A DNA stretch of 64,000 bases from the NCBI GenBank assembly GCA_964551495.1, contig CAZKCA010000001.1:34384-98383 (forward strand). Direction: 5' to 3'. The notes beneath the pieces are model-generated. The model saw only the letters and a list, made by a program, of their open reading frames with translations, was not told the origin of the DNA and did no database searches. Shown piece by piece: positions 1 through 64,000 of this stretch. Position 1 is the stretch's first letter; every line of letters starts with the position of its first letter. A program made the position numbers and the translations under genes. Source of the DNA: an uncultured Candidatus Saccharibacteria bacterium. Its GTDB lineage: Bacteria; Patescibacteriota; Minisyncoccia; Phycocordibacterales; DATDWN01.

Positions 1-342
1 ATATTTTTTTGTATAAAAAAAGCTATTAAAAAAGGTTTAGATAATTTAAATCTTGATCCAAAAAATACTCAGATACTCTTAGACGGGGGACTTAAGGCTC
101 CAGATGAATTTATTTTTCAAAAAACAATTATAAAAGGAGATGAAAAAGAAAAAATAATTGCATGGGCTAGTATTTTAGCAAAGGTAGAGAGAGATAAATT
201 TATGATTAAAATTTCCAAAAAATTTCCACATTATTTTTTTGAAATTAATAAAGGTTATGGGACAAAAATACACAGAGAAGCTATATTAAAGCATGGAATG
301 TCTGAGTTACATAGGAAGAGTTTTTGTAGAATATATTTATGA
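1..342 (+). CDS. rnhB: Ribonuclease HII, C-terminal part (5' end lies outside the window)
   Basis: Translation ends ...AWASILAKVERDKFMIKISKKFPHYFFEINKGYGTKIHREAILKHGMSELHRKSFCRIYL*. The KGYGTK(E/I)H...HR.SF tail is typical of RNase HII. The frame is open from nt 1 and the stop is at 340-342. Confidence 0.6.
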   Translation: MFFCIKKAIKKGLDNLNLDPKNTQILLDGGLKAPDEFIFQKTIIKGDEKEKIIAWASILAKVERDKFMIKISKKFPHYFFEINKGYGTKIHREAILKHGMSELHRKSFCRIYL

Positions 343-491
343 TTATGATTGCAAAACACCCTCGGTTTTTGTGAAATAAACCGCTCTTCGCTTGGCTCTC
401 GGCAAACTCGCTTCGCTCAAACAGGGCCTTCGCCTAGCGCTTATAGCTTTTATTTCAAACAAAAACCTGCGAATGTTTTGCAATCATAATC
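341..491. repeat. Family A intergenic palindromic repeat, copy A1 (reverse orientation), closed by a perfect 17-19 bp flanking inverted repeat
   Basis: Core cctcggtttttgtgaaataaa...ggcaaactcgcttcgctcaaaca...ctgcgaatgtttt is shared with the copies at 32641, 36052 and 40757. Flanks gattatgattgcaaaac (341-357) and gttttgcaatcataatc (474-490) are exact reverse complements. Confidence 0.7.
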
Positions 492-573
492 ACACTAAGC
501 ATACTTAAGTAAGTATGCGATTGATTTTTTTCAATCTTGTTTTTATTTTTATTTAATGTATACTCTCTATATT

Positions 574-801
574 ATGGTTGTAAGAATGAGACATACCAGG
601 TCACAGAGGGGAAATGTTAGATCACATCATAAACTAACATCTCCAGCTGTTACTTTGGATAAAGATACAAAAGTTCCACATTTAAGACATAGAGCTTCTT
701 TGGTTACTGGTACTTATAGAGGCAGGACTGTTATTGATGTGCAAGCAAAAATTACAAAGAAAGCAAAAAAGGCACAAGCAAATAAGAAAGAGGGTCGTTA
801 G
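574..801 (+). CDS. rpmF: 50S ribosomal protein bL32
   Basis: MVVRMRHTRSQRGNVRSHHKLTSPAVTLDKDTKVPHLRHRASLVTGTYRGRTVIDV aligns with the E. coli L32 pattern (RRSHDAL...VDK.SGE.HLRHH.T.DGYYRGRKV). Start is taken at the internal Met at 574 rather than 556. Confidence 0.8.
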   Translation: MVVRMRHTRSQRGNVRSHHKLTSPAVTLDKDTKVPHLRHRASLVTGTYRGRTVIDVQAKITKKAKKAQANKKEGR

Positions 802-864
802 ACCTTTTTCTTTTTGTTGTTTGTTTTTTTATAAATTTGTATAATGTCTTAGTATTATATAGAA

Positions 865-1752
865 ATGGCACAAAGGCACCTTTCCAGATCAATAGTATTA
901 CAAACCCTATTTGAATGGGATTTTAATAATAAAAACTCCGAAGAAGCTATGGAGATATTTTTCCGCGATGTGGAAGAGTTTGCTCCTGGTGTCGGAGATA
1001 CCTCCTTTATGGAAAATTTAATAAAAGGTGTTCTTGAAAAACAAAAAGATTTAAATTTGATTATAGAAAAAGCTGCTCCTGACTGGCCTATAGATAAAAT
1101 TAGTGTTATAGACAGAAATATACTTCGTATAGGCTTATACGAGCTTTTGTTTGCAGATAGATCAGAGGTTCCTCCAAAAGTTGCTATAAACGAATCAATA
1201 GAGTTGGCCAAAACTTTTGGGGGAGAAACTTCTTCTAAGTTTGTAAATGGAGTTTTGGGTGCTGTTTATAAAGAGCTGGGAGAACCAGGTAAAGAAGAAA
1301 CATCTAAAGATAAAAAAAAGAATAATAACAATAATGTTCCTATTGAATATTTGGTTGGAGCTGTTGTTTATGCCAAAGAAGGTGAAGATATCTATCTTGC
1401 TTTAGTTCATGATGTGTTTGGGCATTGGACTCTTTCTAAAGGTCATATAGAAGGTAAAGATCCAGATAATGAAGTTGTTAAAGTTATAGAAGAGGAGATA
1501 ACTTTACCTATTACAGTAAAAGAAAAGTTAGGTGGAAATGAGTATATAACTCATCATCCAGAAAAAGGAAGAATAAAAAAGAATGTTACTTACTACTTAG
1601 CAGAAGCTCCTTTTGTAGAAATAAAACTAACAAAGAGTGGGGGACTTGATGATGCTAAATGGTTTAAATTGGGAGACATACTAGACTTAAATTTTTATAA
1701 TGATATATTGCCTATTGTTACAAAAGCTATAAATATATTGCTTAAAAAATAG
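865..1752 (+). CDS. nusB: NusB antitermination factor fused to a C-terminal Nudix-like hydrolase domain
   Basis: The N-terminal ~140 aa are NusB-like (SRSIVLQTLFEWDF...NRNILRIGLYELLF...ESIELAKTFGGE). A KKKNNNNN linker follows. The C-terminal part has a Nudix-box-like segment GHWTLSKGHIEGKDPDNEVVKVIEEEITL (compare MutT GKLEFPGGKIEMGETPEQAVVRELQEEVGI). Confidence 0.65.
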   Translation: MAQRHLSRSIVLQTLFEWDFNNKNSEEAMEIFFRDVEEFAPGVGDTSFMENLIKGVLEKQKDLNLIIEKAAPDWPIDKISVIDRNILRIGLYELLFADRSEVPPKVAINESIELAKTFGGETSSKFVNGVLGAVYKELGEPGKEETSKDKKKNNNNNVPIEYLVGAVVYAKEGEDIYLALVHDVFGHWTLSKGHIEGKDPDNEVVKVIEEEITLPITVKEKLGGNEYITHHPEKGRIKKNVTYYLAEAPFVEIKLTKSGGLDDAKWFKLGDILDLNFYNDILPIVTKAINILLKK

Positions 1753-1792
1753 GTTGAAAATAATTTGTTTTTATGTTATAATATAGGTTAAT

Positions 1793-2482
1793 ATGGATTT
1801 TTCGGAATTTCAAAAAATAACAGGAATTGTGTTTAAAAATAAAGACCTTTTGACTCAGGCCTTTGTTCATCGTTCTTATATAAATGAAAATAGAAGTTTT
1901 GGGATTACTCACAACGAGAGGTTGGAATTTTTGGGGGATGCTGTTTTGGAGCTTGTTATTACAGATTTTTTGTTTAGAGAATATCCAGAAAAACCAGAAG
2001 GAGAATTGACCGCCTATAGATCTTCTTTGGTCAATGCTACTACTTGTGCAGATATAGCCACTAGACTTGGGATGAATAATTTTCTACTTCTTTCAAAGGG
2101 CGAGAGTAAAGATACTGGTAGAGCAAGACAATATATTTTAGCTAATACTCTGGAAGCTTTTATTGGAGCGATTTATCTTGATCAAGGTTATGAAAAAGCC
2201 AAAGGTTTTATAGAAAAAGAATTTACTCCACTTATTCACGATATTATTTCTGCAAAAAGTTTTATAGATTCAAAAAGTTTGTTTCAAGAAAAAGCTCAAG
2301 AGTTTGAAGGTATCACTCCATCGTATAAAACAATAAAAGAATCAGGTCCAGATCATGAGAAAAAGTTTACAGTTGGTGTTTATATAGGAAAAGATTTGGT
2401 TGCTACTGGTGAAGGAAACTCTAAACAAGACGCTGAACAAGAAGCTGCAAGGAAAGCTTTGGTTGCTAGGGGTTGGGAGTAA
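1793..2482 (+). CDS. rnc: Ribonuclease III
   Basis: RNase III signature NERLEFLGDAVLELV, with a C-terminal dsRBD (KQDAEQEAARKAL). Confidence 0.9.
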   Translation: MDFSEFQKITGIVFKNKDLLTQAFVHRSYINENRSFGITHNERLEFLGDAVLELVITDFLFREYPEKPEGELTAYRSSLVNATTCADIATRLGMNNFLLLSKGESKDTGRARQYILANTLEAFIGAIYLDQGYEKAKGFIEKEFTPLIHDIISAKSFIDSKSLFQEKAQEFEGITPSYKTIKESGPDHEKKFTVGVYIGKDLVATGEGNSKQDAEQEAARKALVARGWE

Positions 2483-2528
2483 TTTGACTTTTTACAAAAT
2501 TGATTTATTGTTGTTTTGGAGGTCAAAA

Positions 2529-2723
2529 GTGGAAAAAAGACAGGGAACTCGTATTACGGTAGATTTATCGGAAGAAGATTATAATATTCTATCATCTTTT
2601 GGTGGCAAAAAAGCTGAATTGATAAGGAGGTTAATAAGAATTTTTAATTCTTTAAGAAAAGGTGAATACAAGTTAGTATCTTCAGACGGTAAAGAAGTTC
2701 CTGTTAGATTACTTTTTATGTAA
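2529..2723 (+). CDS. Small ribbon-helix-helix-like protein (64 aa)
   Basis: GTG start with a GGAGG Shine-Dalgarno 8 nt upstream. TRITVDLSEEDYNIL is a beta-strand followed by helices, typical of RHH/CopG proteins. A terminator follows. The 107-aa ORF starting at 2400 overlaps rnc and is probably an over-extension. Confidence 0.4.
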   Translation: MEKRQGTRITVDLSEEDYNILSSFGGKKAELIRRLIRIFNSLRKGEYKLVSSDGKEVPVRLLFM

Positions 2724-2724
2724 A

Positions 2725-2752
2725 AAAGAGAGCCATGCTCTCTTTTTTGATT
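2725..2752 (+). terminator. Rho-independent terminator
   Basis: aaaaaagagagccatgctctcttttttg: GAGAGC/GCTCTC stem followed by a T-tract. Confidence 0.6.
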
Positions 2753-2922
2753 TTTCAGAAGAAAAACTAGTCGAAAGACTAGTTTTTTTGTACAATAGTT
2801 AGGTAATATCATGTATTCTGTAGTAGAAAATACAATCAATTGAATTTTATGACCATGTCGAGATTATTAAAAAATAATTTTGTAAATACCTCAAATAGAT
2901 TAAGGGTATTTTTCACTACAGG

Positions 2923-5175
2923 ATGTATCTAAAATCTATTGAACTTTTTGGGTTTAAAAGTTTCGCCAAAAAAAGCGAACTTACTTTTACTTCAAATGTT
3001 TCTGCTATTGTTGGTCCAAATGGTTCTGGAAAATCTAATATTGCCGAGGCTTTTCGTTTTGTTCTTGGAGAGCAATCTATAAAATCAATGCGAGGTAAAA
3101 AAGGAGAAGATCTTATTTTTAATGGCGCAGGAGACTTGCCTAGAGCAAATAGAGCAAGTGTTAAGGTTACTTTTGATAATTCAACTAAATTTTTACCGGT
3201 GGATTTTGAAACAGTGACTTTAGAGAGAATTGTACACAGAGACGGTGTAAATGAGTATCTTATAAACAATTCCCAGGTTAGACTTAAAGATATAATAGAA
3301 CTTTTGAATGCTGCTCATATTGGAGTCTCTAAACATCATATTATTTCTCAAGGTGAGGCAGATAGAATATTAAACGCTACCCCAAAAGAAAGAAAAGCAA
3401 TGATAGAGGATGCTTTGGGATTGAAGGTTTATCAATACAAAAAAGTAGAAAGTCAGAAAAAATTAGAAAAGACAAAAGAAAATATTGCCCAAGTCGAGTC
3501 TCTAAGGAGAGAGATAATGCCTCATATAAAGTTTTTGAAAAAGCAGGTTGAAAAGGTGGAAAAGACTATTCAGATGAAAGAGGAACTTAAAGCAAGAGCT
3601 TTAGAATATTGTAAGCGTGAAGAAGATTATATAAAAAAGGCAGAAGAAGATATTTTAGAAAAAAGAAAACCTTTAGAGGAACAAAAACAAAAACTAGATA
3701 AAGAATTGCAAGAAGCCAGATCTTTTTTGGAAAAATCTTCTCACAGAGATAACATGTCAGATGAGTTAATTTCTGTTGAAAAAAAACTCGGTGAGATACG
3801 TAGACAAAAAGACGATTTACTGAGAGAATCTGGTAAATTGGATGGAGAAATTTCTTCACTTGTTAGAATGATAAAAAAACAAGAAGAAATTGCTAATTCT
3901 TCTATACACAAAACAGTCCCTTTGGTGAGTATTGAAATTTTGAATAAAGAGATAGAACAAAAAATCAATACAGCAAAACAGAGGCAAGATATAAGAGAGA
4001 TGGTTTCTATACTAGATGAGATTAGTCAAGATATAAGAGAATTTATTGATAAAAATAAAGATAAGGTGGACGGTTCTTTGTTGGGAGAAGTTGAAAAAGA
4101 TTTGGAAAATCTTAAAAAATCAAAAGAAGAAATTTCTAAAAAAACAGAAGAAATTTTTAAACAGGAACAGGAAGTATCTAAAGATTATATAGATATTCAA
4201 AATAAGATAAACGCAGAAAAAGATTCAAATAGAGATGCAGAAAAAGCTGTTTTTAGAATTATGGCAGAAGAACAAGAAGTTATTGGCGGATTAAATAGAA
4301 TAAAATCACAAGAGGAAACACTGAGAATAATAAAAGAAGATTTCAAAAGAGAAATAACAGAACTTGCAATGATGCTTGGAAGAGAGGTTTTGAAATATGA
4401 GCATCTAAATTTTGAATATGAAGAAGATAGGAATTTGCAAGAAGAAAGAAGAAAAAATATAGAAAAAATTAAGATTCGTTTAGAAGATTCTGGTGGACTT
4501 GGAGGAGCAGAGGTTTTGAAGGAGTACCAAGAGGCAACAGAGAGAGATCAGTTTCTAGCTAAAGAGCTTTTGGATTTGGAAAATTCTGCCAATTCTATAA
4601 CCGAGCTTATAAAAGATTTGGAGAATAAATTATCAGTTGAGTTTGATCAAGGTATAGAGCAAATAAATAAAGAGTTTAGAAATTATTTTTCTTTAATGTT
4701 TGGAGGGGGAGAAGCTAGACTTTTTGTAATTTCTGCACCAAAGAAAAAATCTTCTAAAAATGAACTCGATGGGCTTTTAGGGGAAGAGACAGAAGACTTG
4801 GTAGAAGAAGAGGAGTCTGATGATGGAATAGACATAGATGTTTCTTTGCCTAGAAAAAAGGTAAGGGGACTTATGATGCTCTCTGGAGGCGAAAGAGCCC
4901 TGACTTCTATTGCATTACTTTTTGCTATTTCTCAAGTAAATCCTCCTCCATTTATTATTTTGGACGAAACTGACGCGGCACTGGATGAAGCAAACTCTAA
5001 AAAGTATGGAGACATGATAGAAAACTTATCGAAGTTTTCTCAGCTTATTGTTATTACTCACAATAGAGAGACAATGTCTCGAGCAGGAATACTTTACGGA
5101 GTAACAATGGGAAGTGGAGGAGGTTCAAAACTACTGTCTGTAGCTTTCGATGAAGCAGTTGCTGTGGCAAAGTAG
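2923..5175 (+). CDS. SMC-family ABC ATPase with a shortened coiled coil and no recognisable hinge (750 aa)
   Basis: N-terminal Walker A FKSF...IVGPNGSGKSNIAEAF. C-terminal signature LSGGERALTSIALLFAI, Walker B IILDETDAALD and QLIVITHNRETM. The middle is K/E-rich coiled coil. At about 750 aa it is far shorter than a canonical ~1150-aa SMC. Confidence 0.7.
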   Translation: MYLKSIELFGFKSFAKKSELTFTSNVSAIVGPNGSGKSNIAEAFRFVLGEQSIKSMRGKKGEDLIFNGAGDLPRANRASVKVTFDNSTKFLPVDFETVTLERIVHRDGVNEYLINNSQVRLKDIIELLNAAHIGVSKHHIISQGEADRILNATPKERKAMIEDALGLKVYQYKKVESQKKLEKTKENIAQVESLRREIMPHIKFLKKQVEKVEKTIQMKEELKARALEYCKREEDYIKKAEEDILEKRKPLEEQKQKLDKELQEARSFLEKSSHRDNMSDELISVEKKLGEIRRQKDDLLRESGKLDGEISSLVRMIKKQEEIANSSIHKTVPLVSIEILNKEIEQKINTAKQRQDIREMVSILDEISQDIREFIDKNKDKVDGSLLGEVEKDLENLKKSKEEISKKTEEIFKQEQEVSKDYIDIQNKINAEKDSNRDAEKAVFRIMAEEQEVIGGLNRIKSQEETLRIIKEDFKREITELAMMLGREVLKYEHLNFEYEEDRNLQEERRKNIEKIKIRLEDSGGLGGAEVLKEYQEATERDQFLAKELLDLENSANSITELIKDLENKLSVEFDQGIEQINKEFRNYFSLMFGGGEARLFVISAPKKKSSKNELDGLLGEETEDLVEEEESDDGIDIDVSLPRKKVRGLMMLSGGERALTSIALLFAISQVNPPPFIILDETDAALDEANSKKYGDMIENLSKFSQLIVITHNRETMSRAGILYGVTMGSGGGSKLLSVAFDEAVAVAK

Positions 5176-5234
5176 TTTTACTTATATATTTGTAAAAAGT
5201 TATAATTATTTTATATAAATTAAAATAATTATTT

Positions 5235-5774
5235 ATGTCAACAATAATTGTAGAAGAGTCTCCGCTTTCAAAATTTTTGTTTTCAAATACAAAAATGGCG
5301 TGGTTTTGGTTTATTGTTCGTTTATATTTAGGGTGGCAGTGGTTAGAGGCTGGATGGAATAAATTTTCTAATCCAGCTTGGACAGGTTCTGAAGCAGGAG
5401 CTGCTGTCTCAGGTTTTGTTAAGGGTGCTCTAACAAAAACAGAAGGACTTCATCCAGATGTCTCAGGGTGGTATGCGTTCTTTCTGGAAAATGTTGTTTT
5501 ACCAAATGCTTCTCTATGGTCTCACATTGTAGTTTATGGAGAAATACTTGTAGGAATAGGCTTAATAGTTGGAGCTTTCACGGGGATTGCTGCTTTCTTT
5601 GGTTTGTTTATGAATCTAAATTATCTTTTAGCAGGAACAGTTTCTACAAATCCAGTTTTGTTTGTTTTAAGTATTGGAATAATACTTGCTTGGAAAATAG
5701 CTGGTTTTTGGGGGTTGGACAGATGGCTTCTGCCTTTACTGGGAACTCCGTGGCAAAGAAAAATTGGAAGTTAG
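5235..5774 (+). CDS. DoxX-family membrane protein
   Basis: Hydrophobic four-helix DoxX-like sequence (WFWFIVRLYLGWQWLEAGWNKF...). Confidence 0.6.
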   Translation: MSTIIVEESPLSKFLFSNTKMAWFWFIVRLYLGWQWLEAGWNKFSNPAWTGSEAGAAVSGFVKGALTKTEGLHPDVSGWYAFFLENVVLPNASLWSHIVVYGEILVGIGLIVGAFTGIAAFFGLFMNLNYLLAGTVSTNPVLFVLSIGIILAWKIAGFWGLDRWLLPLLGTPWQRKIGS

Positions 5775-5837
5775 AAAAGAAGCCGGCAATAGCCGGTTTT
5801 CTTTTTAATACAAAATTAAATTGTTATAATTGTATTC

Positions 5838-7577
5838 ATGAATAATTTAATAGAAGAGATAAAAAGTTTTTTTAGTGGTGATGTGGAAAGTGCCGAGGAA
5901 GTTTTGGAAAAATATAGTACTGATGCAAGTTTGTTTAAAATACGCCCTCAGATTGTAGTTTTTCCTAAAAACTCAGAAGATATAAAAAAATTGGTTAAAT
6001 GGGTAGGGGAGAAAAAGGGAGAACACCCAGAACTTTCTATAACAGCTCGTGCAGCTGGGACATGTATGGCCGGAGGACCACTAAATACTTCTATTATTTT
6101 AGATACTACTAGGTACATGAATAAAGTTATTTCTGTAGAAAATACAGAAAAAAGACAAATGACTCCTATGTTTCCAAAAAGTGTTTCTGTGGAAGTTTCT
6201 GGAAAAGTGGTTGTAGAGCCAGGATGTTTTTATAGAGATTTTGAGAAAATTGTGGCAGAGAAAAACTTACTTTTACCATCTTTCACTGCTTCAAAGTCTA
6301 TAAATGCTGTTGGTGGAATGGTGGGAAACAATTCTGCTGGAGAACTCACTTTGCGTTATGGAAAAACAGAGGACTATGTCCGCGAACTTTCTGTGGTTTT
6401 TGAAGATGGAGAAGAATATGTAATAAAGCCTCTAAAAAAAGATGAGCTAGAGTCTAAAATGAATCAAGATAATTTTGAAGGAAAATTATATAAAAAGATT
6501 TTTGATTTGATAGAACAAAACAAAGATGAAATAAACTCAGCCAAACCTCAGGTCTCTAAAAATTCTGCTGGTTATACTCTTTGGAATATTTGGAATAACT
6601 CCTTTGGTGAAGAAGTTTTTGATTTGCCAAAACTTGTAGTTGGTTCTCAGGGGACTTTGGGAATTGTCACAAAAATTACTTTTGATTTGGTGGAGATTCC
6701 AAAGGCTTCAAAACTTTTGGTTATCTTTCTAAATAATCTGTCTATTTTAGGAGATTTGGTTTACGAACTTAGAACACTTAATCCACAAAGTATAGAGTCA
6801 TACGATGACAAAACTTTTGGTCTTGCCATGAAGTTTTTTGGCGATTTTCTTAAACAAAAAGGTGTTTGGGGTTCAATAAAATTTGGATTTTCTTTTTTGC
6901 CAGAGTTTTTTATGGCTTTGACAGGTGGAGTTCCAAAACTTATTTTACTTGTTGAATTTTCTGGAAACAATGAAGAAGAGATTCATCAAAGATGCTTGGA
7001 TGCTCAAAATAAAATAGAGCATTTTAAACTAAAAACTAGAGTAACAAAATCTGTTGCTGAGGCCGATAAATATTGGGCAATGAGAAGAGATAGTTTTGCT
7101 CTACTTAGAAAACACGTCAAAGGTAGGAGAACAGCTCCATTTATCGATGATATAGTGGTTAATCCAGAACACTTACCAGAATTTCTACCGAAATTAAATG
7201 ACTTGTTAGACGATTATCCTTATTTGGTATATACCATCGCAGGACACGCTGGAAATGGAAATTTTCACATAATTCCTCTGGTTGATATGAATGATGAAAG
7301 GGTTATTCCTACAGTTCTAGAGCTTTCTGAAAGAGTTTATGATTTAGTTAAAGAATATAAAGGCTCTATAACAGCGGAGCATAATGATGGAATAATTAGG
7401 ACTCCTTACCTAGGAAAGATGTATAACGAAAAAATCCTGTCTTTATTTTCCGAAGTTAAAAATATTTTTGACTCAAAAAATATATTTAATCCGGGTAAAA
7501 AAGTTGGAGCTACAAAAGATGATATAGTTAAAAATATAATTCCTCCAGATCACCCTCACCATCACCACGCATCTTAA
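5838..7577 (+). CDS. FAD-linked oxidase (GlcD / D-lactate dehydrogenase-like) with a His-rich C-terminus
   Basis: FAD_binding_4-like N-terminus (RPQIVVFPKNSEDIKKLVKWV...ITARAAGTCMAGGP). C-terminal oxidase domain. Ends ...PPDHPHHHHAS. Confidence 0.65.
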   Translation: MNNLIEEIKSFFSGDVESAEEVLEKYSTDASLFKIRPQIVVFPKNSEDIKKLVKWVGEKKGEHPELSITARAAGTCMAGGPLNTSIILDTTRYMNKVISVENTEKRQMTPMFPKSVSVEVSGKVVVEPGCFYRDFEKIVAEKNLLLPSFTASKSINAVGGMVGNNSAGELTLRYGKTEDYVRELSVVFEDGEEYVIKPLKKDELESKMNQDNFEGKLYKKIFDLIEQNKDEINSAKPQVSKNSAGYTLWNIWNNSFGEEVFDLPKLVVGSQGTLGIVTKITFDLVEIPKASKLLVIFLNNLSILGDLVYELRTLNPQSIESYDDKTFGLAMKFFGDFLKQKGVWGSIKFGFSFLPEFFMALTGGVPKLILLVEFSGNNEEEIHQRCLDAQNKIEHFKLKTRVTKSVAEADKYWAMRRDSFALLRKHVKGRRTAPFIDDIVVNPEHLPEFLPKLNDLLDDYPYLVYTIAGHAGNGNFHIIPLVDMNDERVIPTVLELSERVYDLVKEYKGSITAEHNDGIIRTPYLGKMYNEKILSLFSEVKNIFDSKNIFNPGKKVGATKDDIVKNIIPPDHPHHHHAS

Positions 7578-9496
7578 GCTAAAACGTAATCCAAAACTCT
7601 TCTGTCCATATCTGCAGAAACTACTTTAAATTTTACATCGTCTCCAAGACGGAAAGTTTTTCCGGTTTTTTCTCCTTTTATAGTGTAAGTTTTTTCATTT
7701 AGGGTGTAAAAGTCGTCTCCCAATTCTTTTAATTTGATCATTCCTTCGCACTTTGTTTCTTTTTCTTCTATGTATATACCCCAATCTGTCACTCCTGTAA
7801 TAGTTCCCATAAATTCTTCTCCAATATGGTTTTGCATATATTCAACTTGCTTGTATTTTATACTTGCTCTTTCGGCATCAGCAGCTTTTTTCTCTAAGTC
7901 TGAAGAAGCAAGACAAATTCTTTCAAATTTTTCGTATTCATTTTGTTCTATCTTTCCTCCTTTCAATTCTCTTTCTAAAAATCTATGAACTAAAAGGTCT
8001 GGATATCTTCTAATAGGGGAAGTGAAATGTGTGTAATAAGTAAAGGCTAGTCCAAAGTGTCCTATGTTTTTTGTAGAGTATGTTGCCTTTGCCATACTTC
8101 TGATTGTAGCTGTTTTTATCAGCTCTTCATTTGGTGTACCCTCAACTTCTTTTAGTAGTTTGTTTATGTCTCTTGAAGTTACTTCACCGTCTTTATTTCT
8201 TAGATTAAAACCTAAAGCTTTCAAAAATATTGCCAGCTCTTCTATTCTCTCTTTGTCTGGGACAGCATGGACTCTATAAACAGACTGACTGCCTTTTTTT
8301 GCAACATTTTTGTTTTGAGACATAAATATAAACTCTGCTACAGATCTGTTTGCCAAAAGCATATATTCCTCAACCAACTTATGAGTATCTAGTCTTTCTT
8401 TTCTGTAAACATCTATAGGTTTACCATTTTCATCCAAAACAAATTTAACTTCGTCAGTTTCAAAGTTTATTGCTCCATTTTGAAATTTTTTCTGTTCAAG
8501 ATTCTTAGCTATCCCATTTAATGTAAGTAATTCTTCTCTAAAAGGACCTTCTTGCTCACCATTTATAACTTTTTGAGCTTCTTCGTAAGTAAATCTCTTG
8601 TCACTGTGTATAACAGTTCTACCGAACCATTTATCCAAAACTTCACCTTTTCTGTTTATTTTAAACACAGCGGAAAAAGTGTATTTGTCTTCATTTGGAT
8701 TAAGAGAACAAAGATCATTTGAAAGAATTTCGGGAAGCATTGGTATGGTTCTGTCTACAAGATAGACAGAGAGACCTCTTTTTTCTGCTTCTTTGTCTAG
8801 CTTTGATTCTGGAACAACAAAATGAGAAACATCAGCAATGTGAACACCTATTTCAAAAGTGTCCTCGTTTATTTTTTCTAACGAAATAGCGTCATCAAAA
8901 TCTTTTGCATCAAATGGATCTATGGTCATTGTTGTGACAGGACGCATGTCTCTTCTTTTTGAAACTTCTTCTTCAAAATGATTTTTGTATTCATTTTTAA
9001 GTTTCTCCGCCTCATCTTCTACCTCTTTTGGAAATTCAATATCAAAACCTTTGTCTAAAACAATAGATTGCATTTCTGTATTATTTTCTCCAGCTTTTCC
9101 TATTATTTTTATTATTTTACCAAAAGGACCTTTTTGATCTTCATCTGTCATTTTTACTAGTATTTTGGTTCCATTTTCTATACCTTCTGCTTCTTTTTTA
9201 TCTAGAAATAAATCAACATACATTCTTTTGTCATCGGGTACCATATAGACTTCGCCATTTTTTTCTTGCAATACACCAACAAATTGATTTCTAGATCTTT
9301 TTATAAGTTTTTTAACTTTTCCTTGTTTTTTGCCAAAAAGAGTTTTGCCTGTTAATTCTATTTCAACCTCATCTCCATGGAAGGCTTTATTTAGATATTC
9401 GTTTTGAATCTCTATTCTTTCGTCTGTTTCTGTTATTGTGAAATAGCCAATTCCTTTTGTATTTATGCTTATCGGGCCTATTAAGTCTTTATTCAT
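7574..9496 (-). CDS. rnr: Ribonuclease R / RNase II-family 3'-5' exoribonuclease
   Basis: RNB-domain motifs (TIDPFDAKDFDDAISL, HIADVSHFV) and a C-terminal S1-like domain. Confidence 0.85.
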   Translation of the reverse strand: MNKDLIGPISINTKGIGYFTITETDERIEIQNEYLNKAFHGDEVEIELTGKTLFGKKQGKVKKLIKRSRNQFVGVLQEKNGEVYMVPDDKRMYVDLFLDKKEAEGIENGTKILVKMTDEDQKGPFGKIIKIIGKAGENNTEMQSIVLDKGFDIEFPKEVEDEAEKLKNEYKNHFEEEVSKRRDMRPVTTMTIDPFDAKDFDDAISLEKINEDTFEIGVHIADVSHFVVPESKLDKEAEKRGLSVYLVDRTIPMLPEILSNDLCSLNPNEDKYTFSAVFKINRKGEVLDKWFGRTVIHSDKRFTYEEAQKVINGEQEGPFREELLTLNGIAKNLEQKKFQNGAINFETDEVKFVLDENGKPIDVYRKERLDTHKLVEEYMLLANRSVAEFIFMSQNKNVAKKGSQSVYRVHAVPDKERIEELAIFLKALGFNLRNKDGEVTSRDINKLLKEVEGTPNEELIKTATIRSMAKATYSTKNIGHFGLAFTYYTHFTSPIRRYPDLLVHRFLERELKGGKIEQNEYEKFERICLASSDLEKKAADAERASIKYKQVEYMQNHIGEEFMGTITGVTDWGIYIEEKETKCEGMIKLKELGDDFYTLNEKTYTIKGEKTGKTFRLGDDVKFKVVSADMDRRVLDYVLA

Positions 9497-9561
9497 ACCG
9501 GCTATTTTAACAGAAAATCAAAACATTGACCAATTTAGCTTATTTTGTTAATATACTGCGT

Positions 9562-9990
9562 ATGTTAAAAATCAGATTACAAAGATTTGGTAGAAAGCAC
9601 GAACCTGTTTTTCGTGTTGTTTTGACTGATTCTAAAAACTCAACAAAGAGTGGAAAGTTTCTAGAAACATTAGGAAATTATGATGCCAGAAGAGGTGAGC
9701 AGTCTGTAGTGAATTCAGACAGGATAAATTATTGGGTATCTAAAGGGGCCCAACTTTCTGATACAGTTCACAACCTTTTAATTACAAAGAAAGTTATAGA
9801 AGGTAAGAAAATCAATACTCTTCCTAAAAAAAGCCCCATTGTTAAAGAAGGGGAAGCTACTGCTAAGGTAGAAAAAGAAACTTCTCTTCCTGTAGAAGAA
9901 ACAACTCCTGTAGAGGCAGAAGCAGAAGTTTCTGTAGAAGTTGCAGAAGAAGTTAAAGCAGAGCCTGTGGCAGAAGAAACTACTGCTTAA
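9562..9990 (+). CDS. rpsP: 30S ribosomal protein bS16 with an acidic Glu/Ala/Val-rich C-terminal extension
   Basis: MLKIRLQRFGRKHEPVFRVVLTDSKNSTKSGKFLETLGNYD is a canonical S16 N-terminus. The tail is EAEAEVSVEVAEEVKAEPVAEETTA. Confidence 0.85.
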   Translation: MLKIRLQRFGRKHEPVFRVVLTDSKNSTKSGKFLETLGNYDARRGEQSVVNSDRINYWVSKGAQLSDTVHNLLITKKVIEGKKINTLPKKSPIVKEGEATAKVEKETSLPVEETTPVEAEAEVSVEVAEEVKAEPVAEETTA

Positions 9991-10062
9991 AAGTTTATTG
10001 ACCTCACTATTGTATTTGTATTAAAATAATACTGTCAGTTTTATCATTTAACGATTGAATTC

Positions 10063-10380
10063 ATGGAACAAGACGCAAAATTTTTAGATTTTATTATAAA
10101 AGAGTTAGTAGATCATCCTGAAGATGTAAAAATCACCAGAACTGTGGATGAAATGGGTGTTTTGATGACTCTAGACGTCAACAGGGCTGATATGGGTAAA
10201 ATAATCGGTAGAGAAGGAAATACAGCCAAGGCCATAAGAACACTTCTACGTGTTGTTGGTATGAAAAATAATGCAAGAGTCAATCTTAAGATTAACGAAC
10301 CTGCTGGAGAAGAAGGAGGTTCAAAAGGATACTCTGCTTCTAAGACTGTTGATGAGGCAATGGCAGATCTTAAACTATAA
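10063..10380 (+). CDS. KH-domain RNA-binding protein (KhpA/YlqC-like)
   Basis: KH GxxG segment IIGREGNTAKAIRTLL. Sits in the usual rpsP–KH–(rimM)–trmD neighbourhood. Confidence 0.7.
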   Translation: MEQDAKFLDFIIKELVDHPEDVKITRTVDEMGVLMTLDVNRADMGKIIGREGNTAKAIRTLLRVVGMKNNARVNLKINEPAGEEGGSKGYSASKTVDEAMADLKL

Positions 10381-10416
10381 TCTCAAATTTATAGAAATAT
10401 TCTGTTAGATTTAAAA

Positions 10417-10452
10417 AATAACTTGAGTTATAAAACATAACTCAAGTTATTT
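10417..10452 (+). terminator. Rho-independent terminator after the KH gene
   Basis: ataacttgagttat aaaac ataactcaagttat: a 14-bp perfect stem followed by a T-tract. Confidence 0.6.
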
Positions 10453-10576
10453 TTATAATTATCATTTACATAATTTTTAATTATTTTTCTATAAAGTATT
10501 GCTAACTAAAAACTTCTTTCTCCTCATCACAATTTTAGAGCACGCATAAATTTCTGCTGAAAAATCGCTGGGTCTT

Positions 10577-10655
10577 CCCTTACAGGGACTGTACACCTTT
10601 CACATTTGATTACAAATGCTCAAGGTCTTGCGAAGCTATAACATAGCTTCTCACT
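10577..10655. repeat. Family C intergenic repeat, copy C1
   Basis: A ~79-nt stretch (cccttacagggactgtacacctttcacatttgattacaaatgctcaaggtcttgcgaagctataacatagcttctcact) is essentially identical to 35790-35868. It contains the perfect hairpin gaagctat-aaca-atagcttc. Confidence 0.7.
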
Positions 10656-10800
10656 ACCCGCCTACGAAGTTCCTAAAATTGTAATAAGTCAACGAAGTTT
10701 TTAAAAAAGAGTGAGAAACAGGCTCTCTGTGGTTTTAGGAATAAAAATTACCTATACTTTTTAATAAAAATGTGGTATAAATATACCACATTTTTATTTT

Positions 10801-11463
10801 ATGAATTTTCACGTAATCACATTGTTTCCAGAAGCTTTTGACTCTTATCTAGGAGAGTCTATTTTGTCGCGTGCCATAGAAGATAAAAAGATAAAAGTAT
10901 CTTTTTATAACCCTCGTGATTTTGCAGATAACAAATGGAAGCACATAGACCAAAAACCTTATAGTGGTGGACCAGGAATGGTTATACAGGCTCTACCAGT
11001 TATAAAAGCTATAGAAAAAGCTTTATCTAAAATAAAAAGAAAGAAAAATTCAAAAGTTAAAATAATTTTCTTTTCTCCTTCTGGAAAGCAGTTTGACACA
11101 AAGTATTCAAAAAATACTACCAAAAAATATACAGATATTGTTTTTGTTTGTGGTAGGTATGAGGGGATAGATGCCAGAGTAAAAAAAGTTTTCAAAATGG
11201 AAGAAGTTTCTGTCGGACCTTTTGTTTTAACTGGTGGGGAATTACCAGCAATGATTTTAATAGATTCTATATCAAGACAAGTTTCTGGAGTTTTGGGTAA
11301 CATAGATTCACTGGAAGAAAACAGGGTTTCTTCTCCGGATGTTTATACAAGACCAGAAGTTTTAGAATATAAAGGTAAAAAGTATAGAGTTCCTAAAGTT
11401 TTACTTTCAGGGGATCATAAAAAAATAGAAGAATGGAAGAATAAAAAAAGGGCCCAGTCATAG
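10801..11463 (+). CDS. trmD: tRNA (guanine37-N1)-methyltransferase
   Basis: MNFHVITLFPEAF...GGPGMV...VCGRYEGIDARV...LTGGELPAMILIDSISR are TrmD SPOUT motifs. Confidence 0.85.
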   Translation: MNFHVITLFPEAFDSYLGESILSRAIEDKKIKVSFYNPRDFADNKWKHIDQKPYSGGPGMVIQALPVIKAIEKALSKIKRKKNSKVKIIFFSPSGKQFDTKYSKNTTKKYTDIVFVCGRYEGIDARVKKVFKMEEVSVGPFVLTGGELPAMILIDSISRQVSGVLGNIDSLEENRVSSPDVYTRPEVLEYKGKKYRVPKVLLSGDHKKIEEWKNKKRAQS

Positions 11464-11730
11464 ACTGGACCTTAGAAAAAACAGTATTCCTATTGTAGCA
11501 AGAGTACAGAAAAATTCTTGTCTGAAGCGACTTGTTCTAATCTTTGATATTTCTCTGCTCCATGGTTCGGATATAATAAAAAATCCAAGACCCATAAGTG
11601 TCACTGTTCCAAATATTCCACTTAGATCTATTATTCCCAAGTTTGGGTTTTTTACAAAAACGAATAGTGAGAAAATAGTTAAGCAAATAATACCTGAGAT
11701 GATGATGTAACCTGAAAATCTGGTGAGCAT
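11458..11730 (-). CDS. Small hypothetical membrane protein
   Basis: Two predicted TM helices. Convergent with trmD and overlaps its stop. No homology recognised. Confidence 0.3.
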   Translation of the reverse strand: MLTRFSGYIIISGIICLTIFSLFVFVKNPNLGIIDLSGIFGTVTLMGLGFFIISEPWSREISKIRTSRFRQEFFCTLATIGILFFLRSSL

Positions 11731-11832
11731 CTTTTTCCTCCAAGTTATTTTTACCAGAAAATAATGTTTTTGTCACATATACTTGACTTTTGTATATAAA
11801 GTGTGATATAAAAATAATGGAGGAAGATCAAA

Positions 11833-12102
11833 ATGGAAGCAATTCAAGGTGTACTTAATTTGTTGGAGCATGGGGAGGTATCAAAACCCAGAAAGGTATT
11901 TTTGGGTTTTGAGTTTGAGGTAAAGGGTGGTGGTAAAGTAATCGTCCGTAAAATATTTGGAATGGTACATATAAAAGGTACCAATGTTACTGTTGTTGAT
12001 CAGTGTTTGATCAACGTATTATATGATGAATTTATCTATATTTCTAATGAAGAAGATGCGTTAACTCTTTTTGAAACCACAAAAGCACAATATAGTTATT
12101 AA
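11833..12102 (+). CDS. Hypothetical protein (89 aa)
   Basis: ORF preceded by a TTGACT...TATAAA-like promoter and a GGAGGA Shine-Dalgarno. A GC-rich terminator hairpin follows (12122-12160). Confidence 0.4.
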   Translation: MEAIQGVLNLLEHGEVSKPRKVFLGFEFEVKGGGKVIVRKIFGMVHIKGTNVTVVDQCLINVLYDEFIYISNEEDALTLFETTKAQYSY

Positions 12103-12172
12103 TTTTATAAATAAGGTTTCCTAGGCGGCGCAAGCCGATAGGAGCCTTTTTCTTTTGTGTTAAAATATCATA

Positions 12173-13837
12173 ATGACTCAAAAGGAAGCTTTGGATATTT
12201 TAAAGATGGGACACAATGTTTTTTTGACTGGTCCGGCAGGTAGTGGCAAAACTCATGTTTTAAATTCCTATATAAACTATTTAAAAAAACATGCTGTGGA
12301 TGTTGCTGTGACAGCTTCTACAGGTATTGCTGCTACACACTTAGGGGGGCAGACAATTCATTCTTGGTCTGGTCTTGGTATAAGAGATAATATAACAGAC
12401 AGAGACATAGAGGATTTAATGCAGAGATCTTATCTGTATAAAAGATTTGAGAGAACAAAAGTATTGATTATAGATGAAATATCAATGCTACATCACTTTC
12501 GTTTGGATTTAATAGAATGGATTTGTAGACAGTTTAAACGGTCGGAAAAACCTTTTGGTGGTATGCAGGTTGTTTTGTGTGGAGATTTTTTTCAGCTCCC
12601 TCCTGTTTCTCGTGGAGAGATTTTAGAGTCCGAATTTGCCTGGAAGGCGGAGAGTTGGCAAGATGCAAATCTCAAAATTTGTTATCTTTCTGAACAACAT
12701 AGACAAAAAGATGATAAATATTTAAAAATTTTAAATGAAATAAGAGAAAATAATGTAAGAAAAGACACTTTAAACTTTTTATACGGTCTTATTGGTAAAG
12801 ATGTAAATTTTTCTATAGAACCAACAAAACTTTTTACTCACAATATTGATGTAGATGTTATAAATCATAAATATTTAGATTTGATAAATTATCCTATTAA
12901 AAAATTTGAGATGATAAGTAGGGGATCTGATTTTCTTTCTGATACTTTGAAAAAAAGTTGTCTTTCTCCTGAAGTTTTATCTTTAAAAATCGGAGCTAAG
13001 GTTATGTTTACTAAAAATCATCCAGAAGGAAGTTATGTGAATGGGACACTTGGTTTAGTTCACGATTTTAATTCTTTTGGTGATCCTATAGTGCAAACTA
13101 GTAAGGGAGAAAAAATAGTGGTTAGTCAGACAACTTGGCAAATAGAAGAAGACGGTAAAATAAAAGCTGAAATTGTTCAGTATCCTTTGCGTTTAGCCTG
13201 GGCCATTACTGTTCATAAAAGCCAAGGAATGTCACTGGACGCTATGGAGGTGGATTTATCGAAATCTTTTGTAAAAGGTATGGGTTATGTTGCTCTTTCT
13301 AGAGTTAGATCATTAGATGGTATGAAATTGTTAGGTATAAATGATGTTGCCCTCTCTGTTGATCCAGAAGTTTTGGAATGGGATTTAAAGTTTAAAAAAG
13401 AGTCCGAAGATAATTCTTATGATTTAAGAAGATTAAATAAAGAAAAAATAGAAGAAATCCAAAAAGAATTTTTAAAGAAAATAGAACCTGAAGAGAAAAT
13501 AAAGGTCAAAAAGGCAATAAAAAGTAAAAAGAAAACAGAAGATATAACAAAAGAAATGCTTTTGGAAGAGATTTCTTTATCTGAAATAGCCGATAGAAGA
13601 AACTTAACAAAAGAAACTATAATTTCTCATATAGAAAAATTAATAGAGAACAATAATTGTCCTGATATAGATTATTTAAAAAAGGAATTTAAAAGATCTG
13701 AATTGGATACTATATTGGATACTTTTGATAAGTTGGATACTCAAACTCTTTCTCCTGTTTATAATTATTTAACTAAAAAAGGAGCTAAACCTACCTATAT
13801 GAAACTAAGATTGGCTCGGCTTTTTAAAAATTTTTAG
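12173..13837 (+). CDS. Pif1/RecD-family helicase with a C-terminal helix-rich (HTH-like) domain
   Basis: Walker A VFLTGPAGSGKTHVL and Walker B LIIDEISM. A TVHKSQG-type motif lies near the helicase C-terminus (ITVHKSQGMSLD). Confidence 0.75.
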   Translation: MTQKEALDILKMGHNVFLTGPAGSGKTHVLNSYINYLKKHAVDVAVTASTGIAATHLGGQTIHSWSGLGIRDNITDRDIEDLMQRSYLYKRFERTKVLIIDEISMLHHFRLDLIEWICRQFKRSEKPFGGMQVVLCGDFFQLPPVSRGEILESEFAWKAESWQDANLKICYLSEQHRQKDDKYLKILNEIRENNVRKDTLNFLYGLIGKDVNFSIEPTKLFTHNIDVDVINHKYLDLINYPIKKFEMISRGSDFLSDTLKKSCLSPEVLSLKIGAKVMFTKNHPEGSYVNGTLGLVHDFNSFGDPIVQTSKGEKIVVSQTTWQIEEDGKIKAEIVQYPLRLAWAITVHKSQGMSLDAMEVDLSKSFVKGMGYVALSRVRSLDGMKLLGINDVALSVDPEVLEWDLKFKKESEDNSYDLRRLNKEKIEEIQKEFLKKIEPEEKIKVKKAIKSKKKTEDITKEMLLEEISLSEIADRRNLTKETIISHIEKLIENNNCPDIDYLKKEFKRSELDTILDTFDKLDTQTLSPVYNYLTKKGAKPTYMKLRLARLFKNF

Positions 13838-13854
13838 TGGTATAATACTTTGGT

Positions 13855-14070
13855 ATGAATAAAGCACATAAACTTAAATATTTTAGTGACAATCTTTTTA
13901 TAGTAGTTGGGCTGGTTATGATTTGGAGAGGTGTTTGGTATGTATTAGATGGTTTTGATTATCTTTTGTTGGGAGGAAATCATTATTGGTCTGCTTTTGG
14001 GGGAATTATCTTGGGTTTAATTATCTTGTATATTCCAGATAAAGATTTAAAAGAAATAAGTAAGCTATAA
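13855..14070 (+). CDS. Small hypothetical membrane protein
   Basis: Two hydrophobic helices. Overlaps the next gene in an ATGA junction. Confidence 0.35.
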   Translation: MNKAHKLKYFSDNLFIVVGLVMIWRGVWYVLDGFDYLLLGGNHYWSAFGGIILGLIILYIPDKDLKEISKL

Positions 14071-14321
14071 TGAAAAGTTTTAAAGAAAGGGTTTTTAACG
14101 TTGTAAAAACCATACCTAAGGGGGAAGTTTTGACTTACAAACAGGTGGCCAAGAAAGCCGGCAGTCCTAATGCCTTTAGGGCAGTTGGTAATGTATTAAA
14201 TACTAATTATGACAAGAGTATACCTTGCCATAGAGTGATAAGATCGGACGGTAAATTGGGTGGTTATAACAGAGGACTTGCCAAAAAAGCTAAAATCCTT
14301 GAAAAAGAAGGATATAGGTAA
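14070..14321 (+). CDS. ogt: Methylated-DNA--protein-cysteine methyltransferase (short Ogt/MGMT DNA-binding domain, active Cys retained)
   Basis: VLTYKQVAKKAGSPNAFRAVGNVLNTNYDKSIPCHRVIRSDG carries the PCHRV active-site motif. Confidence 0.75.
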   Translation: MKSFKERVFNVVKTIPKGEVLTYKQVAKKAGSPNAFRAVGNVLNTNYDKSIPCHRVIRSDGKLGGYNRGLAKKAKILEKEGYR

Positions 14322-14362
14322 GAGTGTCAACAGAGGTGTTAATAGTATGTGGATAACTAGCT

Positions 14363-14400
14363 TGACTTTGCTTGACATAATATAAGTAGTTAGCTATACT
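14363..14400 (+). promoter_or_regulatory. Sigma70-type promoter for the rpoB–rpoC operon
   Basis: Tandem TTGACT/TTGACA, then a 16-nt spacer (after the TTGACA) to TATACT (14395-14400). Confidence 0.5.
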
Positions 14401-14505
14401 CTAGATTAGCTTCAAACGATTGTGTTGCGGGAGAGAAGATATTACAAGTTTGGTTTATTTTTAATATTTTGCGAAACACTAATCGCTAAAAACCAATAAA
14501 ATAAA

Positions 14506-14538
14506 AGAGGCCTTTGGGGAAAGGTTTCTTTTTGTTTG
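14506..14538 (+). promoter_or_regulatory. Terminator/attenuator-like hairpin in the rpoB 5' leader
   Basis: gaggcctttGGGGaaaggtttc forms a 9-bp stem with two G·U pairs, followed by tttttgtttg. It lies ~50 nt upstream of the rpoB start and downstream of the promoter. Confidence 0.4.
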
Positions 14539-14586
14539 TAATAGTAGATTATTAGTATTTTTAAGTACACTATATTTATTATTTTT

Positions 14587-17500
14587 ATGAATAAAACAAA
14601 TACAGCAATACGTCCACAAAAGTTTTTCAGTAGGTGGAAAAAACCACTAGTTGGTATTCCAAACTTTGTTGAACCTCAGATAAATTCTTTTAAGTGGCTA
14701 TTGGAAAAAGGTCTAAAGGAAGTTTTTGAAGAATTTTCTTCAATAAAAGATTTTTCTGAGAAAAAATTTCAACTTGATTTTACAGGTTTTGAAATAGCAG
14801 AACCTAAGTTTGATGAATATTATGCAAAAAATAACAAGCTTTCATATGAAGCACCTCTTAAGGTTAAAATCAAACTAAAGAATTTTGTTCTTGGTACAGA
14901 AAAGGAGCAGGAAATATTTATGGCTGATTTTCCTTTGATGACTTCCCACGGGACATTTATTATCTCTGGTAATGAAAGAGTTATAGTTCCGCAGTTGGCT
15001 AGATCATATGGTGTATTTTTTACTGCAATTGAATCAAAAGGAAGAAAACTTTTTGGGGCAAAAATTATGCCTGCTCGTGGAGCATGGGTAGAAATTGAGT
15101 CAGATGCAGATGGTGTACTTTATGTTCGTATTGATAGAAAAAGAAAATTCCCTGTTACAACACTATTACGTGTTTTTGGAGTCAAAACAGATGAAGAAAT
15201 GTTAAAAATGTTTGAAGGCAATGAATTTGCTTTGACTTCCATTAAAAAGACCTTATCTAAAGATCATTCTAAAACAACAGAAGATGCTTATATAGATATC
15301 CACAAAAAATTAAGAGATGGTGATTTGGCTACAGCAGAAAATGCTAAAGAGTTTATTGATAGTATTTTTGATGAAGAAAGGTACGATCTATCTCCTGTTG
15401 GAAGATTTAGGTTTAACAAAAGATTCGACAAGAAAGTCGATGAAAAGGAAAAAAATAGAAAGACTCTGTCTAAAGAGGATTTGGCTACAATAGTTACTCA
15501 TGTTTCTGTTTTGAATAACACTCCTCATGCGATGGAAGATGATATAGATCACCTTGGTCAAAGAAGAGTTAGATTTGTTGGAGAACTATTCCAGCAAAAA
15601 ATAAGAACTGGAATGGCTCAAATAAAAAGAAATATTCAGAACAGAATGTCTACTATAGAGACAGATGTGACTTTGCCTGTTCAGTTTATATCTCCAAAAC
15701 CACTTCAGGCTCGTATAAAAGAATTCTTTACCACAAACCAACTTTCACAGTTCATGCTTCAAGAGAATCCTCTTTCTGAAATAGAGCATCTAAGAACTCT
15801 TTCTGCTCTTGGTCCAGGAGGACTTAATAGTTCTCGTGCTGGCTTTGAGGTTAGAGACGTTCACACTTCTCACTATGGAAGAATTTGTCCGATACATACT
15901 CCAGAAGGTCCAAACATTGGATTGGTTTTGCGTATGTCAGTTTATGCAAGAATAAATGATTTTGGGATGATCGAAACTCCATATGCTAAGGTAAAAAATG
16001 GAAAAATAACAGATGAAATTGTTTATTTAAATGCCTCAGAAGAAGAAAATTACGCTATCGCTCATGCCGCTATACCTTATGATGAAAACGGTAAGATAAC
16101 AGTTTCAGAAGTGGAGGTTAGATTAAATGGTAATCCAAGTACTGTGGCTAGAGAAAAAGTAGATTTTATAGACGTTGCTACAAATCAAGCTTTTTCTATC
16201 GCTACCTCAATGATTCCTTTCTTAAACCACGACGAAGCGAACAGAGCTTTGATGGCATCTAACATGCAGAAACAAGCTACCCCTTGTATTGTTCCAGAGG
16301 CACCTTTGGTTGCAACAGGTATGGAGACTTATGCTTTGAAAGATACTGGAAGATTAAAAATAGCAGATGTTTCTGGAGTGGTTACAGCTGTAGATGGCTC
16401 TAAGATTGTTGTAAAAGATTCTTCTGGTAAAGAGCACACTTATAAACTTATTCAGTTTGCTAGAACAAATGGTTTTACCGCTTTTCATCAAAGACCTTCT
16501 GTAAGTGTTGGAGACAAAGTTAATAAAGGTGATATTTTGGCAGACACAAGTTCTTCTGTAAATGGTCAAACTGCTATAGGTCAAAATATGCTTGTGGCTT
16601 TCATGTCTTGGTCAGGATCAAACTATGAGGATGCGATTATTCTTTCTGAAAGAGTGGTAAAAGATAGTAAATTCGCATCTATTCACTTGGAAGAATTTGT
16701 TATCAATGTTAGAGATACAAAACTTGGTCCAGAAGTTACAACTTGTGATATTCCAAACGTTGGAGAGTCAAAACTTAAAAATTTGGCTGAAGATGGAATA
16801 GTTCGTGTTGGAGCTGAAGTAAGACCAGGAGATATTTTGGTTGGAAAGATTACTCCAAAAGGTGAGACTCAACTTACTCCAGAAGAAAGACTTTTGAGAT
16901 CTTTGTTTGGGGAGAAGGCTAGAGATGTTAAAGATACTTCAAAGAGAATGGAAGGTGGAAAAAGAGGAAGAGTTGTCAGAGTTCAAGTATTCTCAAGAGA
17001 TAAAGGTGATAAGTTGGAATCAGGCATAATAAAAAGAATTCATATAGAAGTTGCTCAACTAAGAAATGTATCTGTTGGGGACAAACTAGCAGGAAGACAT
17101 GGTAACAAAGGTGTTATTTCAAGAATTCTTCCAGAGGAAGACATGCCATATATGGCAGATGGAACTCCTATAGATGTTATCTTAACTCCACTAGGTGTGC
17201 CGAGCAGAATGAATCTTGGTCAAATATTAGAAATTCATCTTGGGCTTGCTGCGCATACTTTAGGGTATCAAGCTATAGTCCCTCCTTTTGCCGGTGCAAC
17301 AGGTGAAGAAATAAAAGAAGAATTACAAAAAGCAGGTTTTCCAGAATCAGGAAAAATAAAATTATACGATGGTAGAACTGGAGAGGTTTTTGATCAAGAA
17401 ATAGCCGTAGGTTATATGTATATACTTAAACTTCACCACATGGTTGAAGATAAGATTCACATGAGATCTATTGGTCCATACTCTCTTATTACACAACAAC

Positions 17501-17790
17501 CGCTTGGAGGTAAAGCTCAAAATGGAGGACAGAGATTTGGAGAAATGGAAGTCTGGGCTCTTCTTGGTCACGGAGCTGCTCATACTCTTCAAGAAGTTTT
17601 GACTATAAAATCAGACGATATATTAGGTCGTTCTGCAGCATTCGATGCGATTGTTAAAGGTGAACCAATAACTCAATTAAATACACCAGCTTCATTTAAT
17701 GTGCTGTTGAATAACTTGAGAGGTTTGGCGTTGGATATACAAATAAAAAAGGGAGAGAAAGATTTACTAGCTGAAGGAATAAATGAATAA
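14587..17790 (+). CDS. rpoB: DNA-directed RNA polymerase subunit beta
   Basis: Conserved rpoB blocks (GPGGLNSSRAGFEVRDVH, NMQKQA, GRHGNKGVISRILP). 1067 aa. Confidence 0.95.
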   Translation: MNKTNTAIRPQKFFSRWKKPLVGIPNFVEPQINSFKWLLEKGLKEVFEEFSSIKDFSEKKFQLDFTGFEIAEPKFDEYYAKNNKLSYEAPLKVKIKLKNFVLGTEKEQEIFMADFPLMTSHGTFIISGNERVIVPQLARSYGVFFTAIESKGRKLFGAKIMPARGAWVEIESDADGVLYVRIDRKRKFPVTTLLRVFGVKTDEEMLKMFEGNEFALTSIKKTLSKDHSKTTEDAYIDIHKKLRDGDLATAENAKEFIDSIFDEERYDLSPVGRFRFNKRFDKKVDEKEKNRKTLSKEDLATIVTHVSVLNNTPHAMEDDIDHLGQRRVRFVGELFQQKIRTGMAQIKRNIQNRMSTIETDVTLPVQFISPKPLQARIKEFFTTNQLSQFMLQENPLSEIEHLRTLSALGPGGLNSSRAGFEVRDVHTSHYGRICPIHTPEGPNIGLVLRMSVYARINDFGMIETPYAKVKNGKITDEIVYLNASEEENYAIAHAAIPYDENGKITVSEVEVRLNGNPSTVAREKVDFIDVATNQAFSIATSMIPFLNHDEANRALMASNMQKQATPCIVPEAPLVATGMETYALKDTGRLKIADVSGVVTAVDGSKIVVKDSSGKEHTYKLIQFARTNGFTAFHQRPSVSVGDKVNKGDILADTSSSVNGQTAIGQNMLVAFMSWSGSNYEDAIILSERVVKDSKFASIHLEEFVINVRDTKLGPEVTTCDIPNVGESKLKNLAEDGIVRVGAEVRPGDILVGKITPKGETQLTPEERLLRSLFGEKARDVKDTSKRMEGGKRGRVVRVQVFSRDKGDKLESGIIKRIHIEVAQLRNVSVGDKLAGRHGNKGVISRILPEEDMPYMADGTPIDVILTPLGVPSRMNLGQILEIHLGLAAHTLGYQAIVPPFAGATGEEIKEELQKAGFPESGKIKLYDGRTGEVFDQEIAVGYMYILKLHHMVEDKIHMRSIGPYSLITQQPLGGKAQNGGQRFGEMEVWALLGHGAAHTLQEVLTIKSDDILGRSAAFDAIVKGEPITQLNTPASFNVLLNNLRGLALDIQIKKGEKDLLAEGINE

Positions 17791-20700
17791 ATTAAAAGAT
17801 ATGAGAACAAAAACAAACAAAGAAAAATTGAATGATTTTGAGACCATCACACTGAGGCTGGCTTCTCCTGAAAGAATAAAAGAATGGTCCTTCGGCGAGG
17901 TAACAAAACCTGAGACTATAAACTATAGGACTCAAAGAAGTGAGAGGAACGGTCTTTTTGATGAAAAAATATTTGGACCAGATAAAGATTATGAATGTTA
18001 TTGTGGTAAGTACAGAGGTATAAGATACAAAGGAGTTATTTGTGAAAAATGTGGAGTAGAGATAACTAGATCTATAGTTAGAAGAGAAAGAATGGGTCAT
18101 ATAGAACTAGCTTCACCTGTTTCTCATATATGGTTTTTGAAATCAATGCCTTCTAGAATCTCACTTGTTTTGGGTATACCTACTGGAGATATAGAGAAAG
18201 TTATATATTTTGCTGGTTATATCATTACAAAAGTAGATGATGCTGAGAGAGTAAGATATTTGAAAGATTTGGATTCAGAATACAAAGCCAAGGTTAAATC
18301 TGTTCAAGATGAAAAAACAAAAGATGCTGTTAAAGAAATGCTTCTAAGTGCAAAAAGAGATATTGAGTCTATTGTTCCAGGTAAAGTTTTAGATGAGGTT
18401 GAATATCATAATTTTGGTATGAAATACGGCACAATGTTTGAGGCTGGTATTGGTGCTGAAGCTATCTATTCAATATTTAAAAAAGTAGACTTAGAAGCTC
18501 TTTTGAAATCTTTGGAAGAAGAACTAGCTAAGGCAAGCTCTATAGATGCTGTAAAAATAAACAAAAGAATAGCTACTATTCAGGCGATGATTCACTCTAA
18601 AATAAGACCAGAGTGGATGTTTCTAACTCATATACCTGTTATACCTCCAGCATTAAGACCGATGGTTCCACTAGATGGAGGTAGGTATGCTACTTCTGAT
18701 GTTAATGATTTGTATAGAAGAGTTATAAACAGAAATAACCGTCTGAAGAAGCTTAAAGAAATAAATGCTCCAGATGTTATTTTGAGAAATGAAAAAAGAA
18801 TTCTTCAAGAAGCAGTAGATGCTTTGATAGATAATTCTATCAGACACGGAAATTCTGGTTCAGCTGTAAATCAATCACAAAGAAGACCTCTTAAATCTCT
18901 AGCTGATAACTTGAAGGGCAAAAGAGGAATATTCAGACAAAACCTTTTGGGTAAAAGAGTTGATTATTCTGGACGTTCTGTGATCGTTGTTGGACCTGAG
19001 TTGGCACTAAATCAATGTGGTTTACCAAAACACATGGCCCTTGAATTGTTTAAACCTTTTGTTATCTCACAGATCTTGAAAAAGGAGCTTGCCTACAATA
19101 TACGTGGAGCAAGTAAACTGATAGAAGACGGTGTTCCAGAAGTTTGGGCTATTTTGGAGGATGTTATTACGGATAAATATGTTCTATTAAACAGAGCTCC
19201 TACTTTGCACAGATTAGGTATCCAAGCATTTAAACCTGTTTTGATTGAGGGAAATGCTATTCAAATACACCCTTTGGTTTGTTCTGCATTTAATGCTGAC
19301 TTCGATGGAGATATGATGGCTGTTCATGTACCTCTTTCAGAAGAAGCTCAAGCTGAGGCTAGAGAAGTGATGGCTGCTGATAAAAATATACTAAAACCAG
19401 GATCTGGTGATCCTACAGTATCAGCTAAAATGCTTGATATTGTTTTGGGTTGTTTCTGGATGACAAAAGAAAAAAGCGGTGAAAAAGGTGAAGGAAAAAT
19501 ATTCTCATCTCCTAATAGTGCTATAACCGCTTACGATTTTGGTGAGATATCATTTAGATCAAAAATAAAAGTTTTGCCAACCGATTCTCCTAAGTACGAA
19601 AAATTTGAAGGCAAATTATTTGATACTACAGTAGGAAGGCTTTTGTTTAACAGTGTTCTACCAAAAGATTATCCTTTCATAAACAGTACAATCGATAGAA
19701 AAAGAATAACTTCTCTTGTAGATGATCTTATAGAAAAATATGGTATAGAAAAAGTTCCAGCTATTATAGATAAAATAAAAGCTTTTGGATTTAAATATGC
19801 TACTCATTCAGGAGTTACATGGGGACTTGATGATATTAATATTCCAGAGGGTAAAGAATCTATAGTTATTGAAGCGAAAAAGAAAGTAGAATCTATTATG
19901 GATCACTTTAATTCAGGACTTATCTCTAAGGATGAAAGACTAAGACAAACAACTGAAATTTGGCATAAAGCTAAAGCGGAGGTTGAAAAATTGATGCCAG
20001 AAACATTGCCTAAAGATGGTTCTGTGGCAGACATGGTTCTTTCTGGAGCTAGAGGATCTATGGGTAACATTACTGCTATGGGTGGTATGAAAGGTCTTAT
20101 TACAAATACAGCCGGAGAAACAATAGAGTTTCCAATCATATCAAGTTCTAAAGAAGGTCTAACTCCTCTAGAATATTTCATTACTACTCACGGAAGTAGA
20201 AAAGGTCTTACTGATACAGCCTTAAACACAGCTAAAGCAGGTTATCTTACAAGAAAACTTTTCGTAGTTGCTCAAGATACAATAATCACTGAAGAGGATT
20301 GTGGTACAAAAGAAGGTATTGTGATAAACAAGAAAGAAAAAGGTGGAATGGAGATATCTTTGGCAAAGCATGTAAAAGGAAGATTTTTGGCGGGAGATGT
20401 TGTTTCTCCAAAAGGTGAAGTTTTGTTCAAAAAAGATCATTTTGTTACAAAGAGAGATGCTCAAAAAATAGAAGAAGAAGGCGTAGAATCTGTAACAGTT
20501 AGATCTCCTCTATCATGTAAAACAGCAAATGGTATTTGTGTTAAATGTTATGGAGCAGACCTAGGTAACAATAAGGTTGTTGAAATAGGTGAAGCTGTTG
20601 GAACTGTTGCTGGTCAAGCGATTGGAGAACCTGGGACTCAGCTTACAATGAGAACTTTCCATCAAGGAGGAGCTGCTACTATTGGTGGGGATATTACTGC

Positions 20701-21472
20701 CGGACTTCCTAGGGTTGAAGAATTATTTGAAAAAAGAAAACCCAAAAATCCAGCTGTTGTTTCTTCTGTTTCTGGTGTTATTACAGATATAAAAATCACA
20801 CCAAAAGAAAAACTAATAACAATTACTCCAAACATAGAAGATAGAGCAAAAAATAAACAAACTATTGAATACAACGTTCCTATAAACAGAATGATTTTAG
20901 TTAAGATAGGAGACGAAGTTTCAAAAGGTGAGATTATAACAGACGGTTCTGCTGATATAGATGAATTGTTTAAATATGCCGGGAAAGAAAGAACTATAGA
21001 CTATGTTATCAAGGAAATAAACAAACCTTATGAACTACAAGGAGAAACAGTTTCTAGAAAACATATTGAGACAATAGTTAGACAAATGTTCTCAAGAAGA
21101 AGAGTTAAAGAAGCAGGAGATACCATCTTCTCACCAGGGGATATTGTAGAAACAGCATTCTTGGCAGAAGAAAATGCAAGAGTGAAAGCTAATGGAGGAA
21201 TGGAAGCTAAATCAGAAGGTGTGGTTATGGGTATAACAGATGTTTCTCTTTCAAGAAAAAGTTTCTTGGCTTCAGCATCATTCCAACACACAACCAGAAT
21301 GCTTATTGGAAGCGCTATAAGAGCAAATGAAGATGAACTTACTGGTCTTATGGAAAATGTTATTTTGGGAAGACTTATTCCTGCTGGAACAGGATTTAAA
21401 GGAAGTCCAAAATCTAAAATGATAGAAGAGGTAAAACAGAAATCTTCACAAAAGCTAGAAACTCTAGAATAA
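17783..21472 (+). CDS. rpoC: DNA-directed RNA polymerase subunit beta'
   Basis: Zn-finger CYCGKYRGIRYKGVICEKCGVE, NADFDGDMMAVHVPLS and other beta' blocks. 8-nt overlap with rpoB. Confidence 0.95.
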   Translation: MNKLKDMRTKTNKEKLNDFETITLRLASPERIKEWSFGEVTKPETINYRTQRSERNGLFDEKIFGPDKDYECYCGKYRGIRYKGVICEKCGVEITRSIVRRERMGHIELASPVSHIWFLKSMPSRISLVLGIPTGDIEKVIYFAGYIITKVDDAERVRYLKDLDSEYKAKVKSVQDEKTKDAVKEMLLSAKRDIESIVPGKVLDEVEYHNFGMKYGTMFEAGIGAEAIYSIFKKVDLEALLKSLEEELAKASSIDAVKINKRIATIQAMIHSKIRPEWMFLTHIPVIPPALRPMVPLDGGRYATSDVNDLYRRVINRNNRLKKLKEINAPDVILRNEKRILQEAVDALIDNSIRHGNSGSAVNQSQRRPLKSLADNLKGKRGIFRQNLLGKRVDYSGRSVIVVGPELALNQCGLPKHMALELFKPFVISQILKKELAYNIRGASKLIEDGVPEVWAILEDVITDKYVLLNRAPTLHRLGIQAFKPVLIEGNAIQIHPLVCSAFNADFDGDMMAVHVPLSEEAQAEAREVMAADKNILKPGSGDPTVSAKMLDIVLGCFWMTKEKSGEKGEGKIFSSPNSAITAYDFGEISFRSKIKVLPTDSPKYEKFEGKLFDTTVGRLLFNSVLPKDYPFINSTIDRKRITSLVDDLIEKYGIEKVPAIIDKIKAFGFKYATHSGVTWGLDDINIPEGKESIVIEAKKKVESIMDHFNSGLISKDERLRQTTEIWHKAKAEVEKLMPETLPKDGSVADMVLSGARGSMGNITAMGGMKGLITNTAGETIEFPIISSSKEGLTPLEYFITTHGSRKGLTDTALNTAKAGYLTRKLFVVAQDTIITEEDCGTKEGIVINKKEKGGMEISLAKHVKGRFLAGDVVSPKGEVLFKKDHFVTKRDAQKIEEEGVESVTVRSPLSCKTANGICVKCYGADLGNNKVVEIGEAVGTVAGQAIGEPGTQLTMRTFHQGGAATIGGDITAGLPRVEELFEKRKPKNPAVVSSVSGVITDIKITPKEKLITITPNIEDRAKNKQTIEYNVPINRMILVKIGDEVSKGEIITDGSADIDELFKYAGKERTIDYVIKEINKPYELQGETVSRKHIETIVRQMFSRRRVKEAGDTIFSPGDIVETAFLAEENARVKANGGMEAKSEGVVMGITDVSLSRKSFLASASFQHTTRMLIGSAIRANEDELTGLMENVILGRLIPAGTGFKGSPKSKMIEEVKQKSSQKLETLE

Positions 21473-21514
21473 TCTGAAATCTTGGTGGAGACTTTATCGG
21501 TGAAAACACTGCAT

Positions 21515-23230
21515 ATGTCATCACAAGTAGAACAAATAAAATCAAAAATAGATATAGTTTCTCTAATTAGTTCATATATAAAATTAGAGAAATCAGGATC
21601 TAACTTTAAAGGCAGGTGTCCTTTTCATAATGAGAAGACCCCTTCCTTTTTTGTGTCTCCAGAAAGAGGAAACTATTATTGTTTTGGCTGTCATGCTAAA
21701 GGAGATATATTTACGTTTGTACAAGAGTTTGAAGGTCTTGATTTTATAGGATCACTAAAACTTTTAGCAGACAGAGCAGGAATAAAAATAGAAAAATTTG
21801 AATCTGGACAGAAAGGAGAAAAAGAAAAAATATCTTCTATTATGGAACAAGCAGTGATGTTTTATCAAAGACAATTTGATAATTATGATCCGGCTAAAAA
21901 ATACATGAAAGATAGGGGAGTAAAAGAAGATACAATATCATCTTTTAGGATTGGCTATGCTCCAATAGGATGGAGAAATTTATTTGATCATCTTGTTTCT
22001 AAAAATATCCATCCAGAAGATATGCTTAAGGCTGGTCTTATAAAAAAGAAAGAGGATTCTCCAAATTCTTATTATGATGTTTTTAGGGGTAGAATAATGT
22101 TTCCTATCTCCGATCCATCTGGTAAGGTAGTTGCTTTTTCTGGAAGAATTCTTGTTCCTGATCCAAAATCTCCAAAATACTTAAATAGCCCGGATACTAT
22201 ATTGTTTAACAAATCTGAGATTTTGTTTGGTCTAGATAAAGCTAAAAATGACATCAAACTGAAAGACTATTCTATTTTAGTAGAAGGTCAAATGGATTTA
22301 GTGATGCTTCATCAGGTAGGTATAAAAAATGCAGTGGCTTCTTCTGGAACGGCCATAACAGAATCACACATAAGAAATTTACAACGAAGATCTAATAGAA
22401 TTATAATGTTTTTTGATGCAGATAATGCTGGTTTTTCTGCTTCCAATAAAACCACACAAATAGCCTTCATTTCTTTTGGTATGGAGGTTAAATTAGCTCA
22501 ACTTCCAAAAGGTAAAGATCCTGCCGACATAATAAAAGAAAATCCTGACAAAATAAAAGATATTTTGAAAAATTCAAAAAATATAGTTGATTTTTATGTC
22601 GATACTCTTCTTTCTGAAAAGATTAAACAAGAAGATTTAGGAAGAGAAATACAAAAAAATATATTTCCTTATATAGCTGCCTTTTCAGGTGATATTGAAA
22701 AGGCCAATTTTATAAAAAATATATCTTTTAAAACATCAATAAAAGAGGAGGCTTTGTGGAATGATTTTAAGAGGTTTATTCAAAATAAATCTTTTCTTCC
22801 AAAACCAGAGACCTACAATAGAAATAGATCTGATTCTATCGAGAAAAGAATATTTGGTATTATTTTATGGAAAAAAAATAACCAAAATATTAATATTGAT
22901 ATAGATAAATATCTCCCAAAAATATATGATATTTTGGGTAAAGATAAAACAGAAGCACTATTAAAAAATTTTGAAAAAGACAAAGATTCTATAATATTTG
23001 AAACAGAGTTAATTTATGAAGATTCTCCAAACCTAGAAAATAATTTAGATGAGCTAATAATTAATTTAGAGGAGGAGTTTTTAAAAAATAAGTTTACCGA
23101 AGCGATGAGTTTATTACAAAAAGCCGAAAGAGATAAAAATAAAGAGGATATCAATAAATATTTAGAAGAATGCAGAAACCTTTCGCAAAAAATTAATACT
23201 TTAAAATACAAATATGAAAAAAAACAATAA
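21515..23230 (+). CDS. dnaG: DNA primase
   Basis: Zinc-ribbon [32 protein letters not shown] plus a TOPRIM domain. Start is chosen at the internal Met ([15 protein letters not shown]); the ORF opens at 21482. Confidence 0.8.
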
Positions 23231-24482
23231 ACCAAAAAAAATAAAAGAAACCAAAAAAAATAAGAAGGTTTCTAAAAACAGCAAAAAAATCTTAAAAAAG
23301 AAAAGTAAAGTAACAGTACCAAAAACAAGATCTAAGAAAAAAGATAAAAAAGTTTTAGCCATTTCTTCAGTTAAGACTGGGACACCTAAACAGCTTAAAA
23401 AAGCAGAACAACATAAAGATGGTTTAGAAAAACTTGTTTCTAAAGGTAAAGAAAGAGGTTATGTAACTTATGATGAAATCTTAAAAGAATTCCCTCACAT
23501 AGAAGAAGATATAATGTTTTTAGAGGAGCTTTATGAGAAACTAAGTTCTTCTGGGGTTGATGTTTTGGAAGGTGGAGGTCTTTTAGAAGCTCCTATAGAT
23601 GATTTGTTAAATAAAAAATATTCATATGGGGCTAGAGGAGATTCTTCTTACGATTCAATCCAAATGTATCTTAAGGAAATAGGTCAGTATCCACTAATTT
23701 CTGGTGGGATGGAAAAAGATTTAGCTAAAAGAATAGAACAAGGTGATGAAGAGGCCAAATCTTTATTGGCTAGAGCAAATCTAAGGTTGGTTGTCTCTAT
23801 AGCTAAAAAATATGTCGGACGCTCAGCAGATCTTACTTTATTGGATTTAATTCAAGAGGGTAATATTGGTTTGTTTAAAGCCGTAGATAAGTTTGATTGG
23901 ACAAAGGGCTATAAGTTTTCTACATATGCAACTTGGTGGATAAGACAAGCTATTACAAGAGCTCTAGCTGACCAATCAAGGACTATTAGGGTTCCAGTGC
24001 ATATGGTTGAAACTATTGCAAAGTATAAACAAGTTGTAAGACGACTTTCTCAGGATTTGGGCAGAGACCCTTTGCCAGAGGAAATTGCAACAGAGATGAA
24101 TCTTTCAGTGGATAAGATTTATACTATAGAAAAGATAGATCAAAGTACTGTATCACTTTCTGCACCTATTGGGGAAGACGGAGAGGACAGCAAATCTACT
24201 TTGGGAGATTTTCTAGCTGATGAGAAAATACTCTCTCCAGATCAAGAGTCTGCAAGAAGAATTATTTCAGACCAAGTCAAAGAAATCCTAAATGATCTTC
24301 CTGAAAAAGAAAGAAGAATTTTGGAAATGAGGCATGGTCTTATTGATGGTGTTCAACATACTTTAGAAGAAGTAGGTAAGGAGTTTGGTGTGACAAGAGA
24401 GAGAATTCGTCAGATAGAGGCCAAAGCTCATGAAAAAATAAGACAACATGATAAAATCAACAGACTAAGGAATTATTACTAA
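23214..24482 (+). CDS. rpoD: RNA polymerase sigma-70 factor with a lysine-rich N-terminal extension
   Basis: Region 2 ([29 protein letters not shown]) and region 4 ([18 protein letters not shown]). Confidence 0.9.
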
Positions 24483-24483
24483 A

Positions 24484-27393
24484 ATGTCTTTTGAGGAAAA
24501 ATACAAAAAACTCAATCAGAAACAAAAAGAAGCGGTAGATAGTATAGAGGGACCGGTCATGGTTATTGCTGGTCCTGGGACAGGAAAAACAACAATCTTA
24601 ACACTTAGAATAGCTAATATTTTAAAAAAAACAGATACTCCACCATCTGGTATATTGGCTTTGACTTTTACTGATGCGGGGGTCAAGTCAATGAAAATGA
24701 AGTTAAGGGAGGTTGTTTACAATATTGCAGATGAAGTTAGGATCCACACTTTCCATTCTTTTGCCGCAAGCATAATTTCTGAATTTGCTGATCATTTCCC
24801 TCATTTATCTAAAACTACTCAAATAACAGATGTTGAAAAAGAATCTATAATAAGAAATATTTTAAAAAATAAAAAATACTCCAAGTTAAGACCATTAGGT
24901 GATACAGATTTTTATCTAAACAAGATTATAAGTTCTATTAGTCAATCCAAGAAAGAGGCATGGACCCCAGAGTTTATAGAAAGTTTTGCTAGAAGCCAAA
25001 TTGAGCAAATTAAAAATAGTGAAGAGTCTATATCAACTAGGGGTAAAAACAAAGGGGAACTTAAAGCTGATGCTTTGAAAAAAATTGAAAAATGTGAAAA
25101 AACCATCTTGTTTGCTCTTGTTTTTTCTGAATATGAATCAATCAAAAAAGATCAAAAGAAGATGGATTTTGATGATCTTCTTTTTGAACTTGTATTTACA
25201 TTAAAAAAAGATGAACTTTTACTTAGGTTACTTCAGGAAAAATTTTTATACATTTTAGTTGATGAACACCAGGATAGCAATGATTCTCAAAATTTGATTA
25301 TAGCTATGCTTGCTGATTTCTTTGATACTCCTAATATTTTTGTTGTTGGAGACGAGAAACAAGCAATTTATCGTTTTCAAGGTGCATCTGTTGAGAATTT
25401 TTTGAGATTTCAAAATACATGGAAAAAGATGAAGATAATATCTCTAGAAGATAATTATCGATCTCATCAAGGTATTTTGGATGCGGTCTATTCAATGATA
25501 GAGAAAAATTATGAAGAGGATCAGTATAAAGATTTAAGACTTCCTCTTAGAGGTAGTAAAAATAAAAAACCAATAGATTTAGTTTTTGCTCCAAATACTT
25601 TGTCTGCAGACGCCTATTTGATAGAAGAGTTAAAAAATATTACAGAAAAAGAACCAGACAAAACAGTAGCTGTTATTTTAAGATGGAATAGAGATGTAGA
25701 TCATATTCTATCAATTTGTGAAAATAGCCAACTTAGGGTTTCAGCTGAAAGAGGAGCTGACATATTTTCTCATCCTTTGGGTAATGTTTATTTTAGTATA
25801 TTGGATTACCTTTACGATCCATCTAATTTAGAAAGTTTAATTCATTCTATCTCAGCTGGGCTTTGGGGTATTGATTTTGAACAAGAGATATCTCTTATAA
25901 AAGATATTAAAAGCGGGAAATTATCTAATATTAATAAGGTCATACCACCATTACAAATATTGAAAGATCAAATAATAAATTTGGATCCATTAAACTACTT
26001 AATGCTAGTAGGCAGTATTTCAGGTTTAATTTCTACAAAAAGATTGAGTGATCCATTGTCTGTAGAAGTATGGAGGTCTATTTTGGATCTATCTAAAGAT
26101 ATTATTTCAAGTCAAAATATACAAAATCCAAGGGAACTGATTAAAACTCTTTTAGATTATAAAAAGACATCCGAAAATAAAGTTGTAAAAATAGGAGGAG
26201 GGGCTTTTGATGCCAAGATAAATATAATGACAGCCCACTCTTCTAAGGGTTTGGAATATGATTATGTTTTTGTTCCGTATGCCCTGGAAGAGTATTGGAT
26301 GAAAAGAAGAGAATCTTCATTTTTTATGCTACCAAGTGAAAAAGACGAAGGTGATGAGGTAAAAGATTCTAGAAGATTGTTTTATGTTGCTTTAACTAGG
26401 GCAAAGGAAAATGTAACCTTGATTATTCCAACATCAGATGATTTGGGAAAAGTTTTTACACCACTTAGATTTGTTGAAGAATTGGATAGTAATAATCTAA
26501 ACAAAAGAGAAATAGAAGAAAGAAAATTTTCCAATAATTTTGAAAACTTTGATTCAAATTCAAAACGTCGAGATGATATTGTAGAGTATACAAAAAAGAC
26601 CTTAATAGAAAACGGTGTATCTGTAACAGCTTTAAATCATTATTTAGAGTGTCCTAGTAAGTTTTTGTATAAGAGTATATTAAAAATTCCAGAACCACCA
26701 CATCCTTCTTCTGAAAAAGGGACAGCTATGCATAAGGCAATATCTTCAGTTTGGGTTAATAAAACAAAAGATTTGGAGTCTATAAAAAATACTCTAGAAA
26801 CTGTAGCCAAAAATTATATAGAAAATTCATTTTTATCAAAACTAGAAAAAGAAGTTGTTTTAGAAGAATTGGATAAAGACATACCAATGATAGCTAGAAG
26901 TCTATTGGATCATTTTAATCTTAAAGGTGAAGTATATACTGATAAATGGATTGAAAGATACATAGATATTGATACAGATAAAGGAAAAATCAATCTAAGA
27001 TTACACGGTCAGCTTGATTCTATGCTTATTTTTGATAACAAGATTAATGTATTTGATTATAAAACAACAAAAGCTAAATCTATAAATGCCATAAAAGGTC
27101 AAACTAAAAATGATGATGGTGGGTATTTTAGACAATTGGTTTTTTACAAGATGTTAATCGAGGGAAACTCTTTATATAAAAACAAAGATATTATACCTTC
27201 TTTGGTATTTATCAAACCAAGTGAAAACGGAGATTGTCCAATTTTGTCTTTAGAAATTTCAGATGAAGAAAAAAGAGATCTTATTAAAAATATAGAAGAT
27301 TTAATAAAAGATGTTTTTTCCAATAATTTTATATCCAAAAAATGCCAAGATCCAAAATGTCAGTTTTGTCTAGATAAAGACTATTTTTTTTAG
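24484..27393 (+). CDS. UvrD/PcrA-like helicase fused to a C-terminal PD-(D/E)XK nuclease domain (AddA-like)
   Basis: Walker A VIAGPGTGKTTIL, Walker B DEHQDSN, motif VI VALTRAKE. The RecB-type C-terminus has Cys residues (KKCQDPKCQFC). Confidence 0.8.
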   Translation: MSFEEKYKKLNQKQKEAVDSIEGPVMVIAGPGTGKTTILTLRIANILKKTDTPPSGILALTFTDAGVKSMKMKLREVVYNIADEVRIHTFHSFAASIISEFADHFPHLSKTTQITDVEKESIIRNILKNKKYSKLRPLGDTDFYLNKIISSISQSKKEAWTPEFIESFARSQIEQIKNSEESISTRGKNKGELKADALKKIEKCEKTILFALVFSEYESIKKDQKKMDFDDLLFELVFTLKKDELLLRLLQEKFLYILVDEHQDSNDSQNLIIAMLADFFDTPNIFVVGDEKQAIYRFQGASVENFLRFQNTWKKMKIISLEDNYRSHQGILDAVYSMIEKNYEEDQYKDLRLPLRGSKNKKPIDLVFAPNTLSADAYLIEELKNITEKEPDKTVAVILRWNRDVDHILSICENSQLRVSAERGADIFSHPLGNVYFSILDYLYDPSNLESLIHSISAGLWGIDFEQEISLIKDIKSGKLSNINKVIPPLQILKDQIINLDPLNYLMLVGSISGLISTKRLSDPLSVEVWRSILDLSKDIISSQNIQNPRELIKTLLDYKKTSENKVVKIGGGAFDAKINIMTAHSSKGLEYDYVFVPYALEEYWMKRRESSFFMLPSEKDEGDEVKDSRRLFYVALTRAKENVTLIIPTSDDLGKVFTPLRFVEELDSNNLNKREIEERKFSNNFENFDSNSKRRDDIVEYTKKTLIENGVSVTALNHYLECPSKFLYKSILKIPEPPHPSSEKGTAMHKAISSVWVNKTKDLESIKNTLETVAKNYIENSFLSKLEKEVVLEELDKDIPMIARSLLDHFNLKGEVYTDKWIERYIDIDTDKGKINLRLHGQLDSMLIFDNKINVFDYKTTKAKSINAIKGQTKNDDGGYFRQLVFYKMLIEGNSLYKNKDIIPSLVFIKPSENGDCPILSLEISDEEKRDLIKNIEDLIKDVFSNNFISKKCQDPKCQFCLDKDYFF

Positions 27394-28116
27394 TTAGTTT
27401 GTGGAACTAAGTATTCCATCTATTGCTTGTTTTATATTTTCGTAAGGAAGAGCTCCTTGTATAGGAATCCTTTCTCCTGTAGATGTGATAACCAAAATAG
27501 AGTGAGGTGTACCTCTTCCACCAGAAGCAACTGCATTCTCATAGTCTTTTTGAACTATATCTTGATGTCTTCTGCTAACTAAACACTCATTAAACTCTTC
27601 TTTATTTAAACCAATTTCTTCTGCTATAAGAGGCAACTGTGTTAGATCAAGTCCGTCATTTGATTTTGTTCTTTCGTATAAAATATTTGTATATTCCCAA
27701 AATTTACCATTTCCACCTAGTTCTGCTGCACATTCGGTGGCCTCAGCTTCTATTCTAGCGTTTTTATGCAGTGAATCTATCGGAAAATGTCTATAGACCC
27801 AAGCCACTTTACCAGATGGTCCGTATTCAGCGATTATTCTCTGTAGAGTTGTGTGGAATTGTTTACAGAAAGGACACTCTATATCGGAGTATTCTACAAT
27901 GATTATATCTGCTGTTAGTTTTCCAAGTATATGATCAGATTCATCTACAGGTATCATGGCTTCTACTCCTTGTTGTGTAGGAGTCGGGTTGTTTACATTA
28001 GATACCGGTGATTTTTTATTGCTTGATAAATATATAGAGCCTCCTATTATAAGCCCAGCTATTATGATAGCCAAGGGTATAGCAAACTTATTTGTGCTCG
28101 AAGTGTTGTTTTCCAT
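27394..28116 (-). CDS. DsbA-like thiol:disulfide oxidoreductase, membrane-anchored
   Basis: N-terminal TM helix. Thioredoxin CPFC motif (DIECPFCKQFH). Confidence 0.7.
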   Translation of the reverse strand: MENNTSSTNKFAIPLAIIIAGLIIGGSIYLSSNKKSPVSNVNNPTPTQQGVEAMIPVDESDHILGKLTADIIIVEYSDIECPFCKQFHTTLQRIIAEYGPSGKVAWVYRHFPIDSLHKNARIEAEATECAAELGGNGKFWEYTNILYERTKSNDGLDLTQLPLIAEEIGLNKEEFNECLVSRRHQDIVQKDYENAVASGGRGTPHSILVITSTGERIPIQGALPYENIKQAIDGILSSTN

Positions 28117-28154
28117 ATTTTTGAGATAAAATAACTTTTTTCTAATTTTGAAAC

Positions 28155-28964
28155 GTGATAGAATTATATCTCATGACACCATTTGAGGCAATCATACTCG
28201 GCATAGTTCAAGGAGCAACAGAATTTTTACCAGTTTCTTCTTCGGGACATCTTATAATTGCAAGATCAATACTTAACCTTCCTTTGGAGTATTCTCTTAG
28301 TTTTGATGCAATACTTCAGTTTGCTAATGTAATAGCTTTGGTAATTTATTTTTGGAAAGATATATTTAAAATTTTTGTAACAATAGTTCGTTCTGTTTTT
28401 GGTATATATGTAAATAAAGAAGATAAGATTTTGGCTTGGTCTGTAGTCTTAGGAACTATACCGGCTGTTATAATAGGACTTGTTATAGAGTCTTATATGG
28501 ACACAATTTTTAGAGATGTTTTTTTGGTGGCAGTTTCTTTAGTCATCGGCAGTTTTGTTATGTTTTTTGCACAGAAACTTGGTAAGCAAGATAAGCCTCT
28601 TTCTTTGGGTAGGGGACTTGTTATCGGACTTTTTCAAAGTCTAGCTTTAATCCCTGGTATCTCTCGTTCAGGAGCAACAATTTCAGGAGGGCTTTTGGCT
28701 GGTCTTCCTAAAAACGAAGCAGTTAGATACAGTTTTGTTTTATCAATACCAATTTTACTTGGTTCTGGGGCTAAAAAACTTTTAGAAATAGATGTTTTAA
28801 ACACTTCTTTTGGAATAGATCTTTTGATCGGTTCTCTAACTTCATTTTTTGTTGGACTTTTGGTAATTCACTACTTTATAAAGTATATGAAAAACCACAA
28901 TCTAAACATTTTCATATTTTACAGAATCGCTTTAGCAATTATCTTAATTATAGCCTTATTTTAA
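28155..28964 (+). CDS. uppP: Undecaprenyl-diphosphatase
   Basis: UppP/BacA motifs (GATEFLPVSSSGHL, PGISRSGATISGG). Confidence 0.85.
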   Translation: MIELYLMTPFEAIILGIVQGATEFLPVSSSGHLIIARSILNLPLEYSLSFDAILQFANVIALVIYFWKDIFKIFVTIVRSVFGIYVNKEDKILAWSVVLGTIPAVIIGLVIESYMDTIFRDVFLVAVSLVIGSFVMFFAQKLGKQDKPLSLGRGLVIGLFQSLALIPGISRSGATISGGLLAGLPKNEAVRYSFVLSIPILLGSGAKKLLEIDVLNTSFGIDLLIGSLTSFFVGLLVIHYFIKYMKNHNLNIFIFYRIALAIILIIALF

Positions 28965-29004
28965 GACATATTTTTACCATAGACAAAAATACAACAAAAT
29001 TTGC

Positions 29005-29033
29005 TTGACAAACAATTTATAGTGTGCTAAGAT
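29005..29033 (+). promoter_or_regulatory. Near-consensus sigma70 promoter driving the orphan RNA at 29040
   Basis: TTGACA (29005-10), a 17-nt spacer, then TGc-TAAGAT (extended -10, 29028-33). Confidence 0.55.
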
Positions 29034-29039
29034 TAATAG

Positions 29040-29408
29040 TAGATAGGGAAGTCTTGTTGGTTCTCTCCCCATCACAGAGCGCGCTCGATGTTCGAGAATC
29101 AACAGGCCCAAGGTTTCGTTTCCCGGAGACCGAAGGGTTGTTAGTTTTGACAGGGATGAGTCTGGGATAGCGGGGTACCGGCACCCAGACAAATTAACAG
29201 GCCTCCTCGACAATACCGCGACAGCGTTTTTCCGGATAAAAACCCCGGGGCGCTTGGTTTAGAGGAAGATATGATCAGTGAGTGCAATGCATGGCAGACA
29301 CTGGGAGAAGACTAGTTCGTTCGTCCCACCGTCCAGTGTGTCGCACAGCTGATCCGGCCGGTTATCCGGCCAAACACGGCAGGGCGGGTTTCCTTCGGGA
29401 TCCCGCCC
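29040..29408 (+). ncRNA. Unclassified GC-rich structured RNA (~370 nt), orphan between uppP and a convergent gene
   Basis: GC content is much higher than the surroundings and no plausible ORF is present. A promoter lies upstream. The 3' end has the intrinsic terminator gggcgggtttccttcgggatcccgccc+TTTT. Confidence 0.5.
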
Positions 29409-29442
29409 TTTTACTTTTAAAATAAAAAAATATAGAAAAGAA

Positions 29443-29485
29443 ATTTTGTTTTAGCTAAAAATCTGCGAATGTTTCAAAAAGTTGT
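29443..29485. repeat. Truncated family A repeat fragment (terminal ~40 nt)
   Basis: ttttgttttagctaaaaatctgcgaatgttt matches the reverse complement of the 5' end of copy A5 (aaaacattcgcagatttttagctaaaacaaaagc). Confidence 0.5.
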
Positions 29486-29510
29486 TTTTTTAAAGTATAT
29501 GAAAAATAAG

Positions 29511-29662
29511 AATCTCTGAAACAACACCTTTCTAGAGACTCCACAGCTTTTGAGCATGGTTCCGTCAAGGCGCCCCTTCTTGACTGATCAAAAGCGAGGA
29601 CTGCTGAACAAACTCGCAGGAGTTTGTGAGGGTGCTCTAGAAAGGTGTTGTAGAGGAGATTT
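29511..29662. repeat. Family B long imperfect-palindrome element, copy B1 (ERIC-like, likely a structured RNA)
   Basis: An 18-bp perfect closing stem (aacaacacctttctagag / ctctagaaaggtgttgt) extends to ~28 bp with an internal loop. Internal hairpins cgtcaag...cttgac and acaaactc-gcag-gagtttgt are present. A homologous copy lies at 32821. Confidence 0.7.
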
Positions 29663-29678
29663 TTCCCAAACTAAACTA

Positions 29679-30260
29679 TTAAAACAAACTTTGAGTTTTT
29701 ATTTCCAGGACAGGCTCCCAGTGTTTTGTATCCAATTTTATTTCTTTGGTGAAAGGCCCTTCTTTGAAAATAAGTTTTTTATTTTTCATTGCATACTCGT
29801 AAACATCTTTTGTAATTTTTACATCATCTAGACAGTATTTTCGTATTTTATCTATTTCTCCTTGTTTCCACCATGCAACAGCTTCCAAACCATTTCCGCT
29901 TTTATGTATTCCAAAAGTCCCTTCAGCTATCTGATCTAGTTTCATCCTACGTCCGTAGGTGTTTTTTATTTCTTTCAAAATATCAAGAGACCTTATTTGA
30001 TTTAGATCTCCTAAGCCTGCTTTTTTGTAGTATTTGTTTAAAAGAGGGATATCGAAATGATCGCCATTATAGGTAATAAGCATATCTGATTTACTTATTA
30101 TTTCCCACATAGAGGGGAATTCTTCTTGGGTAAAACTTTTATAAGAATCTGATTCATAATCATAAAGTCCCACAATAGAAATATCCAAGTCAACAGGATC
30201 ATTGGACCCAACATCTTGGAATATATTTTTTGTCTCGATATCAAATACAATTTTTCGCAT
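29679..30260 (-). CDS. DEDD-family 3'-5' exonuclease (RNase H-like fold)
   Basis: Exo motif I (FDIET); the rest of the fold assignment is inferred. Confidence 0.55.
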   Translation of the reverse strand: MRKIVFDIETKNIFQDVGSNDPVDLDISIVGLYDYESDSYKSFTQEEFPSMWEIISKSDMLITYNGDHFDIPLLNKYYKKAGLGDLNQIRSLDILKEIKNTYGRRMKLDQIAEGTFGIHKSGNGLEAVAWWKQGEIDKIRKYCLDDVKITKDVYEYAMKNKKLIFKEGPFTKEIKLDTKHWEPVLEIKTQSLF

Positions 30261-31546
30261 TATTCTGTCTTTTTTATTAATTCAACTATCCCTGATATTG
30301 GTAGTTTATTTTCTGTTTCTGATTGGAGGTGTTTTATTGTATAAGAATCACTTTTTATTTCATCTTCACCAATAGCAAGAAAGTAAGGTATTTTTTGTTT
30401 CAGGGCTAATTTTATCTGATCACCTATTTTTTTGTTTGTTAAATTTACAGTGACATTTATACCTTCTGATCTTATAGCACTAGCTATATATTCAGCATTT
30501 TGTATAAAGTCTTCGTTTATAGTTCCTATAAATAGCTGACAATTTGATTTGTATTCTGGTAATAAATTGTGTGTTTCCAAAAAGTCTTTTACTGTTACAT
30601 CTCCAGCACCAAAACCAATAGCTGGGACTTTTTGTGCTCCAAAAATATCCAAAAGGTCATCATACCTTCCTCCTCCAAAAATAGATCGATTGTTTTCTGG
30701 AGAAGTGTCAAAAACTTCAAAAACTGTTCCTGTATAATAATCAAAACCTCTCATTAGTGTCGGATCAAATTTTATATTTTTTATACCATTTGCTTCTAGT
30801 TTTTCTATAAGTATGACTAAATCTTCTACGTTTTTATTTGATACTCCCAAAGTATTTAACAAAACTTCGTTTGAAGATATTAATCTAATAAAGTCATCAG
30901 TTTTATCTCCTAGTATTTCTTCTAGACTTGTTCGGAAAGTGTCTTCACTTATCTTATCTTTTTTATCTATTATTTTTGATAATTTGTATGATTTATCCTC
31001 ATCTAATGAAAAAAGATTGTATAAATCTTTCATTAGTTTTCTACTATTTAATCTAATAACAAAATCTTCTTCTTTTGCTCCGAAGTTTTTCATTATTGTA
31101 TAGGCGATTTTTATTATCTCAACATCAGCATCTTTAGATTCAACACCAAACAGGTCAACATTTAATTGCCAGTGTTCACGAAGTCTTCCTTTTTGAGGTT
31201 TCTCATATCTAAAGAGGTTTGGTATAGAGAACCATTTAATAGGAAAAGGTAGTTCTTTTACTTTGGCTGCTATCATTCTTGCAACAGTTGGGGTCATCTC
31301 TGGTCTTAAAGTAACCTCTCTTTCACCTCTGTCTAGGAAAGTATAAGTTTGTTCATTCACTATTTCTTCACCAGATTTTGCTCTGTATAATTCAGCTGAC
31401 TCTAGTATTGAGGCGCTGTATTCTTCGTAACCAAAAGATTTTGCGGTTTTTTTCCAGGTTTCAAATATGTAGTTTAGAACAAACATATCTTCTGGGTAAA
31501 AATCTCTTACCCCTTTATAACTTTCGGTACTTATTTTTTGTGACAT
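30260..31546 (-). CDS. hisS: Histidine--tRNA ligase
   Basis: Class II aaRS motifs plus the HisRS-specific GGRYD-type motif (IFGGGRYDDL) and an anticodon-binding domain. Confidence 0.85.
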   Translation of the reverse strand: MSQKISTESYKGVRDFYPEDMFVLNYIFETWKKTAKSFGYEEYSASILESAELYRAKSGEEIVNEQTYTFLDRGEREVTLRPEMTPTVARMIAAKVKELPFPIKWFSIPNLFRYEKPQKGRLREHWQLNVDLFGVESKDADVEIIKIAYTIMKNFGAKEEDFVIRLNSRKLMKDLYNLFSLDEDKSYKLSKIIDKKDKISEDTFRTSLEEILGDKTDDFIRLISSNEVLLNTLGVSNKNVEDLVILIEKLEANGIKNIKFDPTLMRGFDYYTGTVFEVFDTSPENNRSIFGGGRYDDLLDIFGAQKVPAIGFGAGDVTVKDFLETHNLLPEYKSNCQLFIGTINEDFIQNAEYIASAIRSEGINVTVNLTNKKIGDQIKLALKQKIPYFLAIGEDEIKSDSYTIKHLQSETENKLPISGIVELIKKTE

Positions 31547-31599
31547 GATAGATAAAGTATTAATAAAATGATAGACTTCTTTGTAAGTTTAACTAAAAA

Positions 31600-32358
31600 A
31601 TGACCAATATACAAGAAAAAGGGATACATTTGGTATATAAGAATCTTGGAGAAACACCGAAGGAGTGTATAGATAGATACAAAGAGAATAACTTAGAAAT
31701 AAAAGATATTCCTTTGACTTATGTTGGAAGACTTGATCCAATGGCTGAAGGACTTTTGATTTTTATAGAAAGCAACCTTTTACAAAAAAGAGGGGAATTT
31801 TTATCTTTGCCAAAAACTTATGTTTTTGAAATTTTATGGGGTTTACAGACAGACACAGGGGATGTTTTGGGTATGATTGAAAATGAAAAATTAAAAGTTC
31901 CAACGGAAGAACAAATAAAGAAAGTTTTAGACAAAAATTTAGGAGAATTTAGTCAAAAATATCCAATTTATTCTTCAGAGCCAGTAAAGGGTAAACCACT
32001 TTTTGTTTGGGCAAGAGAAGGAAAGGTTTCTGAGATAGAAATACCAGAACATGTAGTTTCTTTATATGAAGCGAAATTTTTAGAAAGAAGAGAAATTACT
32101 CCTTTGGATTTGTTTGAACAAATAAAAGAAAAAATTTCCAAAGTTAAAGGTGATTTTAGACAAGATGAGATAATTTCAAAATGGCAAGATGTTTTAAAAG
32201 ATAAAATACAAAACTTAGTGATAGACAAAATAGAAGTATCTGTCAGTTCTGGGTTTTATATAAGACAGTTTGTTCCGGATTTGGCGGATTCTTTAGGAAA
32301 CTGTGCTCTAGTTAACCACATTATCAGGACAAAAGTTGGGGATTACCAGTTGTTGTAA
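31600..32358 (+). CDS. truB: tRNA pseudouridine synthase (TruB-like)
   Basis: Catalytic-Asp motif YVGRLDPMAEGLLIF (TruB GTLDPxAxG). Confidence 0.6.
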   Translation: MTNIQEKGIHLVYKNLGETPKECIDRYKENNLEIKDIPLTYVGRLDPMAEGLLIFIESNLLQKRGEFLSLPKTYVFEILWGLQTDTGDVLGMIENEKLKVPTEEQIKKVLDKNLGEFSQKYPIYSSEPVKGKPLFVWAREGKVSEIEIPEHVVSLYEAKFLERREITPLDLFEQIKEKISKVKGDFRQDEIISKWQDVLKDKIQNLVIDKIEVSVSSGFYIRQFVPDLADSLGNCALVNHIIRTKVGDYQLL

Positions 32359-32640
32359 TTTTTTTTAAAAAGTGGTATTTATATAAATAGGAAAGGAAAA
32401 GTTTTTGGCAACTTTCAATCCGGATATCCAATTTTTTGCGAGGGATCTCTTCAATTTTGATGAAGAGAGGAAGGAGGAAAAAAGGATTCGCCGAGCAAAG
32501 AAGCCAAGCCGAAGTCACGAGGGGACCGAAAGGAAACCCCCTCGGAACCGTCCGTGCTACCGCGCACGATAGACACAAGCCCCCACATACGTGGGGGCTT
32601 TTGAATATATAAACAACAAGAGACAAATAATTTATCATCG

Positions 32641-32760
32641 TCCTCGGTTTTTGTGAAATAAAGCACTCGAAGCTGGCCTCTCGCCAAACTCGCTACACTC
32701 AAACATGCTCCAGACTTACTTTATTTTCGTCGTTGTTTTCTAATATCCTGTGCAATGTTT
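32641..32760. repeat. Family A repeat, copy A2 (reverse orientation; variant end ctgtgcaatgtttt)
   Basis: cctcggtttttgtgaaataaagcactcgaagctggcctctcgccaaactcgctacactcaaaca... is near-identical to the core of A4 (36052-36175) in reverse. Confidence 0.7.
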
Positions 32761-32820
32761 TGGGAAATAGTGTTTTATTATTAAATTTAATATTACTAAT
32801 TTATAATTATTTACAGTTTT

Positions 32821-32977
32821 TTTAATCTCCGAAACAACAACTTTTCTGGAGACTCCACAGCTTTTGGGCATGGTTTCGTCAAGGTATTCCTTCTTGACGA
32901 ACCAAAAGCGAGGACTGCCGAACAAACTCGCAGGAGTTTGTGAGGTTGCTCCAGAAAAGTTGTTGTGGAGGAGGTTA
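32821..32977. repeat. Family B element, copy B2
   Basis: Homolog of B1. The closing stem is acaacaacttttctggag / ctccagaaaagttgttgt. Three substitutions or indels relative to B1 are each mirrored in the opposite arm. Confidence 0.7.
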
Positions 32978-32985
32978 AATCGTAT

Positions 32986-34767
32986 TTACTTCTTAAAAAC
33001 CTTCTTTCTTAACCTTACAGACTTTGGAGTTATCTCTATGTATTCATCTTCAGCCATTATCTCCATGGCTTTTTCTATGTCTAATTTATAAGCAGGGGCA
33101 AGGAAAATTCCATCATCAGACCCAGAGGCACGCATGTTTGTAAGTTGTTTTCCTTTTATAGGATTTACTTGCAAATCATCTCCTTTAGAAACATTTCCAA
33201 TAACCATTCCTTCATAGACTTCCATACCAGGTTCTACATATAAAGTTCCTCTTTGTTGCAAGTTGTCTAGAGCAAAAGCTAAAACTTTTCCTTTCATCAT
33301 TGAAACCATAGATCCCAAATGACTTCTTTTTATTTCTCCAGCATAAGGTCTAAATTCTATAAACCTACTTGAAAGTATTCCTTGACCTTTTGTGTCTACG
33401 ACAAACTGTCCTCTGTAGCCCAAAAGTCCTCTAGTTGGTATTTCAAAAATAACTCTCTGAGTTGTATCTTCTTGTTTTATGTTTGTTATGATCCCTTTTC
33501 TACTAGTCAGTGTGCTTATCACAGCACTTGCAAGTTCATTTGGAACATCTACTATAACCTCTTCAAAAGGCTCAAGTTTAATTCCATTTTCTTCTTTTAT
33601 AATTACTTGTGGTTGAGAAACTTGAACTTCATATCCTTCTCGTCTCATGTTTTCTAGTAGGACAGCAATATGAAGCTCTCCTCGTCCATACACAGCAAAA
33701 CCTTCTTTAGTACCAGCAAACTCTCCTTTACTTTCAGGATTCCAATCAACTCGGAGGCCAACATTAACTTCAAGTTCTTTTTCCAATCTTTCTCTTATCT
33801 GTCTTCCTGTTACAAATTTCCCTTCGGTTCCAGCAAAAGGGGAGTCGTTTACTAAAAAGTTTAGAGAGATTGTTGGTTCATCTATCTTAATTGTTGGCAA
33901 AGGTTCTGTCTCAGGATCTTTGCAAATAGTGTCTCCAATATATATAGTCGGAAGTCCAGCGATCATAACAATATCTCCAGCAGTTGCCTCAGGGGTCTCT
34001 ACTCTTTTTGTTCCTTCAAATGTAAATATTTTTGTTATTTTTCCACTAACTGTTTCTGTATTGTGTTGTTTAAAATAAATTTGCTCACCTACTTTTACTG
34101 TTCCTTCGTATACTCTACAAATAGCCATTCTTCCTAAGAAATTATCGTAAGCAAGGTTAAAGGTTTGAAGTTTTGCCGGAGCATTTATGTCTCCGTTTGC
34201 TACTGGAACTTTTTCTAGGATTGTATCAAGTAGGGGAGTTAGATCTTTTGAATCTTCATCAAGTGTTCTTTTTGCTATTCCGTCTCTTCCAATAGCATAT
34301 ATAGTAGTGAAATCTATTTGGTGGTCATTTGCTCCAAGCTCTAAGAAAAGCTCCAGAACCATTTCGTGGACAGCGTCTGGTCTTGCAGCGGGTTTGTCTA
34401 TTTTGTTTATAACAACAATTGGCTTTAGTCCAAGTTCAAGTGATTTTTTCAAAACAAATCTTGTTTGAGGCATCGGCCCTTCTTGAGCATCTACCAAAAG
34501 CAAAACATCATCAATAGAACGAAGAACTCTTTCTACTTCAGATCCAAAGTCAGCGTGACCTGGTGTGTCCACTATGTTTATTTTTGTATCTTTGTAGTAG
34601 ATAGAAGTATTTTTAGCATAAATAGTGATACCTCTTTCAAGCTCTAGTGCATTAGAGTCCATTGTTGTCCCTTCCTCGGACATTCCTGTCTGACGCATCA
34701 AAGCATCGGTAAGAGTTGTCTTGCCGTGGTCTACGTGAGCTATGATCGCTATGTTTCTTATTTCCAT
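32986..34767 (-). CDS. typA: Translational GTPase TypA/BipA
   Basis: NIAIIAHVDHGKTTL, DTPGHADF, NKID G-domain motifs plus EF-G-like domains. 593 aa. Confidence 0.9.
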   Translation of the reverse strand: MEIRNIAIIAHVDHGKTTLTDALMRQTGMSEEGTTMDSNALELERGITIYAKNTSIYYKDTKINIVDTPGHADFGSEVERVLRSIDDVLLLVDAQEGPMPQTRFVLKKSLELGLKPIVVINKIDKPAARPDAVHEMVLELFLELGANDHQIDFTTIYAIGRDGIAKRTLDEDSKDLTPLLDTILEKVPVANGDINAPAKLQTFNLAYDNFLGRMAICRVYEGTVKVGEQIYFKQHNTETVSGKITKIFTFEGTKRVETPEATAGDIVMIAGLPTIYIGDTICKDPETEPLPTIKIDEPTISLNFLVNDSPFAGTEGKFVTGRQIRERLEKELEVNVGLRVDWNPESKGEFAGTKEGFAVYGRGELHIAVLLENMRREGYEVQVSQPQVIIKEENGIKLEPFEEVIVDVPNELASAVISTLTSRKGIITNIKQEDTTQRVIFEIPTRGLLGYRGQFVVDTKGQGILSSRFIEFRPYAGEIKRSHLGSMVSMMKGKVLAFALDNLQQRGTLYVEPGMEVYEGMVIGNVSKGDDLQVNPIKGKQLTNMRASGSDDGIFLAPAYKLDIEKAMEIMAEDEYIEITPKSVRLRKKVFKK

Positions 34768-34917
34768 AATAAAAATTGCCGTTAAAATCGTTCTTTACAA
34801 AAAAGACAAACGAAAGTCCATTAAATCACAAAATAAGGCTTTAAGTCAACCTTTGAGAGGGTTTTCTTTTGTGTATTTCTTTTCACCAAAAAATTTTTCT
34901 TTTGGTATAATGTTTTT

Positions 34918-35172
34918 ATGCAACCAATCGAGACTCCACCTTTTATAGAAAAAGTTTCAGAAGTCTTTTCTTATATTATCTCTCAAACCCCAGCTTTAAA
35001 TATTTTTCTTATTATATTTTTTGTATTTTATTTCATTATATCTGCGATACTTATGTATCACTGGAATGCTTATGGTATGAAAGCTCAGGGTGTAATTGTG
35101 GCTGAAACTTTGTATGTTTTTGTTTCTTTAGCATTATTTCTATTTGCTTCTTTAGCATTATTTTATTTTTAA
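34918..35172 (+). CDS. Small membrane protein
   Basis: Two TM helices, immediately upstream of the PH-domain protein. Putative YdbS-like partner. Confidence 0.35.
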   Translation: MQPIETPPFIEKVSEVFSYIISQTPALNIFLIIFFVFYFIISAILMYHWNAYGMKAQGVIVAETLYVFVSLALFLFASLALFYF

Positions 35173-35176
35173 AATT

Positions 35177-35728
35177 ATGATCAAGAAAAAATTAAATCTA
35201 GATCAGGACGAAAATGTCTTATTGGAAGTTAGGAGGCATTGGATAATTTTCTTAGGACACTCTTTAGCTTTACTTTTTGCGGCCATCTTGCCTTTTGCTG
35301 TTTTTACTTTGTTTAAAATGTTTTTGCCACAAATAATAGATGCAATACAAATATCTGGAAATGAAACAGCTTTATTTACTTTCTTTTATTGTTTGTGGCT
35401 TTTGTTTTTGTGGTGTTCTTTTTTTATAGAATGGACCAAATATTATTTGGATGTTTGGTATGTGACAGAAAAGAGAATAATAGACATAGAACAAAGAGGG
35501 TTGTTTTCTAGGGAGATCACTAACTTAAGGTTTGATAAAATCCAAGACGTTACTATAGATACTCATGGCTTTATCGCTACTCTTTTAGGTTTTGGAAATA
35601 TAAGAGTTCAAACTGCTGCTGAAGATAGTAGAAGTTTCTACATGGCCACAGTTTCTCATCCGGAAAGAGTCAGACAGGTTATATTTAATCAGCACAACAT
35701 CTCACAAAAAGGAGGTGGGGGTTTGTAA
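35177..35728 (+). CDS. Bacterial PH-domain (bPH_2, YdbT-like) membrane protein
   Basis: Two N-terminal TM helices followed by a PH-like segment (EKRIIDIEQRGLFSREITNLRFDKIQDV). Confidence 0.5.
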   Translation: MIKKKLNLDQDENVLLEVRRHWIIFLGHSLALLFAAILPFAVFTLFKMFLPQIIDAIQISGNETALFTFFYCLWLLFLWCSFFIEWTKYYLDVWYVTEKRIIDIEQRGLFSREITNLRFDKIQDVTIDTHGFIATLLGFGNIRVQTAAEDSRSFYMATVSHPERVRQVIFNQHNISQKGGGGL

Positions 35729-35761
35729 CAATAAAATAAAAACAAAACATATTTTTAAAAA

Positions 35762-35785
35762 CCCGCATAAAACCATCTGATTACA
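35762..35785 (+). terminator. Rho-independent terminator
   Basis: aaccatctg-atta-cagatggtt followed by TTTT. Confidence 0.55.
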
Positions 35786-35789
35786 GATG

Positions 35790-35868
35790 GTTTTTGCTAT
35801 CCCTTACAGGGACTGTACACCTTTCACATTTGATTACAAATGCTCAAGGTCTTGCGAAGCTATAACAT
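35790..35868. repeat. Family C intergenic repeat, copy C2
   Basis: Near-identical to 10577-10655. Confidence 0.7.
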
Positions 35869-35917
35869 AGCTTCTCACTCGAATATAAAGAAAACAATCT
35901 CCTCAATACGTAGTCTT

Positions 35918-36002
35918 TCGCAAACTCGGCAAAAAGCCTCAAACATGCTCAAGACTTACTTTATTTTCGTCATTGTTTTCTAATATCCTGTGCAATGTTT
36001 TT
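35918..36002. repeat. Family A repeat, truncated copy A3 (reverse orientation, ctgtgcaatgtttt end)
   Basis: ctcaaacatgctcaagacttactttattttcgtcattgttttctaatatcctgtgcaatgttttt matches the distal half of A2. Confidence 0.6.
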
Positions 36003-36035
36003 AAAAATATGTTTTGTTTTTTTGTTTAGTCCAAA

Positions 36036-36193
36036 TCAAAAGCACACTAATAAAAACATTCGCAGGTTTTTGACTGAAATAACAGCGAGAAGCGCCAGCC
36101 GGAGACACTGTCTGAGCGTAGCGAGTTTGGCGGGAGGCCAGCTTCGAGTGCTTTATTTCACAAAAACCGAGGACGTTTTTAGTGTGTGCTTTT
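36036..36193. repeat. Family A repeat, copy A4 (forward) with copy-specific flanking inverted repeats
   Basis: Core aaaaacattcgcagg...gcgagtttggcgggaggccagcttcgagtgctttatttcacaaaaaccgaggacg. Flanks aaaagcacacta (36036-47) and tagtgtgtgctttt (36180-93) are reverse complements. Confidence 0.7.
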
Positions 36194-36254
36194 GACTTCA
36201 TTTTACCAACCACAACTCTCGTGATAGAATAAGTTCCGTTAATAATTAATTTGA

Positions 36255-37565
<1,311 letters not shown>

Positions 37566-37596
37566 TAGCTTTCAAAAAATTTAGTATAATAGCTTT

Positions 37597-39105
37597 ATGA
37601 ATAAACACAAACAAGTCCTTTTAGTCGTGCTTGATGGTTGGGGTTATAGAGAAGATTCTAAAGATAATGCTATAGCACAAGCAAATACTCCTGTGTTTGA
37701 TAGGTTATGGAAAGATTATCCTCATTCATTACTCAAAGCTTCTGGTGAAGCAGTGGGACTTCCAGAAGGACAAATGGGTAACAGTGAAGTTGGTCATATG
37801 ACAATCGGCGCTGGTAAACCTTTAGATCAAGATTTAGTTAGGATAAAAAAGGCTATAGATTCTGGAGAATATGCTAAAAATCCAGCTTTTCTGGCTCTGT
37901 TTGATCATGTAAAAAAGAATGATTCAACCCTGCATGTTCAAGGACTTCTTTCGGATGGAGGTGTACATAGTCATATGGAACATCTTTTTGCTTTTCTAAA
38001 AGCAGCTAGAGAAAACGGTGTTAAAAGAGTAGCTATTCATGTTTTTACAGATGGCCGAGATACTGCTCCTCAAAGTGGTGCTGGTTATTTGAAAAAATTG
38101 GAAGAGATTTTGGAACAAGTTGGAATTGGTTTTATTGCCTCTGTTTCTGGAAGATTTTATGCAATGGATAGAGATAACAATTGGGATAGACTTGATAAGG
38201 TAGAAAAAGCTTTGTTTGAATGTAAAGGAAATGTTTGTACACTAAAACCTTCTGAATATGTAGAAAATCTTTATAAAGAAAATAAAATAGACGAGACTAT
38301 TGAACCAATAGTTTGTCTTGGTGCAGACGGTAAAGGTTGTGCCATAGAAGCTCATGACGGAGTTTTTTTCTTTAACTTTAGGGCAGATAGGGCCAGGATG
38401 ATTTCTTCAAAAATTTTAGAAAAAACTAACAAAGAAGATATTTGTTTTGTGACTCTGACAGAGTATGGGGCAGAATTTAAGTGTTTAGTTGCTTTCCCAC
38501 CAGAAGTTATTTGTTCAACTTTAGCAAAAGAGATTTCAAATGCAGGTCTTACTCAGGCACATATAGCAGAAACAGAAAAGTTTCCTCATGCAACCTACTT
38601 TTTAAATGGAGGTGTAGAAAAACCTTATCCGGGTGAAGAGCATATTCTTATCCCAAGTCAGAAAGAATTTCCAACTCATGATATGGCTCCAAAAATGCAG
38701 GCCAAAGGTATTGCAGACAAAACAATAGAGCAAATAGAAAAAGGAACACAGTTTATTTTTGTAAATATCGCAAATGCAGATATGGTGGGGCACTCAGCCA
38801 ATGTGCCGGCTATTATAGAGTCTGTGGAAGAAGCTGATAAGCAACTCGGAAGAATGGTAGAGGCTATAGAGAAAAGTGGAGGACTTGCTTTCATAACAGC
38901 AGATCATGGTAATGCAGAGGTAAATATTGATCCACAAACAGGCAATAAACATACAGCTCATACTACAAATCCCGTCCCAGCTATTGTTACAGACAAAAGT
39001 TATAAACTAAAAGATGGAACTTTGGCAGATATAGCGCCAACTATTTTAGCTGTACTCGACCTTCCAAAACCAGACTGTATGACAGGTAGTGTTTTGGTTG
39101 AATAA
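37597..39105 (+). CDS. gpmI: 2,3-bisphosphoglycerate-independent phosphoglycerate mutase
   Basis: LLVVLDGWG, SEVGHMTIGAG and TADHGNAE motifs. 502 aa. Confidence 0.9.
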   Translation: MNKHKQVLLVVLDGWGYREDSKDNAIAQANTPVFDRLWKDYPHSLLKASGEAVGLPEGQMGNSEVGHMTIGAGKPLDQDLVRIKKAIDSGEYAKNPAFLALFDHVKKNDSTLHVQGLLSDGGVHSHMEHLFAFLKAARENGVKRVAIHVFTDGRDTAPQSGAGYLKKLEEILEQVGIGFIASVSGRFYAMDRDNNWDRLDKVEKALFECKGNVCTLKPSEYVENLYKENKIDETIEPIVCLGADGKGCAIEAHDGVFFFNFRADRARMISSKILEKTNKEDICFVTLTEYGAEFKCLVAFPPEVICSTLAKEISNAGLTQAHIAETEKFPHATYFLNGGVEKPYPGEEHILIPSQKEFPTHDMAPKMQAKGIADKTIEQIEKGTQFIFVNIANADMVGHSANVPAIIESVEEADKQLGRMVEAIEKSGGLAFITADHGNAEVNIDPQTGNKHTAHTTNPVPAIVTDKSYKLKDGTLADIAPTILAVLDLPKPDCMTGSVLVE

Positions 39106-39173
39106 TTGACCAAATAACCTTTTTATATTAAAATCTTTGACTGGTTGTTCTTTGGAACACAGGAAGGAAGGTT

Positions 39174-39734
39174 TTGATGGTCAGACTTTTTGGAGATTCT
39201 AAAAATAGAGCTTTTGTTTTTCTAGGATTTCCTGGGGCAGGTAAGGGTGAACACTGCAAATACTTTAAGGATTATTATGGTTTTTACCATGTTGAAGTTG
39301 GTTATTTAATGAGGTCTAATCCAACTCTTCTTGCTTATACAGATGCAGGAATACCCTGTCCTTTTAATGAGGTATCTAGAGCTGTTTCGGAAGAGGTTAA
39401 AAAAGCCTCTTTTAAAAACATTGTTCTAGATGGGGCGCCCAGAGATGTCGATCAAGTTGGAATGGTTATTAACTTGCTAGAAGGATATTCAGTAAAGTAT
39501 ATAGTTCTGGAATGCCAATGGACCACCGCTTTTAATAGAGCAATACAAAGAGCAAGGCCGGATAGTACTCCGGAAATAGTTACAAAACGTCTAAATGATT
39601 ATGTAATATCAATAGACAAAATTTTAGATGAACTAGAAAGAAGGAGGCAAGATATTGTACATGTCAATGCTGAGCCTCCAGTCGAAGAAGTTCGTCTAGA
39701 GCTCTTGAAAATAATTTCTCCTGTTTCTGTCTAA
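39174..39734 (+). CDS. Adenylate kinase-like P-loop kinase (short form, no LID domain)
   Basis: P-loop FLGFPGAGKGEHC and LDGAPRDVDQ (compare adk LDGFPRT..Q). 186 aa. GC content is higher than the backbone. Confidence 0.55.
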   Translation: MMVRLFGDSKNRAFVFLGFPGAGKGEHCKYFKDYYGFYHVEVGYLMRSNPTLLAYTDAGIPCPFNEVSRAVSEEVKKASFKNIVLDGAPRDVDQVGMVINLLEGYSVKYIVLECQWTTAFNRAIQRARPDSTPEIVTKRLNDYVISIDKILDELERRRQDIVHVNAEPPVEEVRLELLKIISPVSV

Positions 39735-39745
39735 ACCCATTTTAG

Positions 39746-39772
39746 CGGGCCGGTAACGGCCTGCTTTTCTTT
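39746..39772 (+). terminator. Rho-independent terminator
   Basis: gggccg-gtaa-cggcctgc followed by ttttctttt. Confidence 0.5.
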
Positions 39773-39868
39773 TGTGTAAAAAATACGGTCTATTGACAAA
39801 AAAGCTTGTTTTATGTAGGTTTATGGCGTTGCCCAAGAGGGCACAGGTTCTTTGAGAGAGGTGATGTA

Positions 39869-40660
39869 GTGCGAAATCTCGCAATCTTGCTTGTACTTTT
39901 CTGCTTTGTCCTTTTGGGCAACGCAAATGTCATCACCCCATCTTTTGATGGGGCACCTGCTGGTGGATGGGTCACGGACCGTTACCAACCCAATGTATTC
40001 GCAGATATCGGCTCTTTTCAGGGCCGAAGCGACGTTCTCCAAATCGGCATCAACGCTGCTCAGGGAATGGGCAACCGTCTTTCTGGCCAGAACGGTCAGT
40101 TCTACAATACACAGGGTATGCAGTACCTTGTGTCGGGTGGAGTTGGGTCATCCATCTCAGCTGATCTGTGGATCCCGGAAGAGTGGCGAAGCGAGCTGAA
40201 TGGTTCGCGGCGGACCGACATCTGGGGAATCATGACTGATGGTACAAATGTCACAGGGTACCTCATTTTGGGATTCACCAATTATGGAGGGACTCCAACC
40301 TTCAGGGCGTGGGAAGATACTGTTGGCAGTTGGCAGATTCTCGCCAATCCCATCCAATATAATGCATGGAATACTCTTGCGATTGTCTTTCAAGGCACTT
40401 CGTATGAGTTCTATGTAAATGGATCTTTGGCCTGGACAGATAACACAGTCAATGGATCTACCGGGTTCCGAGGCCTGATCATGCAAGCCTACAACTTCAA
40501 CGGGGATGGCTCCCTTAACGCCGTCACCGCAAATGGGACAGGGAATTACTCTGCTCATTGGGCTAATACGTCCGAAGTCCCTGAGCCGGGCACAGTTCTT
40601 CTTTCTGGTCTTGGTCTTCTGGCCCTCGGCCTCTGGCGTCGGCGCCAGCAAAGGCAGTGA
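39869..40660 (+). CDS. Secreted PEP-CTERM sorting-domain protein (high GC, likely horizontally acquired)
   Basis: GTG start after an AGAGAGG Shine-Dalgarno. Signal peptide RNLAILLVLFCFVLLGNA. The C-terminus VPEPGTVLLSGLGLLALGLWRRRQQRQ is a PEP motif, a TM helix and an Arg-rich tail. GC is ~55% against a ~33% genome. Confidence 0.7.
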   Translation: MRNLAILLVLFCFVLLGNANVITPSFDGAPAGGWVTDRYQPNVFADIGSFQGRSDVLQIGINAAQGMGNRLSGQNGQFYNTQGMQYLVSGGVGSSISADLWIPEEWRSELNGSRRTDIWGIMTDGTNVTGYLILGFTNYGGTPTFRAWEDTVGSWQILANPIQYNAWNTLAIVFQGTSYEFYVNGSLAWTDNTVNGSTGFRGLIMQAYNFNGDGSLNAVTANGTGNYSAHWANTSEVPEPGTVLLSGLGLLALGLWRRRQQRQ

Positions 40661-40672
40661 GTTCTTTCAACC

Positions 40673-40705
40673 AAAAGCCGTGGGTTAACCCCCACGGCTT
40701 TTTAC
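40673..40705 (+). terminator. Rho-independent terminator
   Basis: aaagccgtggg-ttaac-ccccacggcttt followed by a T-tract. Confidence 0.6.
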
Positions 40706-40740
40706 TTACTTAAAATATTCTTCAACCTATTACAATCAAA

Positions 40741-40895
40741 AATAAAACAACTCTCAAAAACATTCGCAGATTTTTAGCTAAAACAAAAGCGAGGAACGCC
40801 AGCCGGAGACACTGTCTGAGCGTAGCGAGTTTGGCGAGAGGTCAGTGACGAGCGCTTTGTTTTATAAAAATCGAGGACGGTTTTGAGTGTGTTTT
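40741..40895. repeat. Family A repeat, copy A5 (forward) with flanking inverted repeats
   Basis: Core (40757-40880) aaaacattcgcagatttttagc...gccagccggagacactgtctgagcgtagcgagtttggcgagagg...tcgaggacgg. Flanks aaaacaactctcaaaa and ttttgagtgtgtttt are roughly complementary. Confidence 0.65.
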
Positions 40896-40905
40896 ATTTG
40901 CTCCT

Positions 40906-41067
40906 TTATGGAACCAAACTAAAAAAGGCTCCCAAATAATATGGCCACAAAGCTATAGCCAAAACTCCTTGCCAGAAAGCAAGTTTAAGATATCCAAGTG
41001 TAAATAACCAACCAACTATCCATAAGCCACCTAGACATCCGCTATTTTCTACTTTTATTTTTTGCAT
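40906..41067 (-). CDS. Putative small membrane protein (53 aa)
   Basis: MQKIKVENSGCLGGLWIVGWLFTLGYLKLAFWQGVLAIALWPYYLGAFFSLVP. Not in the supplied ORF track because it is shorter than the cutoff. No obvious Shine-Dalgarno. Confidence 0.25.
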   Translation of the reverse strand: MQKIKVENSGCLGGLWIVGWLFTLGYLKLAFWQGVLAIALWPYYLGAFFSLVP

Positions 41068-41094
41068 ATACACATTATAAAATTTTTATATGAA

Positions 41095-41132
41095 AAAAGT
41101 CCACTCAAGCTATTCTTGAATGGACTTATTTG
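41095..41132. terminator. Bidirectional intrinsic terminator hairpin
   Basis: aaaaaagtccactcaagctattcttgaatggactt: an AAGTCCA/TGGACTT stem flanked by A-tracts and T-tracts on both strands. Confidence 0.5.
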
Positions 41133-41400
41133 TACCATGTATTGAATTGTAAAGCTCCATAAGACCTTCTCTTAAAGTAAGTTCTTCGTAAACAAAACAT
41201 TTCATGCAGTATTCACAATTATCATCACATCCACTTCCATCTTCGCCCCACTTTATCATCTGTCTTGTACGATCTCTATTTTTTATTCCCATACAGAACT
41301 CTGGGTTATGGTTTCTAGGTAAGATACATTCTATGAGTTTACCATCATGATGGTTTAGTCTGGGCATTATGGTCCAACAGCAATCCATAACCACCTCCAA
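41110..41400 (-). CDS. Cysteine-rich small protein (possible Zn/Fe-chelating, YkgJ-like)
   Basis: DCCW near the N-terminus and a C-terminal cluster GCDDNCEYCMKCF. No confident family assignment. Confidence 0.4.
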   Translation of the reverse strand: MEVVMDCCWTIMPRLNHHDGKLIECILPRNHNPEFCMGIKNRDRTRQMIKWGEDGSGCDDNCEYCMKCFVYEELTLREGLMELYNSIHGTNKSIQE

Positions 41401-41438
41401 TATAAATAGTAAACCTTTTTATTTATTTGTAAATTATT

Positions 41439-41852
41439 ATGATAAAATTTAATGATATGAATACATACAATTGGTATACAAATCTTATTAGACCAGATTG
41501 GGCTCCACCATCTTATCTTTTTGGTCCAGTTTGGTCGGTTTTATATGTTCTTATTGCGATTTCTTTTATAAAAGTTTTTGTAATGTTTTACAGAAAACAA
41601 ATTTCTGCCAAGATTGTTTTGCCTTTTGTTTTGAATATTTTTTTTAATTTAGCTTTTACTCCTCTTCAGTTTGGTTTACAAAACAATATTTTAGCAGGTA
41701 TTGATATTATTTTGGTTTTGGTAACTTTAATTTGGGCGATGAAAGTTATTTGGCCATATTCTAAATGGATAGCTTTGATCCAAATCCCTTATCTACTCTG
41801 GGTTTCTTTTGCCACTGTTTTACAACTGACAATTACTTATTTAAATTTTTAG
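41439..41852 (+). CDS. tspO: TspO/MBR family tryptophan-rich sensory protein
   Basis: NWYTNLIRPDWAPPSYLFGPVWSVLYVLIAISF (TspO WY..L.KP.W.PP...F..VW..LY), with five TM segments. Confidence 0.7.
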   Translation: MIKFNDMNTYNWYTNLIRPDWAPPSYLFGPVWSVLYVLIAISFIKVFVMFYRKQISAKIVLPFVLNIFFNLAFTPLQFGLQNNILAGIDIILVLVTLIWAMKVIWPYSKWIALIQIPYLLWVSFATVLQLTITYLNF

Positions 41853-41862
41853 TTTTTAATAT

Positions 41863-42366
41863 ATGAAAAAAACTATCACTGTAAATGATAAAATGCAGAA
41901 AGGATATAAGTATATTTTGACTGAGCCTATCGGTAAAAATTTTGATAAAGAATTTAAACCAGAACTTACTCCTAAACAAATGTTGGAGCTCGGGGTTTTT
42001 GGCGGGGTTTATATGCGAGATTGTGTAAAAGAGTTTCCTAAAGAATGGTTTGTAAAAGCTAAGTTTGCAAAAGATAAAAGAGACAAAAATCTAAATTTTT
42101 TCAAAGTAAATGCTAGTCAACCACTTTCCGTTTGGCAGAAAAAAGGATGGATACACAAAGATGATCCTAGAGGATGGTTTCAGTGGTATTGTCGGTATTA
42201 TATGGGTAGAAGACATCCGGACGACACAAGACAAATAAAAAGATGGAAGGCAATAAAACGTCACATAACTCAGATAACAAAAAACTGTAGGGCAGGGGAT
42301 TTTGCTTGCAGACCGCGCCAAAGACAAGCTGTGCTTCATTGGGCATATGACAGTAGGAAGTTATAA
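41863..42366 (+). CDS. Hypothetical protein, conserved-looking basic domain
   Basis: Motif-rich (KGWIHKDDPRGWFQWYCRYYMGRRHPDDTRQIKRW) but not assignable from sequence alone. Confidence 0.4.
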   Translation: MKKTITVNDKMQKGYKYILTEPIGKNFDKEFKPELTPKQMLELGVFGGVYMRDCVKEFPKEWFVKAKFAKDKRDKNLNFFKVNASQPLSVWQKKGWIHKDDPRGWFQWYCRYYMGRRHPDDTRQIKRWKAIKRHITQITKNCRAGDFACRPRQRQAVLHWAYDSRKL

Positions 42367-42424
42367 TCTCTATCCTTGCATATAATTTTTTCTATTATAA
42401 TATGTAAATAGGAGGAGTGTTACA

Positions 42425-42934
42425 ATGTCTGAACTTCAAGAATTATTTGGTGTCAGCCGTGAGGATGCTCTCGAGTTTTTTTTAATCTCTTTGTCGGAGG
42501 TATTAGAAGGTAAAAAAAGGTCATTTAGAAATGATGAATTGTTTTATGTGGCAGATATATTAACTCGCTATTCTTTAGAACCTATAGATGAAGATGGTCC
42601 TTATGGCAATTTGAAAAATAATCTTACGTGTTTTTTGGATTTCTTTGTCTTACAAGGAAACACTTTGGGTAATCCTGAGGTTTTAGAAGATGGAGGATCC
42701 CAAGTGATCCTTTTTGCTGGTTTTTTTAGGGACCAGATGAGTAGGAGATATCATCTGTCTTATTATGAGAAAGTAGCTCAAGGTCTTTATATTAGAGCTT
42801 CTATAAATAGTCATAAATACCAAAAGAGGGAGTTTTTGGGTAGGTTTGCTCAAAGGGTTCCTTTTTGGACTCGGGCTTGTTGTGATTTGAATAAGTATTG
42901 TCGCGAGAGGAGATATTTAATAGAAATTGATTAA
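42425..42934 (+). CDS. Hypothetical protein
   Basis: GGAGG Shine-Dalgarno upstream. A terminator hairpin follows (gctgtgggatatcccacagc). Confidence 0.4.
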   Translation: MSELQELFGVSREDALEFFLISLSEVLEGKKRSFRNDELFYVADILTRYSLEPIDEDGPYGNLKNNLTCFLDFFVLQGNTLGNPEVLEDGGSQVILFAGFFRDQMSRRYHLSYYEKVAQGLYIRASINSHKYQKREFLGRFAQRVPFWTRACCDLNKYCRERRYLIEID

Positions 42935-42965
42935 AAGAAAGCTGTGGGATATCCCACAGCTTTTT

Positions 42966-44144
42966 TTAATCTATGAAAGTCAAAGCTTTGCCTGTTTTGC
43001 CTCCTCGTCCAGTACGGCCTATACGGTGGATGTAGTCTTCGTATGTAGAAGGCAGTTCATAGTTTATAACGTGACTTACATTTGGTATATCTAACCCTCT
43101 AGCCGCCACATCTGTTGCGACCAGTATCTGACTTTTGTTATCTTTGAATTGATTAAGAGCCCTCTGTCTTTGAGTGTGGTTTTTATTGCCATGAATAGAC
43201 TCTGCTTTGAAACCTCTGGTACCTAGCATTTTAGAAAGATTTTCTACTCCATGTTTTGTTCTACCAAAAATCAAAACTTTATTAAATTCTGGTTTTGAAA
43301 GTAAATTGTGAAGTATTTCTAACTTTGGTCCGTTTTTAACATACACTACATCCTGATCTACGCTGTGAGCAGTATCTCTTGTTTTAACAGAAATATTTAC
43401 AGGGTCATTTAAAAATTCTTTTATGATTTTGTTTATATCTGGAGATATTGTAGCTGAAAAGAAAAGAGTTTGTTTTTCTTTTGGCATAGATTTTACTAGA
43501 AATCTCATATCATTTATAAATCCCATATCTAGCATTCTATCTGATTCGTCCAAGACTATTGTTTGGAATTTGTTTAGTTCTATATTTCCTCTGTCTACCA
43601 AATCTTTTATTCTTCCAGGTGTTCCAATAACAAAGTTGTAGCTACGACGAAGATCGTTTATTTGTCTAAATATAGGCATTCCTCCTACTACACAAACAGA
43701 AAATATAGATAGACCAAAAGCAAATTTTGTCAGTTCTTGATTTATCTGTATTGCCAATTCTCTTGTTGGAGCAACTATCAAAACTTTCTGATTTTTGTTT
43801 TTAAATATTTTATTTAAAAGGGGAATAACAAAAGCAGCAGTTTTACCTGTTCCTGTGTTGGCGATACCAACAATATCTCTGTTTTGTAGAATAAAAGGGA
43901 TGGATTCGTCTTGGATGGGTGTAGGGTGAAGGTATCCATGTCTAAGTACATTATCTTTTAATTTTTGTTCAATAGGGAAATCAGCAAATGAATTTGTTGG
44001 AATATAAGGTTTTTCTTCCACAACCAAATCAGCTTTTTTTATAAACTTTGAAACATCACTAAAGTATTTATTATTTACACGAGGTTTTCTAAATGCTCGG
44101 TAGTTACCGGAGTTTTGACCCCGGTTAATTCGTTTTCTAAACAT
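42966..44144 (-). CDS. DEAD-box ATP-dependent RNA helicase
   Basis: Q-motif region, AxTGTGKT (ANTGTGKTAAF), PTRELA, DESDRM (DEAD variant), SAT and HRIGRTGR motifs. Confidence 0.85.
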   Translation of the reverse strand: MFRKRINRGQNSGNYRAFRKPRVNNKYFSDVSKFIKKADLVVEEKPYIPTNSFADFPIEQKLKDNVLRHGYLHPTPIQDESIPFILQNRDIVGIANTGTGKTAAFVIPLLNKIFKNKNQKVLIVAPTRELAIQINQELTKFAFGLSIFSVCVVGGMPIFRQINDLRRSYNFVIGTPGRIKDLVDRGNIELNKFQTIVLDESDRMLDMGFINDMRFLVKSMPKEKQTLFFSATISPDINKIIKEFLNDPVNISVKTRDTAHSVDQDVVYVKNGPKLEILHNLLSKPEFNKVLIFGRTKHGVENLSKMLGTRGFKAESIHGNKNHTQRQRALNQFKDNKSQILVATDVAARGLDIPNVSHVINYELPSTYEDYIHRIGRTGRGGKTGKALTFID

Positions 44145-44326
44145 ATTATTCTTCTAGTCTTTAGATTAAAGAGTAAGACGACTAGGTCTCTCGTAAATTC
44201 CAAGAAGAATATATTGTTTTGAGAGATATAACTTACATTCTTTATTATATTACAATCAAATTATTTTGTCAAATAAAATAAACCACAATATGTGGTTTAT
44301 TTTATTAAATCATTTTTGTTTATTTG

Positions 44327-45283
44327 TTAGTTTGCAGGTGTAACAAATGAATTTTGACTTGAGGTGCTTGTATTTCCAGCTGGATCCTTGGCACTAATTA
44401 TAAAGTAATATGTTGTAGATGTTGCTAGATTATTTAGCATAACCTCATGATTTACCTTAAACACATTTGAGTTTATAACAGGAGTTGTTGAACTGACTGT
44501 CAAAGGAGTTGTTGTTCCGTAGAATATTTTTCCTATAGTTAATTCGTTTGTGTTCCATGTCACTTTTGTAGAAGTAGCATTTGTTGAACTAGAAACTATA
44601 GAAGATATTGTTGGAGCAATTGTATCAGGTGTTGTTGTAGGTTTGTTCCAGTCTATTTTATCCTGGATTCCTTTAGGTAGTTTTTGACACTCAGGAACTA
44701 CAGGTCTTTGACCATTATTTTTCTTTAACCATCCTGGGGCAATTTGGTGTCCGGGTGGAGTTATAACACAAAGTTTTTTTCCTTTACCTCTGTTGTCATC
44801 ATCACCATCGTCATCATCATCGTCCTCAGAGTATAACTTAAGGTCAGATATTTTTTCATTTAATTTTTGTAGTGTCTTTGGTCCTACTACTCCAACTGTT
44901 TCTATACCATTTTTTCTTTGGAATTTTCTAACAGCCTCTGATGTAAGTCTGCCATAATATCCTGTTATTAAACCTTCAGGGTATATTTCAGGGTCAGCTG
45001 CAAGAATTGCTTGTAAAGCTTTTACATCATCTCCTGTCATACCTTCTCTTAGATTCCTAATCATAGATAGGGTACTGGAAACACTTTCTCTTGCTGTTTC
45101 TACTTGAGCCTGGGCTGCTTTTAGGGATTCAATTTGAGCTGTTAAAGTTTTTATTTGTTCAAGCAAAGCTTGTACTTGGGCTGAGCTTGTAGTTGTTGTG
45201 ACAGTTTCAGCTTTGGCTATTCCAGTGAAACCAAAAACAAAAGCTAAAACTAATACAAAAGTTATTAATTTTTTAATGTTCAT
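44327..45283 (-). CDS. Secreted protein with a peptidoglycan-binding (PG_binding_1-like) domain, poly-Asp tract and a Thr/Ser-rich FN3-like C-terminus
   Basis: Signal peptide MNIKKLITFVLVLAFVFGFTGIAKA, coiled coil, GDDVKALQAILAADPEIYPEGLITGYYGRLTSEAVRKFQ, DDDDDDGDDD. Confidence 0.55.
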   Translation of the reverse strand: MNIKKLITFVLVLAFVFGFTGIAKAETVTTTTSSAQVQALLEQIKTLTAQIESLKAAQAQVETARESVSSTLSMIRNLREGMTGDDVKALQAILAADPEIYPEGLITGYYGRLTSEAVRKFQRKNGIETVGVVGPKTLQKLNEKISDLKLYSEDDDDDDGDDDNRGKGKKLCVITPPGHQIAPGWLKKNNGQRPVVPECQKLPKGIQDKIDWNKPTTTPDTIAPTISSIVSSSTNATSTKVTWNTNELTIGKIFYGTTTPLTVSSTTPVINSNVFKVNHEVMLNNLATSTTYYFIISAKDPAGNTSTSSQNSFVTPAN

Positions 45284-45400
45284 ATTTTAATTTAAATTAT
45301 AATCGCACATACCCCATTTTTTAGGGGTATTCCACTATTATATCAAATTTAGGGGTTTTTTTGTTCTCGCAATCCACATCAATTGGTGCAATTTAATTAC

Positions 45401-45428
45401 TTGACAAATTTTATAGATTTGCTATAAT
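45401..45428 (+). promoter_or_regulatory. Near-consensus sigma70 promoter driving the orphan RNA at 45435
   Basis: TTGACA (45401-06), a 16-nt spacer, then tgc-TATAAT (45423-28). Confidence 0.55.
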
Positions 45429-45434
45429 ATATAG

Positions 45435-45795
45435 TATGAATTGTTCCTTGAGTTCAGGAGGCTTGCCTTACTAGGTAAGTCTCCATCGTTTGACGGGTCC
45501 TAACCCGGGTCCGTGCTTGCCGGACATTAAATATGGTAAGACGGCCTTCCCCGAGGCTTTGTAAATATCGGCTTAAAGAACCTCTTTCAGGGGTTCTCGT
45601 GTCTATCAGACCAAAGCATAAGGGAAATTCTTTTCCCCAGAAAATCCCTGTGTATTGCAGGTTTAGGGTTTGCTTTCTCGAGATAGATACAATCAGGCTG
45701 TGTTTTCTTCAAGTATTTGTTTTCCTAAGGTTTTCTAGAGACCTAGCGAGAATAAGACTTGGCGAAAAACACAGCCTTTTCTATTATTTTAACTT
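45435..45795 (+). ncRNA. Unclassified structured RNA (~360 nt) with a long terminal hairpin and T-tract
   Basis: GC-enriched and without a credible ORF (the 96-aa track ORF is R/C/F-rich junk). The long-range inverted repeat aggctgtgttttc...gaaaaacacagcct (45687-45699 / 45765-45778) is followed by ttttctattatttt. Confidence 0.5.
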
Positions 45796-46227
45796 TAATT
45801 TTTCTTCTATAATTAAATTTTGAAATACATTTACAAATACTGCTTTTAAAGCGGAACAAGATATTATAATTAGTGCTATCGCTACTACTCCCGGAGCATC
45901 ATCCTTATCTGCTACATAAAAAATATAAGGCATACCCAATACGTATAGTCCAGAGATTGTTATTAAACAGTATTTTATATAATTTAAAGATTTAATACAA
46001 TTTTCCGAAAAAAAATTTTTTTTATAAATATAATCTAAAACTAACCAAGTTTGGTAGAGGATAACAAAAAATGGTATGGCAGTTATATACATACCTAAAA
46101 GTATAGGATCATAGCCTCCTAAATCTATACCTCCAATTACTCTTGGTAACACGAAAGTAAAAAAACCTATTCCTGCAAGACTAATAATAATTAAGACTGT
46201 TTTTAATATCCAAATCGAGATTTTCAT
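45784..46227 (-). CDS. Hypothetical integral membrane protein
   Basis: Four predicted TM helices. No family recognised. Confidence 0.45.
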   Translation of the reverse strand: MKISIWILKTVLIIISLAGIGFFTFVLPRVIGGIDLGGYDPILLGMYITAIPFFVILYQTWLVLDYIYKKNFFSENCIKSLNYIKYCLITISGLYVLGMPYIFYVADKDDAPGVVAIALIIISCSALKAVFVNVFQNLIIEEKLKLK

Positions 46228-46251
46228 AAATTCAATTTATCACTATTTATT

Positions 46252-46479
46252 TTAAAAGAAAACCGCCGATTTCTCGGCGGGTTTGATTTTGTTGAGACTG
46301 GCTTTGCGGTTGTTGTGGGAAACCTTGCCAGTCCGGTGGGAACGAAGAGTGATCTTCTTACCATTTCCGTGGCTGTTGGGCCTTCCGCTCCAACGATGCT
46401 TGTCGGCGCAGTAAGGACAACAAAGACCTTGGTAGTGAGAAGAAACACTCATCTTTTCCCTAAAAGGGTTTCGGTGCAT
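46252..46479 (-). CDS. rpmB: Putative 50S ribosomal protein bL28 (divergent); the true start may be the internal Met at 46452
   Basis: CPYC...GRPNSHGNGKK...TLRSHR resembles the L28 pattern C..[CT]GK....GNN.SH....K.R..PNLHSHR. Basic composition. Confidence 0.4.
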   Translation of the reverse strand: MHRNPFREKMSVSSHYQGLCCPYCADKHRWSGRPNSHGNGKKITLRSHRTGKVSHNNRKASLNKIKPAEKSAVFF

Positions 46480-46491
46480 GATGTAGGCCTC

Positions 46492-47130
46492 CTAGCCTAT
46501 ATTCATGGTGTCCTCCTTTGGAAAGATCTTAAAATCTGTAATAATTTCATCGGCCAGATTCATTTTTATACATTGCTGTGCGGAGAAGTATGCCCCATGC
46601 ATTTCTCCATGCCTAAATATTTCAGAGATAGTTTCTCGACGAAGACCTGTTCTTTTTTCATACAAAAGAATTCGTTTTTCGGCAATCTCGGTGATTCTCT
46701 CTTGAAAGTATGCAATATCTTTGGCTACCCATTCAGGATCATCGCACACCCACCTCTGCCCATGGCGGATGTAGTGGATAAGCATCCTTGATGATGGTAG
46801 CATAATTCTTCTTCTACACATTTGAACTAGATCGACTGCCATTGAACCACAATCTCCTATAACAACAGCATCTACCGGACAATTTAGAGAGTTGATAACA
46901 TCTCCTAGTTGTAAAATTGGTATGGCAGAACCTCCTCCACTCTGTATCATTAAAGTTATTGGTTCATCACTTATAAAACTAATTTTAACTAGTTCAGATG
47001 CTGTTTTTTGAACAGAATCATCTGTTATTTCTCGACTTACTAATATTCTACGGCAAGAATGCCAGACTTTAGTCCAAGTAGTTATATTGGATTCTTCTAA
47101 TAGGATTCTTTGCTCCTTATTTTCAGACAT
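46492..47130 (-). CDS. Divergent ClpP-like (peptidase S14 family) protein
   Basis: ClpP fold landmarks: MIQSGGGS (compare YINSPGGS), GDCGSMAV (compare GQAASMG, Ser present) and LIHYI (compare MIHQP, His present). The usual Asp of the triad is not recognisable. Confidence 0.55.
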   Translation of the reverse strand: MSENKEQRILLEESNITTWTKVWHSCRRILVSREITDDSVQKTASELVKISFISDEPITLMIQSGGGSAIPILQLGDVINSLNCPVDAVVIGDCGSMAVDLVQMCRRRIMLPSSRMLIHYIRHGQRWVCDDPEWVAKDIAYFQERITEIAEKRILLYEKRTGLRRETISEIFRHGEMHGAYFSAQQCIKMNLADEIITDFKIFPKEDTMNIG

Positions 47131-47193
47131 TTCTGACCTCCTTTCTTCAAGATTTATATAATTTTATTATTATTTTGTCAAATTTGCTCCGCG

Positions 47194-47221
47194 ACCAAGG
47201 GATCTCGAATCTTACAGATTC
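47194..47221 (-). repeat. Degenerate partial copy of the tRNA-Asn 3' end (acceptor plus T-arm), possible att-site scar
   Basis: ttgctccgcgaccaagggatctcgaatc versus the tRNA's ttgctccgcgaccagggctcgaacc, 158 bp away in the same orientation. Confidence 0.55.
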
Positions 47222-47324
47222 TGTACACCTGTTCTATTTTTTGTTTCCTTTCAGTCACAAAAAATTATCACAGGTCTTCGAGCCCTGACGTAGATTGATA
47301 ACATCAATCTACTCTCGCGAGCAA

Positions 47325-47352
47325 GACAAAAACGCCTTTCGGCGTCTTTGTT
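47325..47352 (-). terminator. Intrinsic terminator downstream of tRNA-Asn
   Basis: Minus-strand reading: gacgcc-gaaa-ggcgtt followed by TTTTGTCTT. Confidence 0.55.
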
Positions 47353-47354
47353 TG

Positions 47355-47427
47355 CTCCGCGACCAGGGCTCGAACCTGGGACCCTCCCGTTAACAGCGGG
47401 GCGCTCTACCGACTGAGCTATCGCGGA
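47355..47427 (-). tRNA. tRNA-Asn (GTT)
   Basis: Minus strand: TCCGCGA-TA-GCTC-AGTCGGTA-GAGC-G-CCCCG-CTGTTAA-CGGGA-GGGTC-CCAGG-TTCGAGC-CCTGG-TCGCGGA-G. Full cloverleaf with anticodon GTT. CCA is not encoded. Confidence 0.9.
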
Positions 47428-47592
47428 ATATGTAATTTGTTCTGAACACTATTAAATAATGATCAGAATTAATTACGTATTTTCTCACTATCGCGGAATG
47501 TTATACAAATCGTACTAAATAAATAGCACAAACAAATATTATCAAAATTAGGACATAATGCAACCCTTATGATTGTGGTTTATAATTTGGTT

Positions 47593-47805
47593 ATGTATAT
47601 AAAAGTTAAGGTTACTCCGGACTCTAGGAAAGAAGAGGTTATTCAAAAAAATGAAGATACCTGGTTCATAATGGTAAAAGAACCAGCTGAAGGAAATAAA
47701 GCAAATAATAGAGTAAAAGAGATATTAGAGTTTTATTTTCAAACCCACAATATAAGATTGGTAAACGGACACAAAAGCCCAAATAAGCTATTTTTAATAA
47801 ATTGA
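47593..47805 (+). CDS. DUF167/YggU-family small protein
   Basis: MYIKVKVTPDSRKEEVIQ...VKEPAEGNKANNRVKEILE resembles YggU (ikVkV.P.a...e....G.AN..l...la). Confidence 0.5.
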   Translation: MYIKVKVTPDSRKEEVIQKNEDTWFIMVKEPAEGNKANNRVKEILEFYFQTHNIRLVNGHKSPNKLFLIN

Positions 47806-47864
47806 AACTTGTATTGGGGGTGTTATAATTATTATGTAAGTTTTAGTAATTAAGTACTAAAAAT

Positions 47865-48230
47865 ATGAATATAAAAATCACTTCAACAAATTTTGAACTT
47901 ACTCCGGCTATAGAAGAATATATTACAAAAAAAATAACTGCACTGGATAAGTTTATGGCAGGTGAGGACGGAGCTCTTTGTGAAGTGGAAATTGGAAAAA
48001 CCACAAATCGTCATAAGTCAGGAGATATTTTTAAAGCTGAAGCTAATTTGTTTTATAAAGGAAATCAACATTACTGTGTAGTTGAAAAAGATGATTTGTA
48101 TGCGTCTATAGATGAATTGAAAGATGAATTGGAAAGATCTTTTATTTCAAATAAAGGAAAAAAGAATACTTTGTTTAGAAAAGGAGCATTAAAAGTTAAA
48201 AATTTATTAAAAAGATTATATGGAAATTAA
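47865..48230 (+). CDS. hpf: Ribosome hibernation-promoting factor (HPF/RaiA)
   Basis: MNIKITSTNFELTPAIEEYITKKITALDKF is a typical HPF N-terminus. Confidence 0.8.
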   Translation: MNIKITSTNFELTPAIEEYITKKITALDKFMAGEDGALCEVEIGKTTNRHKSGDIFKAEANLFYKGNQHYCVVEKDDLYASIDELKDELERSFISNKGKKNTLFRKGALKVKNLLKRLYGN

Positions 48231-48380
48231 AATAGGAAAGTTAAATCAAAAGGCTAGTCCAGGTCTTTCTGTGTTTGTTATTGTTTGCTTATGTATTACA
48301 GTTGGAATGTTGTATCTATTGGAAAAAACAGAAAGAGCTGGTTTAAATATAAACTCAATTACTTTTTACGATAATAAAAT

Positions 48381-49238
48381 TTAGCGCAGACCATTTTTAA
48401 AAGCATCAAAATCCATTTCTTTTTTACCTTCGGGTATAACTTTTTCTAGTATCAATTTACCATCTTCCAATCTGGCCGATTTTATTGAAAGTTTTATATT
48501 TTTGTCTTTGTGTTTATAAAAAGTAAAAGCTACAGGCCAAATATTATAAGCTCTTATTTTTCTTAAGTTTATTTGAGGATCATCTTCCAGATTTATCTGA
48601 CCGTCTTCTTTTTGTATTTTTTTACAAAAAGTAGCCTTACTGTGATCCTGTTCTGTTTCTTTGATTTTTCCATCTGTCCATTTTGGTAAAACTTCGGCCA
48701 ATATTTCTCCTCCTTTTTGCCCCAATATTTCTTCTAGTTTATCAGCATAAGGTGGCCAATCTACAGTCTCAATTTTTTCTTGGGCTATTATTGGACCATG
48801 ATCCATTTCAGCATCTAGTTTTATAATAGTTACCCCAGTTTCATTTTCTTCTAATATAGAACTTTGGATAGGGGAGGCCCCTCTTAGTTTTGGTAAAAGA
48901 GAAGGGTGGACATTTAATGTTCCAAATTTAGGTAAATCTAAAATATTTTGTGGAATTATTTTGCCATATGAAGCCACTATAAAAACATCACTAGATAAAG
49001 TTTTTTCTTTTATTAGATCAAAAACAGAAGAATCTTTTAGACTTTTTGGTTGTATAAAAGGTATGTTTTCTTTTATAGCCCAAGATTTAACTTCGGATGG
49101 AGTTAGAATCAGTTTTCTTCCTTTTGGTTTATCTTCTGTGGTTATTATTAATGATGGAACAAAACCGTTTTCTTTTAGTTTTTCTAAAACTAAAACAGAA
49201 AATTTTGATGTTCCAAAAAAAGTAAAATTTATTTTCAT
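48381..49238 (-). CDS. fmt: Methionyl-tRNA formyltransferase
   Basis: Formyl-transferase motif ...LNVHPSLLPKLRGASPIQSSIL. Lies downstream of def in the conserved priA–def–fmt arrangement. Confidence 0.85.
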   Translation of the reverse strand: MKINFTFFGTSKFSVLVLEKLKENGFVPSLIITTEDKPKGRKLILTPSEVKSWAIKENIPFIQPKSLKDSSVFDLIKEKTLSSDVFIVASYGKIIPQNILDLPKFGTLNVHPSLLPKLRGASPIQSSILEENETGVTIIKLDAEMDHGPIIAQEKIETVDWPPYADKLEEILGQKGGEILAEVLPKWTDGKIKETEQDHSKATFCKKIQKEDGQINLEDDPQINLRKIRAYNIWPVAFTFYKHKDKNIKLSIKSARLEDGKLILEKVIPEGKKEMDFDAFKNGLR

Positions 49239-49768
49239 TTTAAATGTTCAGGGATTATTTCTTCTAGATTTTTAGCTTTATCTATAAAGAGAACTCCGTT
49301 TAGATGATCTGTTTCGTGTTGGAATATTTGAGCTAATAGTCCAGAAGCTCCTTTTGTGATTTTTTTACCTTTTTCATCGTAGGCTTCTATAGTAGCCTTT
49401 GTGTGTCTTTTGACTTTTCCGTATAGATATCTAACAGACAGACATCCTTCTTCTAAAAATTTAGTCTCTTTAGAGGTTTTTATTATTTTAGGATTTATAT
49501 AAATACTATCTTCTAGTGTTTCATTTGGGTTTACTTCACCTTTTGTTCCTATAAATTGATTTATTTTTCCTGATACAACAAATATAGAAAGAGAATATCC
49601 GATTTGAGGAGCAGCAATTGCTACACCATCATCTTGTGAAGCTAGGGCCTCTTTCATTTCGGCTATTATTTTTTGTATTTTTGGAGAAGTTATTTCTTTT
49701 ATTGGAACTTCTTTTGCTACCTCTCTTAATACAGGAGCATCTCTTTGAACTATCTTTTTCATAATCAA
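49235..49768 (-). CDS. def: Peptide deformylase
   Basis: Motifs GVAIAAPQIG, EGCLSV, QHETDHLNG. Confidence 0.9.
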   Translation of the reverse strand: MIMKKIVQRDAPVLREVAKEVPIKEITSPKIQKIIAEMKEALASQDDGVAIAAPQIGYSLSIFVVSGKINQFIGTKGEVNPNETLEDSIYINPKIIKTSKETKFLEEGCLSVRYLYGKVKRHTKATIEAYDEKGKKITKGASGLLAQIFQHETDHLNGVLFIDKAKNLEEIIPEHLK

Positions 49769-49778
49769 AAATACAATA

Positions 49779-51683
49779 TCACAAAAGGCTGTCTGGGTCT
49801 ATTTTCACCATTACATATGGAGGAAGGTTTTTTAATTTAGCCAACAGTTCATAATCAATCCAAGAGCCTTTTTCTAAAACAATTAATCCGTGAGTTGTAT
49901 ATTTTTTAATCGATCCTGGATTAAAAGCGTCAAAAGGTAAAACTTTGTAAGGTTTCATCTCCTCAACGATTTTATCCATTTGTTTTTTTATTGTATTTTT
50001 TTCACCTTCAAGGGTTAGTTTTACATAAGTTGCAAATGGCGGGTAATTTGCTATTTTTCTTTCCTCTTTTTCTTCTCTGTAAAATTCTATCAAATTTCCT
50101 TTTATGGCATTTTCAAAAATTTTTACATTTTTTTGACGAGTTTGGATTAAAAAATTTTTATGGGAGACGGACCGCATTGTTAATAGTATGTGAAATACTT
50201 TTTCGTTTATTCTAAAATCTGGTATAGAAAATAATGAGTCTATTGATACAACAGCAGAATTTTCTATTTTTTGGTGCAGATAGTTTAAAGCCATCTCTGT
50301 TCCCACCAAGATACTTCCAGGATCATTGTAAAAAGAATCTCTAATTTTTACTGCTTGTTTATGGGTTGTTACATGATCTTTATCCAATACGTATATAGGA
50401 GTATCAGGAAAGGTTTCTTCCAAATTTTCTACTATCTTTTCTATACCAATTCCAAGAGGATTTAATCTCCATCCTCCGCAATAAGAGCAGAGTTCATTGG
50501 CATCTCTTCTTTCTCCACAATGATGACACACAAAAAGATTTTTATTTTCACCTTTATTTAAATTTTTCTTGTATAAGACAACAGGGGAGTTACAGTTTTT
50601 ACAAGAAACTATAGTTCCACAGTCACTACATACAGTAGATGGGTAAAGACCTTTTCTGCCACAAAAAAGAAAAGTTAGCTCAGAATTTTCTCTAGCTCTT
50701 TTTAATAAATTATTCAAATCATCACTGATAATAGGAAACTCTTTCTTCTTTTGGTTTTCAGGACTCTTCATTTGTATTAGGTTACATTCGGCACTTGAAA
50801 GAGATCTGTATTTGAGAGGTGATAGTTCGTTATAAAGACCAGAATGTCCCTCGTAAAGAGTTTCAATTCTTAAAAAAGTATCCCCCAAAATCAATCTTTT
50901 GTTTGTTTTTTTGGCTATGATTTCGGCGGCATATCTTATGTCTAAAAATGGTCTGGATTGTATTTTATAACTTCTAGAACTTTCTTTTTCAAATATTATT
51001 GTATGTATATTTTCTTTTGGTATAGATAGAAATGACCCTGTTCCGATTATTAAAACAGGATGATCTTCTGTTAGGATTTTATTCCAAACGTCTATTATAT
51101 CTTTTTTAGATAAATAATTATGTAAGACGTATGTATAGTTTTCTATACCTTTTTCAAGTGATTTTTGAGCATAATTTAAATCTTCTATACTTGGGACACA
51201 CAAAAAAAGACTGTGATTTCTAGCAAACTCTTCTCTTATTAGGCTTCTATATACAGTGTATCTTTCTTCATTATCAGCTTGAAGCAGTGCTATTTCAAAA
51301 AAAGAGTTATCATCTTTTGAATCTTTTTTTGGTTCCATAATATCTTTGTTGTTTTCAAGTATTGTTTTAGGAACTAAGGCGTTTAATGCTGATCCAAAAC
51401 TGCAGGCATTATAATCTGCTATTTGTTCAACGGCTTTTATAAAATTTGAAGAAAGGATTTTTTTATTATGGGAGCTTTGTATTTTTTTTATATTATAAGA
51501 AAGAGATTTTATTTCTGTTTTTGATTCAATGACATCTTTAGTATCAGTTACAAGTCCGTAGATTGTTTTCTTGCGGACAGATATTTTCACAATTGAACCT
51601 TTTTCAATTTTTTGACTAGAAAAATAGGTAAGATTGTCTTTCGGTACCCCTTTTTGAATTGGTGCTACAGATATAATATGCAT
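49779..51683 (-). CDS. priA: PriA-like primosomal protein N' with degenerate helicase ATPase motifs
   Basis: N-terminal 3'-DNA-binding-like domain and a PriA-type Cys-rich zinc region (CSDCGTIVSCKNCNSPVVLYKK...CHHCGERRDANELCSYCGG). Conserved priA–def–fmt synteny. Walker A (GxTGSGKT) is not identifiable and the DEEH box reads FEKE. Confidence 0.6.
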   Translation of the reverse strand: MHIISVAPIQKGVPKDNLTYFSSQKIEKGSIVKISVRKKTIYGLVTDTKDVIESKTEIKSLSYNIKKIQSSHNKKILSSNFIKAVEQIADYNACSFGSALNALVPKTILENNKDIMEPKKDSKDDNSFFEIALLQADNEERYTVYRSLIREEFARNHSLFLCVPSIEDLNYAQKSLEKGIENYTYVLHNYLSKKDIIDVWNKILTEDHPVLIIGTGSFLSIPKENIHTIIFEKESSRSYKIQSRPFLDIRYAAEIIAKKTNKRLILGDTFLRIETLYEGHSGLYNELSPLKYRSLSSAECNLIQMKSPENQKKKEFPIISDDLNNLLKRARENSELTFLFCGRKGLYPSTVCSDCGTIVSCKNCNSPVVLYKKNLNKGENKNLFVCHHCGERRDANELCSYCGGWRLNPLGIGIEKIVENLEETFPDTPIYVLDKDHVTTHKQAVKIRDSFYNDPGSILVGTEMALNYLHQKIENSAVVSIDSLFSIPDFRINEKVFHILLTMRSVSHKNFLIQTRQKNVKIFENAIKGNLIEFYREEKEERKIANYPPFATYVKLTLEGEKNTIKKQMDKIVEEMKPYKVLPFDAFNPGSIKKYTTHGLIVLEKGSWIDYELLAKLKNLPPYVMVKIDPDSLL

Positions 51684-51691
51684 AGAGCATA

Positions 51692-52399
51692 TTATATCAC
51701 GACTATCATTAGTGAATTTGTGTCGGAGACATATATATAATCACGGCTTTCTCCTTGTATAAATCTAGGATTTTGACCTTTGTATATTGGCATAAAGTTT
51801 TTTAAATCATCCTGATCATAAACGTCTATTGCGTAGACCCCATCTTCTGTTCCAAAAATCAACACGTCAGTCCTGTTTTTATAAAACTCAACATTTCTAA
51901 TTTCTAGCAAGGGTTTTATAACAACTATTTCTTCATTATTTTCTTTAAAAATTATTTCATTTTCTTCTGATACCCAAACAGATATCTCCTCAAGTCTAAG
52001 AGGATTTTCTTCAGTAGGTTTTTGTTTGCTTTGTATTTTTTGAATAATATCTAAATATTGGTTATCGTTTTGAGTGATTATTTGCCCAGATGGACTTTGA
52101 CTAATTAGAAATGGTTTCAAAGTTATTTCTTTTTTATTTTCTATATTTAGATTTTTTGTCCACGGGAAATAACCTTCTTTTGTAACAATGATTTCATTTT
52201 GACCATCTTTTAGTTTGGTAAAAAATGTTTTTTCAGTAGGAGTAATTAAATTTTCTCTGTTGATTATTATTTGAGATCCATCCAACGGCAATTCAATTTT
52301 AATTTCTGTTTTTTGATTTAATGTGAAATTATAAATGACGAGTAATAAAGATATAATCACTCCGCCTATAAAAATGTATTGTTTTGATTTATTACTCAT
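51692..52399 (-). CDS. Hypothetical signal-anchored secreted/membrane protein
   Basis: Start is taken at the internal Met (MSNKSKQYIFIGGVIISLLLVIY), because the longer ORF is antisense to the mreB 5' end. Confidence 0.4.
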   Translation of the reverse strand: MSNKSKQYIFIGGVIISLLLVIYNFTLNQKTEIKIELPLDGSQIIINRENLITPTEKTFFTKLKDGQNEIIVTKEGYFPWTKNLNIENKKEITLKPFLISQSPSGQIITQNDNQYLDIIQKIQSKQKPTEENPLRLEEISVWVSEENEIIFKENNEEIVVIKPLLEIRNVEFYKNRTDVLIFGTEDGVYAIDVYDQDDLKNFMPIYKGQNPRFIQGESRDYIYVSDTNSLMIVVI

Positions 52400-52421
52400 A
52401 TCGGCTATTATATTACTACAT

Positions 52422-53435
52422 ATGGGTATTTTTTCAAAAAAACTAGGAATTGATCTTGGTACGGCTAACACTTTAGTCTTTTTGCCTGGAAGGGGAGTGG
52501 TATTAAATGAACCTTCCGTTGTGGCTGTTTCCGAAGAAGACAATAAAATAATGGCTATAGGTATAGAAGCCAAAAATATGATTGGCCGAACTCCTGAAAG
52601 TATAATTGCTTATAGACCAATGAAAGATGGGGTTATAGCAGATTATCGCGTAACCGAGGCAATGCTTAGATACTATATAGACAAAGCTTTAGGAAAATGG
52701 AATTTTATTAAGCCAGATGTTTTAGTATCTGTCCCAGCCGGAGTAACTTCAACGGAAAGGAGAGCTGTTATAGAAGCAGCAATAAGAGCGGGGGCTAAAA
52801 ATGCTTATGTAGTGAAAGAACCAATTCTTGCTGCTATTGGTGCAGGGATTCCTATTCATGAACCAGTTGGTCACATGATCGTAGACATAGGAGGTGGAAC
52901 AACCGATGTGGCCGTTATTTCTTTGGGAGGTATTGTTTCTTCTACTTCTGTAAAATGGGCTGGAAACAAAATTGATCATTCTATCGCAGATTACATAAAA
53001 AAAACTTTTAATTTGGGAATCGGGGATAAAACAGCTGAAGATATAAAAATAAAGATAGGATCAGCAATACCATTAGATGAGGAACTTGTTATTACCATAA
53101 AAGGAAGAGACTTTATCACAGGTCTACCTAGGAGTGTGGAAATAAAAACTAATGAAGTTGTAAAAGCTATTAGTCGGGACTTAAGAGAAATGATAAAAGC
53201 AATAAAAGATGTTTTGCAGGAAACCCCCCCAGAGTTAGCTTCAGATATAATAGATAAAGGTATAATAATGACTGGAGGAACAAGTCAGCTTAGAAATTTT
53301 CCAGAATTAGTTTTTAGAAGAACTGGAGTTAAGGCTCAGTTAGCCAAAGATGCATTATATTGTGTCGTCAAAGGAACAGGTATTGCTCTCAATCACTTAG
53401 ATACTTATAAAAAGAGTATTATTTCAAAGAGATAA
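52422..53435 (+). CDS. mreB: Rod shape-determining protein MreB (paralog 1)
   Basis: GIDLGTANTLVF, actin-fold phosphate and adenosine motifs (DIGGGTTDVAVIS, GGTSQLRN). Confidence 0.85.
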   Translation: MGIFSKKLGIDLGTANTLVFLPGRGVVLNEPSVVAVSEEDNKIMAIGIEAKNMIGRTPESIIAYRPMKDGVIADYRVTEAMLRYYIDKALGKWNFIKPDVLVSVPAGVTSTERRAVIEAAIRAGAKNAYVVKEPILAAIGAGIPIHEPVGHMIVDIGGGTTDVAVISLGGIVSSTSVKWAGNKIDHSIADYIKKTFNLGIGDKTAEDIKIKIGSAIPLDEELVITIKGRDFITGLPRSVEIKTNEVVKAISRDLREMIKAIKDVLQETPPELASDIIDKGIIMTGGTSQLRNFPELVFRRTGVKAQLAKDALYCVVKGTGIALNHLDTYKKSIISKR

Positions 53436-53439
53436 TAAA

Positions 53440-54093
53440 ATGGTAAATAATTTATTTTTAGATCCAAATTTTTTACACCACGCATATCTTTTGATTGGAC
53501 ATAGAGAAAAAACAAAATCTTTTGTTAATGATTTTTTATCGAAGTCTTTAGGTTTAAATATTTCTTCTAGTCCAGATATTAGAATAATTTCTTCTTCAAA
53601 TTTAACTATAGATGATGTAAGACAGATCAAAATTTATGAAGAATTTAAAGATTTTGGAGGGAAAAGAAAGATTTTTATAATTGATTCAGATTTTATAACA
53701 CTAGAAGCCCAAAATGCTTTACTTAAAATTTTAGAGGAACCGACTTCTGGAACTCATTTTTTCATAATAATCCCTCAAGATACAACAATAGACACATTAA
53801 GGTCTAGGGTCCATGTTTTATATTTAAATGAAGATTTAAACCAAGAAGAACAAATTTTATCTCTAAGTCTTAAAGATAAATTGTCTTTAATAAAAAAAAT
53901 ATCAGAGGATTCTACAAATAATCCAAAACAGCAAGCTATAAATTTTTTAAATAAGATCGAAGAAGAACTTTATAAAGAGGGTTCATTAAAAAATTTTAAA
54001 AAAATTACTTTATGTCAAAATACAAGAAAATATTTGTATGACAAAGGAGCTCCTATAAAGATGATCTTAGAGTCTTTTGTGTTATCACTGTAA
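53440..54093 (+). CDS. holB: DNA polymerase III delta'-like clamp-loader subunit (short, degenerate P-loop)
   Basis: HAYLLIGHREKTK...DIRII...IDDVRQI...KIFIIDSDFITLEAQNALLKILEEP matches the delta' architecture, with the Walker A degenerate. Confidence 0.55.
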   Translation: MVNNLFLDPNFLHHAYLLIGHREKTKSFVNDFLSKSLGLNISSSPDIRIISSSNLTIDDVRQIKIYEEFKDFGGKRKIFIIDSDFITLEAQNALLKILEEPTSGTHFFIIIPQDTTIDTLRSRVHVLYLNEDLNQEEQILSLSLKDKLSLIKKISEDSTNNPKQQAINFLNKIEEELYKEGSLKNFKKITLCQNTRKYLYDKGAPIKMILESFVLSL

Positions 54094-54131
54094 TCTAGAT
54101 TTTAAAGCTATTTTGTAGTATTATACCGACT

Positions 54132-54683
54132 ATGAGTTATAATTTTTCTTCATTTAAACAAAGTATATCTGAATTAGAGGAGTGGCTTAAAAAAGAATTT
54201 GCTGTTATTAGGACAGGTAGAGCAAACATATCTGTTCTTGATGGTGTTTTAGTTGAAATGTATGGAAGTAGAATGCCTATAAACCAATTAGCTACTATTT
54301 CTACAGAAGATGTTAGGGTTATCAGAGTTGTTCCTTGGGATAAATCTTCTGGAAAAGAGATAGAAAAAGCCATCACTATGGCAAATCTTGGTTTATCTGT
54401 AACAGTTGATGACAAAGGTCTTAGAATTATCTTTCCTGAGCTAACTTCAGACAGAAGAGTATTTTTTGTAAAAATGGCAAAACAAAAATTAGAAGATGCC
54501 AAAGTTACACTAAGAAATGAGAGAGAGAAAGTTATAAAAGATATAGATAATAAACAAAAAGAAGGTCAAATTTCTGAAGATGATAAGTTTAGGTTAAAAA
54601 ATGATTTACAAAAAATAGTGGATGAGGCAGGTAAAAATCTAGAAGCTATTTTTGTTAAAAAAGAGAAGGAAATATTGGAATAG
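54132..54683 (+). CDS. frr: Ribosome recycling factor
   Basis: RRF motifs IRTGRANISVLDGV...NLGLSV...LTSDRR. Confidence 0.85.
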   Translation: MSYNFSSFKQSISELEEWLKKEFAVIRTGRANISVLDGVLVEMYGSRMPINQLATISTEDVRVIRVVPWDKSSGKEIEKAITMANLGLSVTVDDKGLRIIFPELTSDRRVFFVKMAKQKLEDAKVTLRNEREKVIKDIDNKQKEGQISEDDKFRLKNDLQKIVDEAGKNLEAIFVKKEKEILE

Positions 54684-54687
54684 ATTT

Positions 54688-55785
54688 ATGACAGTTTTAA
54701 TTTTTATACTTGTTTTGGCTGCTTTAATATTTGTCCATGAATTGGGGCATTTTTTGGTTGCCAAAAAATCAGGAATAAAAGTTTCAGAATTTGGTCTAGG
54801 TCTTCCTCCAAAATTATGGGGAAAGAAGGTTGGAGAAACCTTATACTCTATAAACGCTATACCTTTCGGCGGATTTGTAAAAATTTTTGGAGAAGATCCT
54901 CATATAGAAAATATTTCTCCTGAGGAAAAAAATAGTAGTTTTTATTACAAGCCAAAGTGGATACAAGCAGCTGTGTTGTCTGCTGGTGTTATTTTCAATA
55001 TTATTTTTGCCTGGTTACTTTTATCTTTTGGTTTTGTACTAGGGTTTTCTGCGCCAGCAAATTATCTTTCTTATGCAGAAGTCCAAAATCCTGAGGTGGT
55101 TGTATTACAAGCATTAGATGGATTTCCAGCCAAAGACGCTGGTCTTAAATCAGGGGATACGATTTTGTTTGTTAGTAGTGGTGATAAATCATTGCAAGGC
55201 GAGGAACTTACTCCAGACAATATTTCTAATTTAATAGGCAATTCTAAATCTAACGAGAACATAGAGTTATTAATAAAAAGAGGAGAAGATAGACGGTCTG
55301 TCATAATAGAACCAGTTTCAAATGAACAAGGTCAAAGAATGATAGGTATTTCAATGGATATGGTTGGTATAATAAAATTACCAATTCATTTAGCTTTATA
55401 TGAAGGAGCTAGAGCAACAATTCTTTTAACTTATCAGACTACAATAGGTTTAGCGACTTTTCTTTGGAATATAGTAACTTTTAATTCTGATTTTTCTCAA
55501 GTGTCTGGTCCTGTAGGGGTAGCTTCTATGGTAGGTGAAGCTTCTACTTTAGGATTTGTTTTTCTTCTCTCTTTTGTAGCCCTTATTTCTATAAACTTGG
55601 CGGTAATAAATTTGGTACCTTTTCCGGCTCTAGATGGAGGAAGGCTTTTATTTGTCCTTGTGGAAAGCATAATCAGGCGACCTTTGCCAGGATCTTTTGT
55701 TAGATGGACAAATGGTTTAGGTTTTTTACTGTTACTGATTTTGATGTTTACTATAACAATTAAAGATGTTTTGAAACTATTTTAA
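54688..55785 (+). CDS. rseP: Site-2 (RIP) zinc metalloprotease RseP-like with a PDZ domain
   Basis: HELGHF zinc motif in the first TM helix. PDZ region. C-terminal NLVPFPALDGG(R) motif. Confidence 0.8.
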   Translation: MTVLIFILVLAALIFVHELGHFLVAKKSGIKVSEFGLGLPPKLWGKKVGETLYSINAIPFGGFVKIFGEDPHIENISPEEKNSSFYYKPKWIQAAVLSAGVIFNIIFAWLLLSFGFVLGFSAPANYLSYAEVQNPEVVVLQALDGFPAKDAGLKSGDTILFVSSGDKSLQGEELTPDNISNLIGNSKSNENIELLIKRGEDRRSVIIEPVSNEQGQRMIGISMDMVGIIKLPIHLALYEGARATILLTYQTTIGLATFLWNIVTFNSDFSQVSGPVGVASMVGEASTLGFVFLLSFVALISINLAVINLVPFPALDGGRLLFVLVESIIRRPLPGSFVRWTNGLGFLLLLILMFTITIKDVLKLF

Positions 55786-55803
55786 ATCTGATAATATAAA
55801 AGA

Positions 55804-57051
55804 ATGAAACAATCTCAATTATTTACTAAAACAAGAAAAGAAGCCCCAGCAGATGAGGTTTCTAAAAACGCCGAGCTTTTAATAAGAGGGGGTTTTGTTC
55901 AAAAAGAAATGGCTGGAGTTTACGATTACCTCCCTTTGGGCCTTAGGGTGTTAAAAAAAATAGAAAATATTATTCGGGAAGAAATAAATAATATTGGAGG
56001 CCAAGAAATTCTAATGACTTCTCTTCAAGACAAAGAGTCTTGGGAAAAAACCGGAAGATGGGATGATAATGTTGTTGATGTATGGTTTAAAACAAAATTA
56101 AAAAATGGTGGAGAGTTAGGTTTAGCAAATACTCACGAAGAAGCAATTTCAAAAATAGCTAGTCAGTATGTAAGATCGTATAAAGATCTACCTTTTTATG
56201 CTTACCAGTTTCAAACTAAATTTAGAAATGAGATTAGGGCTAAAAGTGGAATAATGAGGACTAGGGAATTTATAATGAAAGATTTGTATTCTTTTCATAC
56301 AAGCGAGGAAGATCTAAATAGTTTTTATGAAAAAGCAGCTTTGGCATATCAGAAAATTTTTGAAAGAGTTGGCCTAGGAAAAATAACATACAAAACTTTT
56401 GCATCAGGAGGAGTTTTTTCAAAATATAGTCACGAATTTCAAACAGTTTGTGATGCAGGTGAAGATATTATTTATGTAGACGAATCAAAAAATATCGCTA
56501 TAAATAAAGAGGTTTTAGTCGACGATGTTTTAAATGATTTATCTATAAATAAAAATGATTTAGTTGAAAAGAAATCGATAGAAGTTGGTAATATATTTAA
56601 ACTTGGAACAAGATTTTCGGAACCTTTGGAATTAAATTTTACAGATGAAAGTGGAAACAAAAAACCTGTGGTTATGGGAAGTTATGGTATAGGCCCAGGT
56701 AGAGTTATGGGGGCTATAGTTGAAACATTTAGTGATGAAAAAGGTATTGTCTGGCCGAAAGAAATTAGTCCTTTTGATGTTCATTTGGTTGTGGTGGGAA
56801 ACTCAGAAGAAACTATAAATTTTTCAAATAAATTATATGAAGATTTAAAATCTGCCAAAGTGGAGGTTTTATACGATGATAGAGATTTGAGGGCAGGAGA
56901 GAAGTTTGCCGACTCAGATCTTATTGGCATTCCTATTAGGTGTGTGGTTTCAGATAAAACAGTTAAAGAAGATAAGGTAGAAATAAAATATAGAACAGAA
57001 GATAAAACAGAGCTTGTATCAGTAGTAGATTTGTTGAATATTTTGAAATAA
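55804..57051 (+). CDS. proS: Proline--tRNA ligase (short form)
   Basis: Class II aaRS motifs (FRNEIRAKSGIMRTREFIMKD, GSYGIG) and an anticodon-binding domain. 415 aa with no INS or C-terminal extension. Confidence 0.75.
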   Translation: MKQSQLFTKTRKEAPADEVSKNAELLIRGGFVQKEMAGVYDYLPLGLRVLKKIENIIREEINNIGGQEILMTSLQDKESWEKTGRWDDNVVDVWFKTKLKNGGELGLANTHEEAISKIASQYVRSYKDLPFYAYQFQTKFRNEIRAKSGIMRTREFIMKDLYSFHTSEEDLNSFYEKAALAYQKIFERVGLGKITYKTFASGGVFSKYSHEFQTVCDAGEDIIYVDESKNIAINKEVLVDDVLNDLSINKNDLVEKKSIEVGNIFKLGTRFSEPLELNFTDESGNKKPVVMGSYGIGPGRVMGAIVETFSDEKGIVWPKEISPFDVHLVVVGNSEETINFSNKLYEDLKSAKVEVLYDDRDLRAGEKFADSDLIGIPIRCVVSDKTVKEDKVEIKYRTEDKTELVSVVDLLNILK

Positions 57052-57100
57052 AATAGCTAAAAAACAGGTTATTTTGCTCAAAAAGTTTTTTTAGGATAAG

Positions 57101-58171
57101 ATGTCTGTAATGGTTGCAAATCTAGAACAATTTAAGAAATTTCTTTCAAACGATATAGGTATTGATCTTGGTACTGCCAATACTTTAGTCTATGTTAGAG
57201 GTAAAGGAATTATAATAAACGAACCATCTGTTGTTGCAATAAATCAAAAGACCGGCCAGGTAGTGGCTGTTGGAACTGATGCAAAAAATATGCTAGGCAG
57301 AACACCTGGGCATATTATCGCTGTTAGGCCTTTGGTGGATGGAGTTATTTCAGACTTTGAGGTTACAGAAGAAATGATGACTTATCTTCTGAGGAAAGCT
57401 GAAAAAGATAATAAAAAATTAATGGGCCCTAGGGTTGTTGTGGGTGTTCCTTCTGGTATTACAAATGTTGAGATAAGAGCTGTTAGAGACGCCACAAAAA
57501 ACGCTGGAGCATCAGAAGTATTTATTGTTGAGGAACCAATGGCTGGAGCCATAGGAATAAGATTACCGGTTTTGGATCCGGTTGGTAATATGGTTATAGA
57601 TATAGGTGGAGGGACATCTGATATTGCTGTTATATCTTTAGGTGGATTAGTTAGGTCCAAAAATTTAAGAATTGCTGGTGATAAACTTAATCAAGATATT
57701 ATTTCTTATATAAGAAGTGAATTTAAAATTTTGATAGGTGAAAAAACTGCAGAAAATATAAAAATATCTATAGGTGCCATTTTAAGTGGAGCTACTCCTT
57801 TAGAAGCATCTATAAAAGGTAGAGATTTGATTTCTGGTTTACCTAGAGAAGTTATTGTAACCGATGCTGATATTAGAGAAGCTATTTCTCAGTCTATAGA
57901 CATATTGGTTGAATCAACAAAAGAAGTACTAGAAACAACTCCACCAGAAGTTTTGTCAGATGTTATGCAAAGAGGTATTCATTTAATCGGTGGAGGAGCT
58001 TTGATCAAAGGTTTACCTGAACTTATTTCTGAATACACAAAGATTCCTACTCACGTAGCTCAAGATCCTTTAACTGCAGTTTGTCGAGGAACTGGTATGA
58101 TAATAGAAAATTTAGAGACCTACAAAGATGTTTTAATTGATAAGGAAGATGAATTACCACCTAAAAAGTAA
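57101..58171 (+). CDS. mreB: Rod shape-determining protein MreB (paralog 2), first gene of mreBCD–PBP2
   Basis: GIDLGTANTLVYV, DIGGGTSDIAVIS and GGGALIKG motifs. Confidence 0.85.
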   Translation: MSVMVANLEQFKKFLSNDIGIDLGTANTLVYVRGKGIIINEPSVVAINQKTGQVVAVGTDAKNMLGRTPGHIIAVRPLVDGVISDFEVTEEMMTYLLRKAEKDNKKLMGPRVVVGVPSGITNVEIRAVRDATKNAGASEVFIVEEPMAGAIGIRLPVLDPVGNMVIDIGGGTSDIAVISLGGLVRSKNLRIAGDKLNQDIISYIRSEFKILIGEKTAENIKISIGAILSGATPLEASIKGRDLISGLPREVIVTDADIREAISQSIDILVESTKEVLETTPPEVLSDVMQRGIHLIGGGALIKGLPELISEYTKIPTHVAQDPLTAVCRGTGMIIENLETYKDVLIDKEDELPPKK

Positions 58172-58940
58172 AAAAAATAATAACTTTAAGAAAATACTTA
58201 TAATAGGAATTTTGGTTTTACTTGTTTTTTTAATATACAAAATAACTTTTCCATTCTTTAGATCTTTTGCTCATACTACAGCTGTTCCCGTCTGGACTTT
58301 TAGAGATTATGTTGCCAATTCTTTTGCTTCTATTGGTAATATATTTGAATCAAAAGATAGCTTGATAATAGAAAATGAAGTGCTAAAAGAGGAGATCAAG
58401 GGTCTTAAGTTAAAACAAATGGAATATGAGGTTTTAGTTAAAGAAAATTCAGAGTTAAAAGCCTTGTTTGGTAGGGATAATTTAAAAAACAAAATAATAA
58501 CAAAAATTGTTTCTAAGCCGCCTCGTTCTCCATACGATACTTTGATAATAGATACTGGAAGCAGAGATGGTGTTAAAAAAGATTCTCTAGTTTATATATC
58601 CAACAACGTGGTTGTTGGTAAAGTTTCTGACGTTTTAGAGAATACCTCTGTTGTTACACTTTTTTCTACTGGTGGCTACAAACAGGAGTCTATGTTAGAG
58701 AGAACCGGAGCAGTATTTGAATTAATAGGAAAAGGTAATGCAAACTTATCAATTGAATTGCCCAAAGACACTGATATTGTATGGGGAGATGTTTTTCTTT
58801 ATCCTTCCGTTGATTCGTCTATAATTGGCAATGTTTATTATATAGATACCAATTCTCAAAGTGCCTTCAAAACAGTTTTTATTAGAGTTCCAGGGAATGT
58901 TTTTGAGTCAAAATGGTTGTTTGTTGAAATCAATGAATAA
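58137..58940 (+). CDS. mreC: Rod shape-determining protein MreC
   Basis: N-terminal TM helix, coiled coil and a beta-rich C-terminal domain. Position between mreB and mreD/PBP2. Confidence 0.65.
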   Translation: MIRKMNYHLKSKKNNNFKKILIIGILVLLVFLIYKITFPFFRSFAHTTAVPVWTFRDYVANSFASIGNIFESKDSLIIENEVLKEEIKGLKLKQMEYEVLVKENSELKALFGRDNLKNKIITKIVSKPPRSPYDTLIIDTGSRDGVKKDSLVYISNNVVVGKVSDVLENTSVVTLFSTGGYKQESMLERTGAVFELIGKGNANLSIELPKDTDIVWGDVFLYPSVDSSIIGNVYYIDTNSQSAFKTVFIRVPGNVFESKWLFVEINE

Positions 58941-59184
58941 TATATATTTTAGAATAATTTTGTTTTTTGTTGTTTGGCTGTTTTTTCTAATTTTACCTTG
59001 GTGGTTAAATATTATCATTCTGGTGTTTTTAACTTTGTATCTCAGCAATTATTTTGAAGTATTATTTTTTGGCTCTCTTTTTGATATAATTTATTTCGGT
59101 GGAGAATATGCTTACTACGGGTTATTTATTTCATTAATATTTTTAGGAGTAGTTAGTTTATTGAAGCCGTATTTTAGAAATTAA
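58933..59184 (+). CDS. mreD: MreD-like small polytopic membrane protein
   Basis: Hydrophobic 83-aa protein between mreC and PBP2. Start is chosen at the internal Met overlapping the mreC stop. Confidence 0.4.
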   Translation: MNNIYFRIILFFVVWLFFLILPWWLNIIILVFLTLYLSNYFEVLFFGSLFDIIYFGGEYAYYGLFISLIFLGVVSLLKPYFRN

Positions 59185-60882
59185 ATGCTAAATCGTTTTT
59201 TCTCTATATTTAGAAAAAGAAATAAAAATTATAAATCTATTGATCCGGATGAAATTTTTATAGATTCTGAAAATCTTCCAGAATTTAATACGCATCAATT
59301 TGAAGGAAAAATAGAAAAACCAATCGGAAAAAAAGTTTTCGGTCTTTTTTATATTGCAATTTTTTTAGTGTGCGGAGCTTTTTCTTTTAAACTTTGGAAT
59401 TTGCAAGTTGTTGAAGGTGAGAGTTTTAGACAAAGAAGTGAAAGAAATAGTTTGAATAATACAATTATTTTTGCTGATAGAGGCAACATTTTAGATAGAA
59501 ATGGCAACAAAATTGTTTGGAATACTTTAAATCCAAATTCACCAGATTTTTCACTGAGAGTCTACGCTACTTCTACAGGACTTTCTACTACTTTAGGTTA
59601 TGTAAAATATCCAGCAAAAGATTCCTCAGGATTTTATTATCAGTATCAATTTGATGCTAAAGATGGTTTAGAAAAAATATATGATGATTATCTTTCCGGT
59701 ATAAATGGTAAAAAGATTGTTGAAACAGATGTTGCTGGACGAGTTGTTTCAGAGAGTTTAATAGAACCACCCATAAATGGTGATGATCTCCTCTTATCTA
59801 TTGATTTGGGTCTTCAAAAAAAATTATATGAAGCCATGTTAAATCTTAGTGACAGAGCTGGTTTTAAGGGTGGTTCAGGAATAATTATGGATGTAAATAC
59901 TGGTGAGATTTTGGCATTAGCTAACTTTCCAGAGTATGACTCTCAGACAATAACAGATGGACTGGAAAAAAACAAAATAAATAACTGGTTAAATAGTTCA
60001 GATAAACCGTTTCTAAACAGAGCAATTCAAGGTTTGTATACCCCAGGATCTATAATGAAACTTTTTGTTGGTTTAGGTGTTATAGAAGAGGGAATTATAG
60101 ATCCTAGAAAACAAATTTTAAGCACCAAAACAATTTCAATACCTAATCCATATGTTCCAGATAAACCTTCAATTTTTTCAGATTGGAAGGCACACGGTAT
60201 GGTTGATTTTAGGGATGCTATAGCTGTTTCTTCAAACATATATTTTTATGCAGTTACAGGTGGGTATAAAGATCAAAAAGGTATTGGTATTTCTAATATC
60301 CAAAAGTATGTAGAAATGTTTAATTTTGGAACAACTACTGATATAAATTTTACAGGTGAAAAAGAAGGAGTTGTACCAAATCCTGAATGGAAAAAAGAAG
60401 TTTTTGATGGAGAAATTTGGAGGTTGGGAGATACTTATAACACGGCCATAGGTCAATATGGTTTTCAAGTCAGTCCTATACAAGTGGCAGTAGCTGTTTC
60501 AGCTTTAGCCAATGAAGGCAAGATTCTAACTCCAACTTTTTTGAAAGGACAAAATCCTGTTGTCAAAAAAGAAATAAGTTTGAGTCCTAATAGTTACAGA
60601 ATTGTAAAGGAAGGCATGAGACAAGGTGTAACCGAGGGGACATCTTCTTCATTAAATGTTCCTTATGTAAAAGTGGCTTCAAAAACAGGAACCGCTGAAG
60701 TTGGAACACTCAAGAATTTTGTGAACTCTTGGGTGGTTGGTTTTTTCCCTTACGATAATCCAAAATATGCTTATGTTATTTTAATGGAAAGAGGTAGTAG
60801 TCAAAATCAATTTGGCGCTTCTTTGGTTATGAGAGAAGTTTTTGATTGGATGAATATATATACTCCGGAATATTTTAAATAG
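59185..60882 (+). CDS. mrdA: Penicillin-binding protein 2 (elongasome transpeptidase)
   Basis: N-terminal TM helix, PBP dimerisation domain and transpeptidase motifs (SIMK-type active site, ...SSN..., KTGTA). Confidence 0.8.
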   Translation: MLNRFFSIFRKRNKNYKSIDPDEIFIDSENLPEFNTHQFEGKIEKPIGKKVFGLFYIAIFLVCGAFSFKLWNLQVVEGESFRQRSERNSLNNTIIFADRGNILDRNGNKIVWNTLNPNSPDFSLRVYATSTGLSTTLGYVKYPAKDSSGFYYQYQFDAKDGLEKIYDDYLSGINGKKIVETDVAGRVVSESLIEPPINGDDLLLSIDLGLQKKLYEAMLNLSDRAGFKGGSGIIMDVNTGEILALANFPEYDSQTITDGLEKNKINNWLNSSDKPFLNRAIQGLYTPGSIMKLFVGLGVIEEGIIDPRKQILSTKTISIPNPYVPDKPSIFSDWKAHGMVDFRDAIAVSSNIYFYAVTGGYKDQKGIGISNIQKYVEMFNFGTTTDINFTGEKEGVVPNPEWKKEVFDGEIWRLGDTYNTAIGQYGFQVSPIQVAVAVSALANEGKILTPTFLKGQNPVVKKEISLSPNSYRIVKEGMRQGVTEGTSSSLNVPYVKVASKTGTAEVGTLKNFVNSWVVGFFPYDNPKYAYVILMERGSSQNQFGASLVMREVFDWMNIYTPEYFK

Positions 60883-60947
60883 TTTGACCCAAACGCTTTT
60901 TTGTTATAAAATAGCCAAATATTATTTATATATTATAGAAAACTTAA

Positions 60948-61406
60948 ATGAACGAAAAAGAATATCTTACTCAAGAGAAATTTGATGAATTTACTAAAGA
61001 ATTAGAGTTTTTAAAAAGTACAAAAAGGAAAGAAGTTGCTGAAAGTTTGGAATATGCAAAAGCATTAGGTGATCTATCAGAAAACGCTGAGTATCATGAG
61101 GCTAGAGGAGAGCAAGCCGTTGTTGAAGATAGGATAAACAAATTAGAGAACCTTTTGAAAAATGCGATAATAGTTTCTTCTAGTGATACTGGTGTAGTAA
61201 ACGTTGGTTCTGTTGTTACTGTAGAAAAAGATGGAAAGAAAGCTGTTTATACTATAGTTGGTTCCGAAGAAGCCGATGTTACTTCAAATAAGATATCTAT
61301 AAAATCTCCATTTGGCCAAGCAGTAATTGGTAAGAAAAAAGGAGAAAAATTTTCTTTCAATGCCCCTAACGGCGAAGTATCTTATTCTATTGTTGATATA
61401 AAATAG
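60948..61406 (+). CDS. greA: Transcription elongation factor GreA
   Basis: Coiled-coil N-terminus with acidic tip (GDLSENAEYHEA) and an FKBP-like C-terminus. Confidence 0.85.
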   Translation: MNEKEYLTQEKFDEFTKELEFLKSTKRKEVAESLEYAKALGDLSENAEYHEARGEQAVVEDRINKLENLLKNAIIVSSSDTGVVNVGSVVTVEKDGKKAVYTIVGSEEADVTSNKISIKSPFGQAVIGKKKGEKFSFNAPNGEVSYSIVDIK

Positions 61407-61451
61407 TTTTTATAATTCTGTGTTTTCTGTTAACATAAGATTATAAACAAA

Positions 61452-62903
61452 ATGGCAGGATTATCTGAAATAAGAGAGGCAAGACTTAAAAAACTAGAAC
61501 TTTTGAAATCAAAAGGTATTAATCCTTTTCCTTCTTCTGTTCCGCGAGATTTTTCCTTAAATGAAGTCAAGAAAGATTTTGAAAGTTTAGAAAAAAGCGG
61601 AAAAGAATTTTCTGTGGCAGGAAGAATTATGACCATAAGAGGTCAAGGAGCTATACTTTTTGCTGTTCTTTTTGATGGTACAGAAAAACTTCAAGCGATT
61701 ATAAAAAAAGATGAAATGCCTTCTGATCTTTTTGATTTATTTACAGAGGTTATAGATATTGGAGATTTTGTGTCTGTGACTGGCAAAGCCTTGACTTCTC
61801 AAAGAGGAGAACAAAGTATTTTGATAAATAAATGGCAGATTGCAACCAAAACACTTTTGCCTTTGCCGGAAAAATGGCATGGACTTCAAGATGTAGAGGA
61901 AAGATATAGAAAAAGATATCTGGATTTTTTGATGGATGATGAGGCAAGAGATTTGATTGTTAAAAAAAGTAAGTTTTGGGATGTAACAAGACAGTTTTTA
62001 AAAGAAGAAGGATTTTTAGAAATAGAAACCCCAACTTTGGAACTTACTACTGGTGGAGCAGAAGCCGAACCTTTCTTAACTCACCACAAGGATTATGATT
62101 TAGATGTTTATCTTCGTATTTCAGTTGGAGAATTGTGGCAAAAAAGATTGATGGCTGGAGGTTTTCCTAAAACTTTTGAAATAGGTAGAGTCTATAGAAA
62201 TGAAGGTTCTAGTCCGGAGCATTTGCAAGAGTTTACCAACATGGAATTTTATTGGAGTTTCGCTGACTTTAAAGATGGAATGGAATTGGTTAAAAAAATG
62301 TATAGAAAGATAGCTCTAGATGTTTTTGGGAAAACAAAATTTGAAACCAGAGATCATGAATTTGACCTAAATGATGACTGGAAGGAGATTGACTATTTAG
62401 AAGAAATAAAAAATCAGATCAAAATAGATGTCACATCTGCTACTTTGGAGGAAATGGAAAACAAGTTGAAAGAGTTGAATGTAAAATATGAAGGAAATAA
62501 CAAAGAAAGACTTATTGATTCTCTTTGGAAATATTGTAGAAAAAATATTTCTGGTCCTGCATTTTTGATAAATCACCCAAGTATTGTAGGTCCTTTGGCA
62601 AAATTAAATCCAGATGGAAAAACTGTTCAGATGTTTCAACCTATCATAGCTGGTAGTGAAGTGGGTAGAGGATATTCAGAATTAAATGATCCTATAGATC
62701 AAAAAGATAGATTTTTGGAACAACAAAATCTAATAGATAGAGGAGACAAAGAAGCCATGATGGCAGATTTTGAGTTTGTTGAAATGCTTGAATACGGCAT
62801 GCCTCCAACTTGTGGTTTTGGTTTTGGAGAAAGGCTTTTTGCATTTCTAGCAGACAAACCTTTGCGTGAAGTTCAAACTTTTCCACTAATGCGTCCAAGG
62901 TAG
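61452..62903 (+). CDS. lysS: Lysine--tRNA ligase (class II)
   Basis: OB-fold N-domain, motif 2 (FEIGRVYRNEG) and motif 3 (GFGFGERL). Confidence 0.9.
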   Translation: MAGLSEIREARLKKLELLKSKGINPFPSSVPRDFSLNEVKKDFESLEKSGKEFSVAGRIMTIRGQGAILFAVLFDGTEKLQAIIKKDEMPSDLFDLFTEVIDIGDFVSVTGKALTSQRGEQSILINKWQIATKTLLPLPEKWHGLQDVEERYRKRYLDFLMDDEARDLIVKKSKFWDVTRQFLKEEGFLEIETPTLELTTGGAEAEPFLTHHKDYDLDVYLRISVGELWQKRLMAGGFPKTFEIGRVYRNEGSSPEHLQEFTNMEFYWSFADFKDGMELVKKMYRKIALDVFGKTKFETRDHEFDLNDDWKEIDYLEEIKNQIKIDVTSATLEEMENKLKELNVKYEGNNKERLIDSLWKYCRKNISGPAFLINHPSIVGPLAKLNPDGKTVQMFQPIIAGSEVGRGYSELNDPIDQKDRFLEQQNLIDRGDKEAMMADFEFVEMLEYGMPPTCGFGFGERLFAFLADKPLREVQTFPLMRPR

Positions 62904-62956
62904 TATTTACAAATTTTTATAGTAGGAGTAAATTATTATAAGGAAAGGAGGTTTCA

Positions 62957-63082
62957 GTGGCTCCTGTTACCAAAAAGCTTCTGGAATCTCAGAGAAGAGA
63001 GAAAAGAACTCCAACCCAGCTGGAGATTCTAATGAGAAGGAATCAACACGACCGAAGAGGTCGTAGATTCAGAACTCGTTAA
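62957..63082 (+). CDS. Putative small basic protein (41 aa), GTG start
   Basis: Strong AGGAAAGGAGG Shine-Dalgarno 7 nt upstream. The terminator gtcccccaactg...cagtcgggggac+TTTT follows. Product VAPVTKKLLESQRREKRTPTQLEILMRRNQHDRRGRRFRTR. Confidence 0.3.
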   Translation: MAPVTKKLLESQRREKRTPTQLEILMRRNQHDRRGRRFRTR

Positions 63083-63257
63083 GTGATTTTGTCCCCCAAC
63101 TGTAGAAAGGCAGTCGGGGGACTTTTCTATTAAAAAATCTAGATAAAATCTAGGTTTTTTCTTATCCACAGAAAAGTGTTTACTTGTGTTTTCTGGTGGG
63201 AGAAAGTGGTATATAATTATAATCAAGTGGGATGAAGTGGGATAAACAATTTTTAAT

Positions 63258-63692
63258 ATGTTAATCGGCGAATATACACACAGCATAGACGACAAGAACA
63301 GGATTTCGCTTCCAGCGAAGTTTCGTTCTGAAATGGGGAAGAAAATGGTCGTAACCCCAGGGCTGGATGCTTGTTTGTTCGTTTTCACTCACAAAGAATG
63401 GCAAAAGATAGAAGAAAAATTAAATCAATCTTCTCTTTTGCAAGCTGACAATAGAAGTTTCAATCGTTTTATGTTTGCTGGCGCGGTTGAAGTGGAAGTT
63501 GATTCAGCAGGAAGAATTCTTATTCCGGACTTTCTAAAAGAAAGAGCTCATCTAAAAAACAAAGTTGTTTTTATAGGAGTTTCTAGTCGATTGGAAATTT
63601 GGAATGAGAAAACTTGGTCTGAATACAAGAAGGTTGTTGAAAAACAAGCTGACACTTTGGCAGAAAAACTTGGTCAGGTTGGTGTTCTATAA
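63258..63692 (+). CDS. mraZ: Transcriptional regulator MraZ
   Basis: Duplicated MraZ DxxxR units (IDDKNRISLPAKFR..., VDSAGRILIPDFL...). Confidence 0.85.
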   Translation: MLIGEYTHSIDDKNRISLPAKFRSEMGKKMVVTPGLDACLFVFTHKEWQKIEEKLNQSSLLQADNRSFNRFMFAGAVEVEVDSAGRILIPDFLKERAHLKNKVVFIGVSSRLEIWNEKTWSEYKKVVEKQADTLAEKLGQVGVL

Positions 63693-63700
63693 CTATCTTT

Positions 63701-64000
63701 ATGCAGCACAAAACAGTACTTTTACATCAATCTATAGATAACTTGGATATATCTTCTGGAGATATATTTGTGGATGGCACTTTGGGTAATGGAGGACATA
63801 CCGAAGAAGTTTGCAAGAGGTTTGGTAATAATGTTTCTATATTTGCTATTGATCAAGATGAAGATGCTTTAGAGAGGTCTAAAAAAAGATTGTCTGAATA
63901 TAAAAATATAAATTATATTTTGGGCAATTTTAGAGATATAGATACATTACTTATTTCAAATGGTGTAACTGAAGTAGACGGTATATTACTTGACATTGGG
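63701..64000 (+). CDS. rsmH: 16S rRNA (cytosine1402-N4)-methyltransferase RsmH, N-terminal part (continues beyond the window)
   Basis: HKTVLLHQSIDNL...DGTLGNGGHTEEV...FAIDQDEDAL is the RsmH/MraW N-terminus. Sits directly after mraZ. Confidence 0.8.
   Translation, partial: MQHKTVLLHQSIDNLDISSGDIFVDGTLGNGGHTEEVCKRFGNNVSIFAIDQDEDALERSKKRLSEYKNINYILGNFRDIDTLLISNGVTEVDGILLDIG

Follow-up and report, generated by a model that had tools for sequence, protein, structure and literature searches.

A putative stand-alone structured RNA gene with a consensus promoter and a long terminal hairpin in an accessory block of a Patescibacteria genome

RESULTS

We analyzed a window of 64,000 nucleotides (the whole stretch of DNA under study, 64 kb) and focused on positions 45401 to 45795 of its (+) strand. 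This stretch lies between two (−) strand genes identified by Pfam: one for a PG_binding_1 protein whose N terminus carries a hydrophobic, signal-like segment (44327 to 45283) and one for a DUF2975 membrane protein (45784 to 46227), which is convergent with the RNA described here. The DUF2975 stop codon (45784 to 45786 in the open reading frame [ORF] list) falls inside the T-tract of the RNA. A third (−) strand gene, 460 nt from the RNA and in the same insertion/deletion block, encodes a small, basic, Cys-containing protein of 75 residues (46252 to 46479) and, like the RNA, is G+C rich. No credible (+) strand ORF follows the RNA before position 47865. The transcript itself contains 43% G+C, against 27 to 39% for most of the window. 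The initial annotation had described a GC-enriched transcript between a secreted PG-binding protein and a membrane protein, and both descriptions agree with these data. Elsewhere the window clearly contains foreign G+C-rich DNA, such as the gene of a PEP-CTERM protein (50% G+C).

A sigma-70 promoter layout, TTGACA-16-TGcTATAAT, occupies positions 45401 to 45428. The −35 hexamer (TTGACA, 45401 to 45406) matches the consensus, and the −10 hexamer (TATAAT, 45423 to 45428) is extended by a TG at 45420 to 45421, giving a score of 12/12 plus the extended −10 across a 16-nt spacer; both elements are identical in L014, the copy of the locus in a related strain. This is the promoter that had been placed just before 45435, and it is present at or very near that position. 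Perfect TTGACA-N16-18-TATAAT sites occur twice in the 64-kb window (0.11 expected from shuffles). As judged from the promoter, transcription likely starts at 45434 to 45436, and the predicted transcript, bounded by promoter and terminator, would span 45435 to 45790 (~345 to 356 nt, with the 3′ end within the T-tract). Near that end, AGGCTGTGTTTTC (45695 to 45707) pairs with GAAAAACACAGCCT (45764 to 45777), followed by TTTTCTATTATTTT. This 13-bp, G+C-containing stem, previously noted as a long-range pairing ahead of a T-tract, proved to be the base of an 83-nt hairpin of ~38 bp and, together with the T-tract (45778 to 45790), forms a predicted intrinsic terminator. The T-tract overlaps the last codons and the stop codon of the convergent DUF2975 gene. 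A second orphan RNA (29035 to 29415), 16 kb away, has a near-identical promoter design; the context CTTGACAAA is common to its promoter at 29005 and to the promoter examined here.

Folding of the predicted transcript gave a minimum free energy (MFE) of −130.9 kcal/mol for the (+) strand (z = −7.0 against dinucleotide shuffles) and −100.4 kcal/mol for the (−) strand (z = −3.5). When the whole window was scanned with a correction for G+C content, the (+) strand showed a residual of −40.6 kcal/mol, ranking third among 716 scan windows, and the (−) strand was ordinary (z = −0.8). The fold is strand specific because of the 14 to 16 G·U pairs that it contains. From the 5′ end, the predicted modules are as follows. 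The 5′ stem-loop (45448 to 45493) consists of a perfect 12-bp hairpin, GGAGGCUUGCCU/AGGUAAGUCUCC (45457 to 45484, loop UACU), above a lower stem (45448 to 45454/45487 to 45493); the 12-bp hairpin appears in every predicted fold of both the window and the L014 sequences, is unchanged between them, and buries a GGAGG sequence. Next come a short G+C hairpin, CGGG(U)-loop-(A)CCCG (45494 to 45507), predicted in both sequences, and an interrupted G+C-rich stem with the 11-nt loop GACAUUAAAUA (45508 to 45546), which is found in all folds and is built of three stacked helices (pairs 74-75/111-112, 77-80/107-110, and 82-88/100-106). The hairpin GAACCUCU/GGGGUUC (45576 to 45596) is likewise predicted in all folds. 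The three-way-junction domain (45599 to 45691), closed by GUGUCUAUC/GAUAGAUAC, is present in the MFE and centroid structures of both sequences; it is the least certain module because an alternative pairing of 45547 to 45561 with 45612 to 45626 costs only ~3 kcal/mol more. Overall, a second global fold comes within ~3 kcal/mol of the first. The terminal hairpin (45695 to 45777) is near perfect, and its several G·U pairs make it specific to the (+) strand. One pairing from the initial annotation, acgggtcc/gggtccgt (45493 to 45514), did not hold up: two of its eight pairs are lost in L014 (U64G and C66G), and both sequences instead favor the shorter CGGG(U)/(A)CCCG hairpin and a downstream branched helix.

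A single diverged copy of the RNA was recovered, in the related strain L014; over the unit that runs from the −35 box through the T-tract, it shows 95.5 to 96% identity to the window. The organism of the window was seen in SRR12989705 and SRR12977061, and the related strain was seen in SRR12487026. Several other segments of the two loci are less alike (DUF2975 coding sequence [CDS], 86%; upstream spacer, 77%; PG-binding CDS, 88%; DEAD helicase CDS, 89%), and identity falls sharply directly past the T-tract. Divergence between the two strains is a mosaic, ranging from 1% to 33% per segment, and the neighboring gene for the small Cys-containing protein is nearly invariant (99% identical, with no synonymous change). 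Because of this mosaic, the 96% identity of the RNA could in part reflect recent recombination rather than selection. The L014 RNA differs by 12 substitutions, and its own fold is predicted at −141.4 kcal/mol (z = −7.6). Introducing the 12 natural substitutions into the window RNA gave −138.7 kcal/mol, compared with −124.2 ± 5.4 kcal/mol for 400 random mutants carrying the same types of changes; only 0.5% of the random mutants were as stable (P ~ 0.005).

In the consensus fold, the L014 substitutions change six paired positions, all six keep pairing, and two of the changes convert G·U to G-C. When the MFE structure of the window sequence alone is used, three pairs are broken, which is no better than random. 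The lower stem of the 5′ stem-loop is improved (U·G to C-G and U·C to G-C, by U19C and U20G); both substitutions in the short hairpin lie in or adjoin its loop; two adjacent substitutions in the interrupted stem keep their pairs (G-U to G-C and U-A to U-G); the 45576 to 45596 hairpin is one pair longer through an AG insertion; and A171G keeps its pair in the three-way-junction domain (A-U to G-U). Sequence is retained not only in stems but also in loops and junctions. A search for homologs and covariation, the check named in the initial annotation, found one diverged copy in which the unit is conserved and its fold kept or improved; the two distinct sequences, 96% identical, contain no compensatory (double-sided) pairs.

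The most conserved part of the RNA is its last 141 nt, including the hairpin, with one substitution (U·G to C-G, in the terminal hairpin). This conservation, together with the DUF2975 stop codon lying inside the T-tract, would suit a convergent or antisense module in which the hairpin serves as a bidirectional terminator and the 3′ end of the RNA controls DUF2975 through duplex formation or RNase III cleavage, since the entire 83-nt hairpin would find its complement in any DUF2975 transcript that reads through. However, such a role does not need the ~260 nt of G+C-rich, multi-helix structure upstream, which is nonetheless conserved. The (−) strand hairpin also lacks the G·U pairs and has no clear U-tract, and next to more distant DUF2975 genes an RNA of this kind is absent. 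We consider this module unlikely, although it survives better than the other alternatives below.

Further copies were sought by several routes. Through the ClpP-like gene, which lies in the same block as the RNA, 28 homologs (46 to 68% identity) and six loci were obtained (L002 to L006, several kilobases to 17 kb, and L016, 2.6 kb); gene order around the ClpP-like gene is not kept across these loci, and blastn, nhmmer, and a covariance model detected no homolog of the RNA in them. Sequence of relatives further removed (~115 kb) likewise yielded no copy, and the more distant DUF2975 homologs lie in unrelated, probably non-CPR contexts without an adjoining RNA. Via the PG-binding gene we reached L008, an 88% relative whose contig stops a few bases short of the promoter. 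Exact-word scans gave no matches in viral contigs (four patterns) or, with a 21-mer, in JGI metagenomes, where a 19-mer gave seven chance matches only. A G+C-rich, and for that reason ill-suited, 18-mer gave at least 119 chance matches in high-G+C genomes among GTDB genomes, with no Patescibacteria among the matches listed, and a GTDB scan with the ClpP-like protein gave no match. The RNA had no blastn match among phage and plasmid records and no paralog within the 64-kb window by nhmmer or covariance model.

The RNA belongs to a block (~45381 to 47180) that is missing in a relative, also reached via the PG-binding gene, whose neighboring protein is 85% identical; the site without the block has the PG-binding gene on one side and a tRNA-Asn-like fragment on the other. 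The absence of the RNA from this equivalent site supports the initial description of the stretch as accessory. The tRNA-Asn of the window, 1.6 kb from the RNA, has partial duplicates of its 5′ and 3′ ends on its flanks. These features and the G+C content, atypical for the genome, are what a relic of a mobile or selfish element might leave behind, be it a group I intron in decay, an RNA with a guide or scaffold role separated from its protein gene, or cargo of a tRNA-Asn island. Against such an origin, the Rfam models for group I introns, group II introns, HEARO/omega-RNA, and bridge-type RNAs gave no match; the ORF list and Pfam showed no integrase, transposase, nuclease, or reverse transcriptase within 5 kb; and no repeats flank the RNA, though several repeat families occur elsewhere in the window. 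The same block also holds the ClpP-like gene, which is conserved in relatives, and an intron inside an exon is excluded because the RNA has its own consensus promoter and terminator. A mobile relic is accordingly a somewhat weaker candidate than the antisense module.

Coding capacity was assessed for two ORFs. The only long one, of 96 codons (45533 to 45823), has no SD sequence, runs through the terminator to a stop codon beyond it, has no Pfam match, and has 16 codons shifted by +2 and −2 indels in L014; the earlier statement that the transcript lacks a credible ORF is borne out. The second, a 12-codon ORF (MNCSLSSGGLPY plus stop; 45436 to 45474) in the 5′ leader, begins at the likely transcription start: its ATG (45436 to 45438) is 8 nt past the −10 element, where transcription should begin. 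The RNA could on that account be a leaderless mRNA for a 12-residue peptide or a dual-function RNA with a translated 5′ peptide, and the three L014 substitutions in this ORF comprise two synonymous third-position changes and one S-to-A replacement. This pattern is not statistically significant, however: two of three changes fall at third positions by chance ~26% of the time, and U19C and U20G also improve stem pairs. The 5′ leader evolves faster than any other part of the RNA, and its first 22 nt contain 3 of the 12 substitutions. The peptide has no recognizable family or motif and is too short for a family scan, and an ORF of 12 residues leaves 300 nt of conserved structure unexplained. We regard a peptide-coding role as improbable, a shade below the mobile relic.

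On a par with the peptide is the possibility that the stretch is an acquired, nonfunctional G+C-rich fragment behind a chance promoter-like sequence. Foreign DNA of this kind does occur elsewhere in the window, as in the PEP-CTERM gene, and among the sequences searched the RNA is carried only by a narrow lineage. A chance origin sits poorly with the precise enclosure of the conserved unit by a perfect promoter with an extended −10 element and by a terminator, with a z score of −7 on one strand only, with natural substitutions that are friendly to structure (P ~ 0.005), and with a promoter architecture common to another RNA gene.

We compared the RNA with known families using Rfam 15 (4,227 families), on the whole window at gathering thresholds and in E-value mode on 751 nt and on 271 nt (the latter at E ≤ 10). 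The permissive mode listed unrelated matches of 10 to 24 bits (10 to 15 bits on the 271 nt), and no relevant family appeared even at ~10 bits, only microRNA- or snoRNA-like hairpin noise. The cmscan check suggested at the outset hence assigned no known family; neither did it, ARAGORN, or inspection of motifs reveal hallmarks of RNase P, tmRNA, or SRP RNA, as previously noted. For RNase P RNA, there was no covariance-model match (RF00010 or RF00011) in gathering or E-value mode. The P4 helix of RNase P RNA joins CR-I (GGAAAGUCC), located after P1 to P3, with CR-V (ACAGAA..GGCUUA), which lies close to the 3′ terminus, P1 pairs the two termini of the molecule, and the specificity domain carries invariant CR-II/CR-III motifs such as GGUAA. 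By eye, a CR-I look-alike (AGGUAAGUC, 45473 to 45481) could pair around a bulged U with a look-alike of the P4 3′ strand/CR-V (CGGCUUA, 45568 to 45574). These were rejected on topology: they lie only 90 nt apart with ~210 nt following, and the first is the 3′ strand of the perfect 12-bp hairpin. A CR-III-like GGUAAG (45535 to 45540) is GGCGAG in L014, and it was rejected as a conserved single-stranded motif because both changes keep pairs, as helices evolve.

The hallmarks of tmRNA are a tRNA-like domain (acceptor stem, T-arm, and CCA end) and a tag-peptide frame; Rfam gave no tmRNA match to the RNA, which has no T-arm sequence and no tRNA-like acceptor/T-arm, and ARAGORN found no tmRNA in the window, only tRNA-Asn. 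Helix 8 of SRP domain IV is marked by a GGAA-type tetraloop and by conserved loops of both the symmetric and the asymmetric kind; this motif was absent on inspection, and Rfam gave no match to SRP RNA (4.5S or long form). 6S RNA is a rod of ~180 to 200 nt with a closing stem, a large central bubble, and a terminal loop; there was no Rfam match, and the RNA here is multibranched and ~345 nt long. A group I intron is not indicated by RF00028, exon halves, or a recognizable P3-P9 core, and the RNA is free standing between promoter and terminator. Group II intron, HEARO/omega-RNA, and bridge-type models had no match, nor did the OLE, ROOL, GOLLD, raiA, and HEARO covariance models at all thresholds used. 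Three other candidates were set aside: a cis-regulatory leader or riboswitch (the terminator faces the 3′ end of a convergent gene, with no (+) strand gene downstream), an 11-nt tetraloop-receptor look-alike (UAUGG/CCUAAG, ruled out by topology and L014 substitutions), and RNAduplex targets among translation-initiation regions (discarded, huge interior loops having been allowed). A highly diverged universal RNA (RNase P, tmRNA, SRP, or 6S) missed by standard models is the least probable alternative of all. In its favor, a length of ~350 nt, a strong promoter, and a terminator would suit rnpB or ssrA, look-alikes of CR-I and the P4 3′ strand can be seen, and CPR RNase P RNAs are known to escape RF00010 thresholds (PMC8172020). 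Against it, no match to any of the four arose on the 271 nt at E ≤ 10, ARAGORN found no tmRNA, the look-alike topology is wrong, GGUAAG is changed in L014, a tRNA-like acceptor/T-arm is lacking, and one relative does not have the RNA at the syntenic site.

Taken together, these results describe a locus with the features expected of a stand-alone bacterial noncoding RNA (ncRNA) gene: (i) a predicted promoter and an intrinsic terminator; (ii) no coding capacity; (iii) a strand-specific fold; and (iv) conservation as a unit.

DISCUSSION

The orphan, independently transcribed structured RNA of ~360 nt proposed in the initial annotation is supported by conservation in L014, the strand-specific fold, the lack of a coding signal, and the absence of Rfam and tmRNA matches, as far as sequence and folding models can indicate. 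We put a probability of roughly 0.55 on the reading that this is an independently transcribed, noncoding structured RNA gene of a narrow Patescibacteria lineage (Parcubacteria/Paceibacteria-like) whose stable, folded product works in trans. Most likely, it is a stand-alone structured ncRNA gene representing a new, lineage-restricted sequence family. RNA polymerase would start at ~45435 from the consensus extended −10 promoter and stop at the intrinsic terminator, whose stem is the unusually long 83-nt hairpin. The ~345-nt product is computed to fold into autonomous modules (5′ hairpin, interrupted G+C stem, short hairpin, three-way junction, and 3′ hairpin). A role in trans, as a folded RNA or a ribonucleoprotein (RNP), is probable, and a protein-binding or scaffold RNA serving as an RNP component would be its most probable form. 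The product is unlikely to be an mRNA, a leader regulating in cis, or a plain antisense RNA; no gene lies downstream on the same strand, and loops and junctions are conserved along with stems. Since the promoter is built like that of the second orphan RNA in the window, it suggests a class of strongly expressed stable RNAs. More speculatively, and in our judgment doubtful, though better placed than any of the alternatives above, the RNA may be the founding member of a large structured ncRNA class of Parcubacteria-type Patescibacteria, one of several strongly expressed orphan RNAs of these minimal genomes, forming a dedicated RNP, possibly with the Cys-containing protein encoded at 46252 to 46479.

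The genomes of Patescibacteria are among the smallest of bacteria with a free or episymbiotic life, many "essential" functions have been shed, and the phylum makes up a large share of bacterial diversity. A tiny genome here spends a consensus promoter and ~350 bp on an RNA outside 4,227 families, with a second such RNA 16 kb away. If functional, both RNAs would represent unexplored RNA-based machinery in Patescibacteria and would be good targets for structural work of the kind that recently gave unexpected architectures of other orphan large RNAs. Should it occur in a few strains only, the RNA would be a modest addition to the list of lineage-specific small RNAs.

Several known systems invite comparison. 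Group I introns occur in Patescibacteria tRNA-Asn/Asp genes (PMC13011429); they resemble the present case in phylum, in size range, and in its position 1.6 kb from a tRNA-Asn locus with partial end duplications, but the RNA lies in no gene, has its own promoter and terminator, and does not match RF00028. Diverged RNase P RNAs of CPR bacteria were found in 10 of 35 circular genomes only when the RF00010 threshold was lowered to 5 bits (Lui et al. 2021, PMC8172020). These RNAs share with ours the phylum, a similar length, a strong promoter, a terminator, and short CR-I/CR-V look-alikes, whereas the RNA here lacks an RF00010/RF00011 match at ~10 bits, has its look-alikes in the wrong order and spacing, buries CR-I, and does not conserve CR-III. 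By analogy, RNA polymerase-binding RNAs of the 6S/Ms1 type are similar in their strong promoter and long double-stranded segments and, if the RNA here is an abundant, stable, trans-acting species, in that respect too; in contrast to 6S, it is multibranched, about twice as long, and without a single rod bearing a central bubble that resembles an open promoter. OLE, ROOL, GOLLD, and raiA motif RNAs are classes of hundreds of sequences, against two near-identical ones here with a fold lacking covariation support; OLE, ROOL, and GOLLD are longer, the Rfam models of all four classes show no sequence or structure match, and the RNA here has no evident GNRA tetraloop or receptor-type tertiary motifs, unlike these classes. 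It nevertheless resembles them as a stand-alone gene of several hundred nucleotides with no ORF, in a variable region near a tRNA gene, with a function that is not deducible from context and a G+C-rich, multi-helix fold in an A+T-rich genome. A G+C-rich structured RNA in an A+T-rich genome is the signature by which the OLE, ROOL, GOLLD, and raiA classes were discovered.

Results

The target RNA, a candidate orphan structured RNA gene on the plus strand of the window, is preceded by the promoter that the initial annotation had described: a consensus −35 box, TTGACA (45401-45406, +), a 16-nt spacer ending in TGc, and a −10 TATAAT (45423-45428, +), giving 12/12 consensus positions plus an extended −10. 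Perfect TTGACA-N16-18-TATAAT arrangements occur at two sites in the whole window, versus 0.11 in dinucleotide shuffles. The other (44244-44306 region), TTGACA-17-TATAAT on the minus strand, lies upstream of a DEAD-box helicase gene and abuts a 35-nt A+T-rich palindrome (44272-44306) that is probably the terminator of the PG-binding gene. Transcription of the target RNA is predicted to start at 45434-45436. As also described earlier, the 356 nt after the promoter are G+C enriched (43%, versus 27-39% for most of the window), and a 13-bp long-range stem with a T-tract is present, forming the base of an 83-nt 3′ hairpin (45695-45777) followed by TTTTCTATTATTTT.

Similar promoter design was seen in the first orphan RNA, a separate candidate at 29005-29415 (+; the RNA itself at 29035-29415) with promoter TTGACAaacaatttatagtgTGcTAAGAT; the two promoters have in common CTTGACAAA, TTTATAG, TGCTA, and ATAGTA, suggesting from sequence that stable RNAs made at high levels form a set here. 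The first orphan RNA comprises a G+C-rich region of ~380 nt after the promoter, with a strong terminator at its end (minimum free energy [MFE] = −151.5 kcal/mol, z = −4.4); it neither matches Rfam at E ≤ 10 nor resembles the target RNA in sequence. A third G+C-rich segment (~32400-32605, +) ends in a clear terminator (AGCCCCCACATACGTGGGGGCTTTT); it lacks both an obvious ORF and a consensus −35 box and may represent a further small RNA.

The target RNA (about 45435-45790, +) lies between minus-strand genes: the DEAD-box helicase (42966-44144) and a PG_binding_1 protein with a signal-like N terminus (44327-45283) on one side and, on the other, a DUF2975 membrane protein (45784-46227), a small basic protein (46252-46479), a ClpP-like protease (46492-47130), and tRNA-Asn (47354-47427), followed by HPF (47865-48230, +) and fmt (48381-49238, −). 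Homologs of the neighboring proteins carry the taxonomic labels Patescibacteria, Parcubacteria, Paceibacterota, or Minisyncoccia. Nothing on the plus strand follows the target RNA, which is therefore not a leader. An antisense or terminator module for the convergent DUF2975 gene is compatible with this arrangement and with the strong 3′ hairpin; it explains less of the evidence than a stand-alone RNA, including the conserved loops and junctions described below.

The small basic protein, which contains Cys, is encoded by a 75-codon ORF (46252-46479, −) with a strong Shine-Dalgarno sequence (AGGAGG) in a region of ~50% G+C. Its product has no Pfam or PHROG match and 11 distant homologs (44 to 56% identical) with the motif KMSV..Y.G.CC..C....RW....K.TLR.HRTG. 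Farther along, a hairpin of ~22 bp is built from the 3′ acceptor strand of tRNA-Asn together with the tRNA's terminator. Parts of this tRNA recur on either side: 120 to 170 nt downstream is a degenerate copy of the 3′ end (GATTCGAGATCCCTTGGTCGCGGAGCA, about 47185-47230), and 60 nt upstream the 5′ end is repeated (TTCCGCGATAG, 47488-47498). The same 3′ fragment also adjoins the PG-binding gene in one relative (L012). An att-like remnant or a tRNA pseudogene might account for these copies.

The target RNA has no coding capacity, in line with the initial annotation, which noted no credible ORF. Its only long ORF (45533-45823; 96 codons, with abundant Arg, Cys, and Phe) lacks both a Shine-Dalgarno sequence and a Pfam match, its stop codon falls 30 nt past the terminator, and in the related strain's copy +2 and −2 indels shift 16 codons. 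A leaderless mRNA of 12 codons explains less of the remaining transcript and its fold.

No known RNA family was found either. At Rfam 15 gathering thresholds the whole window yielded tRNA-Asn alone, the permissive E-value mode applied to stretches of 751 and 271 nt returned only microRNA- and snoRNA-like hairpin noise (10 to 24 bits), and ARAGORN detected no tmRNA, in keeping with the reported lack of RNase P, tmRNA, and SRP hallmarks. A diverged universal RNA nevertheless deserves consideration. RNase P in particular calls for care, since diverged forms of its RNA are documented in CPR bacteria; Lui et al. recovered them only with the RF00010 threshold lowered to 5 bits (PMC8172020). The target RNA gave no RNase P match even at ~10 bits. 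Look-alikes of two conserved RNase P elements, CR-I (AGGUAAGUC) and the P4 3′ strand (CGGCUUA), were picked out by eye and rejected: the former makes up the 3′ side of a perfect hairpin, and just 90 nt separate the two, with ~210 nt still after them. A GGUAAG resembling a third element, CR-III, was rejected because it is GGCGAG in the related strain with pairing preserved. A group I intron was likewise rejected, the RNA being free-standing with no RF00028 match. A diverged universal RNA explains less than a new family does.

One Logan assembly (L001) carries an identical copy of the target RNA. In a related strain (Logan SRR12487026), reached through the neighboring genes, one contig (L008) encodes a PG-binding protein 88% identical and stops a few bases before the promoter, and another from the same sample (L014) encodes a DUF2975 protein 89% identical and a complete RNA copy; the break falls exactly at the RNA promoter start (window 45393-45397), and the contigs are evidently adjacent. 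Identity to this strain is 94% for the promoter and 95.5 to 96% for the target RNA, versus 86% for the DUF2975, 88% for the PG-binding, and 89% for the helicase coding sequences and 77% for the spacer upstream of the promoter. Identity drops abruptly right after the T-tract; the conserved unit therefore equals the predicted transcription unit. The last 141 nt, including the terminal hairpin, carry one substitution. The two strains diverge in a mosaic fashion, by 1% to 33% depending on the segment, and the 75-codon ORF is 99% identical in DNA, with no synonymous change and its stop codon lost; the high identity of the RNA could therefore owe something to recent recombination.

In a further relative (L009-L013; PG-binding protein 85% identical), the target RNA is absent from the equivalent site, where a membrane ORF of 56 codons and a fragment resembling tRNA-Asn are found instead. 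The left breakpoint (~45381-45400) is immediately upstream of the −35 box, and the 75-codon ORF shares the insertion/deletion block with the target RNA. More distant relatives, reached via the ClpP-like and DUF2975 proteins, showed no conservation of gene order, and neither blastn nor nhmmer nor a covariance model (RNA positions 14 to 258) detected an RNA homolog in them. Collection-wide scans used exact words; in GTDB the word was too G+C rich, and matches were swamped by chance. The insertion/deletion block is what a mobile-element relic would account for; this reading explains less, no nuclease, transposase, integrase, or reverse transcriptase being found near the RNA and none of the window's repeat families flanking it.

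Those short interspersed repeats form several families, one MITE-like (~150 nt, terminal inverted repeats ACAACACCTTTCTAGAG...), at 29511-29661 and 32824-32976, also at 40756-40892, 36052-36187, 353-479, and 32639-32705, and with 35800-35879 equal to 10576-10655. They cluster beside the window's G+C-rich islands, away from the target RNA. A PEP-CTERM/Laminin_G_3 protein gene (39806-40660, +; ~50% G+C versus ~33% for the genome), with its own terminator followed by one repeat element, was probably acquired from a Gram-negative bacterium.

The fold far exceeds chance and is strand specific (plus strand, MFE = −130.9 kcal/mol, z = −7.0; minus strand, −100.4 kcal/mol, z = −3.5). When 716 equal-length windows across the 64 kb were folded and MFE was regressed on G+C, the plus strand ranked third (residual = −40.6 kcal/mol), whereas the minus strand was ordinary (z = −0.8). 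The asymmetry arises because 14 to 16 G·U pairs would be A·C mismatches on the other strand. Both stronger outliers are the two strands of one window around tRNA-Asn, whose surroundings (47131-47530, −) are the top folding outlier (−145.9 kcal/mol, z = −10.3). Non-functional foreign DNA, which the atypical G+C would suit, explains this fold and the conserved unit less well.

Every predicted fold of both sequences contains a 12-bp hairpin that buries GGAGG against UCUCC (45457-45484), a hairpin at 45494-45507, an interrupted G+C-rich stem with an 11-nt loop, GACAUUAAAUA (45508-45546), a hairpin at 45576-45596, and the terminal hairpin (45695-45777), all on the plus strand. A three-way junction (45599-45691) competes with a rival pairing (45547-45561/45612-45626) only ~3 kcal/mol costlier. 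In the RNAalifold fold of the window and L014 sequences (113 pairs), all six changed paired positions keep the pair (G-U↔G-C, U-A↔U-G, A-U↔G-U), with no double compensatory change. In addition, U19C and U20G in L014 strengthen a 7-bp stem around the 5′ hairpin, an AG insertion lengthens one hairpin, and a 2-nt deletion shortens another by 1 pair; other changes lie in loops or junctions. In a structure-independent test, the 12 natural L014 substitutions were put into the window sequence and compared with 400 random mutants of the same substitution types (MFE = −138.7 versus −124.2 ± 5.4 kcal/mol; 0.5% of mutants as stable). Sequence comparison therefore lends structural selection real but modest support, modest because L014 breaks three pairs of the window-only MFE fold (a closing pair plus two pairs of a weak 5′ hairpin), as expected at random.

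Discussion

The locus combines promoter and terminator signals, a strand-specific fold far beyond chance, and conservation as a unit with membership in no known family. We file the target RNA as a stand-alone bacterial gene for a structured ncRNA whose sequence family is new; the bolder designation of a new ncRNA class is unlikely. The RNA would be strongly transcribed and stable and would function in trans in its folded form, most likely protein bound. We favor such a role because there is no downstream gene, because loops and junctions are conserved too, because the nearly invariant 3′ portion includes a hairpin far longer than a terminator needs, and because promoter elements are common to the first orphan RNA.

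In kind, the target resembles OLE, ROOL, GOLLD, and raiA, orphan large structured RNAs that were discovered through searches of A+T-rich genomes for G+C-rich intergenic regions. None of their models matched it; it is shorter than OLE, ROOL, and GOLLD and is known so far from two sequences.
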